Assembly (NCBI GenBank): GCA_030704615.1
Contig: CM060732.1
Coordinates: 66,712,001 to 66,776,000, forward strand
From: Takakia lepidozioides
Taxonomy: Eukaryota > Plantae > Bryophyta
Reading direction: 5' to 3'
Length of the DNA: 64,000 bases
This document shows positions 1-64,000 of this stretch, piece after piece. The notes under the pieces are model-generated. The model made no database searches and was not told where the DNA came from. It worked only from the letters and a program-made list of their open reading frames with translations. Positions within the stretch are counted from its first letter, which is position 1. Every line of letters starts with the position of its first letter. The position numbers were made by a program, and so were the translations under genes.

Positions 1-1060
1 ATGTTTCTCGGATGTCCCTAGGGGTGAAAGACAAGGCCGTACGGAGCTGAACCACAAGAAGGCTTGGCAGGAGGGTGACTCCTCCTGACCAGAAAAGAAG
101 TGGGATAGGCCACGCAGCGACAATGGCACGTGGAAATCGAAGGGAGGGCCGTCACACGTCAAGGCGGCACCCGGTGCTCCGAAACGAAAAACAGGTGCGG
201 CGACTTATGGCGGACAAAAGGCGACCTTTGATGGAGTGTGATTCAATTGCGGGGAGCTCGGGCACTTGGCCAAGAAGTACACGAAACCCCGACAATTGAA
301 CATGACTCGGGCGACCACAGAGCTGTCGGAAGATTCCATCAGTCGCTTGGTGGAAGCGGTGGTCGCTAGGACTTGCAAGGTAGGCCATACAACTTCCCTT
401 CCCGCAATTTCTGGAACACCCTTTTGATGTGCTCCAGGTGCTCCTCCTTTGTTTTCGAATACACCAAGACGTCGATGTACACGATCACAAAGTCATTCAA
501 CCACTCCTGGAAAAGGCTGTTCATCAGCGTGCTAAAGGTCGCGGGTAAGCCCAAAAGGCATCACCAAGAACTCACATGAACCATACCTTATCCTACACGT
601 GGTCTTCTCCTCATCTCCTTCCGCCACTCGAATTTGATGATAGCCGGAGCGCAAATCGATCCGGCTGAAATACTTCGCTCCTGCCAACCGATCGAAGAGG
701 TCATCGATCTTTGACAAATGGTACCGATTTTTTATAGTCACCTTATTCAGAACCCTGTAATCGACACACATCCGCAGCGTCCCATCCTTCTTGTATGCGA
801 ATAACATCGGGGCTCCGTAAGGTGAAGAGGAACATCGAACGCCAACCTTGTCGTCAATTGCGGTTCTGCTTTGGCAGAACACATCTCAATAGAGGCCCCC
901 ACGTCACTTGTCGGGAGCCCAGCTTTCGTGCCGTTGCCGGTTTCATGAAGGAGTGCGACGCTCCTGTGTCCACCAACAACGACACGTTAGTTCCGGATAT
1001 TATTCCATCCACGAACAATAACTGACTCCCTTTACGCAGGGCGCCAGTTTCCTGATACAA
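1..1060 (-). mobile_element. Degenerate Ty3/gypsy LTR retrotransposon pol fragment (protease, RT, downstream remnants)
   Basis: Minus-strand ORF pieces: retropepsin LLVDTGASHSF (854-1060); RT motifs [59 protein letters not shown] (532-882); PATF...FVIVYID-VLVYS (366-554). Frameshifts and internal deletions are present. Confidence 0.93.
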
Positions 1061-1142
1061 CTCACATTGGTTTACCTACCTGGATGTGCATATGCCCAGA
1101 GATGAATAGTTGCTTTAAGTTTGATATGAATCGAATATATTA

Positions 1143-1595
1143 ATGACTTCTGATTATTATTCTTGTATTATTCATTGGGTCAAACGGATGTATCAAGGGC
1201 GCAAGAAGGCGAGTGATCATAGGTTATACTTCAGTGATAAAGTTTTTGACCTGCTGATGAGTAAGCAGTATCTCCAGCAATTGCATCACGACCCGTCGAA
1301 CTATTCTTCCACGAAGAAGACGCTGAAGAAGAAGTTGGATTCGGTTACCCAGTGCCTCCGTATTTGCCGTGAAGTTGCAAATCAATGGCCTATACTGGAA
1401 TGGCCCAACGAGCAATATTGGGCGATTCTATGCTTGGCAGTCGAGGGTAATTCTAAGTTTCACGATGGGGGAGTGTCGAATGAGGTGGTGAAAAGCCGTG
1501 CTGCAAAGAAGTTTTATGTAGTTGATGGCTTGGACTTGGGGGATGCTGTGGTGGCCCTCATGAAGTACGTTCCCGACTTTGGGACGAGGCGTTGA
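1143..1595 (+). CDS. Orphan 150-aa ORF, possibly TE-borne; function unknown
   Basis: Uninterrupted ORF with protein-like composition between TE relics; no motif recognised. Confidence 0.25.
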   Translation: MTSDYYSCIIHWVKRMYQGRKKASDHRLYFSDKVFDLLMSKQYLQQLHHDPSNYSSTKKTLKKKLDSVTQCLRICREVANQWPILEWPNEQYWAILCLAVEGNSKFHDGGVSNEVVKSRAAKKFYVVDGLDLGDAVVALMKYVPDFGTRR

Positions 1596-2172
1596 TGCTT
1601 GTGCTAAGTGTATAGTGTACAGGGTATTCAAGCTACACATAGTTTTGACCATAGATACAACATATGGTTTTACTACACTTTACAATAGCAATGTATGCAT
1701 TAGGTGCAAAAAAACTCCATATAGGGGTCATCCTAGAATTCAAACTGGAATGCTTTGCCAATATGACAGCAACCACTCAATCACTAAATATACACATCAT
1801 TCTTCATTGAAATCAAATACAAAAAAAAACCACAAAACAAGAAAAACAAACGGCAAAAAACTTGAACCGAAATAGATCTCTCCAAATGAATGTTGGTAAT
1901 GCAATTTTCTGAAAGAATCCAGGGCTCCCAACTCGTTCTCCGACATCGGTAAGCTCCGCTCTCAAATATTCTTAACACTATTCATGCCATTTTGTCAGCT
2001 CTGGCGGCACCAAACCCTAGGGAATTCACGTTGGTGGACTAACGTAGGGCAGTAGCCATTAGGAGAAACATGGTGTTGGTTGTGTGGTAGCTGGCCATGA
2101 ATTGCGTGGTAACGTGACCCATTTTGTCCACGTGACGTGAATTTGTCTCCCGCATATTGTTTGTCTCTCTTT

Positions 2173-3254
2173 AAGATTTTCAAGTACATTTGAACATCTT
2201 ATCTTAAACATATATTCCTTTGAAGATAACCATAAAAGATTGAATCACAACATTGTGGTTTGGAATATTTGCGGCAACTCTGTTGTGATTCCATAAACTG
2301 ATCTAAGTTTAAGATTATCTTGTAAGTTTGTACAATAAGAATGAGAGAGGATCCCACATCCCATTCTTTTTAGGTTTGGAAGTTTAAATTTGTGTTTTCC
2401 AAACCCTAAACCACACACAAAAATCATGGGAGGATATGAAACAAATAGTTTGGTTTTGTAGCGTATTCAGTTCATGAAATCTGAGCATTAAATTTAGAGT
2501 TTCATACTACATTCACTACTGGCTCTGAAATAAAATGTCTAGCTCAAAGCCATCAAATGTTTTAGGATTTAAAACTTTAATTTTGGTTTCATAGCACATT
2601 GAAGCTATAAAAGAGACATTCAGGGTTTGATTATTGGCTCTTCTCTATGTAGTCTGGAACTCTTTTGAAAACTTGAAAATTTCAGATTCTCCAAAATTGA
2701 ATGCACCAATAAATCAAAGGTTCTATTTCAAAATGACATATTGAATGTCTTTAGCAATCCAGACTACAAAGAGAAGAACCAATAATCAAACCCTGAATGT
2801 AGCTTTCATAGCCTCAATGTGTTGTGAAACCAAAATTAAAGTTCAAATCTTAAAGCATTATATGGCTTTGAGCTAGACATTTTATTTCAGAGCTAGTACT
2901 GAAATTCTAAATTTAGTGCTAAGATTTCATGAATTGAACACGCTACAAAACCAAACTATTTGTGTCATATCCTCCCAAGATTTTTGTGTGTGGTTTAGGG
3001 TTTGGAAAACATAAATTTAAACTTCCAAACCTAAAAAGAATGGGATGTGGGATGTCTCTCTCATTCTTATTATACAAACTTACAAGATAACCTTAAATTT
3101 AGATCAGTTTATGGAATCACGACAGAGTTGTCATAAACCTCAAAGTTTATGAAAGCAAATATTCCAAACCACAATGTTGTGATTCAATCTTTTATGGTTA
3201 TCTTCAAAGGAATATATGTTTAAGATAAGATGTTCAAATGTACTTGAAAATCTT
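2173..3254. mobile_element. Foldback / long inverted-repeat element (~490-bp arms, ~100-bp spacer)
   Basis: 2173 aagattttcaagtacatttgaacatctt... is the reverse complement of ...gttcaaatgtacttgaaaatctt ending at 3254. Pairing continues inward to ...gtagtctgga (~2658) / tccagactac (~2758). Confidence 0.9.
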
Positions 3255-3327
3255 TGTCGTGCGCATACATATGGCTACACAACTACATCGCTGTCCACAA
3301 CCACACAACAAATGTGGACACCAAACA

Positions 3328-3558
3328 CTAGTCTATCACTAGTCTATCACTAGTCCACCACTAGTGCACCATTAGGCTGCCACTAGACAACCACTAATCC
3401 ACCACTAGTGCAGCCACTAGTCCACCACTAGGCTGCCACTAGCCACCACTAGTGCAGCCACTAGTCCACCACTAGGCTGCCACTAGCCACCACTAGTGCA
3501 GTCATTAGTCCATCACTAGGCTGCCACTAGCCACCACTAGTGCAGCCACTAGTCCATC
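3328..3558. repeat. Minisatellite of 10-12-bp CTAG...CCA units with a 44-bp higher-order period
   Basis: Units ctagtgcagcca / ctagtccacca / ctaggctgcca / ctagccacca (12+11+11+10 = 44 bp) recur about 3 times after simpler ctagtctatca units. Confidence 0.9.
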
Positions 3559-4243
3559 ATAATGATAAAGAAAGGAAAGATACAAGCACACAAGCTCTCT
3601 CAAACTCACACACTTGCACATGAAAATATCACTCATATTAAGTCGAGCCAAGTGCACCCCACGCCATGGGGAATCCACACTATGGTGCCATAGCTAGACG
3701 CAGTGAGGCTCAACTCAACTCAATGCGTCGCGGAAAATTGATTCTGGGAGTAGATTGTAGAGCATAATGGGCTTGGCATCCTAAGACTATAGTCATTGTC
3801 CAACAATAAGTTGCAATGCAGCTTTGCAAAACTTAGGCCATTGATAGATATTTGTTCTTGAAGAACTCTGGGGACAAGTCTCGGTGCAAGTTCCAGCTGT
3901 GCGAGCTCCTATAGAGTACGGATAATCTGCAACACAATGATATGATTGAGATAGTGGTAGTCACTAGGAGCTAACTCTTGATATGTATATATATACTTGG
4001 ACTGTTTTTGTGATACATAGATGTATTGTAGATTTGTTGGTTAGTGTGTAGTGTCTTAGAAATGTTATAATGTGGAGGTCATAGGTTCAAATATGCATTG
4101 CCTAATATATGTAGAATAATGCATGAACTGCCATTGGACAAAACCGGAGTCAATGGTCAACGCCGAGTAGTTTTTGAAAATCAAAAATTTAAATTTAAAT
4201 TCAAATTCAAATTTTCCCACCTAAATTCAAATGTACCCCCCTA

Positions 4244-4312
4244 CTGTGACGTCTGGGGGTCGCATTTACGACCCCCGGACGTCCCTAAATGCGACGTTGC
4301 AAAAAAAAAAAC

Positions 4313-4349
<37 letters not shown>

Positions 4350-4450
4350 CTGTGATGCCCGGACGTCGCAAGTCACGCCGGTGCCGCGGCCGGGGAGTCC
4401 TGGGGGGTTTGCGATTCCCCGTCGACGCTAATTAGTGACGTTCCGGGGGC
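4244..4450. repeat. GC-rich hairpin cluster, probably the terminal/subterminal region of a DNA element
   Basis: Stem gacgtctgggggtcg / cgacccccggacgtc, an A11...T-run, and a second imperfect palindrome at ~4417-4449 followed by the same AT-rich linker as the 79-bp array. Confidence 0.55.
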
Positions 4451-4480
4451 GAAATAGAAATATGTAAATTATTATAAATA

Positions 4481-5218
4481 AGGTAGAAATGCCTAAAATG
4501 GAGCGGTACCCTAAACGGATCCCTAGAAAAATACATAAAACTAACCATATGCCATCTTTAAAAGGTGCTTTGATCACAAGTGGTCCACATTAGGTCATGT
4601 GGTGGGCCGCAATGGAACTCCAATGAACCCTTTTAACTCATACATGATGACACCACTTAATGGACAAGTTAATAACCATCGGTGCACTTTGAGAGCAGTA
4701 TCAAGTTAAGCTAAGAAGAATGAATCCTAACATGTAGGAGAGGGGATCACATTCCGTGATCAACGATCCCAATTGAGTTTCACCTAGATCAACGATCCAG
4801 GATTGAGTTTAATCCAAATGGACCTTGAGCTCAGTTTTCTTTAAGGTGGGAGGTTACTTTAAGGTCAATAAATGGTTATGTTAGTTGACAGACATAGTCC
4901 ATGTTGCTATGTTGTATAGTCCATGTTACTATGTTGTTTAATCAGTAAAATGAAAGAGGATGCACACTTTTTGGGCACCTTTGGCTCCAGACAGAGTGCA
5001 CTTGCTGTTCAAAATAGTACCCCCTACTCGTCCATTCAAGGTTATTCCATGATTTCACTTTGAATATTCACCAATATTACAGAATAATTCGGAATTTATT
5101 TATTTATTTATATTAATTTTTATTTCTATGTGCCCACATCGGAAAAATATATACGACGACACTGCACACCTGAAACTGCACACATTTCTTAAATGATCCA
5201 TTTTAGGTGTTTCTACCT
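4481..5218. mobile_element. Non-autonomous TIR element (Tc1/mariner-Stowaway-like, TA target duplication)
   Basis: 22-bp TIRs aggtagaaatgcctaaaatgga (4481-4502) and tccattttaggtgtttctacct (5197-5218), 20/22 match, flanked by TA on both sides. Confidence 0.7.
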
Positions 5219-5226
5219 TAGTCGCC

Positions 5227-5420
5227 CTTAGGACACCTTAGGGCACCCCTAAGGAGTCCTAAGAGTCGAAAAATAGGAACATATAAATTATTATTTATAA
5301 TTCCCCTTAGGACTCCTTACGACAGCCCTAAGGAGTCCTAAGAGGGGAAAAATAAAAATATGTAAATTGTTATTTATAATTGCCCTTAGGACTCCTTAGG
5401 GCGGCCCTAAGGAGTCCTAA
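5227..5420. repeat. Tandem array of three ~37-bp palindromes with a 79-bp period
   Basis: cttaggactccttaggg-N3-ccctaaggagtcctaag (with variants) starts at 5227, 5306 and 5385; the AT-rich linkers are similar to each other. Confidence 0.9.
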
Positions 5421-6124
5421 AGGAAATAAAAAAAATCAACTACTACAATAAATGTATCAACTTTGGTCATTACATTTATGAATCACATGCACTATTTATT
5501 GTTATGTACCGACAGAATTTGTAGGTTGTCACCATTTATTACAATTAAAATAAAATTTTGTTCATACAACTATTTGTGATACACCGACATCCATTTTTAA
5601 ATAAACCTTCATGAGGTAGTACCTATGTAAAAAAATTTGTAGGATAAAATCAATAAATAGTAACTCAATTATTTAAATTTTTCATTCATTCTTTCCTTAC
5701 TATACCTCATTTTTTCCCCTATAAGTATGGAGAAGGAGGATCATTTCTTATCTTTCTTCCGCAAGTTTTTTTGCATACAATAGAACCGTCTCTCAATCGT
5801 GTTTTTTTTTACCTTTGTTTGTGTTTCTTTCTTTGTTTCTGTTGTATGTTTATGTTTCCTTGTTCTTTCGGTTTTTTGGCAAAATAGAGCTGTTGCTTAG
5901 TTCTTCTCAGTAGCTTTCACTTTGGTTCTCTATTTATGTCTCTTTCTAGTCTCTATTCTTTTTGTGTGAGTTTTTTGGCAGAATAGAACTTTCCCCTCAT
6001 TTTTTTTCTTTCGTTATGTTGTTCGTTCTTCTTCAATCTTTGTCTATGGTTTTGTTCGTTCTTTCTCATTTCAAATTCTATCTTCATCTGTTTCTTTCTT
6101 TGTTCTTTTCTCTACGATATAGAT

Positions 6125-7301
6125 ATGGCCAGTTCTTCAAAACGGGTATGAATATTGTTGTTTGTTTTGTATTCAATGGTTGTATATTTTGTAAGTATAT
6201 GTTTTATTTATTTAATCCACTATATGTTTATTCACACGTCTTTTTATGTTTTTCGTAGACCAACGTTGTAAACTATTCCGATATCTTTGAGGATTTGTTG
6301 GAAAAAGCAAAAGCAGAAGCCAACGGAGTTGTTGAAGGACCTATCTGAAATCCTGTCCGTGGAAAAACATATCATCATTTGTCACAGTCTCAAACATGAT
6401 TTGCAGATAATTATGGCTTGCATCCTGTCGATTTTTTTACAGGATTTGAATCTGGCCGCACTATTAAGGAGTTTGTCGATGGTGGATTCACCTTTCGAGA
6501 AGAATTCCGAAAGAAGTTTGGAGATGAACCTGCTACAGGTATAACATATTCATAAAACTTGTTTATTCATATATTTGTTGATGCATTTATTTATTAAATA
6601 CGTGATCTTGAACGAAAAACATGCGACTGTTTTATTTTGCAGGTGCAACAAAGTACTTTCTGAGAGACTTTCGACGAAAAAACACTAACAAAAAAGGACG
6701 GCATGAATTTATTGAATAGTCACACCAAAGGAATCAGAGTGTACCAGATGATGGAGCTTTACTTTGATTTTGGCATCGACATTTTTCACATGAAGAATCT
6801 GACATACAATGATGCTGATAAAGTATTGAAGAAAGCTCGATCCAAACGAGATGGTTCTGAAGTTCAAATGACTACACCTGCACATCTAAAATTTCTCAGA
6901 TGCATGTTACTGAATCACGGGTCTTACTAGAGACATCAATTCTAAATCCGAGTGTGTCTGCCTCAAAATGTTCTCATGCAAAAAAATAAAAAATGTGACC
7001 GAACCTGAAATTTTTATCTACAAGATAACATGTTTGCAAAATAGAAAAGTTTATGTTGGTCAAAGTACATCGATATAAACCACGTAGTATAATGAGAGAT
7101 GATGTTTTGAAATTTACACCTTTTATTGATAATTTTGTTCTAGAAATACTTGCTAGTACAAAAGATCGTAACCAAGCCAATAGATTAGAAGCGTGGTATA
7201 TTTCTAGTCAAGATACATATAAAAACGGTTATAATAGAGTGTCTGGTCGTCCAACATTATGTCAAAAATATTGGGATTTAAAATATAATAAAAATATTTG
7301 A
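6125..7301 (+). pseudogene. Decayed 3-exon gene ending in a GIY-YIG endonuclease domain
   Basis: Exons 6125-6145, 6259-6538 and 6643-7301 join in phase via GT-AG introns. 7001-7070 reads EPEIFIYKITCLQNRKVYVGQS (GIY-x-YIG). After a frameshift comes NFVLEILAST...ANRLEAWYISSQDTYKNGYN. In-frame TGA/TAG/TAA stops are consistent with C-to-T decay. Confidence 0.8.
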
Positions 7302-8441
7302 TTTTTTCCACATTATATTTATATTCACATCAACCAGATGGTAACTACCAAATAATCATAATCAAACATGGCTACTTTACGTACCACCTATCTCATATTT
7401 TCAAAATATCATAAAACATTATGACACTATTATCATGCCACTTATGTTACATCATTTCAATAAATATATGGAAATATTCAAGCATGATATCAATATAGTA
7501 TATGTAACTTAAATATTATAAATATTTAATTATAATAAAAAATTGTAGATAAAAGGATTAGATTATAAATAAGTATATAAAAATTTAATATTATTAATAA
7601 CTTATTACAATAATAAATAAATAAAAATTAAGAACTACCTATAATCTATGAATGTCACCACATAAATCAAACTATCTTTCTATCCATCATCGATCAATCA
7701 TTTGTTTCTATCTATTATCATAAATCAACCATTCCTAGTTACAGTCATGTTTTATTTTGACTTACTACATATTTATTTATTCATAGCAATCTGTATTTTA
7801 CTGTTACTTTTACATATCATATTATCATATCCTTTCAACCTCAGATTCATCATTCTAATTTATATCTAATCAATCTAAGTATTTATCATATTACATCTCC
7901 AAAACTTCAAATATATCAAATATAATATTTAAAATAACGAATTTATTTTAACTATTAAAAATAAGAATGAATATACAATAATTTAAATATTAATAATAAA
8001 AACAAACATATAATAATATAACATATTTGTTTTTATATTTTAAAGAGAAATCAATATATAATATATAATACTATATTATATCATGTTTTCAACCTCAGAG
8101 AATATTATTTATGAAATTAACTTATTGGATGTATGAGACTTCATCATTTCAATAAGTTGAAAATCCATTCAATCAAATTGTTTATCATATTACATTTCAA
8201 AAACTCCAATTTATTTAACTTTTATGGTTAATTTTAAAGGTTTCATAATTTTGTATGCTATAATGGGGAAGCTATAAAGGTTCAAATCCCTGTACAAAAA
8301 TAAAGTTATTGTGAATGCTACGACAAGTTATGTCGCAAGGATGTCTGGGCCGGGGTCAATGATCATAAGGCTACTGTGAGGGCTACGGCAAACTGCGCAG
8401 GGTCCATGGCCACAAGCTACGACAAACCACGTCTTATGAGG

Positions 8442-8894
8442 AGGTTGGGTAGCGTGTGAGCATGCTCACGTGAGCACAAGCGAATATTAAGGATATTCCC
8501 TAGATGCATTTTGAATATTTTCCAACGAAACTAAAATTGAGAAACTAAAAACTATTTTTAACTGCTCACATAGGCCCTCACAGCATCACTTAAGAAACAA
8601 GTAACACCTATACACGATAAACATGTTACCCTATAGGCATGGGGTTTCCTCACGTTATGCAAACCGGATACCCCAGAAAATCGTGGTTTTCAGTCCGGGT
8701 ATCGGTAGTTTAAGCCCTACAAAAGTTATTTTCACACTGAGAAAATAAATCTAAAGGTACTCATATGCACCGTGCCTGTTAACATGTAATTCCTATGACC
8801 GAGGTTTGAAAACATTTAACCCCTATGACCGCGGGTTGTGCTCACGGCGTGCTCAAGTGAGCATGCTCACGCTGTGCTCACATGATACCAACCC
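8442..8894. mobile_element. MITE-like element with imperfect TIRs containing gtgagcatgctcac palindromes
   Basis: Left end aggttgggtagcgtgtgagcatgctcac; right end gtgagcatgctcac...tgctcacatgataccaaccc (reverse complement gggttggtatcatgtgagca). Confidence 0.55.
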
Positions 8895-9211
8895 GTGTAC
8901 ATTCTTTGCACAACATACCTGCCAGATTGAAGATCTGTAAGTTCATGGCCTCCCTTCACCTAGGAGATAGATGGAGACGCAAATGCATACAGAGACTAAG
9001 GGTAAGGATGACAATCTGAACACATCTTCCAGGGTGTGCGAATGGCTCTTCCACTGTTAGCTACTGGTTCATATGTTTTTCCAACGTAAATGGCACTTAA
9101 CACTCTTAAGACTCTTGCCAACTCAAGTCTCTGGAAGAAAAAAAAATTGATCTCAAGAAACCATTTAAAAAATTGTTCTGACTCCTGTGCGTCAAAATCT
9201 TATAATTGCAA

Positions 9212-9588
9212 TCACACCTCCTCCACCTGTCGAAGGCTCATCAAGGCCAATACAATTTTTTGGGGGAGTTAGTTCATTGTCAAGAATGCGAGCTACAGCC
9301 GTAAGCACTGACATTTGAACTCGATACTTCCGAGCCAATGCGATGACCGCACCTGCTGTAACACCCTCCGCTACTTGACTCATGGAATACAAAATGTCTT
9401 CAAGTTTTTTTTTACCTGACCCCAGTCTGACCCCCACAGATCTATTCCTTGACAATGTCACAAAACAAGTAAGCATAATGTCCCCAGATCGAGAAAGGCC
9501 TGCCAGATTTTGCACCCATCTTTTCTGCCAGCCATCTGATATCTGAGTAGCCCTGAGCAACAAGAGCCGCCATGCAATTGTTCCCAAG
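9212..9588 (-). pseudogene. Fragment of NAD(P)-dependent glycerol-3-phosphate dehydrogenase (GLY1/SFD1-type C-terminus)
   Basis: LGNNCMAALVAQG-SDIRWLA-KMGAK, GDIMLTCFVTLSRNRSVGVRLGSG, SMSQVAEGV-TAGAVIALA, LMSL-QVEEV* across several frameshifts. No N-terminus and no intron. Confidence 0.88.
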
Positions 9589-12214
9589 CTTCATTTTTCA
9601 TCTTGGTCATGGTTAGGCTTATGATGACACCCTTTCAGATTTAACTCTTTTCCCCCCCTTCAATATTAACAATATGGTTATTTGGCTAAAAAATGTGACC
9701 TGTTGGCTAAAACATATTAGGGTTTAGCCAGACATTGTCGACGTGGCCTTCTGTCTTGCTGAGAAACAAAAACTTGGCACTAGCTGGCATCCTACAGAAA
9801 TGAGATTACTAAGTATAGAGATGTGGTAAGTGTGATTATCGATGCATTCACAGCTTTGTTCTTTCTTGTCTGATTTGCTTTACACAGTAGACCAAACGAG
9901 ATTCTCCTCTAGTATCAATGTCTGGATTCTTGAAAGGATTCACGATCCTGATGATGAAGTTAGTATGATTGTCTATGATTTGTTTTACTCCAGCTAACTG
10001 GTGGGTGGCTGGTTTTGTTGGATTTTGCTGTTTGACTGATGGGTGCGGGGCCTGGTGTCTGGTGCAATTATAATGTGCAAATGCATGCTTGGTGTAGGAA
10101 GACGACATCAACCTGTGCTCTGCTATTGATCATTTGTTCTCCGGCGAAGTGAAGGTTCACATCTACTCTCGAAGAGGCGTTTACTACAGATCCCGAAATA
10201 TAACATCACAGCTTGCATCCTGAAGACTCTTCATTTGACCACTACATTAAAAAGGTCGGAGAAATCTATCAGTCACTACAAGGTCCGCTGTGCCCCAGTT
10301 GAATAGAAGTAAGATGCGAACCAAAATGAGAAGATTATGAGGTGGAGATTCCAAATGCATCCCCCCGGCAGACCCGTCGAACAACACCAAAAGGATTTCC
10401 CCTCTTTGGCAAGTCATTGTATAGAAATCTCCCGAGTCGAAACTCCAGCAACTCTTTCGCAGAATTCAGGCTTCTTGCCGGCGGCGGAGAGTTTAATTCG
10501 ATTGGGAGAATTGATATGACCGTCAATGGCGCAAGGGACATGTAAGGAGAGGGAGAGACTCCTACACAACTGTACCGCCTAGCTGTCTACTTACACTGAA
10601 CCCCCGGCGGATGCAAACCGATGGCGTCTTGGGAAAAAATGGGGTTTCGTGGATAGCGGACACCCTCGGATCTATAGTGTTCGAGCTATGGAGGGCGATC
10701 TGGAGCAGCAACTGCGTCTGGTGGAGCAAGAACTTCATCAAGTGCAAGGTAGGTTTAATTCCATGGTGTGGATTTGGGTGCCGGAGATCAGGGTTTATAG
10801 GACTCAACCATAGTTGCAGGGAATTGAGCGCTGACATACTAGAGAGTATGAGCAGCAAGTCTGGCCCTTCATAGTGTTCGGGCACAGCTGACGACAATTT
10901 GTTGCGAGTTGATTTGAGGACTGGCATTGGCATATCACATTCAAAGCATAATGTCACTATTTGTAGTCCACGGGGCCCCCCTGACTGTGTGTCTGTGAGA
11001 GATAGGGATTGTCTTGTCGAGACAAGGAAGGATCTGTCAGGACTTGACCAGATCAGAAAGTTTTTCTTAAAAAGACCAGGACAAAACAGCCTGGCATGCA
11101 CAAGGCACCATCACCCTTCTCCTAAACCACAGTCTTGCTCCTGATTTGTTTCACAGTTCTGGGTGGTTGGGGTGGGTGGTGGGGTTAATTAGAAACCCAT
11201 CCATAACCCACCTTTCTTCATAGAGACAGACATCATACTAAACATTATTTATATTCACTGTACTGTCATACTTGGATTTTGAGAAAACCGAAATTTGTGC
11301 TTTTCAGCATGGGGACTGTAGGTCAGTGACCTCCAAGTCACCCTTAGCCTTTACTGAAGCAAACCAGTGAACTGAGATTGATCCAAGTCAAGACTCTTCA
11401 GAACCCTCTGGTATCCGATCCCATGGGTAGATCACTTTCGTAAAATACTTCCCTCACACAAACATGAGGCTGTCATCAAGCATTGTACCATTCTTTCTAG
11501 GCAGTGGCTGCCTCATGCAGTAGGTGATTTCCATGTACTATGTAGCAAAACTTACACAAACGGCTTAGAGACCCATGAAAGGTGAAGGACCCTCACCTGC
11601 GACCGTCCCAAAAACTACCACATCTGACAGAATGCGTGAGGTGAGTAGCAGGTCTTCACGCTTACTATCGCTGTCCAACATGATGATCTAAGCAAGTGAA
11701 AGATTGCAAGAGTAATAGTAAAGGTATGCCATTGCACAGAAAGTTTGAGGCAGACCAGTCTGCAACGTTTGCAGGAATCCGTTCACGCAACAAGAAGTAT
11801 TTGCAAAGCACAGGTAAGGGTTGAGTGTAACTTCCTGGTCGTGTCAAGAAATGAGCCAGTTCCCTATAACAGCATAGGAAGCTCAACTAACACAATGAAG
11901 GCAAGGTTGCACTTAAACCTTGCTGGCCGCAGCCCTGTTGAAAATCTCATGAAGGCAAAGCTTGGTGAGCTTTGTGCCGGACGCTTTGCCTGGAGTTTCA
12001 GGTAGCTGCCATTCGTACAACAGCTTTTGTAAGTGAGTACTAATTGCAGGGTTAGGGTTCTGAAACCCTAAATTAAACCAGCACATGTGCACTCAATAAA
12101 TCCCACAAGGCCCTAGCCGGGAATGAATTTTGCAGCAAGTGTCTACGTGTCAGTTTCAGGACATCCATAGGAAAAAATCACTTCATTCCACCTGAAATAT
12201 TCTACCCAAGAATA

Positions 12215-12637
12215 AAGAGTGAGAATGTACTCATAAGACGTTGTTTGCCATAGCCTTGTGGCCATCGACCCCGCACCCAGTTTGAGCGGAACACAAAGGG
12301 ACAGAAACTACCTTTGTCAGGGGCTGATGCAGGTAGCTTTGAAACAGACAGTTGAGTTTTCCAGATATCCTGTAGAAATCCCTTCACACAAACGTCAATC
12401 TGCTGTGTGTGATTTGCCCAATAACTAGACCCCAAAAGGGCCTGGGCTTTTGGCTCAGCCTCAAGATTTTCAATGTTGGTAAACAGAGGTACAGGAACAA
12501 TTCCCTTGTGGATTTGAAGACGGTCTCTCTGGTGAGAGTACCCAGGACAATGAATCAGAAAGTGGATATTGTCTTCAGGTTGCCCACACAACGGGCATTT
12601 GTACGACTAGAAACAAGTTCAGGGAAGTTTTCTGCCG
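12215..12637 (-). mobile_element. LINE 3' fragment (same family as 26915-29865)
   Basis: CGQPEDNIHFLIHCP zinc-knuckle. Nucleotide similarity to 29321-29352 and ~29490-29860; a (GA)n tract lies adjacent at ~12650. Confidence 0.88.
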
Positions 12638-13276
12638 TCATTATTAAAGTGAGAGAGAGAGAGAGAGAGAGGGAGAGAGAAAGTCAAACCGGTGCTTGCG
12701 TCAGTCTGTAGCCGTACATCTTGCTCTCAGTTCGGAAAGAAAGGAAGGAGCAAATCGACTCACTAATAATGCATGCCCTAGCTTTGTGGCCAATCCAGTG
12801 TAGCCAGGTATCCTTCATGATGGAGAAAATTCAACCAGATGTTCTGTCCTGGGGCTGGAAACTTTCTAGTACAGCTTTCTCTAGCTTGATTTCGCACGAC
12901 ATTTGGGTTCCAGTTCTGCTTATGTAGTGCTCATGTAGTGCAGGATTTAATGTCAGGGTTTATGGTGTTTGAAGGGTCAGCTCTGTGCAAAGCCGATACA
13001 CATGTACTAGAATTGTAGGGAGGCCACTTTTGTGGGTCATCCCTGAACCATAGGTAAGGTATTCAAGGTTACACTGAATGTTATAATATAATGACCGCGG
13101 TTAGTATAATGCAAAGAATTTGCAGCCAACCTTTTTTTAACTGCTCCTCTACTCACTCTGCCAATTATGAATGTCTGATCACTGGGGTTATGCATGCAGT
13201 ATTGGCAGTATGGACCTAACTTCTCATTATAAAGGAAGTGCAACGTACAGGTTGTGTGTGTTTTTGGAGCTTGCAG

Positions 13277-16200
13277 ATCAGATTCAGTCACTGGTGCAGC
13301 ATCAGGAGGGCTTGCTTCAGCAGCAATCTGAGCTCCAGGCCTTACTGACTTCTTGCAGGTATCTTCATCTGACCCACAATGATTGTCTGGAACCAGAGCT
13401 AAGTCTTCATAAGAAGGTGAATCGAGTGGAGCTAGGTGGGCACCTTTATGGGATGATTGTGTGAGATATTCTTAGTATTGGGTTGAATGTAAGCTTCAAT
13501 CCTTGCATTACCAATCATCACTTTGTGTAAGAAACTCACATGGTATAATTTTGGATCTTGTGTGAGTTTCTTTTTAGTCTAAGATTTGTAGTGGGGTTGC
13601 CACTAAGTGATTCCTGGGTTGTTTTATTAACTGCAGGGAGGTTGCTGCCAACGGTGACGATGGTACCTGTGCAGTAGTGTCTGGCTCCAGTAAGGAAGAT
13701 TGGACCCGCTCATTTGATTGGGATACTCATGCTGCCGATGTCCGTTTAAACCTCTTTGGTATTGCGTCATACCGTCCCAATCAGCGTGAGGTTGGTGGCC
13801 AATCTACATTCTGAGTTAGAAATCAAAGCCTGGGAAAGTGTTTTACATAGAATTCCTTTTTGCATTGAACGTTTCCTCTCCTTTTCTGGTAACGTCACAA
13901 CCATCGTCAGGGCTCTCAACCTCTGTTGGTAACCATTTTGCATTACCTCCTTGTGAATGTTGGCTGCTGGAGGTTATAATCCCAGTCATGGCTCCCAGAG
14001 ACAGTGGAACGTACCCATGCACATTGTTATAGGGAGAATAGGGCACTATGCAACGTTGACTATGTTGGTGCCGATGCGGATTATACCCTCGTGCCCAAGT
14101 AAATTCTACAGACATTATAAACAAGCCTTACCTTACTTACAGAGGTACCGAATTTAGGGGAAAGCATAGTGCTTAGGATGGGGAGAAGAGTCTATTCACC
14201 AGCGGTCCTCTCAAATTCAACAGCCAAGTGTTCCCTACGATCTCCAGGCCTTAACACCAAACCCCCAAGACAACCACAAAAACCATGTCAGGAAGGGCCT
14301 CGTTCGTCATCGAGGAACACTGGAAACACTTGGTCGTTGAATTCCGGTGGGTCCGCTACTGAATAAGCTGTTCTCCCCATCATATGCGCCATGCTTTCCC
14401 CTGATATCTTTGACCCCGTAAGTACTACGGAGTTTGTTCATTATGTCTTTGGAAATCTTTTTTGGCACGGGGGCCTCCGGATTCCCACCAACTGATATAC
14501 GAACCTGTACAAGCACACACAAGAGAAAAGGAAAGATCCTATTGTGCCTCTGGTCGTGCGAGAGCCATATAGATATGCGGATGATGATTCGGTTTCTGAT
14601 CATGACTCTCTTGAGAGGGGTCAATAGAGTGACATCGATGAGGACAATAGACAGGAGTTGGAGCTTGATGAGGAAGATGACCCTCCCGATGACGTCAAGG
14701 TCCAAAACTCTGCCCATAATTGCCATGGCAGTTGACGTTAGCTGACCACAATTGGCTTAAGGTTGACTCAGTGATGATTTGGGGGCCAACAATCATACAT
14801 GCAAACACACGGTTTATGTCTTGCTACTGTAGCTGAGTATCTCAACATACATGACGGACTTGAAGGTGGTTACACTCCTAGGTAGGTTTTAGTGAGGAAA
14901 GCATCTAAGCTGAAAAGTATGGATTGCTTTTCTCTAATTGGTATCTGTACACTCATCTTCTAATGAAAGTTGGTCTTAGAAAGTACTTCTTGAATCCGGT
15001 CATCTGATATTGTTTGACATGAAGTATGCTATTGTTTGTAAGATTATGGAATGCCCACTCTAGGTTCTTCTAACTCTGAAATCCTAACTACTTCATGGCA
15101 GAAGTTTTCATCCTCCTTCGTCATTTAGGTGCAATTTACAGTTGGATTCTGGGTCTTCTGGTGGGGACAGATTATTAATGCAGTGATGAGTGGGAGAGAT
15201 GTGATCGTCATAATGGCAGCGGGAGGTGGAAAGAGCCTTTGTTATCAACTGCCAGCCCTTTTACGGCCAGGCACTGCCCTTGTTGTCAGCCCTCTTCTGT
15301 CTCTTATTGAGGACCAGGTGATCTCACTCTTGAGTACATCCATTTTGTAGAACTACAATTCTTTGGATAAGACTTCTTACTCATCTCGCTTCTCTCACTG
15401 CCCATCTGGCATTTTTCCTCCTTTTCTGGGCCTGGTAAATCAACCCAATGAAATGATGCAGGTTATGGGCCTCAAAGCCTTAGGGATAGCATCAGGCATG
15501 CTGACATCGACGACAACAAAAGAGGAGGAGAAATCAATCTACCTAGCACTGGAGAAAGGGGGGGAGCTTCGCATTTTGTATGTGACGCCCGAAAAGATCG
15601 CTAAGAGCAAGCGCTTCGTGTCAAAGCTGGAAAAGTGCAACAGGGCTGGACGCCTCTCTCTCGTGGCGATTGATGTGAGTTATCAGGATTGTTCTTTGAG
15701 TCACGAGTTTTCTGTCACTTCAGCGAATTTCCTGTTTTGGTGGGAACCCTTCCTGTTCAGTATCCATTAAGCTACAAGTTCCACCTGCTATTATTGTTCG
15801 GTCTGTCTTCTGAATCTGCAGGAAGCCCACTGCTGCAGCCAGTGGGGACATGACTTTCGACCTGACTATAAGAACTTGGGCATCCTGAAGAAACAGTTCC
15901 CAAAAGTGCCCATGATTGCTTTGACTGTGAGTTGCCTGTCTTTTCAAACTTCTGGCCAAGTCCTTTAAGAACAGTCTTGGTGCATGGTGTATGCAAATGT
16001 TGGAGGAAGCTTGTCAAAGGCAGCCATGATATCTTTCTCCCTCCTTATGGCAAAGGTGCTGACGGATGATGGGCGGGTGTGCTAGGCTACTGCTACTGAG
16101 CGCGTGCAGACTGACCTACGGGAGATGCTCCAGATCTCTCGGTGCGCCAAGTTTGTTAGTAGTGTCAACCGCCCCAACCTCTTCTATGAGGTACCACTCT

Positions 16201-19200
16201 GTATAATCCATGTTGACAGACTTGAACTCCAGGATGGAGTGATCCGTGCCTGACAACCTTATCGTGGTGATTTTGGATTCAAAGGTTCTTCATTTTGTAC
16301 AAGCCTTGATCACTGAAGCCTTGATTGCATCAGTAGCTGATGAGATATCCTGCAGGTTCGCGAAAAGAAGGCAAATGCAAGTGGGGTTATCGACGACGTT
16401 GCTCAGTTTATAAAAGAGTACTACCCAGGAAATGAGTCGGGCATTGTCTATTGCTTCTCACGCCGCGAGTGTGAGCAGGTTCGGCATTCTGTAGCCCCTC
16501 GTTCTCATCAAGATGAGAAATGTAGCCTTGCAAACCATTTGTATCTTCTCCCTGTTGTACTTAACAGCTTCCAAAACCTTCTTTCACAATCAAGTGGTGA
16601 AGGTTTTGGTGTCCACTGGCATTATGCTTCAGAAATTGAGACAAGGTAATGAAATGAAAACAGTCTGGGGATGTAACTCTGATTGCATCAACTTGGCAGC
16701 GGATGGAATGACGTATGTAGGATCGGCCTTGTGTTGGAGTCTAGGTTGCAGGAGAGCTTCGAAACCGTGGAATCTCAGCTGCACACTACCATGCGGATAT
16801 GGGTGCAGCTTCAAGGTCTTCTGTCCATAGGCGGTATGTCTCACCTTCCCCATTCTGTATCAGGATATACCAGCCTTATACCTTTGCCACAAGACACGAC
16901 ATTCACCATAACAACATAGTGCTCACTGTGGCTGGATAATGAAAGTTGTCTCCTTAGCTCTGTTGTTGGTAGCGTCATTAAGTTTGTAGTTGTCCATTGC
17001 CAAACTAGCAAGCATGCAAGGGACACTATGATTGCCCTATATGCGTATGGTTGTCCGTATTTAACAAGAGAAACAGCATGTATCAATTCTTGAGAATTTC
17101 CTCATGATGTCAATCTTTGTAGATGGTTGTTCATCTAGTAAGCAATAAACCTGAAGTCTCTGTTCTTCATGCCATCTGATTGCTGACTTACCTTTTGGAA
17201 AAAGCCATTAGCTTCTATCATATGTGGTGCTTGAGCTTTTTGGAACTTTATGGTCAAGACTAGATAGGTCAGGGATTATCTCGGCAAAGATGACTTAGTC
17301 ATGAGTTGGGTGCTGGCGGTCTCTGCCAGATGGAGCACCAACAAGTTACAAGTCATCGTTGGCACGGTATGCCCGTCCCATGGATTGCTTCGTCTAATAA
17401 CAAACAAGACATCACTCCCACTGGAAGATGTTTAGAACAAATAATTGCCCAAACTTCTTGTGAATCTTGATCACTTGAGGTTCGTCCAGGGGACTTCGAA
17501 GGTCCCATGTCTGAACATCTTTTTATGGCAAATGGTACAGATTTGCATGCGTGCGTATGGATGTGCGTATGGAATGGTGTAGGTATCTTCATTTTCATGG
17601 ATGTGTACATATGCAGTGCATGTAGGTACTGCCGAATTGTAGGGTAAATAATATGGTATGTGATTAAAAAAGAAAGGGTAACACCTCTTTAATCTTTGTA
17701 GCAGTGTCTTGCTATTCAAGTATGTGCTTGGGGATATTTCCAGCTGTTTGTGGTTCTAATACACTGCTTGTTTGTTGTACGGTCCCTGTGACTGCATGCA
17801 GGTGGCATTTGGAATGGGCATCAACAAGCCAGATGGTGAGAACCTGCCTAGCTTACCCATCTGAATTAAGTGATAGTCAGCCACATGTTGGAGCCCTTTA
17901 TGGACAGAGATAAAAGATGTTTCTCTCATTTATATTGAGATGTTTCCGTTTCTTATTGCTTGCCTTTAGACGGCTTAAAGTTGGCCTCAATGCTTATGAA
18001 AGAGATGCACTTATTCAGCAACCCCTGCAGTGTTGGGTTTCACTTGTCCTGGAGGTCTTACTACCTGTGGGAGACTAACCTTCCAGAGCTGGTTGTGGGG
18101 TTTCCACTCACTAAGGTATGCGAAACTCATCCCAAAATTGCCACACTAATCACAATCTGGTTACAAGATTTGAGTAGTTGTATATGATAGTCACTATAGA
18201 CATTATGCTAGAACCCACAACATTTCTGTAGAACTAACCCATGATAGTGATGGCCTGCAGTGCGGTTTGTGATACATCACAGTCTGAGCAAGTCCTTGGA
18301 GACATACTACCAGGTATCATTCATAAACTATCTGGCTTCCATTCCTGTGCAGAGAGGAGGAGAGAAAGACAGGGAGATGGTGTATGAGATATCTTGGGGG
18401 TCATTGGTGCTGGTAGGAAAGTGGGCGTGCAGGCCGCGATGGACTCCCATCCCATTGTCTTCTCTTCTTCAGGCCTGCGGATCTCCCCCGACAGGTGAGG
18501 TTGTTAACATAAGCCCCAAGATGTTCAGATTGCTTCATTTTAGGGTGTTTTGAATATGTGGAAGATTTTCTGGATCAAGGCATGTACGTACTCACGATCT
18601 TTGTGTGTCTTCTCTATGTCTCTCTTTGATCGATGTGGGTGCCTAGCTCTCTGTGCCCACTTAAGAATCTGCATCCGCTCGTTATGTATCTGATGATGCT
18701 GGTTCTTAACATCTGTCTCATTGTGCGAGTGGTCAGAGTTCGATGGTGTTTGCGGAGGTTGCAGGTCTGCATAACCTCTATGCCATAGCCCGGTTTTGTC
18801 AGGTGTGTTGTACTGCTATTCAATCTCACACAACCTTGACGATGTGGATATCTCAACCGAATTTACAGCTAGGTGCATAGGAGGCCATCGGATGTTCAAA
18901 GATAATGTTGATTTCAGTCTTAGTGGGTCATTAGTAATTGACTATGACTTTGACATTTTTAGGCCAATTTGCTGCAACAATGTTTGCTTGTCAGGAAGAT
19001 CTGGGCGCCCCTAATTTCCATAGGATGCTAACCTTCCGTGAGCTATGAGTATGAAACTCAATATGGGTTTGAGTTACTAGGGAGTGAATTTGAATAAGAA
19101 AACTGGCATTGACAATATACTAGAGAACATGATCATGAATACCCCACTGAGAAGGTGATGAGAGAGAGCCAGAGAACTGGAGATTAGATACAAAAACATG

Positions 19201-22200
19201 TCAGAGTATCCCTCCAAGATTGCACTTCTAACAGAAATGATGTTTGGTGGGAAATGTTTCAGTCAAAGCGAGCATGTCGTCGTGCAGCCTTCTTCCGCCA
19301 CTTTGGAGAGCGAGTCCAAGATTGCAATAGTAATTTCTCTTCTACTATACTCACTGCCGACATGCTACCTGCGTCCATTTATTGTTTGTTGTCAGTGAGG
19401 ACATCAGCACTAGTGTCTCGTGTATCGGAAGAGAGTATGTTGAGGGGGAAGTGCTGCTTTAAGGAACTTAGTATATGTCATTCTTCAGGTCCAGACTTGT
19501 AACTATCATAACAAGGGCACAGGTGTGTCTTTGGAGGTATTCGCTTCATTCTTACAAATGCAACTCAAAGAACCAATTTTTCAACCTTATCATGGATGAG
19601 CTGACGCTTCTCAACATTATTATGGTAACTTTGAATTTTCTTCTTTCTCACAGGCATGTGTGACAACTGTGCTTTCTCCAAGGACATTGTGGACCTGGAC
19701 GTCACAGGTGAGTTCTTCAACTACTGCCTTGGAAATTATGCTTTATTTAAACTGCCTAATCTTTCCTTGGAAACAGGCATCAGAGATGAGGGGAATACAA
19801 ATACGGTGCGGTTTCAATTTGAGACAGATGTGGGACAGCAACATAGTATGCTTGCGGTCATAGAGCTCTGTGGCATGGACATTTTATAGGATAGAAGAGT
19901 GCATACTTTGATTATTAATGATGCTGTGAGACCTGTTGTCTTTATATTCAAAGGTCGAGGTCAACGAACTTAATGATTTTGCTCAGGATGGCCGAGATGG
20001 GGATTCTGTTGTGCGAGGGTTGACAAGGGGCATGCAGACGTAACTGAGAAAGTTTGCATGGGTCGTGGGAGGTATTCAGAGCATGCAAAGTCACTGGTGA
20101 AATTAGTGCAGGAGTCTGAAAGCAAAGATCAGAAGTCAACAATGTTGCAACTGGTGGATCTTTGGAGAAGCCGCTCTCGTGAACCGGGCAAGCCTCCTTG
20201 ACCGGTAGTATAGTCGAGGTCTTGGTTACCATAATCACTTTAGGACCTCGATCCAATTTAATAACCAAATAAGATGACAACATCTGGTGACACCATCTTT
20301 CAGTGCTTCCTTGTTCTCTTACCAATATCTCTTTAGAGGGGGTAGACTTTCTACCCGAGACAATGTCCCTGCCTGTGGCCATATGGACATAGACCATGGC
20401 TTTTGATATATGTGGATTTGGACTGAAAGTATTAGTAGCACTTAATCATTGGACTGGCTGCACCAAACAGCCAGTTGGTTGCATAATTTTGATCCGTCTT
20501 TCCTTCTTCAATACTCAATCTGGGGTGCACATGTTCACATTAAAATTGTTCACAGACACAGGGTGAAGGACTGGGGATTTTAAACTCACTTTTTTGCGAT
20601 TAAGTGGATGTAAGTGAGATAATTGCAGGTTCGGATTCCCAACTGGCAAAGGAGCTCAGTAAAGATGATGTGGAGCGCGTTATCACTCAACTTGTTCTGG
20701 ATGGGATTTTGGTAACAAACCACCCGAGTGATTGTAGGGTTTAGAGGGTGAATGGATGAATCCATAGGTAAAATGGACACTTGAGTTGAACTCATCTGCA
20801 GAGCCAAATTCAGTTATTAGAGCTGTCCCTTTGCTTGTTTTTGTTTTGTCCAAAGTGCATCTTGAATGTTGACTTTCTCTCTGTCCCAGTGCTGCTATGA
20901 TGTTGTCCACCATATTGTTCAGCACAATGTCAATGCCAGCTCTTAAACTGATCCCTCTATCCCCAGCTTGGAGAATGTTAGTATCTTGCAGGAAGCCCGG
21001 TAAGTACCACAAAGCAAAATCTTTGTGAAGACCTTCATTGATTACATATATCGTTGTTCCCTCACCGTTGTAATCTCTTATGTCAAATGTGAACGTGAAG
21101 GATGCCTGTTAATGAGTTACATTGATGTTGCAGAAAGAGGTGTTTGCACATACAGCATATGCCACCAATGCCTACATAGCACTGGGTACTTGGAGAGCCC
21201 TTCTCCATGGTAGGCCCTTTATGTTCATGATCCAAAAGTTTGCACCTTTGCTGGAAAGTGTGATTGATGTTTTCCAGGGATAGAAGCTTTTCTGGTTCAT
21301 GAGCAGGATGCCATCCCTCTCGCTCGCTTCCTTGTTACTAAATCCCAGTGAAGAGGGATAGGGAGAGAAAGAGGAAAAGGATCAGTGTCTCGCACAAGAT
21401 TTGAACCTTTGTGTTCACAGGAAGAAACAAAGAAACAAAAGACACCAACTGGGAATGTGGACATGTGTCAGGCCAACGGAATGTCAAGCTTGAGGTTGTG
21501 CAACAAGTGCACAGTGCAAAGAAGGGTGCAAGGGCCGCACAAAACGGATTGGGAATGGTGGATGGAAAGATACAATCGCCCATGGGGTGCATGCTTGACG
21601 ATTTGCGACAGCAACTGGCAGCTGCTCATGGTGGCATCTTCCCACACTCAGTACTCTCGTCGCAACACATTGCCTCGCTCTGTTCTTGCAAACCTATCTC
21701 CTTGAACCAGGTAAAGTCACGATATTGCCCTTCTGATTCAATCTTCTGCGTAGGCCAGTGTTGTCATTCAAGGTTCTTTGTTTTAAATAGAGCACAAATT
21801 GATGGAAGAAACAGTACCAGATCTCATGTAGATACTCGAATTTTGCTACAGCTGCAAAGCACACATTTTCTCTTTTGTTATTTGGTCATTTAAGGAGGAA
21901 ACACCCCAGATCCAACCTCTGTATCTCTGTTACACAAAGACACTACATTGGCTTGAAACACCAGTCCTGCACCTCTTCAGTGAAGTCAAGTATTGTGAAT
22001 GTCTAATGTGTACGTAAGTTGTTGGGGTAGGTGGAGGAGGTGATCGGAAAGAGGAAAGCAGAGCAATATGGCCATGAGATTCTAGTTTCAATCAGCGAAT
22101 ACCTAGCAAACAACCCAGACAGCCCTTTGCGAGCAGGTCCTTGGGTGACTCCTAAAGCCAAGGGCGTTCCTCTCACCTCATCAACCTCTGTTACTCCCAA

Positions 22201-22486
22201 AGCAACTTCCAGTCGGCTCCCTTTGAAGAAAGTGTCAAAACCCAGCAAGAAGACCCCACCAACAACAGGAAAACTTGAGGAACTTCGGAATGATTCAGCT
22301 AAAACTTCTTCCAAAACAGCTGGTAGAACCAGCTTATGTATTGATTTGGAAACCGATAGTGAGCCAGAAGAGAATGCTGCATCCTTCAAGGATGTCAAAG
22401 CTGATCATGATAGTGTTGAAGATGAGATTGAAGACGATGATGAAGATGATGACGACTTTGTCCTGTTCAAGAGAATAAAAAGGTGA
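13277..22486 (+). CDS. RECQL2: ATP-dependent DNA helicase RecQ2 (RECQL2/MED34-like), multi-exon; first coding exon not located
   Basis: Exons encode [15 protein letters not shown]...[88 protein letters not shown] Zn ([12 protein letters not shown]...CDNC) and HRDC ([22 protein letters not shown]). Stop at 22486. Confidence 0.93.
14290..14726 (-). pseudogene. Argonaute (AGO4/6-clade-like) N-domain fragment, antisense in a RecQ2 intron
   Basis: Exon from 14504 after ttgtacag: VRISV...[12 protein letters not shown]...[17 protein letters not shown], then a frameshift to [13 protein letters not shown], matching the AGO AYDGxKxLF...F.V.L motif. Confidence 0.75.
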
Positions 22487-23437
22487 CTGGTGGTTTAAAA
22501 AAATCGGCGGAGGAAGGAATGAGTAGAAAAAATTTCATGGCCAGCTGGTTGACGCCAAGGGAGATGGGCAAAAGGGATACATGCCTGGGGCCACAGTCGG
22601 CACAGAAAGGTCATCACATACTCCATCAGTTCTATTTAACTTTGAAAATGAGTTAAATCTGGGCTTCTATTTTGTCAGGCGAAATCCCATCTGCAAGTTT
22701 GTTTGTGGTGGCTTTCTGGGCTCAGTTGATTGATGGATTTAGGGCCGATTCTGATAAGAGGGAAAAACAGGGTGAAATGTGTTGAAGAATGCCTAGATTA
22801 GCAGTGCCTGAGTTTATCAATTGTGCCGCAGCTGCTGGGGCTTCCAGTTGACCATCTACCCATGCAGGTTTCTTGGAGATATCCTTCCACTGGGAATCAT
22901 AGGTCATCAGGAGCTTGAAATCCGGCCCTCTTGGATGAATCTGGACCCACACTCTATCCCTGCTCCTTCAGCTATCCATGCCTCTGCACAAATCATGCAT
23001 ACATCCTTGCCTTGCTGCTAGCCTAGAATTGATTGGTCCAGCAAACACCCCAACCCTACTTATCACACTAGTTCCAATGCTGACCTGCATCTGCTTCCAT
23101 CAGGCAGCATTCACCTTTTTGCCTCGATTGCCTCGATTGTTCCACCATTGACTGGGGTGGGACATGCATTCATTCCAGCGCTTCTCCTTGTCTCTGTTAT
23201 TGTTATCTGTTTTCCGATTCTTTCCTGTTTGCCACATTGGCAATAACATGTCAAAATCAGCTAACTTGCAGAATTCAAGATGAAAATTTAGGGACGACTC
23301 TGATGAGAGGCATCTCAGGGCCGAGTCTGGTGAGAGGCAAATCACGTGAAACCCCTCAGCTCTCAAGGATGCATCGTCATCCCTTCCCCGCGCCCCGCAA
23401 AGACATTTCGGGCATTTCGGGCAGTTTCCAAAGAAAT

Positions 23438-23500
23438 TGACGACGACGATGACGTGTTTATGATGACGTGACGACGAAACTTGACGATGATGACGTGGCA
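23438..23500 (+). promoter_or_regulatory. Cluster of six TGACG motifs, including TGACGTGGC, upstream of LPA1
   Basis: ttgacgacgacgatgacgtg...atgacgtgacgacg...ttgacgatgatgacgtggca, ~300 bp 5' of the LPA1 ATG. Confidence 0.4.
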
Positions 23501-23791
23501 CTATGGTAGCCTATATCTGCTCTACGCTAAACTAGGTTCCGACCTTCTGTCGTCGCTAGAATATACCCTGATATTAGCCACAGCTAGTAGTGGCTAGTTA
23601 GCCTCCGGTGCGGCCGGGGGCTTAATCTGATTGATGTAGATTAGTTGGAAAGCCTCGTCCATGTTCATGTTCGGCGTGAAGTGTGAAGTGAAAAAGAGGT
23701 TGAAAGTTTGGGTTGATGGATCTTCCCACGTTTTTTCTCTTTCTGTTCCTCTTCTCGCTCCCTACGCGTTGGGTTTTTCTCGGTAGGTGCA

Positions 23792-26700
23792 ATGCACGTC
23801 CTGGCCTCTGCAATCGGGCCATGGCTGCTCATCCGTCCTTCGCCATCATCGTCAACTGCAAGCTTAGTAGCTGCGCCTTACTCGGGCTCACAACAGTCAT
23901 GGAATTTGCAAGCAAGGAGGTCGGACTGTGGTGGCCACGGGTGGCGACGGAGACCAGGTTTGGTGCGTGTTTTGGCATCGGGAGGGGCAGAGTCAAGTAC
24001 AGCTTCTGCGGATGCAGCTGCTCCCACCACTGCCAAGGACGCAGTCAGTTTGGGGTTGTCTCTCTTCTCCAAAGGCAGGGTACATCATGGCATTGCTCTC
24101 CACTTTTCCTCGATGGATTGGCATCTGTACGCCAGAAGATGATTGAATGCTTTGGAACACTAGAACAAAAAAACCTGCGCATGATCTTCCCCATTCTATG
24201 TACTACACATCCCGCCACATTAGCAAAAACAAAAAGTTGTCATGTGCATGGCCCGTAATGTCATCTACCCCACTACTGCGCAGTCGCACAAGACTGTCGC
24301 CACTACTTCAATCAATCCCAATCGTCATCGATATTATCCGGCATTGACAAGTGAATGTACGCTGGTTGTTCATGGGGAACATAATATATCATCCCGGACC
24401 TCAGAGAAAGTTGTATGCCAACTTGACTATTTCTTGGATTTTGGATTGGCAATAGTGGACATATTTTGGTGAGAATCTACAAGTTGTCATGCATATATCA
24501 AAGGATGATTGGGCAGTGTACTGTATTACAAGTTTTTGTACCCTTGTTTCAGCAAACAATGGTGTCTAATTTTCGGTTTCGCTTATCAAATAGGTGAAGG
24601 ATGCATTGGTGCAATTCGATGCAGCACTGGAGATGAATCCTATGCCTGAGGAGGCTCAAGCTGCCCTGTATAATAAAGCCTGTTGCCATGCATTCAGGTT
24701 CGACCTGACCTTGTTTCTTTTTGAATTTCTTGCTCAATTAGGCAGGTTGTAGGCAATTGTAGTATTTTCTTCTGAAGCATAGGGACAGCTGCGTAAAGTC
24801 TTCATTTTGGGTGGAATGCAGGGAGGAAGGGGACAAAGCATCACAGGCATTAAGGCAGGCACTGAAGGAGTATGATCTGAAGTTCAGCATCATATTGAAT
24901 GACCCAGACATGACCTCCTTTCGAGCCATGCCTGAATTTAAGCAATTACAAGATGAGGTCATTTTTTCTGGATTCTGCAATGATTGTGTGTGTGTGTACA
25001 AGAGAGACAAACGGAGACATACTTTTATGGTCAGCGGAAAGCTCAAAGATCTTATGGGACTGAGCTTGTAACAAGAAGAGTGGGGCCGGAAGAGGTAATA
25101 ACACACAACAAACAGTGAAGCAACTAGAAACTGGAGAGAGAGACACAGAGAGAAAGAAAAAAGAAATTTCTTAGGTCCAGGGCCCAAGAAACATAAGTAG
25201 GACAACATAAGTGCAGAATGTCAATATGATGCCTATGGTCGAATTGTGATGTTCCTAACCATTTGTGGTTAATTCAGGCCAGAAAAGGTGGTCAAGAAGT
25301 GGGTGAGAGCTTCCGAAGGGATTTGAAGCTGATTAGTGAGGTGCAAGCTCCATTCCGGGTTTTACGGAAGTTTTTATATGCGGCTTTTACTGTAGCAGCA
25401 GGGCTATCGACTCTTTTCACATTGCCTCGGCTGTTTCTTGCTCTTCAAGGAGGAGAAGGGGCACCGGGCCTTTTCGGAATTGCTCAAAACTTGGCTATAA
25501 ATATTGGGGGTGAGTTTGCTGCCCTCTTGGCAGATATTACCTTGCAGATCTAAATCTGAGTTCATCGCTGGTTACCTTTCTGGCTTTTGAGATGGACCTA
25601 TCCTAAAAAATAGAATAAGGCCTGCTCAGAGATTGAAGGTGGTGTTCTCTGGCGACAGTGTATGGTTGCTAGGTACAGAATTATATGCAAAAGTAACTTG
25701 GAAGTGGGTACAGAATGGATTTGGGGAATGGAATTTGTGGAAGTATGTTGTAAGATTTTAGTTATTTGAGGAACTGAGCTTTCCTTTAATATTTGCCAAG
25801 GATTTGTGGGCAGAGAGAACATTTCTGACTTCATTGTAACTTACTCTTAGGGAATGGCATTCTCTCTACTGGGTGATCAAATTAGATAAATTGGCTGTCT
25901 CAGAGACTTGGAGGCAATGGGATAGTCTGCAAGCCTGTAGGATGAACTTTCCTCATGTTACAGGTAGTTGACTCTCAATTTTCACTGAGGAGAAAGAGAA
26001 GAAGCCTTTTCCTGTGGGTTGGAACATTTCCTTCCTCCTTTGTATCTCCCGCTGCAGAATTCTAACAGTAGAAAGAGGAAAAATCGGGATGGATTGGAGT
26101 AGATCAGGGCTTATTGACAGCAAGGATATGGCCTGCGAGTTTTTTTGCTCAATGTGCAATATTTGGTTCTATTCTGCCAGGTGTGGCGGTTTTTGTGGCC
26201 TTATACAGATGGGATAGTAAGAAAGAAGAGGAGCAAATAGCCAGAATATTAAGGGACGAAACACTGTCAAGATTGCCATTACGACTTTCAACCAACCGTG
26301 TGGTTGAGCTTGTGCAGCTACGTGAGAGCACTCGTCCAGTATGTCTTTTCCTCCATGATTGCAGTCCAAGCACACCAATTTTATTGTGTTGTAGAGGCCC
26401 TTGACTATTTCTTTCTGTCTATGCAGTCTTGCCACTGCAATGAACTCTCAAAGCAATGATACAAGGGCCTTGTAAATCAGGCAGATAAAAAGACAGCCTA
26501 GTATGGGACTATGAGAGAGTCACATCGCAGACATGACCTTGGAGTTTTTTCGAGGTTCCTATATAAGTGATGGAGATTGTGGTGTTTTGTTTTCAAAATA
26601 AAAGAGAAATGGATCATTGATTTTGAGACCCATGTTGGACATCCAGGTGATTGTAGCTGGTTCAAAAGAGACTGTTGCAAAGGCTCTCCAGCAAGCAGAT

Positions 26701-29700
26701 AAGTACCGAGAGGACTTGATAAAGCGAGGGGTCTTGGTTGTTCCCTTGGTGTGGAGTGGGGAGAAAGCGGCACTCGGAAAGAAAGGTTTTGGGGGTTTGC
26801 GAAAGTCAACTGCTACTCCAGTGACCGCTGGGGTAGGTGCAGCCCTCAGTAATCTTGTCCCTCAGTTTGTCTCTTTGGCATTCTTAGCGTGTGCATCTGT
26901 CTGTCTGTCTCTCCCTTTGTGGGTGTGTTACATGCCCACAGAGGGGACCCTTAGTGCTGACGCAGACAAAGCCTTCGAAGATGTAAAGCTGGACTGTGCT
27001 AAGTTCCTCGCCAAAGGTCAGGTCGTCTTATTGGGTGACTTCAATGCCCGGGGGCAAAGGTCTCCATCAGGATGATACCATTGGGCCTATTGGTGAGCTG
27101 GATTCTAATGGTAGACGGTTAATAAACTGTCTGGAAGAACTTCAGCTTTTGGCCTTGAATAATTGGTCAAAAGGAGTCCAAGTGCAGTGGAAGCCCAAAC
27201 TGGGGAACGTTCCATTGTGGATTCTATCATAATGGACATAAATTTGTTTCCCAGAGTGCCAGTGTGTTGATCGACAGAACTGATATTGGTACCTCTGACC
27301 ACTTCCTGGTTTGGACTGAGATCAAAAGGTGTTTTCCCAACACCAAGAGATCTGTAAAACGTTCAATTCGGAAGTGGCGCATAGAAAATTTCCAAAATGA
27401 AGAGGTCAAGGCTGAGTATGTCCAGGCCTTGCAAGAGGCTCTCCCTCATTTTGTCCAATCGCTCCAAGACCTGCAGTCTCCCTCTGGCAATGCAAGAAAT
27501 CGAAAGAGCAGTGGATTCTTGGGAGAGTTTTGTCTCCTCTGTGACTGACAAGATCATTGGGAGGAAACTAATTATCTGTGGTAGAGCTGTTAATTGGTGG
27601 ACCAATGAGATTAAACTCAAGATAGCTGAAAGACGAGTCCTCTATAAAGAGTGCTGCAATTTGAAAACCAACAAAGAATTGTGGGTTAAGTACTACCAGA
27701 TCCGCAAAGATATCAATAAGCTTGTAAGGTCTCAGAAGAAATTATAGTGGGACAAGCTATACAGTGAAATAAACTCAAACCACCATGGTGGTAATGACAA
27801 GAGATTCTGGTTGGCCCTTCAACGTTTGTACAAGCCGAAAACTGTCAGCAAGTACAAGCACTGAGGACTACTAAGGGTGCAGTGGTGACTTCAACGGTTG
27901 ACATTGTCAAAACCTTTGAAACCCACTACAGTATCCTTGGCAGATTTTCTAGGTCTAACAGTGAGGGGTCCTCTGAAGAATGGAAGGACAGTTGGAAAAA
28001 CTGTTCCTACGATTCAAGACAGCCCTAATGAATTGGAATATATTTCAAAGGCTTACAACGCTCCCATTAGTTCTTCTGAGATTGTGGAAGCAATTGAGCA
28101 TTTAAACGGATATAAAGCTGGTGGACCTGATGGCATAGTCAACGAGCTTATCAAGCACGGTGGCGATCCCATGATAGAGGCCCTTGTCTACGGCATAGGG
28201 AAGACTCCTTCCAATCTCCAAGAGTTGATTGATCGCGCGGAGAGATACTTTTACCTGCGGGGCCCAGAGGCTAATGTCAATAAATGTGCAGTGGTGGTAT
28301 TCAACGACCGAGGAGAGGGAGGAGGTGATCTCAAGTGGCAGTGGGAAGCCAAGAGATTCCGGTCCTCCCTTCCTAAACATACCTCGGCGTTGATTTTTCC
28401 TCCAACTGTAATTGGGATGCACATATTCAGAAAGTTGTTCAAACTGGCAAGCGAAAAGCGCTGGGTCTCACTAAATTTTTCCTCTGCAGAGGGATCAACT
28501 CTGCGGTCAAGAAAACCATGCTTTGTCATGTTATTAGTGTTGGAGGTGTCAAGGCTATAGCCCTTGCACGGCACTCTGAGAACAGAAAGGGACGGGTAGC
28601 TCAGTGGTAGAGCACCCCACCGGAATGGGGGAGGTCCTAGGTTCAATCCCTAGCCTGACCATACGCCAGTGGTTTTCCAACATGGTATCAGAGCCAAGGT
28701 TGGGGCGGTGGTCAGAATGGGTGGGCATCAGCTTTAAGGGCTATGCCTTGAGGGGGAGTGTTGGAGGTGTCAAGGCTATAGCCCTTGCACGGCACTCTGA
28801 GAACAGAAAGGGACGGGTAGCTCAGTGGTAGAGCACCCCACCGGAATGGGGGAGGTCCTAGGTTCAATCCCTAGCCTGACCATACGCCAGTGGTTTTCCA
28901 ACAATTAGACCTTCCTTGGAGTACGCATCTGCAATATGGGTAACTCCAACCAGGCTAGGTCTCTAGAATCCATTCAAGTGGGGGCGCTTAAGGAGTGCAC
29001 GTCAGCATGCTCCAAAACAGCCAATGTGGCTGTTTGGGGTGAGTTTGGCATCCCTTAAGCTCCCGATGAGATGAATTCAAGGTCAGGTGGTGGGGTCAGC
29101 TGCAACGTATGTCCAACATCAGATATCCTAAGTTAGTTGACTCTATATCTTGGAAACAGGATCGCCCTGTCAAACAGGCTAAGTTCTGGCGGAAGAGAGT
29201 AAAAGAGATTCTCAAGGATCTGCTTGCATGTCTTGACCCTGCTGGATAAAACTGACTTAGAGGCTGTAGTGTCCAAATCCATGTCTGTTGCCAGGAAATT
29301 GTCCGAGGAGAATGAAGTTAGGCAGAAAACTTCCCTGAACTTGTTTCTAGTCTGTGACATGGGGGAGGCCATGATGGATGACCTCAAGGGTCTACCCACT
29401 CTCGGCACTAGACTGAAATTTAAACTCAGGGCAGGAAGCCTATCTTTGAACAGCAAACAGAAGCAGAGAGGAAAGGGAGAGTGCAATTGCCCGTTGTGTG
29501 GGCAACCTGAAGACAATATTCATTTTCTGATTCATTGTCCAGGGTTCTCTCACCAGAGAGACGCTCTCTTGAAATCTATCAAGGGAATTGTGCCTGTACC
29601 CCTGTTTACCAACTTTGAAAGTCTCGAGGCTGAGCCAAAAGCCCAGGCCCTCCTGAGGCCTAGTTTTTGGGCAAATCACACACAGCAGATTGATGCTTGT

Positions 29701-31087
29701 GTGAAGGGATTTCTAGAGGATATCTGGAAAACCCGGATTAATTCTTTATATGGAGGTAAGTCTTACTACCAACGTCAGCCCCTGACAGAGGTAGGTTCTG
29801 TCCCTTTTGTTCCCGCTCAAACTGGGCGTGGGGTCAAGGGCCACAAGGCTACAGCAAACGTCGTCGTGATCATCCATGTACCTTGGTTACATCCCAGTTT
29901 CAGAATGTTAAAAAAAATACACTATAGGTGTGACCCATGCACTATAGGTGTACCTCTCACAAGTGGCAATGGCTGTAGTGTGCTATGGTGGGCTCATTAA
30001 GGAGCTACTTTATACTTTTAAGGAGCTAACAGAATGAAGTTAAGTAGCTACATTGTGCTTTGCATAGTGAAAGCTGTTAGTGCTGCAACTGCACCCCTCT
30101 GGTATATAAGGCGGCCCCATATCTGGTTCTCATTCCATAGAGCAGCAGTCAAGTGAGAAGAGAGGAGGTGAGAGGGCATGGCTTCTCAATCGTCTCCAGC
30201 TTACTACTTTCAAGCCATAGCTGAAAGCCTTGTCTCACAATGAGTTGTTTTAGCACCCATTACAACCCAGACATTACTACGTCATACAGGTAAAACACTG
30301 TATCTCAGGAGCATTCTGGGTCACCACCTCTTGTCTCAGCATCTTTTGTATGAATCATGTTACACAGATAGCCAGTAAATCATCAACATGTCATAGACGT
30401 GCAGTCTCCACGTAGACCACAAAGTTCAACCACTCTTCTGGTGATGTTGGAACTAGACTGAGAAGATGGTCGGGTGGGGGGGTAACAGGATGAGTTCGAG
30501 AAGCGAGCACAGGATGTTGCTGCCAAGGCTGTCATCCAAGCAGAACGCCGTTTTAAGGCTGAGCCCGTTTCACCACTCCAGTGGGAAAGGTCCGCAGTTG
30601 GTCATTTACATAGATTTCAAATTTCCACGTGAGACGAGCTGTCTCAGTAGCCAGGGCTGCTATTATCTGTTCTCTTGGCATTCATCCTGGTTGGACAAAT
30701 GGAGTTAAGTTGGTCCTGTAAGGTCATAGAACTCATGCACATGCCCATTTTCTTCTTTCACACAGCTGGATGCAAGAGCAGCAACAGTCAGAAGGAGTGA
30801 CCCCTGGAGAGGATGTCTTCATAGTCCTTCGTCTCGATGGTCGTATTCGAAAGTCAGGGCGGGTGAGTACGCACTTGAAGTTTTCATCCCATCCAGCTTT
30901 GTTAGACCAGCTGATGCTACTCATTCTGGTTTTTCATTGTTTTTCAACTGAGATGGAAAATGAGGAAGAGGTGGGTTTTCCAATCTTCACTTGTGTAATG
31001 TTTGTGACACAGGGGATGCCGTATTGGCAAGAAATCGTGAATGAGTTACCTCCTTTGGATGCCCTTATCAGCAAATTGGAGAAGTAG
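23792..31087 (+). CDS. LPA1: LOW PSII ACCUMULATION 1 (TPR + DUF3493), chloroplast PSII assembly factor
   Basis: Ser/Ala/Arg-rich transit peptide; GLSLFSKGR|VKDAL...AALYNKACCHA; KFSIILNDPD; FRRDLKLISEVQAPFR; RDETLSRLPLRLSTNRVVELVQLR; LRLDGRIRKSGR|GMPYW. About 9 exons; start codon approximate. Confidence 0.92.
28538..28903 (+). mobile_element. 366-bp TRIM (non-autonomous LTR element) with tRNA-derived LTRs
   Basis: Two identical 145-bp LTRs (28538-28682, 28759-28903; tgttgga...tccaaca), PBS tggtatcagagcc at 28683 (tRNAiMet-type), PPT gagggggag, and 5-bp TSD attag (28533-28537 / 28904-28908). Confidence 0.96.
28590..28661 (+). ncRNA. tRNA-like sequence in the 5' LTR (Pol III A/B boxes); second copy at 28811-28882
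   Basis: Cloverleaf ggacggg / gctc-agtggta-gagc / cccca-ccggaat-ggggg / ctagg-ttcaatc-cctag / cctgacc-a. The anticodon loop lacks U33 and the acceptor stem has an A:A mismatch. Confidence 0.8.
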
Positions 31088-32707
31088 GCACAAAGTACAA
31101 AGTCTGCCAAGAATTACTCTGGCTCAGCGAGGTCCTCACCAGTGCTGGATCCTATCAAGATGATCCACACTTTCATTCGACCTCTGTGCTCTAGTGAGGT
31201 GTCCTCCAATCACAATACTTGACATGAATAAGTTCTCTGCATGGGGCGCAAAGCTGTGTGTATTGACTGAAAGTGATCAACAAAAGATTGTACCATAAGC
31301 ATGTTTTCTCCCCATTTCTTCTGCTTTGTTTCCTTGAAGGATCGAGCAAGCTATGGGCACAGCCGGGTGAAGTCATTAGAGCACCTTTCCGTGTGGCCCA
31401 TACCCATCACCTTTCTCCCACCTTTGCAGATCCACCCCTAGGTGATCTATGCCCAGGCAACGCACAAACACCCCACCACTACCTGCTCTAGTGCTAAATA
31501 TCATGTTTATTAGATCAAAATGTTGGTGGAAAGTGATATGTCGGAAATCAATGGAGAAAACTAGTGTAACCATAATCTTTTGTCTCTTCTTGTCCCTGTG
31601 GAGGCTCAACGATAAGCAAGACGCTATCAAATTGTAAAAGAACTCGCTCTTACCGGAAGTCCATCTCTTGTGGTAGGTCTCATTTTCTATTTTTGATCCT
31701 TCATATTTTACATGCATTTGTGGACCAAGAGTGGGACGTGCTTAGCCATCTGATTTTGGAGTAAAATCTTGCTACTTTCTAGTTGTGTGTGATAGATAGA
31801 GAAGAGACTTTGACTCAAGCTGACGTAATTGAGAGCCATGTATGTATGATATTATGTTCTCCCCCACTTCCCAGTCCGCCAAGTACCTCCTCTCAACCTC
31901 GTCACCTGGCATCATCTTATCTCTGTCATCGTTCTTTCTCAGTATAGGAGGGTCAAGCCCGGTGATATGTGCAACTAAGCAACTTAGCATCTAGTGTGCA
32001 ACTAGCATTTAAAACATAACCAGCCCGTGACAGAGAGTGCGAGCTCGAGTGAGAGATGCATTTTGCGTACACACCCATCTCATATGTAGCACCTCCCTCT
32101 TCCATGTATAACGACGTATAGCTCACGCTCTTAATCCAGTTGCAGCTAGCCACCATGGTCACCTCCTCTCCTCCTCCTGCCTGATCATCCATGAAATTAT
32201 ACATAACTTCCAAGTTAAGAGGGATTTTCAATATACACAACTTCTAAATTCTAATGATCGAAGTAAGGCTCAAATGAACCGTAGATGATCACCCTCAATG
32301 CCTCCTCAATGATTGGTCGATCATGAAAAGTACTAGGGGAGGAAGATCTCCTCTCCAAATAATTCATGTATATACCAGAACTTGCATACATATGCGATAG
32401 TCGCCGGGAAAAACCCTAAGACGAGACCATGACAGAGAAAAAGAATCAAGACAGAGAAAAAGTCTAGGACTCAGACCAAGGCCACAAAAGTAGAAGTGTA
32501 CAAGTATGCCAATGCTCATAGATGCATCACACATAGTGTGCACCTAATGTAATTTACAACAAATTTGAGCATGGGGAGCATCATTAGGTAAGGAATAAAG
32601 GCCCATGTGAATAACTGCAAGTCTTATTAATTTCTACAAAGCACCAGTTTCCAATTCCTGGAATTTATGAAGTCCTGATCATTTGCCTTGAAGATCACGT
32701 TCACCTT

Positions 32708-35700
32708 TTACAATTTGTTGCCAGGGGTATTGTCGTCAGATGGAGCATCGTGACAACTTGCTAACGCCCGGCCTGGAATTCGAGGGCAGGTCGCCCACTG
32801 CAAGCGTGGAGTTACCATATGGAGTTCAGAACTGCCCAGAGGAGAGAGATTACAATGTAGTATAGCAGCTTCCGACTTCTTTGAAACTCAGATCTTTTCA
32901 TGTTGTACATGGTATACATGTATGTGTATACATTGCACAGCTCCAGACATAAAATAGAGCTTTAGACAAGCAAATTTATAGGCTAGTGCAGTAGGGAACC
33001 ACTCTATATGTATAACCTGAAGAGTTTCGGTTAAAGAGAATGATCCTAGGGTGATCGTGACCCGGCTAACAGGCAAATGAGTTGATATCATAGTTTGGAT
33101 CAAATTAAGTTTACAAGAACATGAAATACATATATATGCAGTTCGCATTATGTGGAGTCATTAATAATATTTTGCTATATAAAAGCAAAAAATATCCACA
33201 CACATGACAGTTGACCCGCGCAAGTTTGGACTCTAGTCTATAGCTATAATCAGGCATGGTCAATCGGCTTACACTTTTAGATGCAGCAGCAAAAACCTGT
33301 CTGTGAGTTAATACGGGTTTCTCAGCCTTGATTCTCTGCATTTCTTCCCTATAGCACAATGTACATGAAGGGTGAGATAGATATCAACATATATCTCGAT
33401 CCTATCTCGATCAACTCCGAGCTGCTGCAAACTAAAAGTAAAGTGAATTGTACTAGTCCGCTCAACATTGAACAAACCTCTTAGAGACCAAAACGTGCAC
33501 TCTCTTATACCAATACGTTCATATTCTGATGCAATGCACTATTAGATTGATCTATTTGAAAATTAGATCTTGTAAATATCTGATATAAATGCAAGATCTG
33601 ATCATATATATGCTGATGTATGCAAGACCATCCTATAGGTCTATTAAACAAAAACGTGGAGTGTAACTGTAGTCCGATAATCAGTAATTAGAAACATGAG
33701 CTGCTGAGGACTGAAGCTAGATATGTTACTTAGACTGTACTGAATGATAGGGTGTAAAGCACATGATGTTTCTGTTCAGCGAGTGCATACCTCATGAAGA
33801 TATTGTAAGCTGATGGAATTCGAGCGTGCTTCTTTCCTGCAATAGTTCCGAGATTTTCAATGTCTTGTACTGAACGGATTTTCGCCAGATGTGCTTTGAC
33901 GCCCCTAGCGTATAAGAACTGTTTGGATGTGCGTTCATAACATCCATCGTGTACAATGTATATATATATGGACATGTATGAAGTATACTGTAATGAAGGA
34001 CCTAGGGATATATAGCACCGTGAACCTGCTTTCATTAATTAAACAGAGAATTAGCACCCTCTTATCACCCGGCCAGGCCTGCATGGAGTGATTTGGTAAA
34101 TCAAGAACAAACCAGCTGGGATATCTGCCTTTAGCTTATAATCTGACATACTTGATCGTCCGTCATTTTCCAGGCTCACGTCCTTGACAGGCTTAATTCT
34201 TGGTTTGGCCGAAGAAGCAGATGACATGGAGCTGGTTATCGACCTGTTGCTCAGAACAGCCTTGGGTTTTGGTGGTGATAAAACCAGAGTTACAGTTTCA
34301 CTTGACTTTCCATGTGACCGCTCCGTCTCAGTGGTATAGGTTGATAATGGATTTCCAGATTCCTGTATGTGTGTACATTCCAACACGAGTTTTATTCACT
34401 TTCAAAGTCTGAACATGTTCTCAATCTGAAAATTTAATGTAAAGAATATAATGTGCAGCCGGCTCCCACGCTGTTTCAAACACAATCGCTGGTCCGCACG
34501 TGACGCGAAACGATTCACCGCAATACTTATTAAAGCACAAATTAGTCCAACTGTATGCGTCCGAACGTCAAATAATTTGCAGGAACAAAGAGATGAGCAT
34601 GGTAGGAAACACACTGCACCAGCCATAGCATTAGGATATACCGTGCAGTCGTAAGAAAAATTCAAGAAGAAAGTTCGTATCTACAATTTTGGCTAAAATG
34701 AAAAGGCATTCAGCCGTCCGCTGAACAAGAAATTAATCTCTATCAGACCAGTTACAACGGAAACGAAATAGTAGTACTTTATAACGTCCGCGGGAAGCTC
34801 AAAGAGCTTATGGGACGAGGAAGAAGGAAAGTTGTCTAAGGGATTGTCTAAGAGTGAATACTTGATGCAAGTAAGCTGCCAAGCATTTCTGATCCTCGTT
34901 ATGGAAGATCTGAGGGAGAGATTGGGAGTGAGGACTCGTAATATGCCTCAGGGGATTGAGTACAGACCGTGGGCAGAGTTATATACTCCGGCTCAGAGTG
35001 CAGATCCACAGCAAGAAGGGCAGTGCAGTGGCCACAATGCACTATTATGGATGGAAATTCCATGGAAGTGCCTGGCACATTCACCTGTCCTTAACAGAAA
35101 CAAAAACAAATTAATCGAATTTCCGCTTCAATGTACAACTATATTGCCCTGAGCCATACCTTTCACACTGTCTTAGTCAGCAGTAACCGATCTTTTTCGA
35201 TAATTTGAACAGGATTAACTTCTTTGATGCTATCCGAACTGACCCGGCCCCCTTTCGCTCATTCTGGTTCTTTGTCCCCGTCTCAATAACTGGACTCTCT
35301 AAGTATCCCGCAGGCGCGATTGCGCGACTTACTACATCCTAAATCTCGCAAGTGAGATTCTGCCTCCTTTGCATCAGAATACTATATTAACAGTAAAAAA
35401 GGGAGCATAGATACAGGCACACGACAGGTCTCATAAAGATTAAAGCAAACTCGGATCGAACATCTCTAGTATTCAACAATCCTGCAACGTACACACAGAA
35501 ACTGGATTCTTTCTTTTCTTCTTCCAGTCATCAAAACACAAAAACTGGATTATGTAATTCTTTTCTCCTTCCGAAAATTAAATTTCAGCTTGACCAGTTC
35601 AAGAATTCCCCAGCTAATATCTACAACCTTAAATCGCCACAGTACTTGATGTGAGCTGTTACAACGACAGATTTACCGCGAGCATGACATTGCAGAAGCC

Positions 35701-35769
35701 GCAATGCACCCGACAAACAAACGAAGCCTGCGTGCTGAGCGATACCATCGTTTGCCCGAGGCCTGACAT
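32708..35769 (-). CDS. YABBY transcription factor (C2C2 zinc finger + YABBY HMG-like domain), 6 exons, ~223 aa
   Basis: Exons 35769-35677 (VCRVHCGFCNVMLA), 35084-34968 (VNVP...IVHCGHCTALLAV), 34362-34113, 33836-33791 (KKHARIPSAYNIFMR), 33348-33273 (EEMQRIKAEKPVLTHRQVFAAASKS), 32797-32708 (WATCP...stop). Phases join to 672 nt, with YABBY-typical intron positions. Confidence 0.93.
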
Positions 35770-36164
35770 AGCCTGACAATGCCTGTAAAATCACCGCCTC
35801 CCGTGTGGTCTCTAGACTCTAACAAATTCGGCTCCTGAGACGAGGCTCCTCTCTTGCTGCACCTGATCTCTTCAGAAAAATGCTCAGATTACGTGCAACG
35901 AACGCACGCTAACCAGGTACTTCATCCAAAGGGATGAAACTCTTCGTTCATCCTGCGCGTGCTTAAACTCCACAGCACTTTCACTCCTGATTTTCCTACA
36001 CTTGATTGCTGCTCTTGGATTATCAAATTTGCACAGTGCTTACTGCCATGGCAATTCACAGAAGTTGTACTATTGTTTGCGTCCATTTTACTCTGTAAGA
36101 TTGAAAAATGTGGGAGCTGTCACCCTCTTGTTTGAGCATGCACTCTTCATACATGTAGCTTGTC

Positions 36165-39100
36165 TCACCAGTAATCTCCACAGGAACAAACCCCAGCTTT
36201 GAAGCGGTGGAAGCGACTGGCATCCCGTACAACAAGCACTCGCCCCACAATCTTTGAAATGAACTTGGTGGCAGTGTGGCAGTCACCACACACACGGAGG
36301 TTCTTGATGATGCGGATAGGTGTCCCAGGTGGCATGCTGATAAGCCCAAAAGCAATGGCCAGTTTCTCACTGTGATGGCAAAGAAAAGATTCCTTCTGCT
36401 CTTCCTCCACATTTTGCAACACAAAGCGTGTGTCAGGCACATACCCGGCCTCCTTCATGCTCTCAGTCAACTTCTTCATCTTTGCATGGATTTCCTCAAT
36501 TTGTGGATGTAATTTGTCATCTGCAACAAATGTATGCACCCGGTTGTCCACCTCAATGTAGCTGCACCCTGGCTCCTTTCTGACACCTCTGTCCTGCATC
36601 ATTTTTCTCACCTTTGCTGTGTCATCCCATCTGCCAGCAGCAGCATAGATGTTTGATAGCAACACGTAAGTGGCAGCATCGTGTGGATCCCACTTGAGAA
36701 GGCAATCTGCCGCACGTTCTGCTACATCCACATTACCATGGATTCTGCAGGCACCAAGCAAGGGGCCCCATACTGAAACATCTGGCTGAACTGGCATTCT
36801 GCCAATGAGGTCCTCTGCCTCGTCCAGTCGCCCTGCACGGCCAAGAAGATCCACCATGCAACCAAAATGCTCCACTGCAGGCATGAGGCCATGATCTTGA
36901 CTCATGGACTCAAAATAGTGTTGTCCCTCATCCAACAGGCCCACATGGCTACATGCCGAGAGAACACATATAAAGGTGATGCCGTTTGGCTTCAAGGATT
37001 CTTGTTGCATTTGTTCAAATAGTTGCAGGGCCTCCATACCGCACCCATGCTGGGCATATCCTGCGATCATTGCATTCCATGACACCACATCTCGTGCAGC
37101 CATTTTGTCAAACACTTGATGAGCATCCTTGATGCTCCCGCATTTCGCATACATGTCTACAAGGGTGTTTTCAAGAATGATATCTTGCGTGATTCCAGCT
37201 TTAACAATGTCAGAGTGGACCTCTATGCCTTTTTCCAGGGCTGCCAGGCTGGCACACGCATTGAGCACGCAAGTAAATGAAACCTTGTTGGGTGTCACCC
37301 CTTCCTGTATCATTTGCTCGTAGAAATCCAATGCATCCCTACCAGCATCATGCTGAGCATACCCTGTAATAATGGCACTCCACGAGACCACGTCTGGCTT
37401 CACGCCTTCAAGTTGCATTTGCTCAAACAGTTGGAGGGCCTGCCTACTACAACCATGCTGACCATATCCTGCTATCATCGCATTCCAGGACACCACATCT
37501 CGTTTAGCCATACCATCGAACACTTGCCGGGCATCCTCTATGCTCCCGCATTTGGCATACATGTCGACAAGGGCGTTCTCCAGAGTGATATCTGACACAA
37601 TTCCAGCTTTCATCATGTCAGCATGGACCTCTAAGCCCTTATCCAGAGCTGCCAGGCTGGCACATGCCTTCAGCAAGCAAGTGAAGGTGACCTTGCTGGG
37701 TTTCACCCCTTCCCCTATCATTTGCTCATAAATCTCCAAAGCCTCCCTACCACACCCATTTTGATTGTATCCTGCTATCATCACATTCCAAGACACCACA
37801 TCTCGTTTAGATATATTATCAAACACTTGGCAGGCATCCTTGATGCTCCCACATTTGCCATACATGTCGATAAGGGTGTTCTCCAGATTGGTATCTGGAA
37901 TGACTCCAGCTTTGATGATATCAGCATGGACCTGTATGCCCTTTACCAGGGACGTCAGGCTGGCACAGGCATTGAGAACACAAATAAAAGTGACCCTGTC
38001 GGGTATAAGCCCTCCCCGTGTCATTTTCTCATACAACTCAACAGCCTCCCTGCCACCTCCATTCTGACCATATCCTGCTATCATAACATTCCATGATACC
38101 ACATCTCGTTTGGCCATATTGTCAAATATTTGACGTGCATCCTTTATGCTCCCACATTTCGCATACATGTCAAGGATGGTGTTCTCAAGAATGATATCTG
38201 GAATAATTCCAGCTTTGGTAATGTCTGCGTGGACCTGTATGCCCTTTTCCAGGGCTGCCAGGCTCGCACATGCCTTAAGAATGCAGATAAAAGTGACCCC
38301 ATTAGTGGTCATCCCTTTTCGTGTCATTTCTTCATAAATCTCGACAGCCTCCTTACAACACCCATGCTGACCATACCCTGCTATCATCACATTCCATGAC
38401 ACCACATCTCGTTTAGCCATAGAATTGAACACTCTACGCGCATCCGGTATGCTCCGGCATTTGGCATACATGTCAACGAGGGTATTCTCTAGATTAATAT
38501 CTGGTGCAATTCCAGCTTTGATTATGTCAGCATGGACTTCTTTGCCTTTTTGTAGAGATGCCAGGCCAGCACATGCCTTTAGAAGGCAAATGAAAGTGAC
38601 CTTGTCTGGTGCCACTCCTTCCTGTATCATGTGCTCATAGATATTGAAAGCTTCCCTACCACACCCATGCTTTGCATATCCAGCTATCATAATATTCCAC
38701 GAAAACATATCCCGTCCAAACATTTCGTCAAACACACGGCGTGCATCATCCACGCTACCACACTTGGCATACATATTGACTAGAGTATTGAGTATAAATA
38801 TGTTTGGTTTGAATCCACTTTGGATGATGTGGCTGTGCACCTGCTTTCCCTCTGCTAGGCCTTGTATTTTGGTGCACTCCCGCAAAAGACAAAAGTAAGT
38901 ATTGAGGTCTGCTGGAATGCCTCGTTGGTTCAAAATGTGCAGAGCCTCTTCCAGTTGTCCTGCCATACATAGTGTCTTCACATCATCCCATTGTGCTTGA
39001 CTCTGTAGCATGGCAGCTAGCTCTGCTTTCACCCAAGGAGGGTTCAACAGACCCTCAATCCAAAGGACTTCCTTGGAGCGCTTATGTCTGAAGTCTGGCG

Positions 39101-40404
39101 ATCTTGGACTTTTCTGTGAAACCACCAGTGAGTATGTGAGCTGCTGTACCTTCAACAACAGGCTGGCCTATCAGGCTACAACCACTAAAACTCATATAAT
39201 TGGGAACAAACTTGATCGATCTACTTGATAGCAATGGTAGGTTTTTGTGTCTGCTGCTCTGAGCAACACTTTCAAGAATGCAATTACCATGAACTATCAT
39301 CCAATGCACACACCCTCTTCATGCCAGCTTCCCTCACAAGCACTCCTAACAGACTCTTGATGTGGCCTCACCTTTATAAACCTGTTGTCCCACCATTGTG
39401 AAGGATCTGAGAAGAACTCATGCCAGAGCCAATCGCTGGTCAACGTTTCGCCTGCATGCAAACATGACAGAGATCTTTTGCTCTCCATATTGCCAGTCTC
39501 TTGTGGGAACTGCTAGCATAGGCTTTCCACAAATTATTGGTATGTTGGACTTGGCCCTAAAGGTATGCAGTGTTTTCAGCCACATCTCTACGCCAACCCA
39601 TGCAACAATACATAATTCACTATCACTGAATTGTCACTGTCTGTCTGTGTGCATGGTGGGTACAAACGTCACTACTGGCTGGGGACCAATCCCTAAAGGG
39701 TATGTCATAGCCAATGTTCACAGGGTGCGGTCAAAGAGTATATCTCTCTGCCCTTATCCATCCCTTGGTAAGACTGTAAATAGTTGTTTGCACAACGGCC
39801 TGACGGCAATAACGTCTATCAAGTATGTGGCAACCATCCCTCCACATTGAGGACACTCAAAATTTGCACCTGTTGAACTACTGAAATTCGTGAGCCCTGT
39901 CATAACTCTCACGCCGAGGAAAATTCGTGGTGTCCCCAACCAGGGTATCCCACACTGCTACGGCCGCAATGTTCCTAATTACCCAAATCTCTCTCTTTAT
40001 GCAATGAGCAGAAAGACATAAAGGTTCTTTCGGTAGATACTACTGAAGAAGAAATTCGAAGGAGGACAAAACCTCAACACCCAAGATGGGCGTAGCATCT
40101 GATGGGATGGGTTAAGCACAAAATGGAGCCCGATGCTCAGACCTAAAAAGTGCACAAAGAACTACAAGTCGCTACCTTTCTCCGCTATCGCTGCAGAGTG
40201 GAGCTGCACTGTAGTCATCACTCGCAAAGGTCTGGGGCTATACTTTGGAAAGCTGCATACCCATTTCAGTTCAACAGGCTGGCCCGTTACTCTGTTGCAT
40301 AATGATCCCGCCTCTTCACCCCAAGGACTGACAAAAGCAGGTCTGCACTGGTCCGAGGGACCGTAGCAATGATAGTCACATCTGGGGCAACCACCCCTCC
40401 ACAT
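36165..40404 (-). CDS. PLS-class PPR-E-DYW RNA-editing factor with N-terminal OSB-type PDF motif
   Basis: Exons 40404-40176 (VELKW), 39451-39372 (LWHEFFSDPSQWWDNRFIK) and 39113-36165 (SPDFRHKRSKEVLWIE...PPWV, P-L-S repeats, PGCS, HSEKLA, CGDCH, DYW). Phases 1 and 0 are compatible. Confidence 0.93.
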
Positions 40405-42833
40405 TGAGTGAACTCAAAACGATTGCACTCCTTGGAACTTGATGCGGGACTTTTGTGGGCTATGCGCGAGCCCTCCCCAAAAGCTGCTGTCTTTTTCCCC
40501 GAAACGAGGGTACCCCAGAGGATCTATGGCCGCACTACCATCAATTACCCATCTCTCCCTCTTGTGAAATGCATGGAACGTCATTTCAAATACTCCAGCA
40601 TCTGCTCAAGGAGGTGACTGAAGGAAGATAAGGGTGTCCATTACACTCCCGTGTGATCATAAACTGACTCCTCGCTTCCGCTAGAAACAATATGAAATCG
40701 ATCTGCAAGCTCAAAAGACACAGCAAACTGCTTGCACTTCAGTACTCCGGCAGGCATCAGGGCAAGCTCTTTCTGGACGATTTCAGCTGCCGCTGGTTGC
40801 TTTTGTGACAGAGAAGACGCCAAGAAATGAGCCTGCCTTGCAGCCAACTACAGACGAATAGCGCTTGTCATCTTCCATGGCACAGTGTTCTTGCCTTTTG
40901 ATTATAACATATCACATCCTTCGTGTATGTATGTGGAGTGAGAGCAAGGTGGTAGCGCGCTGTGTTCTGGACGTTACGTCGAACATCCAGAACTACATTT
41001 GCACAGCTCAGCGAGCAGTTTCTTTGTGAGTTTGCTTTTGCAGCTTTTTACAGAGCAACATCCACACCAAATCAGTGGGAATACTAGTCATCATGGAACC
41101 AAAAGACAAGTCGTGTGGTTGTTTTCAAGCAGATGATCTTTTGGAGGAAGATGCACCAGAAGGTTGAATTTGTCGACAGAAAATGCTTGCACTTTTTCTT
41201 CACTCCCAGGGAAAGGATGGGCGTAGGAGTGCCCCCTGATTAGAAAGGCCAGTCTGATTGTAGTCATTGTCCAGAGAAGTGAAATAGATTGCTTCAGAGA
41301 GAGCACTGCTCTGCTAAGAGAGACTTCAAGCAAGGCAGAAACAAAGGACCTGGGGAGAGAATGAAACCACAAGAAAAAAATTACATCGTCCGTGTGTGAG
41401 GCCTTAGAAAGGATGATAGAATGTCATGTCATTTTCGATCTGAAAGCAAAAGAGATAACATCAGTTATCTACAGAGAAAGGGCTGTACATAATGCAGGAT
41501 CCATCAATCCTCTGTTGATCTTATTGAATGAATGTATGGTCTTCAGCGAGTGATTATAAAACCCTGCACTGTTGTTGGGCACACAAACCACAGAATCGTA
41601 TCGTATATGCATGCACAGGGAACTTATGAGAACACACCCGCCTCCATAGATACTTGTCTTGTGACTTCCCACTTCAATATGAGCTCCCAGTTCCAACTTA
41701 CCTTTCTAATACAAGTAGATCAGAAAGGAGAACTGAGCATTTCAAATTTCTAGAGAAAAACAAACAAACAAACATGACTCCAGCGTTGCGTCTTAATGAG
41801 TCAATCAACGAATACAAGCCAAACCCATTTTCTTGAATACCAGTGACTAACTGCTAAGACTCCCAGCACAAGGGACAAGCTTGAAACAGAAACAGAAGAG
41901 AAAAAGGACACATAAGAAGCCACACATGAACACAGTCCCCATGCCTCTACACAGTCTGCTGAAATAATCCCACTGTATGCATCCAATGACATTCACAATC
42001 CCGCGGTATTTAGTCAGCCCCGACTTGCCCCTCCACTGAACCAACACAGCTGCCAGCTTCAAACTGTCAAACTCCAAACAAAGAGCACAAAGTGATCTGA
42101 AACAGATTCCTTAAACCACATCCCAATTGTCTTGTAGAGGACAAAATTTCAGAAAAGGTTGTAAGGCAGCAGGAATATAGTCAGCATCCGAGTCAGAAAG
42201 GCTAACTACTCACCTTTGCATTAGGAACTGATTCCAACAGCAATCATTAGCACTGTTTCTGTTGGAGTGGGATGGGAAAAAAGTAGATACATCACCAGGA
42301 TCTCTGTTGATTAGGCAGGTATTACAAGCCCTCTGCCCCATTATTTGTAGATAATGCAAGTTGCATAGCACTCCACTCATTATCATTTGAATGAGCCGTA
42401 AAATCTGCCCTTCCAACATCCTCTCTACACAGCCTATCAAGTTCCTATGGAATGCAGAGGTAGCAATCCATTTCTTGCACTACTAACCTGTGAAAATTCA
42501 CAATTCATACTTCTATGTGTGCACACATGCCTAAAAGAGGTAGATTCGGCATGTCTGTAGAGCTGAAAGCGGCGAATAAATCCATCTAGTCTTGCCAATA
42601 TAATCTTGGCAGTCCCTACATGGAGTCAGATACTCTAACCCTAAATCTCCTCCGACCGTTCCACCCAACTTACAAAGCCCCGGTAAGCCACGAAGGAGCA
42701 TAATCCAACAGGAACGCCCACGGGAGAACTTTCCATCTCACCTTACAGAAGAACTAAGTAAGCAGATTACAGAGAACCCACCGAATTGCCCTCATATATG
42801 CCCCACTGCGACGTGCAATATAATACAATCGAA

Positions 42834-43271
42834 TCAGATCCTATCGATGTCCTCATCCTCGAACTCGATGTAATCATCGCCGCCGCCGTCTTCCTCCTCG
42901 TCCATCCCACCCGCAATACCCTCGTTGAGACGCACATTCTCAGGAAGCTCGCCGTAGGCTTTCAGAAGCCTAGCCTCGTCAGGCTGGTACTTCAGAATGA
43001 CATCCGCCTTATCGTCTTGGTAATCCCTGAGCCCCACCAGAATGATGTCCCCCGATGCGATCCACACCTTCTTATGCATCTTCCCTCGGATATGACACAG
43101 CCTTTTCGTCGTATCGATGCACAGCGCCTCGCATCTTCCATTTCCAAGCATTCTCAGAACTTGAGCATACTCCTGGCCGTCCTCTTTGAACACAAGCTCC
43201 CGCTTTTCGTCCTCCGCTTCATTCTTCCCCCTCTTCCGATTCTTTCCTCCCTTTCCCTTATTCTTCGGCAT
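42834..43271 (-). CDS. eIF1A: Eukaryotic translation initiation factor 1A (intronless CDS)
   Basis: [18 protein letters not shown]...[26 protein letters not shown]...acidic tail; ATG at 43271. Confidence 0.98.
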
Positions 43272-43394
43272 GATGATGCTTCCAAGCAAACGAGCAATCA
43301 AGCAAACGAGCAATCGAGCACCGATGCTCCGCACCCTTGCAAGCAGAGGCTGACAGTCTGCTCCTTGAAGACTTGCGATGCCCTACCAGGAGAA

Positions 43395-43518
43395 AGACGG
43401 ATGAAACCCTTATTCATCCTTTACTGCCAGCTCCTTTCTTTCTCGTCTATGAGCAGACGGATGAAACCCTAAGCCCTTATTCATCCTTTGCTGCCAGCTC
43501 CTTTCTTTCTCGTCTATG
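43395..43518. repeat. Short direct duplication upstream of eIF1A
   Basis: agacggatgaaaccct...ttcatccttt...gccagctcctttctttctcgtctatg is present twice. Confidence 0.8.
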
Positions 43519-44892
43519 GGGTTCTTTGTGCAGTTCTTCTGGGGCAGGTTCAGCTTGAAGATGGACCAGGCAACAATTGGCAAAGACTAGAATGTAATGT
43601 GGGGTGTGAGAGGAGAACATTTTAATCTCATTGCCTTTCATTGTCTGAAGGTTGTGAAGTTCTGCATAGTGCCAATTGATGAGCTTGAAGCTGGTCGAAA
43701 CTCGAATCCCTGGATGCATTGCCAGTTCTTTGGGTTTCAAAGGAGAAATTACAGTCTTAGAATTCACCATACTTAAGGGAGAGAGGTGAGTTTAGAGCAG
43801 GTTTGCATGAAACTGCCGGCTCGCCTCGCTCAAGAAGAAAGAGAGATTTTTGTTTGGAAAAAGGATGATACTTCCATTCTCTAAGTTCACAAACAACAAA
43901 CACACAGGTTTTGGCCACTCGGAGAGAACTCAGGACCAGCTCTGCATCTGTGTATCAATGAGGCACTTTAAACTTGAGCAGATTTACAGGGCATACTGTT
44001 CAATGCAAAGGTTCAGAACCCCACAATGAGAGAGAGAGAGGAGGGACTGGCACAATGGACAAGCTCAACAGAGAGTCTGTCATAGACTTGATATCACTGC
44101 TGGCCATAGTGATTTCGGAAGGCCCAGCCTATCTCCGAGATCAGAGATATGAGAGGAAAAGGGGACAGTACCCGGATCACCCCTCCGTGGTGTTGTTAGT
44201 TGTTACCCCAGCAACTGTAAGAGGAGTCTTACAAGACTGCCAGCCCCTATTTCTGTTTGGATCGAGCAGAATGCTATAGTAAAACATGTGCCCATTCCCG
44301 TTGAAGTAAAGTCCACCCGGAAGATACAATTGCTGATGTTGTCAGAAAATCCACAAGACCCATGATGTCAGCATCATCTGCAAGGCTTTAATAAGTAGGC
44401 TACCTAGCTCCAATCGCCTTCCGTATGGCCTGTAAATAGCTCTGACCAAACAAACAGTTTGCCCTGCCACTATTCAGATGAGATGTAAGAAACAGTATCA
44501 GCAAACCCAGCTGCCCTGTGTTTTCAGTCCCATGCCACTGTGAAGGTCAGCAATGATTGGCTGCCAGGCCACCCTTCAGGGGGTAGTAGGTCCTTGGGAA
44601 GGTACCAGACGCTCTGACTGCTTCTGCCCTGTCTGCACCATCAGCACTTGAAGCTGACTTGTGAAGTATGCAATTTCAATGTTGAGGCAAATCTTCTGAC
44701 AATCGCTCGTTCAGCAATCAATCTCGTCTGGAAGCATGTTGAGCCAAGAAAAACACTTGATGTCTGCATTTGTAGGGACGTCCACAGACATGGTTCATAG
44801 TGGTGTAATGTACCACAACTAAAGTGTCCAGGTAGCAAAAAAGCCTTCCAAAATGATATCTTACATGATTCTCTCCCGTGCGCCTGATTCCA

Positions 44893-47800
44893 TCACAAAA
44901 ACCGGTTTAGGACACTTTTTCTCTGAACAGGTTCTGCTTCTGAGTTCTTTTCCCGCTGATGTGCTGATCTGAGAGCACTGCGTGTGAGTGAGTTCATTGC
45001 CTTGCGAAGTTGTGCAAGGTCTATAAATACATCTGTCACCATCTTTCTCAATGCAGCTTCACTTCCACCATCAACCAAACTGGTGCCTGAAAGACCTTCC
45101 CCGTTTTGAAGAGATGTATCTGTGTCACTATGGATTTGACCATTGGATAGTTGCCCATTGGTTGATGGCTGGACCTTTGAAACTGCCTCATCTTCCTCTG
45201 CAAGCAGCTGTGCCTGCAGTGCAAAAACAAATTGAGCAATTGGCTACTCTCAAGAAATTACTGACTTATTTGTTTTGCTAGAACTACGGCCTGAAGTTAA
45301 GTGCCAACTTCACTTGCTTTGCTCAAACTATTGCCTTCGCCGCTGCAGGCAATAGTTCCAAGAGATCAGATCACCTGCCAGCCCTGAGAAAGGACAAGAC
45401 AAAAGGAGTCGAACATAAAAGATGAAGAAATCGGTCCCAGTCACAACTATCCCAAAACACTACATAGGAAATCCCTGTTTCATAAGAAATTACTGACTTC
45501 ATTTGTTTTGCTAGAACTATGGCCTGAAGTTAAGTGCCAACTTCACTTGCTTTGCTCAAACTATTGCCTTCGCCGCTGCAGGCATTAGTTCCAAGAGATC
45601 AGATCACCTGCCAGCCCTGAGAAAGGACAAGACAAAAGGAGTCGAACATAAAAGATAAAGAAATCGGTCCCAGTCACAACTATCCCAAAACACTACATAG
45701 GAAATCCCTGTTTCATCAACACCCACTTCCAATGAATTCTGCTGGACTACCTTAACACTGAATAGCTCATGCTTGCTATGGTCCCACCTCTGCAAGGAGA
45801 AAGCCCAGACGATTATCCGAGGTTGTAAGAAGGTCAAAAGCATCAGACAAGGCGCCCTTATTGCTAGCATCCCTGTCCTCTTCCTTGGCCAGGAAATCCA
45901 CACTGCACTCTCGTAGCCGTTGCCGCAGTGCTGCCAATTCATGCAAAAACTTGGCTCTTGACACTTTCGTTACCTCTTGCTTCTGCATCTCTTCCCTCAG
46001 TTTGGCCTGGCATGCACCCCCAAGTTTCCACTCCATCAGATCAAGCATCACAAATCCAGAATCAACATTACTCACAACACCTTAGATAGAGCTGAAAAAT
46101 CAGCTTCCTATATCCCGCTTAAGGTCCCTGCAGTGATTGGAATTGGAATCACAGCAGCATGAGTCACAACTGTGAGAAGTAGATGCTACATCACCAAAGA
46201 TAAACTCAGTTTACTGGTACGATGTAAAGGCCAGCCTCAAACGTAACCTGTGCACACTTTTGCTCTCTGGGATGGTCAGTACAGGGACCATGACCACAGA
46301 GATAAATCAGAGTACACATTTATAGGGGATGGCCAATGAGAATAAATCTGTGTCTTGAACGCAAAATTCAAGCCGAACAATCAAGCACCATAATGGAGGT
46401 CTTCGTAGCAAAGGAACCTCAGGGGAAAATATCTCTTCCCTCTGGCATGGTTGTCAAAGAAAGAGGGAAGAACACACACCTCCAGAGCAGCCTTGGCTTC
46501 AAGTGACCGTGCTGCGTCCTGCTTGAGCTGTGGCTGTGCATTCCGGAGAGACCTGAATTCTTTGGCCAACACCTGCCAACCAGCCAACAATTTCTGTAAA
46601 GTTCAGAGAAGCTTAATGACAAATAGGGAAATTAACATCTGAGAAGCCAAAATTCAGCACAGGTAGGTTGTTCTTCCTTGCTCAGAAAAGGCTCATCTTC
46701 AGATGCGTTAATCCTTTCTTAATTCCTAGTAAAGAAACCAGGGTTGTGATTAACTGCTTTTTAAGTACGAGATATCTCAGAAAGTCCTACCAACACAAAG
46801 TGCACCTTGGCATATTTGTGGACTACAAGGAATTCCTTTATAGAGTTACACAATCCCCTCAGATCAATGATGCAAGTCTGCTAAGACCATTAGCTTCAGG
46901 ATATAGCTTGGAAGTGATGAAAGACATCATTCCAAGCCCTCTTATTTGTTAAGGGGACTGCCCGCCCACAACCAACCAATTTGCCGATATACAAGAATGA
47001 TCTCTCTTCATGGACACCTATTCCAATAAACAATATCACCCATTTGACCAGTAAAGATGTCATAGGCATGATAAACAGCTTCATTCACAAGGAGAGTTTT
47101 CATCCATCACATGACACATGCTCTCAGCAGACAAGAGCTGTCCGATTCAGGCAGATGGATGACATGGCTCCGTGGGGGAAAGAGCTACCTTGAGATCAGC
47201 ACGCGCCTGGGCATCTGCAGCATCGTGCTGTTGCTGCACTACTTGCAACTGCTCCCGCATCTCTGCCGCTTCCTTTTCTGCCTGCTTGCGTGCCGTCTCA
47301 GCTTCTTGCAGTCTCTGTTCTAACTCCACTCTCGAATCCTGCAGATACCCATTTGAGTTAAAAATAGAATATGAGTCAATGTGACCGTCAGAGTGATAAA
47401 CAAAGTGCAAGAATGCAATGGAATAGCCACGGATAGCTCATTGTTTCTTTCCTAAAACTTAAGATTGTAAGTGTACGTTGTTTTGTTTAGTGGACTTTAG
47501 TGCTATGTTAAGCTGGGTGCTTTCTTGTGAAGCCGTGTGAGGTTGAGCTGAGTGGTATGCACATTCTTATTGTTCATGTATACACCTGGTTTGATTGAGC
47601 TGTCTCTTCAGCTGTGAGAAGTGTGGCACGACATTCTTCCAGCTCCCATTGCAAAGAGGTCACACGCTCGCGCTCCAATGATACAGCTTGCTGCAACATC
47701 TCCTGACTCTTACGACGCATTCCGTCCAACTCCCCTTCCAGATCCCTCACCTTCACAAATGCAGAAGATCCCTGTTATTCCTTGCTTTTTGCATTTGAGC

Positions 47801-50800
47801 CAAGGGCCACCCAACTTGAAAAGCATACAATACAACATGAACCATTCCTAGCAGAAAAACAATGTGCTTTCTCACAGCCAAAAGAGGTCCGACACCCCAG
47901 ACATGAAGGGCAGAAACCCCCACACAGCAAGGTAACAACCAACACAACAATGAAATGGGTAATGAAATTTAAGGTACAAGCTATCCTGTCCACAACCCTT
48001 TCCTTCCAGCAGTTTCCAAGAGCAAATCAAACATCCCAAACAGATAACCAGCAACATCATTCCAGTGGCAACCATGTATGTAAGCACAGTTATAGGGTCT
48101 CTGAAACAGTCTTGCTGTTATAACTACAGGGTACAACACTTTGAAGTTGATTGACATTACTTTAGACGGCAACGACAAAATAATATAACAGTGCAACTCA
48201 CCTTTGTGGCCAGAAACTCTTTCACAGCAGTCTCCTGGTTCAGCCGCGCAAGCATATCCTCCATGTCCGCCTTGACAACTGCAAGACGTCTCTGCAAAGT
48301 AACCAGCACACGCCTTACTTTGCCCCGTTGGTCTACTGGTAGCAGCACCCCTACCCCTTTCAATGATTCAGATTCTGTGCCCGTTGTGCTTACTCCTTCT
48401 GCACCTGATTCAACACCTGGTAAGTCCCACAAGGAACCTTCCAGAGCCCCATCGATAGAGGCAGCCCGGAGCAGCTCACTTCCCTGAGCTGAACTCGTCT
48501 CACTTACAATACTGTCGTGTGATGGCCTGCGCCTGTGTTGAGGCTCTACTTTCTCACTCCCCATGGTTACCAAGGGAATTTTAAACCTCGGAGTCCCCAA
48601 ACTCACCCCTGCCCGACCTCCTCCATTTGCTGTCCCAACAGGTGGCAACTCTGCAACTTGCGCTGAAATTTCTGCTGGATCCTGCACATTCCAAGTGCAT
48701 TTTCCGCAGTCAACGTCACGATCACTTCTAGCCTTGAAGTATCACCTTTCTTACCCTCCTCACCAGTATGCCAAAAGGTGCTGTGAAAGAAGGGGGGGAG
48801 GGAGGGAAGAGAGAAGAGAAAGGTAAAAAGAGCGAGGAACAGACAGAGATTCACTGATGAAAGCAATGGATGACCTTGGTAGTGCTCATAGAAGCCAACA
48901 ACTTACATTGGCTACCTGAAAATCTCCGCCCGAAAATTCGGATTGCTCCTGTGCACCCAACCCAGCTTCTTCAGCGTCATTCAATGTAGAAGCTTGAGGA
49001 ATGCTCTGAACACGGTCGGTGGCTGTTGCATCAATAATAGCAGCCTGCTGATCAATGGCCAGTGCCTCCATCTCTACCTCCAGACCCCCTTCGCTCACCT
49101 TACTCGGAGTGCCAATGCTTCTTGTTTCATTAGTTGCATCGCTGCCAAATTCCAAGTTTGAAAACCTGCCCGATGCAACTGAGGAACCCCCACCAGTCCA
49201 CGAAAGTACAGCGTAAGGACTTCGCCCCAGCTGGGATTGAGTGGCATCTGTGGGGGGAAGGCCGACAATCACTGGAGCACTTGCTTGCGGTTGTCCTTCC
49301 GATATCGAATTCACCGCTGTCAATGATGAAAGGAGATGCAATGAGAGAAATAGTATTGGAGAGACTTGATTGATTAGTGAACACTGGTTTATGGTTAACG
49401 GTTAAACAGTGCATGAGTCATGGATCCACGGGTTTTAGAAGTGCTAAACCCCTTGCACAACCAACAAGAGGCACTAGTGCTGAGTTGAGTGCCTTAGACC
49501 TGCCCATTGGCATGGGGCTCTGGGTGCTTGAGAATTCTATGGAGCAGCCATAAGAGAAATGCAAGTTTGGTTGCCTGGACTAGATATGGATCAGGACTGT
49601 TGACCTAAACATCCAAAATGGGAGGATATGACGACAAAACAATGCCAGGTCTGGCTCAACCTTGAGAGTAGGTCAAGAAGCAATATCTGTGTATATACCA
49701 GAACGAGCCGCAGCCTCCAGTTCAAGGAAGGAGGCCATGGGAGCACTACGAGATATGTCAATGTTAGCTAGCAGCCTCACCATCCAATCCTCCAAGGCCC
49801 GCCTTCTCTGCACAAAACCACCCACATCTGCATCATTGTGAGAGTACGAAGAACACCATTACAATCAAACCTTGAGCATAAAGTTTGGTACCTCTGCTGC
49901 ACTCAAAGCACAACGAAAAAAGTTAATGCAAAAGAGGGGGGAGATTCCACTCTTCATAAAGACGCCCTCCTAAGAGCCTGAAGGATATTTGTGAGGTGCA
50001 AAACATCTGGAAAAGTGAACATGTACCAGAAAACTTGCATGATGAACATAGGTTATTCCTTGGGAATCTTATGCATGAGTTACATGCCCAACCACAATGA
50101 TACATTCAGACTGTAAAATAGGGGCTAACAGCAAACACCCAGTCTGAGTAAATTCAATGGCCTGTCATTCATACCTCCTGGAGCAGCGAGTGGCTTGAAT
50201 TAATGCGCATCAATGCATGTTTGGAAGGGGCTGCTGGCAGCTGCTTCTTTGGGAAAACACGCTTCAGCTATGCCACAGCACCCACTGTGTCTCTCTCAGT
50301 ACCCTACCAACATCAATACCTTGCAACTATTTTGCAAAGAAAATGCATAGAACCACCCAAACTAGACGTTCAGGGTAGGTAATCCTATAATAACAATGGG
50401 TTTCACAAGATGGATGGAAATAATAGTTAGTAGAAACACTTAAGACGGTTCCTCCCAGGTTCCATTTTAGGAGCAAGGGAGAAAAATCAATCTTACAATG
50501 TTAAGTCTGAAATTATGGCCTGTCCCGAACAGGGAGTGAGAGGAAATAGTGAGAGGGAAGAGGGCAGAGAGAACCAAGAGATACATAAAAGCAAAAAAAG
50601 CAGTTATGCACTTCGACAACCAAACCATTGCAGTCTACCAGGCCTAATGAGTGGTTAAGGAGTGACCGTACCCAGTGGACACCAGAACTGCTTTAAGTTA
50701 GCTGTTTACCGCAGAGAAAAGATGCAAAAAGTCGCTGAAGCGCCTTAGAGTCTCCCGCAGAGTGCTGATGCCGTCTGGGGACTGAATGCCCACTTGCATC

Positions 50801-52339
50801 CTAAAGTACTGCCAGTTCCACCCCCCCACTCCAGGACAAATCAGAAAGAGCAGCAGTATTTCCTCATCAGATGAAATACCCAGAAGTTCAGGTAGATCTC
50901 AGAAAGAAAGGTTACAGAGAGATTAATCGTAACACTTAAAATTACACAGGCTGTAGCCTTGCAGCCATTTATCCCCTTGCATTGAGCTTCCCAGCACCCC
51001 CGGTCAAGGCCATCCCATTTTGCATAATCAGGCTTTAGTTCAAACTCGAGTTGAGAGGCATGAAGAGAGAGCAGTGGAGTACTGCTAAAGAAGGGTTACA
51101 GATAAGCAGTACCACAGTGGGATTGATGAAGGCACCATCAGCAGCCTTTGCTTCCGGCAAAACCACCCATGAAGGAATGAAGACGCAATAACTCCAGCCA
51201 GTGCGAGGGTTGTGTGGCCACACTGTTTGTGCTCCATCCTGTAACATGCAGATACCCACCAAGCATCAGCATTCTCATGTACCCTTGTACCATATATGTT
51301 GGGTTTGATAACCTCAAACTTATCAGATTTCTAGCCAGAGAATAAAGCAACTTTTGAGGAGAGGCGCAGCAATTCAAGCACTCGGATTCTACAAATATTG
51401 ATACAGCTAATGGAGTCTAAGTCTGTGTGACATGTTTCTGAATCACATGGACTGTCTCCCTGGTGAATCCTTGTCTGCACCATTGTTTTTTCAGACCAAC
51501 CTCCCTTAACCTTCATACCATCTCCCTCATCCATACATTCGAGAGAGCATGAATGCATTGTTTCAGGTATTCTGTTCAAACTCAGATTGAATCCACTGAA
51601 CTCCTAGCTCCTGATCTGTGGCATGTATACAAAGTAAGCAGGATTCACAGACTTCTATGTTATCTCATAATTTGCAACCTATCCAATCCAATTCCAACAG
51701 GCATCTTGGAACTGAGCTGGCTTGTTGAATTAGCTGGCTGAAAGTTTAGGTCTCCCCTTCCTACCGTCAGCATGCATCCGATCCTGAACTATGACAAAAA
51801 CAAACGAACGGTTAAGAACTATTCCCCCACAGGTTCCACCTTTCTCCTCCTCCCATGAGCGAGCAAAGTCAAGTGACTCCTCATCCATTTCCAAACTTCA
51901 CCCGATACTATTTTCCTCTCAAACGAAATCAGATTCCCCACAACAATGCCATGTAACCGCACAGGCCGTCTTCGGAATGATGTTCTTCAAAATCGCAAGA
52001 ACCATCATCTTACAATTTGCCTAGAACAATTACTCAGCATCCAGTAAGATCAATACTAACTAGCATATATCCCCTCAAGATCCGACGAACCGACCATCTC
52101 ACCTATTCCACAATCTCATCCTGAGCGCATTAGGTTGGTCAAATCGCCCAGGATCATACAACAGCCCAATGATTCACAGCAAGTACTAAGAATCTAGAAC
52201 TTCAGCTTCAGCGATATTGCAAATCGCAATTTACAGGAACATAACTTACCCATCGTGAAGGTGCCGGGCTTGCATCCATCCCCAGAGGCAGGGGAGAAGC
52301 TCCATCATGTCGATGCCGCGGGGGACTCCTCTCTGCCAT
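44893..52339 (-). CDS. PX-domain coiled-coil protein of the EREX/EREL family (endosomal RAB5 effector-like), multi-exon
   Basis: [64 protein letters not shown]...[38 protein letters not shown]|[19 protein letters not shown]. Stop at 44893. Confidence 0.92.
45252..45716. repeat. Intronic tandem duplication (232 + 233 bp)
   Basis: aagaaattactgactt...gaaatccctgtttcat at 45252-45483 and 45484-45716, with only a few differences. Confidence 0.95.
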
Positions 52340-53191
52340 CTGCCCTCAGCTTAGGGCCACCACCGCCCCGATGGTGGAAAACAAACCGATCACTTGCAGA
52401 ACAAGATTCGATCGAATGAATCCGACCACCCACGATACGTTTCTGAATTTCGCTGGCACAGAATTTGCATGGGAGAGAGAGAATGCACATGGCACGGACT
52501 CATGTGATGATTTCAGTGCCACCCACAACCAAGAAGGCCTCACAGACCACAAAAACTCACCACTTCACAACAATCTGTGCTCTGAGAAGCACGCATGATC
52601 TCATCACCTGCACGCTTGCTGCATCTGTGCAGCAAAATTTATGTCAGATTCGTGAAGAATGTGTTGCGAGAGGCCAAGCAAGCAAAGAGTACCTTTGCCT
52701 TGCGAGACTGGATATACCCTTGCACAGAATTCGTCCATCCAACATTCATTCCAATATACAGTGTCTCGAGTCTCGGCTTCCGAGTCCTTCCAGTGATCTA
52801 ATCTCTTCCAGCGATGGCGATGGCAGCCTGCTCAGAGAGCATACGAGCATACCCAATTCTCGGGAATGGCCGGGAGGCATCTCAGCGTGCAGCAGATCAA
52901 CGGGAGAGAGTAAGGAGCTGAAGTGGAGAGAAACAACTGGGCAATGCCGAGCCCCAGACCCTTGCAATGCGAAAACTGGAACCTTTCCTCATCTCAAGGC
53001 AGGTGTGTATGAGGCGTTTCGAAACTTCTGTTTGTTTTGGTTGTCTAATTTTGGGTGTCTGAGCTATCCAGGCTGCGGACTGTCCTTGACCCATGTTTGC
53101 ACCAATTCTGATGCAAGAAGAGAAGGTCACATGGTATGGCATGTAGGGCTGCAGAAGAACGGGAGTGTAATCGAAACCTTTTCCGTCTTCC

Positions 53192-53751
53192 ATGAACTCA
53201 TGCAGTATCTCCCGAAGAAGCTGCAATGGGGAACATGTTGCGGATCTCAATTCATGCAGCAGAGTGGCTGGGAGTGCTGTGGAGCTGAAATGGACATGTG
53301 CTTTGGCAGTGCAAGGAAAGGGACCTTTGCAGGGGGTGGGTATGGCGCCCTCCACCCCGCCAGGGAAACCGAAGACAGGTAAGGACATGAAACTCGTTAC
53401 GTGTTTATTTCTCTCTGTAGATTGTGGGCAATCCATGTTCCAAATTGCCTTTGAACCATTCGAGCAGAAACGAAGACCTGTAGACTTCCATCTACTCGTT
53501 CATTATCTCCAGAACTACCTGGGATTCTGGTCATATATCTTCTTTCCACCCATGGCATGAGAGAGGGACAGAGAGAGGAGAGCGAGCTCACCCATAGTTC
53601 ACGACAATCCGCGAACAGCAAATCAGTGTCAGGGCCAGTATAGATGAAACAAAAGCTAGTTCTAGCACCGCCGCCCTAGTCCCCAGTTTGACACAAATTT
53701 GATAAATGTGGCTGTGATTGCACTACCATTAAGACATCGGTTGAGTGACTT

Positions 53752-53788
<37 letters not shown>

Positions 53789-56700
53789 AACATTATAATG
53801 TCCACTGCGGGCCCATGGGACAGGTCAGGACAAACCAACGACTCTATCAAGTGTCACCTTAAGACGCAGTGCCTCAGCAGGTTCGCCAACAGAGGAAGAG
53901 ATGAGAATTCATTACAGTCATGGGAGGGTCCATGGGATACAGTAGAAAAAGACTTTAGGACCACTGAAACAAAGGAACTATCTAAATCCCAAACTTTGCA
54001 CAAAGACGCACTGCCACTAAGCACTTAGGGTCCTCATGACTGGAAGAGAAAGACGGTAGCTTATGGAGAACATATAATGACATTGTACAACACCACTTCT
54101 AGCTGATGTGATGTTTCTTTGGATCTCCAGAAATGTTGTCCAAAACTAGAGTAACACTCCTTGAAATCAACGTGTTTAGAAGCTGGCAATGTACTCATGT
54201 TGTTGCGGTTTTTGTACACAGGGGAAGCGATAAGTACGGAACAACTCTGGCAGGAGTTCTTCTCAGATCCTTCACAGTGGTGGGATAACAGGCATGAGAA
54301 GGTGAGGGACATGTTCATTTAGGCTGTGACAGAGGGTGTCAGTTTTCCACACTGTTGCGAGAAATCAATCAAAGCAGTTATTACTGTGGGCATTCATAGC
54401 TTGTGCTTCCTTTTTCCAAAGAGCTTGAAGGTAGGTTTCCAGGTTCTTACCTGTATTTGAGAGATGTTTGGATGTTTGGTGGTTAAATTATGGCTGTTCA
54501 TTTGTCGACTCACTGACATTACAGAGAAGTCAAAGATCACCAGACTTCAAGCATAAGCGCACCAAGGAGGTCCTTTGGATTGAGAGTTGGTCAAACCCTC
54601 CTTGGGTGAAATCCGAGCTAGCTGCCATGACACAAGATCAAGGGCGATCTGGTGATGATTTGAATGTCAAGGTACCTCATGGAGCTCCAGGCCAAGAACA
54701 CAACGGGTATTGTTTTGATGATGATTGAAGAGTTCCAAGTCTAGAAAGGGTACAGTTTATCCTTCAAAGTAGATGACTGCAGTAGTTTGTAGCTCTCTTA
54801 AATGTTGCAAATGGACTGTCCTCATGGTCATTCAAAGATATAGTACTTAAGTTTGAGCTAAGAGGTTTGTGACTAACAATTTTGGGTCGTTCAGGGTGGC
54901 TGTGTTAAACCAGGTAGACATGTTTGTCACACAGCAAACTGGCAGCAGTGTTAGCACCTCCAGCATCACCACTGTTCCTGAAACAGTGACAAGAGAGAGA
55001 CTCACTCGTAGGGCTGCAAGCACACCAGGCCAGGGAGGACGACTAAAAGACATGCTGCACATTTTGAACCAACAAGGAAACTGGGCAGACTCCAATACTT
55101 ATGTCTGTCTCTTACAGGAGTGCATCAACATGAAAGACTTGGCAGAGGGAAGGCAGGTGCATGCCCACATTACACAAAGTGGATTTAAACCAAACATGTT
55201 TCTCCTCAATACCCTTGTAAACATGTATGCCAAATGCGGGAGCATTGCCGATGCCCGCCAAGTGTTTGACAAAATGCCTGAACGAACATTGTTTACATGG
55301 ACTATAATGATGGCAGGATATGCCAAACATGGGCATGCCGAGGAGGCTCTGAAAATCTATGAGCATATGCAACAGGAAGGTGTTGTGCCTGACAGGGTTA
55401 CATTTATATGTATCCTCAATGCATGTGCCACCCTAGGTGCCCTGGAAAAGGGCAAAGAGATCCATGCTGATATCTTGAAAGCTGAAATTCCGTCATATAT
55501 AAATTTGGACACTGCCCTTGCTGATATGTATGCCAAATGCGGGAGCATGAGGGATGCTCATCAAGTGTTCAGCAGTATGGTTAAACGTAATGTCGTCTCA
55601 TGGAACGTCATGATTGCAGGTTATGCTGAGAATGGGTGTGGGGAGGAGGCCTTCAAGATCTATGAGCAAATGCAATTCGAAAAGGTGGCACCCGACAAGG
55701 TCACATTCATTTCCATTCTCAATGCTTGTGCCATCGTGGGAGCGTTGGAAAAGGGCAAAGAAGTCCATGCTGATATAGTGAAAGCTGGAATTGTGTCATA
55801 TATAAATTTAGACACTGCCCTTGCTGACATGTATGCCAAATGCGGGAGCATGAAGGATGCACGGCAAGTGTTCGACAACATGCCTAAACATGATGTGGTG
55901 TCATGGAACGTCATGATCACAGGTTATGCTGAGCATGGGTCTGGGAGGGATGCATTTGCTAGCTATGAGCAAATGCAACAGGAAGGGGTGACAGCTAACA
56001 AGGTCACGTTCATTTCTCTTCTCAATGCGTGTGCTAGTTTCGGGGCGCTTGAAAAGGGCAAGCAGATTCATGCTGACATCATCAAGGCTGGAACTGCATC
56101 CTATATTAAATTGGGGAATAGCCTTGTCGACATGTATGCCAAATGCGGGAGCTTGAAGGATGCCTGGAAAGTGTTTGAGGCTATGGCTCAACGAGACGTG
56201 GTCTCATGGAATGCCATGATTGCTGGATGCGCCCAGCATGGGGTTGGAAGGGAGGTTCTACAAATATTTGAACAAATGCAACAGGAAGGGTTGAATCCAA
56301 ATGGCATCACCTATGTATCTCTTCTCTCTGGATGTCGACATTTGGGCTTAATTGATGAAGGTCTTCACTACTTTGATGCCATGAGGCAAAATCATGGCCT
56401 CGCGCCTTCAGTGGAACATTTTGGCTGCATGGTGGACCTTCTTGGCCGTGCAGGGCAAGTGGATGAGGCAGAGGCCCTCATTGACAAAATGCCAGTCGAA
56501 CCAAATGCTTCAGTGTGGGGAGCCTTGCTTGGTGCCTGCAGGATTCACAGCAATGTCAAGCTAGCAGAACGAGCTGCAAATGGCGTTTTGAAGTGTGATC
56601 CACAGAACCCTGGAGCTTATGTGCTACTATCGAACATCTATGCTGCGGCTGGCAGGTGGGACGATAAAGCAAAGGTGAGAAAAATGATGGAGGACAGAGG

Positions 56701-57121
56701 TGTCAGAAAGGAACGAGGGCACAGCTGCATTGAAGTCAACAACCAGGTGCATACATTTGTTGCAGAAGACAAATCGCACCCCCAAATTGAGGAAATCCAT
56801 GCCGAGCTGCAAGGATTGGCTGGGCAGATGAAGGAGGCTGGGTACATGCCTGACACCCGCTTTGTATTGCATGATTTGGAGGTGGAAGAAAAAGAACTTT
56901 TTCTTTGCTACCACAGTGAGAAGCTGGCCATTGCGTTTGGGCTGATCAGCACAACCCCTGGGACGCCTGTCCACATCATCAAGAATCTTCGGGTGTGCGG
57001 TGACTGTCACACCGCCACCAAGTTCATCTCAAAAATAGTTGGGCGCACACTTATTGTGCGGGATGCCAACCGCTTTCACCACTTCCAGGATGGGGTTTGT
57101 TCTTGTGGGGACTACTGGTGA
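53192..57121 (+). CDS. PLS-class PPR-E-DYW RNA-editing factor with N-terminal OSB-type PDF motif
   Basis: Exons 53192-53378 (AVELKW), 54222-54301 (LWQEFFSDPSQWWDNRHEK), 54525-54706 (SPDFKHKRTKEVLWIE...PPWV) and 54895-57121 (PLS array, HSEKLA, CGDCH, DYW). Phases 1/0/2 join in frame. Confidence 0.92.
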
Positions 57122-58399
57122 ATCAAGCAAAGTGGGTGCTTCAAGCCTCAGGATGAAAAGGTTACTATTGGGATGGGTGCTATCTTTTATAAATTCTGCA
57201 AAGCAGAGATAATGCTTCGCCCTTATTTCTGTTGTGGGTGCACTGTTGATGAGGGATTCCAAGAGCCACCTGGCACTTCCCATGTTCTTCCTACCCAAAT
57301 GCCTGTTAAGCCCTGGAGAGGTGGTTCCTCTCTTTCAGTGGTATGGTCGCCAAGCAGGATGTAGCAATTTTCACTGGCATCGCCAAAAAGCTCATGCCCC
57401 ATCTGTATGGGGCGTTGGGCTCCCCTACAGCTTGAAGGTGCCATAACCACAGCGCCGGCTGAATTCAGAGTCAATTTTGTCTCCAAGTTTTAATAATTAC
57501 ATTCTGACCTCAGTAGTGTTGGCTACCATATATCCTCGTCACCTGAAAATTCTCGTCATTTGTTTCTTCCATATCGTGGGTACCTATATGGAAACATTTC
57601 TCTAGTCAAAATATGATCCTTTTGATCTACAGTTTTCCACTGATAGAAAACAGCCAGTCCTTATTGGTAACTAGCTTTGTTGACAACCAGATTTGCAGCA
57701 GCTGTTCTCACTGCAGTTGGCAGGGCGAGTTCTGTGTTTGGGACTGAATTAGTAGTCACTGTTGTCTTTACTATTCTTGAGGCTGTGTGCTTGTTGGCCA
57801 CTTGTTGAAGTTCACCAGAGTGCCACATTAACATAGCAACACTGGTTCACACAAACAGACAAACGGACAAACGGACAGAGAGCCAACAAGTGAAGCAGGC
57901 TTTCCATCTGGGTACGGTGAGTCACCTGGGCATTTTGTGACCAGTGTTGTTTTTTGACAGGTAGCCCTACCTTTTTTGTGACAAGTTAAATTTTGTTTTG
58001 ACTTTCACTGCGACAGACCACTTCGAGAAAATGCCTTTCACATGACAGTGGAGCTCCAGTCCGTGGAAAAAAATATATATATCCGTGAATACATATGGTA
58101 TTGTCTTTATTGTTTTCATGGGTTCCAAGTCCAACTCAAACATGTAGCATTCGTACCACTTATTCTCTAACCATAAGACTTTAGCATTTTTATCTTCATA
58201 CGTAGCCCCAAGCCTCTCTTCTTTGAGAGATGTTTTCTTGGCTTATCAATGAGCTAGGAAATACAATATGCCATATGATTGTAAGTTTGTAAGTAAAGAT
58301 TTTGAATCATGCAAGATGGCCGTGTCAAATTAGGTGCTATTGTTTGAATATGGCACTCCTCCCCAACAAATGCTTTTGAAACAGGATCAGGAGAGGGAC

Positions 58400-58561
58400 T
58401 GGAGACCCAACAATTCATTTTGGCTGCCAGACTCCAATACTTAATTGTGCATTTTACAAAGGTGTATCAAGAGTAAAGACCTAGAAACGGGAAAGCAAGT
58501 GCATGCCCACATTATCCAACATGGATTCGAGCCAAATAGCCGTCTACTCAACACCCTTGTC
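58400..58561 (+). pseudogene. Truncated PPR paralog remnant (first L motif only)
   Basis: cagactccaatactta...gggaaagcaagtgcatgcccacattatccaa...ctcaacacccttgtc parallels 55086-55218 and 62000-62133, then breaks off. Confidence 0.75.
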
Positions 58562-59601
58562 ACAAAATTTTATTTTATTTTTTAAGAATGGAGGGTAGAG
58601 CATGCATAGGAAACAAGCCTAAAACGGCAATTGGCTCTCTTGCTTTGGCAAAACATAAGAGGAGGTGAGAGTAAGGGGCATGAGTCAGCACAACACACCA
58701 ATCGGAGCCTTGACACGGGGTAAGGTCCTTTGACCACATTTTCTCCATTGACTTCAACTTGATGCAAAGTCTCTCTCTCTACAAGAGAGCCAACAAAGAC
58801 GAAAGAGCCTAGAGGTTTAAGGCTTGAAATACAAAGAAGGGCAGTTGGCAGTGCCTCTCCTAGGTGGACTTAATAATAAAATTACCCCTAATTATCAGAA
58901 ATTTCTGCCTTTCTTTTGACAAACTATTTTTTTTTTTACTTTGGCATTTTTTTCTCACTGCCTTTCTTTTGACAGGCTCATATTTTTTTTGACTTTTTTT
59001 GCCTGTCAAATGCCTTGTGACAGGTGCAAAAATCAGCGAGGGCCTCGACACCCTATTTCATTCGTTTCTCAATCTGATCCAAGAACCCCGTGGGGTGTCG
59101 ATGAAGAAATCGACATAGCATTTAGTCATGGTCAATGAAACTTATCAGCTCAACCTCCTGTGCCATGTTCACCTCCTTGAGAACTGAAAGATGCCTTGCA
59201 GTATCTTCAGTGCCAGAAGAGAAACTGCGGTCTCTCTTTCCTCGCCCTCTTCCAAATGTCGAAGTGCTTGATTGCAACAAGACAAACAGAACTGCTTGTC
59301 TGCTTGTCTGTCTGTTTGTCTGTCAGAGCAGGTGTGGGCTGCCGAAAGTCGGAATCTCAAGCTAGATTGGCAGCAAGTGGGGTGACCTTGCATGCTCAGG
59401 ATATCGTGTGTATTCGCCATACACCTTGATCTTGTGGTGTGGAGCCCCGTGAACGAAAGGGTGTGGACATAGATGCAAAGGTGGGGGGGTATGTATCGAT
59501 TTGAGGTGGGTTGATTCTTGCGTGGACATACAATGCAATGGATGTGGGGATACATAATAGGCGAGGATGGCGTCTGGTAACTGTACAAAGGCAGGACCCG
59601 T

Positions 59602-62600
59602 ATGTACCGCGCGTTTGCTGCTCTCTTCCCGCTTTGTCTTGGCTCTTTCACGGGCACAGGAATGGCAGCATGCTCCATTGGTTTCCTGCATTCGGAAGGA
59701 GAGGCCATACACGAGGCCCTGTCTTCTCCTTGTGGTGAAAGGACAGGAAGCATCACATTGCGGAGCGGATTGACGAGCAGGGCTGTGGAGCTGAAATGGG
59801 TATCCAGCTTCGCTATGCAGGGCCAAAGACCCTTGCAACTCATGTCCATGACGTCTTCCCAGCCTTCACGGAAACTGAAGACAGGTATAGACATGTAAGT
59901 TCTGTTGCATTTTGGGGTGTCCAAACTGTGTGCTAGCAGAAACTGCATCCATTTTGGTCCAAGGAGTTTACTTTATGGTCATGCAAAGTAGAACAGGAGC
60001 TGCAGTGCAACATCGTTGCCCTCCTTTGATCAGGCTCCTAGCGTCGATTATCTTAGAATATCGGGTATTACTAGACATGCGATTCGATTCAATTGACCAT
60101 ACCGTCTGACCTTGAATTCATCTCGTCGAGAACTTAAGAGCTTTCCTTCTTTTTTCCTACCCTGGATAATCCAGCTTAGTGAAGATATGATCCTTCTCCT
60201 GCCAACTGCGCTAAGAAACGCGATGTCTCCATAATTTTCCAGGCTCTTCTCCTTGGCCTTTCTTAAACAAATTGACAATGACTCCCTGTCTCCAACGAAA
60301 GGGAATCACTTCAGTCTGCCAAATAAGTTACAGAGAAGGGCAAAGGCGCCTAACCTAGGGTCACCACCATACTTGATGATTAGCTCGCCGACAGTGCCAT
60401 CAGGTCCTCCCTTTATAGCCGCTTAGATACTTCATAGAATCCATGACCTTGCAGAACTAATGGGCGCATCATATCCCTTTGAGATATACTCGAGTTCATC
60501 AGGGCTATCTTGTAACATAAGAACAGTTTTTTCTACTGTGTCCTTCCATTCTTCAGAAGTCTCAAGGAACCCACTCATTTGGTTGATTCTTCTCTCAAGC
60601 TTCTTCAAGAGGTTTCCCAGCTTGAGGTCCCCTTACTAATAGAATTAGATTCACAGCCAAGAAGGCTGTAATGTGCTTCAAAGGTTTCGTTGACCCTTAT
60701 TATTCCCTACAGCCTGTACTCGCTGGCCATGTTTCGGCCTGTACAACTTCTGAGCCCTTGCAAGCTGTTTAACAAGTTTGCGCATTTGGGAATATCTAGA
60801 CCACAGCTCCTTGTTATTCTTCATATTAACAGAGAGAGAGAGAATGCACTCGGAAGACTTTGTTTGCTGTAGCCTCCAGAGAGAGAGAGAGAATGTACTC
60901 ATAAGACGTTGTTTGCCGTAGCCTTGTGGCCATTGACCCCGTGCCCAGTTTGAGCAGAACCCAAAGAGACAGAAACTACCTTTGTCAGGGGCTGATACTG
61001 GTAGTATGACTTATTTTGAAATAGACAATTGATCCGAGTTTTCTAGCTATCCTCTAGAAATCCCTTCACACAAACATCAACCTGCTGTGTGTGATTTGCC
61101 CAATAACTAGACCCCAAAAGGGCCTGGGCTTTTGGGTCAGCCTCGTGATTTTCACAGTTGGTAAACAGAGGTAGGAACATTCCCTTGATGGATTTGAAGA
61201 GGGTGTGTCTCTCTGGTGAGAATACCAGGACAATGAATCAGAAAGTGGATACTGTCTTCAGGTTGTCCACACGCGCACACACACACACACACACACACAG
61301 TCTACTCATAAGACATCGTTTGCCGTAGCCTACACAAACACCCACACAGAGAATGTACTCATAAGACGTTTGCGGTAGACACACACACACAGAGGGAGAG
61401 TGGGAGAGAGAAATAAACAAATGGTGAAACAATGAGATGGGGCCCAGAGGGCCCCTAGCACCACTTCAGAAAACTCAAACAACTTCTGAAGGCTAAGTGC
61501 CTTCTGCAGGTAGGCTGCCTTGCACTTGGGCTCCTCAAAACTGAAGCCTCTGCCAAAGGTAGTTATGGGGAGTTGGTGGAAACCCACCCAGGATAAAAGC
61601 TGAGCTGGTTGGAGTAGTGCAGGGCTGAGCATAATCTGGTGATGGTTGTAATGTTGATGTCTGCCATGGAGCACCAGCTGAGAATGCAACGGGTGTTGTT
61701 TTGATAATGATGCAAAAGGTTCCAACTCAGCTTCAGATATGTGTAAGTTCGAGTGAGAAGGTTTATAACTAAGAGGTTCGCATCATGCAGGATGGCAAGG
61801 TTGAATCTGCCCCAGTTCTTTGCTGACCATCAGGCTGTCAGGAGGGATAGCACCTCCACCATCACTACTCCTTCTGAAAGAGGGCGAAGAGAGAGTGTAA
61901 ATACGGAGTCTTCTGCCACCTGTGGGCATGTAAGAAGACTGAGTAAGGCAGGACGATTGAAAGAGGCACTGATCATTCTGAACCAACAACGAGTTTTGGC
62001 AGACTCCAATACTTATGTCTGTCTCTTACAAGAGTGCATCAACATGAAAAGCTTAGCAGAGGGAAAGCAGGTGTATACACACATCATCCAAAGTGGATTT
62101 AAGCCAAACATTTTTCTATTCAACACACTTGTCAACATGTATGCCAAGTGCGGAAGTGTGGTTGGTGCTCGGCATGTGTTCAACAATATGACTGAACGAG
62201 ATGTATTTACCTGGAATACAATGATAGCAGGATATGCCAAGCAAGGGTGTGGTAGGGAGGCTTTTGAGATCTTTAGTCTAATGCAACAGGAAGGGGTGAC
62301 GCCCAACATGGTAACGTTCATTTGCATTCTGAATGCGTGTTCTAACCTAGGAGCCCTGGAAAAGGGCAAAGAGGTCCATGCTGGCATCATGAAAGCTGGA
62401 ATTTCGCCAGATATGATTCTGGAGACTGCCCTTGCTGACATGTATGCCAAATGTGGGAGCATGGAGGATGCACGTCAAATGTTTGACAATATGACTAAAC
62501 GAGATGTGGTCTCATGGAATGCCATGATCACAGGGTATGCTCAGCATGGTTGCGATAGGGAGGCTTTGAAGATCTATGAGCAAATGCAACGGGATGGGAT

Positions 62601-64000
62601 GACACCCAACAGGGTCACATATATTGGTGTGCTCAATGGATGTGCTGGCCTAGGAGACCTGGAAAAGGGCAGAGAGATCCATGCTGACATCATGAAAGCC
62701 GGGATTCCCATAGATATGATCCTGGAGACTACCCTTGCAGACATGTATGCCAAATGTGGGAACATGTCAGATGCACGCCAAGTGTTTGACAAAATGGCTA
62801 ACCAAAATGTAGTTGCATGGAATGTGATGATTGCAGGATATGCTCAGAGTGGGTGTGGTGGAAAGGCTTTTGAGATCTATGAGAGAATGCAGCAGGAAGG
62901 AGTGACTCGGTGCCTTGGAAAAAGGCAAAGAGGTCCATGCTGACATCATGAAAGCTGGAACTGCATCATATGTAAATTTGGAGAATGCCCTTGTCGACAT
63001 GTATGCCAAATGTGGCAGCATGCAGGATGCACATCAACTGTTCGACCGAATGGCTGAACGAGATGTTGTCTCATGGAATGCTATGATCTCGGGATATGCC
63101 CAGCATGAGTGTGGTAAGCAGGCTTTTGAGATCCACGAGCACATGCTCCGCGAAGGGGTGACGCCTGACAGGGTCACTTTTATTTGTGTTCTCAATGCAT
63201 GTGCCAGCCTAGGCGACCTGGAAAAGGGGCAAAGTGGTTCATGCTGCCATCATTAAAGCTCAAATTGGGTCATACATAATTTGGACAATGCCCTTATTGA
63301 CATGTATGCAAAATGCGGGAGCATGCAGGATGCATGGAAAGTGTTTGATGATATGGCTACACGAAATGTGGTCTCATGGAGTGCGATGATTGCAGGATAC
63401 ACTGAGAATGGGTGTGGTGGGGAGGCTTTCAAGATGTATGAGCAAATGCAACAGGAAGGGGTGATGCCAGACAGTGTCACGTACATCTCTGTTCTTAATG
63501 TGTGTGCCAGTGTCGGAGCACTGGAAAAGGGCAGAGAGGTCCATGATGACATTATCAAAGCTGGCACTATATCATATATTAAATTGGAGAATTGCCTTGT
63601 TGACATGTATGCCAAATGCGGGAACTTGGATGATGCGCGCCAAGTGTTCAGCAATATGGCTCAACGCGATGTGGTATCCTTGAATTCGATGATCGCAGGA
63701 TGTGCTCAGCATGGATGTGGTAGGGAGGCCCTGCAAGTGTTTGAACGAACGCAAGGGGAAGGTGTGAAGCCGAACGGGATCACCTTCATTTCTCTGCTCT
63801 CTGCATGTAGCCATGTGGGCCTAGTGGAGGAGGGTGCCACTACTTTGATTCCATGAGTAAGGATTATGGCCTCACACCTTCTGTAGAGCATTTTGGCTGC
63901 GTAGTGGACCTTCTTGGCCGTCCAGGTCGATTGGATGAGGCAGATGATTTTGTTAACAAAATGTCCATTGAACCGAGCTTCAGTGTGGGGAGCCTTGCTT
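59602..64000 (+). pseudogene. PLS-PPR paralog without PDF exons, frameshifted; runs past the window end
   Basis: AVELKW exon 59602-59894 and PPR exon from 61791. Frame breaks at ~62908 (part of an L motif deleted), ~63230-63270 and ~63838. Confidence 0.85.
60250..61380 (-). mobile_element. Rearranged LINE fragments (same family) with repeated 3' tails, in a PPR intron
   Basis: 60890-61270 matches the LINE 3' end. 60250-60830 matches ~27655-28170 (GGPDG...ELI-K-GGDP, NKELW). Tail 30-mers recur beside (GA)n and (CA)n. Confidence 0.85.

Follow-up and report, generated by a model that had tools for sequence, protein, structure and literature searches.

The window, a stretch of 64,000 nucleotides from Takakia lepidozioides, carries two genes in which a PDF motif of the kind found in OSB proteins precedes a PPR array and a DYW cytidine-deaminase domain, and a degenerate relic that resembles the PDF motif. 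Gene 1 (53192-57121) consists of four exons on the plus strand, which splice in frame and have GT..AG borders at all three introns. Its features are as follows:

53192-53378 (187 nt), plus strand: exon 1, start codon, 62 codons plus 1 nt, N-terminal leader
53379-54221 (843 nt), plus strand: intron 1, GT..AG, phase 1
54222-54301 (80 nt), plus strand: exon 2, encoding ..LWQEFFSDPSQWWDNRHEK, the first half of the PDF motif
54302-54524 (223 nt), plus strand: intron 2, phase 0, interrupting the PDF motif
54525-54706 (182 nt), plus strand: exon 3, encoding RSQRSPDFKHKRTKEVLWIESWSNPPWV.., the second half of the PDF motif, then a linker
54707-54894 (188 nt), plus strand: intron 3, GT..AG, phase 2
54895-57121, plus strand: exon 4, linker, PLS-class PPR array, E1, E2, DYW deaminase domain and TGA stop
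55037-56545, plus strand: PPR array of about 14 motifs, read by eye
56546-56812, plus strand: E1 and E2 (E+) motifs, Pfam E_motif and Eplus
56840-57118, plus strand: DYW cytidine-deaminase domain, Pfam DYW_deaminase

The ATG of exon 1 is the first start codon past an in-frame stop, the exon ends at a GT at 53379, and the leader that it encodes presumably serves as a presequence for organelle targeting. Given the lengths of exons 1 to 3 (187, 80 and 182 nt), exon 4 falls in the reading frame of a 750-aa ORF at 54869-57121, and the sequence reads as the earlier note had claimed, i.e., as two small exons with GT-AG borders whose phases join to an intact PLS-E-DYW reading frame. The three junctions implied by this gene model are all found in transcript-like contigs of two public runs (X1 and X2, presumed RNA), and these contigs leave zero depth within the introns of gene 1. 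The joint 53378/54222 is present in contigs of both runs, with the exon 1 portion covering 53202-53374 in X1 and 53145-53374 in X2 and continuing into exon 2 in each case. The joint 54706/54895 is spanned by a 344-nt X1 contig that lies on 54582-54705 and 54894-55113 with zero mismatches. The weakest of the three is 54301/54525, which is seen in X1 only, in a single contig whose shorter arm is 27 letters long. A GT/GA microsatellite is located within intron 1. The exons of gene 1 were analysed one by one, and full-length comparisons were made with database proteins.

RNA editing in plant organelles is carried out by PPR-DYW proteins, which are also under development as programmable RNA base editors, and the characterised DYW domains have RNA as their substrate. 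Pfam assigns exon 4 to PPR (5.8e-76, 11 stretches) and PPR_2 (1.2e-81, 9 stretches), and the motif order read by eye from the translation is a partial first P followed by L-S-P-L-S-P-L-S-P-L-S-P2-L2-S2. Downstream of the array, the exon 4 protein matches E_motif at residues 551-613 (5.4e-20), Eplus_motif at 618-639 (1.2e-7) and DYW_deaminase at 649-741 (E 3.7e-43), the last over the full profile (1-93). The signatures of the DYW domain are in place, with HSE at 56912-56920, CGDC at 56996-57007 and the terminal DYW at 57110-57118. Full activity of gene 1 is not assured, however, because its PG box reads RG instead of PG (KERGHSCIEV, where R replaces P; KEPGCSYIEV in gene 2). Pfam searches of exons 1-3 gave nothing meaningful, the sole match being to CTK3_C with an E-value of 0.073, and no Pfam SSB match was found in exons 1-4.

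The segment encoded by the two small exons had been identified in the earlier note as the PDF motif known from OSB proteins, and this assignment is borne out by a profile built from OSB proteins only. The profile HMM, made from 323 PDF instances in 139 non-PPR proteins, was used to score the complete set of 2671 six-frame segments from the window, in which the segment of exon 3 ranks first (E 5.2e-14, HMM positions 25-61) and that of exon 2 ranks second (E 1e-10, HMM positions 5-29). The PDF match of exons 2 and 3 is beyond chance. The reverse profile, built from PPR-borne PDF segments, matched 1261 proteins, mostly of 300-500 aa with a Pfam SSB domain and C-terminal copies of the motif, some of them named OSB3. 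In an alignment of 114 sequences, the invariant and near-invariant columns of the PDF are W10, W20, D22, R24, K27, P33, D34, F35, L44, W45, P52, W54 and V55; the translations of exons 2 and 3 keep every one of them, and gene 1 matches the signature W..F..P..WWDNR..K...PDFKHK...LW...P.WV. Pfam has no model for the PDF motif.

An AF2 model of the PDF module (pLDDT 93.8) folds into a compact helix-strand-strand-helix unit. Searched against the ESM Atlas, the model is similar to OSB/SSB clusters with a TM of 0.89 and to PPR/DYW clusters with a TM of 0.89-0.95. Among solved structures, Foldseek placed WW domains in its top rows with E-values above 3, and a wide search with VIA-align reached a Z of 3.1 at best. 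An experimental structure of the PDF would therefore be new, as it has no solved relative, and the module is small and predicted with high confidence.

The same window contains a PDF-PPR-DYW paralog of gene 1 and the relic:

36165-40404, minus strand: gene 2, three exons
40404-40176, minus strand: gene 2 exon 1, upstream of the PDF halves
39451-39372 (80 nt), minus strand: gene 2 exon 2, first half of the PDF, equal in length to gene 1 exon 2
39113-36165, minus strand: gene 2 exon 3, second half of the PDF continuous with PPR-E-DYW
22722-23501: degenerate PDF-like relic, found with the PDF HMM

Intron 3 of gene 1 is absent from gene 2, where the matching region is one continuous ORF. The PDF halves of gene 2 match the OSB-only HMM with E-values of 8.4e-8 and 3e-10, the PPR-DYW parts of the two genes are 62% identical, and a VELKW.C patch is common to their first exons. 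Over the PDF halves, dN/dS between the two genes, calculated from summed per-exon codon counts, is about 0.39 over 61 codons only.

Proteins with the same architecture are found in a liverwort (Calypogeia fissa), mosses (Sphagnum spp.), a lycophyte (Diphasiastrum complanatum, which has dozens of copies) and a fern (Adiantum capillus-veneris), and they come from seedless plants only, among the best-ranked matches that were inspected. In the 122 PDF+PPR proteins collected, the module is N-terminal without exception and present in 1-3 copies; the DYW domain is absent from 78 of them, part of which may be truncated gene models. Where it was checked, in Calypogeia and Sphagnum, the PDF intron is also like that of gene 1. 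The best public matches are 50-55% identical to gene 1 over the PPR-DYW part, and some public proteins differ from it in having two or three PDF copies or in lacking the DYW domain. Gene 1 belongs to a large family and is no special case, and the PDF-PPR combination is old and widespread across seedless land plants. In public proteomes these proteins are annotated as hypothetical or as plain PPR proteins. The earlier note knew of no functional description of the architecture, and our literature search (PDF motif with PPR or DYW, WWDNR, OSB with DYW) likewise turned up no description of the fusion, i.e., of an accessory module from a single-stranded-DNA-binding family that is kept on editing factors.

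The gene structure bears on the origin of the module. Intron 2 interrupts gene 1 after the K that ends ..NRxxK, five residues ahead of the PDF residues, and the identical junction is seen in gene 2, in the PDF-PPR genes of Calypogeia and Sphagnum and in two OSB genes of Riccia fluitans; OSB3 of Euphorbia is without a PDF-splitting intron. As the Riccia OSB genes carry it too, the PDF-splitting intron is not a speciality of PPR genes. That liverwort OSB genes have a phase-0 intron at this very codon boundary suggests that the module was copied as DNA from an OSB-type gene, most likely by exon shuffling or a fusion at the DNA level in which the intron was transferred as well. A tree inferred from 131 PDF modules (62 columns) lacks resolution and needs nine changes of PPR label, of which the starred branches force only one; some of the short proteins labelled OSB in it may be fragments from the N-terminus of PDF-PPR proteins. 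The AU test does not reject a grouping of the PPR-borne modules in one clade (p 0.187), so that the module sequences allow a single origin.

We consider it rather probable that gene 1 is an expressed nuclear gene for a site-specific organellar C-to-U editing factor of the PLS-E1-E2-DYW class, with an OSB-type PDF module as an auxiliary binder. Judging from characterised members of this class, the PPR array would read the RNA 5' of the target cytidine and the DYW domain would deaminate that cytidine. PPR arrays and the RNA that they bind run in parallel, so that a PDF module at the N-terminus would lie where the bound RNA has its 5' end. In that position it would most likely be an accessory that binds single-stranded nucleic acid irrespective of sequence and could raise affinity, keep the substrate unfolded or hold the factor at transcribing nucleoids. 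Since the PDF is also carried by PPR proteins that lack a DYW domain, the module probably stands outside the deamination chemistry and helps binding or localisation instead. For AtOSB1, reviews report that the PDF motif is enough to bind single-stranded DNA (PMC6963530, PMC4166229, PMC6451138). A role of the PDF on RNA is an assumption, as OSB1 and OSB2 are reported to favour single-stranded DNA over RNA (PMC4166229).

These statements on OSB1 and OSB2, together with the completeness of the conserved residues and the OSB-like predicted fold of the PPR-borne module, speak for an alternative, raised in outline in the earlier note, that we nonetheless regard as unlikely, in which the PDF would bind single-stranded organellar DNA (the non-template strand, R-loops) and hold the factor on nucleoids for co-transcriptional editing, the DYW domain in the extreme case deaminating single-stranded DNA itself. 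A role tied to DNA deamination is at odds with the 78 collected proteins that lack a DYW domain, even if some are truncated models, and the DYW domains characterised so far act on RNA. The corresponding proposal for seedless plants at large, that the PDF ties their PLS editing factors to the single-stranded DNA of transcribed nucleoids, with editing on the nascent transcript and in the extreme on exposed single-stranded DNA, is decidedly doubtful. If true, such a nucleoid tie would physically connect the machineries of organellar DNA maintenance and RNA editing, and seed plants would have replaced or lost this connection.

It appears improbable that the PDF is instead a protein-protein or oligomerisation module that recruits or multimerises editing factors, serving seedless plants in a helper role for which seed plants use other proteins. 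Tetramers of AtOSB2 have been reported (PMC6963530), the compact helix-strand-strand-helix model has no match among solved nucleic-acid-binding folds, and the confinement of PDF-PPR proteins to seedless plants among the best-ranked matches would fit such a role; however, the conserved aromatic and basic residues of the PDF suit nucleic-acid binding at least equally well. That the PDF exons have no functional importance in gene 1, the module being removed with the transit peptide or persisting as a drifting leftover on an ordinary PPR-DYW factor, might be read from its location after the presumed presequence and ahead of the PPR array and from the relic at 22722-23501, but is most improbable given the intact conserved residues, the dN/dS between the window paralogs (61 codons only) and the retention of architecture and intron across liverworts, mosses, lycophytes and the Takakia genome.

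The occurrence of PDF-PPR proteins in mosses, in liverworts and lycophytes and in one fern suggests a helper function in the lineages where editing is most extensive. The intron held in common with liverwort OSB genes points to the route by which the fusion arose.

Compared with known systems, gene 1 shares with OSB proteins the PDF module of roughly 55 residues, as seen in reciprocal profile matches, conserved residues and predicted fold (TM 0.89), and with liverwort OSB genes a phase-0 intron at the same codon boundary. In OSB proteins the PDF is C-terminal to the OB fold and often repeated, whereas in gene 1 it is N-terminal, ahead of the PPR array and the deaminase, and the SSB/OB-fold domain of OSB proteins is missing. 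Gene 1 thus has the PDF module in common with OSB proteins, and is itself no OSB. Its PLS array, E1/E2 motifs and complete DYW domain with HxE and CxxC are those of PLS-E1-E2-DYW factors such as the Physcomitrium DYW-type PPR proteins (PMC9459714), from which it differs in having, at its N-terminus, an additional PDF module that spans two small exons. The accessory domains of PPR proteins given in that review are RRM, LAGLIDADG, SMR, NYN, CBS and SAP, and the PDF is not listed among them (PMC9459714). The PPR4-type proteins (maize PPR4, PpPPR_3/76) resemble gene 1 in carrying a single-strand-binding module N-terminal to the PPR array, but their module is an unrelated one (RRM), their PPR array is of the P class and their role is in splicing rather than editing. 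By analogy, the PPR4 arrangement illustrates one way in which the PDF module may work.

The structure first read at 53192-57121 (+), in which two small exons carrying the PDF motif precede an exon encoding the DYW domain, was confirmed in its borders and reading frame. This gene, referred to here as gene 1, comprises four exons:

53192-53378 (+), exon 1, opening at the first ATG downstream of an in-frame stop
54222-54301 (+), exon 2, 80 nt, with the product ..LWQEFFSDPSQWWDNRHEK
54525-54706 (+), exon 3, with the product RSQRSPDFKHKRTKEVLWIESWSNPPWV followed by a linker
54895-57121 (+), exon 4, in the same frame as a 750-aa ORF at 54869-57121

All three introns have GT-AG borders, and the exon lengths preserve the frame; exons were searched and aligned singly rather than as a spliced model, and database proteins served for full-length comparisons. 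Contigs of two public sequencing runs (X1 and X2), whose record type was guessed to be RNA, were mapped onto 53000-57300, and their depth is zero across each of the three introns. The joint 53378/54222 is present in contigs of X1 and X2 alike, with a shorter side of 54 letters; 54706/54895 lies on one 344-nt contig with no mismatches; and 54301/54525, the weakest of the three, is found on one contig with 27 letters on its shorter side, which is less than the 31-letter rule of the tool. The X2 contigs begin at 53145, 5' of the ATG, and no single molecule across all four exons was seen among the contigs of X1 and X2. Inclusion of the PDF exons in transcripts, named beforehand as a test, is thus supported by contig joints leading into exons 2 and 3, the runs being presumed RNA. 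A further joint with GT..AG borders, 55156/55620, occurs in contigs of both runs and omits 463 nt (55157-55619 (+)) within the PPR exon; as this is not a multiple of three, the frame would shift, and the joint may represent a non-productive splice or an assembly collapse of near-identical internal PLS repeats.

Because no Pfam model exists for the PDF motif, its identity was tested both ways, with a profile of PPR-borne copies against proteins and with an OSB-type profile against the window. Annotated homologues of the exon 4 protein share 50-55% identity with it, and the PDF motif lies ahead of the PPR array in 18 of the best 120. The profile built from these 18 segments, searched against 1.84 billion representative proteins, matched 1261 proteins at E <= 0.001 (559 at E <= 1e-10). 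The best 150 of the 1261 are mostly proteins of 300-500 aa with at least two C-terminal PDF copies; those of them that were tested carry the Pfam SSB domain, and those that have a name are called OSB3 (Amborella, Euphorbia). The reverse HMM, drawn from 323 motif instances in 139 proteins without PPR similarity, was run against all six-frame segments of the window. Ranked first was the segment in exon 3, with E 5.2e-14 over HMM positions 25-61, followed by that in exon 2, with E 1e-10 over positions 5-29. All invariant and near-invariant columns of a 114-sequence PDF alignment are also present in gene 1. Thus, the OSB-type profile matches both exons, and the identification in the earlier note of an OSB PDF motif holds.

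The same OSB-type HMM found two more loci in the window:

36165-40404 (-), gene 2, a paralogous PDF-PPR-DYW gene
22722-23501 (-), a third, degenerate PDF-like pair (E 5e-5 and 1.8e-4)

The second half of the PDF motif in gene 2 is continuous with a 997-aa PPR-E-DYW ORF, and the fusion there is therefore independent of any splice model. Genes 1 and 2 lie head to head with about 12.8 kb between them and are 62% identical over the PPR-DYW region; their dN/dS in the motif is about 0.39, though from as few as 61 codons. Gene 1 has one intron more than gene 2 (54707-54894), and its linker from PDF to PPR is longer, whereas the PPR array of gene 2 is longer by about 240 residues. In the degenerate pair, the first half (..RWNECMSHPSQWWNNRGNRGK) lies in an ORF at 23100-23501 and the second (..PRGPDFKLLMTYDSQWKDISKKPAWV) in an ORF at 22722-22952, with no PPR ORF after them; the pair could be a remnant or else a small gene encoding PDF alone. 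Beside it, at 18260-22486 (+), are short ORFs with a C-terminal acidic tail, whose motifs resemble those of RecQ-type helicases and which appear to be parts of a RecQ-like gene, as its exons.

In gene 1, a phase-0 intron interrupts the motif between the K ending ..NRxxK and the five residues preceding PDF. It occupies the same place in gene 2, whose exon 2 likewise measures 80 nt, and the same boundary is seen in PDF-PPR genes of Calypogeia and Sphagnum and in two Riccia fluitans genes of true OSB type (L004 and L005), which combine the Pfam SSB domain with a PDF motif at the C-terminus. In the OSB3 gene of Euphorbia peplus (L001), both PDF motifs lie in one terminal exon and the motif intron is absent. 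The most economical reading makes the intron ancient, has the PDF module enter a PPR gene by a transfer of genomic DNA out of an OSB-type gene, and places a later loss of the intron in some of the angiosperm OSB genes. The modules are too short for resolution in a tree of 131 of them; a single clade of PPR-borne modules was not rejected (AU test, p 0.187), and a single origin is thus compatible with the data.

A region search outside the window identified 85 PDF-bearing PPR proteins, about 78 of them from the lycophyte Diphasiastrum complanatum and the remainder from Sphagnum species; such proteins also occur in the liverwort Calypogeia fissa and the fern Adiantum capillus-veneris. No PDF motif was found in Ginkgo or Cryptomeria proteins among the best matches. 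In all 122 PDF+PPR proteins collected, the module is N-terminal, in one to three copies, and a DYW domain is present in only 44, though truncation of the gene model may account for part of the rest. Two short annotated Sphagnum proteins, P0210 (151 aa) and P0410 (217 aa), have one PDF motif and no Pfam domain; they may be true PDF-only proteins or N-terminal fragments of PDF-PPR genes, and they blur the OSB versus PPR labelling in the module tree.

An AlphaFold2 model obtained from the 114-sequence alignment (first row, Diphasiastrum P0114:69-130) is compact and confident (mean pLDDT 93.8), with a helix at 2-15, short strands at WWD and FKH and a second helix spanning 53-61. No solved structure matches the model significantly. 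In the ESM Atlas, it can be superposed on clusters of the streptophyte SSB family (TM 0.89) and, with TM 0.89-0.95, on three PPR/DYW clusters. Weaker superpositions (TM 0.71 and 0.65 over 57-62 residues) involve two clusters of hypothetical proteins of tailed phages (Uroviricota; 199 and 187 aa). This likeness between models is a possible hint to a deeper origin of the module, a weak one for so short a domain.

Exon 4 carries the Pfam domains PPR, PPR_2, E_motif, Eplus_motif and a full-length DYW_deaminase (3.7e-43), in which HSE, CGDC and the terminal DYW are all intact. About 14 motifs in P-L-S order can be counted by eye in the array, which terminates P2-L2-S2-E1-E2-DYW. The PG box, with which the DYW domain opens, is RG, not PG (KERGHSCIEV, 56699-56728 (+), R for the usual P); the same box in gene 2 is KEPGCSYIEV.

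PLS-E-DYW proteins bind in parallel orientation to RNA on the 5' side of the target cytidine, each motif taking one base, and their DYW domain is a zinc-dependent deaminase. Given this parallel binding, the N-terminal PDF module would be placed at the 5' end of the bound RNA. It is predicted to be an auxiliary, sequence-unspecific single-strand binder, which on RNA would add affinity and keep the site unfolded or, alternatively, on DNA would hold the factor at transcribing nucleoids. According to reviews, the PDF motif of AtOSB1 is sufficient for single-stranded-DNA binding (PMC6963530, PMC4166229, PMC6451138), and OSB1/2 favour single-stranded DNA over double-stranded DNA or RNA (PMC4166229). 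That many PPR proteins with the module have no DYW domain speaks for a role of the module in binding or localisation and against one in deamination. It is also possible that the module is an oligomerisation module, or that it is lost together with a presumed presequence. Deamination of DNA by the DYW domain, raised in the earlier note alongside a DNA tether, is the least likely of these readings.

The PDF-PPR fusion is a real and ancient architecture, widespread among seedless plants, and gene 1 is one member of this family rather than a one-off. The fusion is unnamed where it occurs in public proteomes and, as far as we found, functionally unstudied: no published description was found in the literature searched, an incomplete collection without the founding OSB paper. 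The accessory domains of PPR proteins listed in a review are RRM, LAGLIDADG, SMR, NYN, CBS and SAP, and PDF is not among them (PMC9459714). Gene 1 shares the PDF module with OSB proteins but lacks their OB-fold domain, and is therefore not an OSB; with PLS-E-DYW editing factors it shares every feature tested except the PG box.
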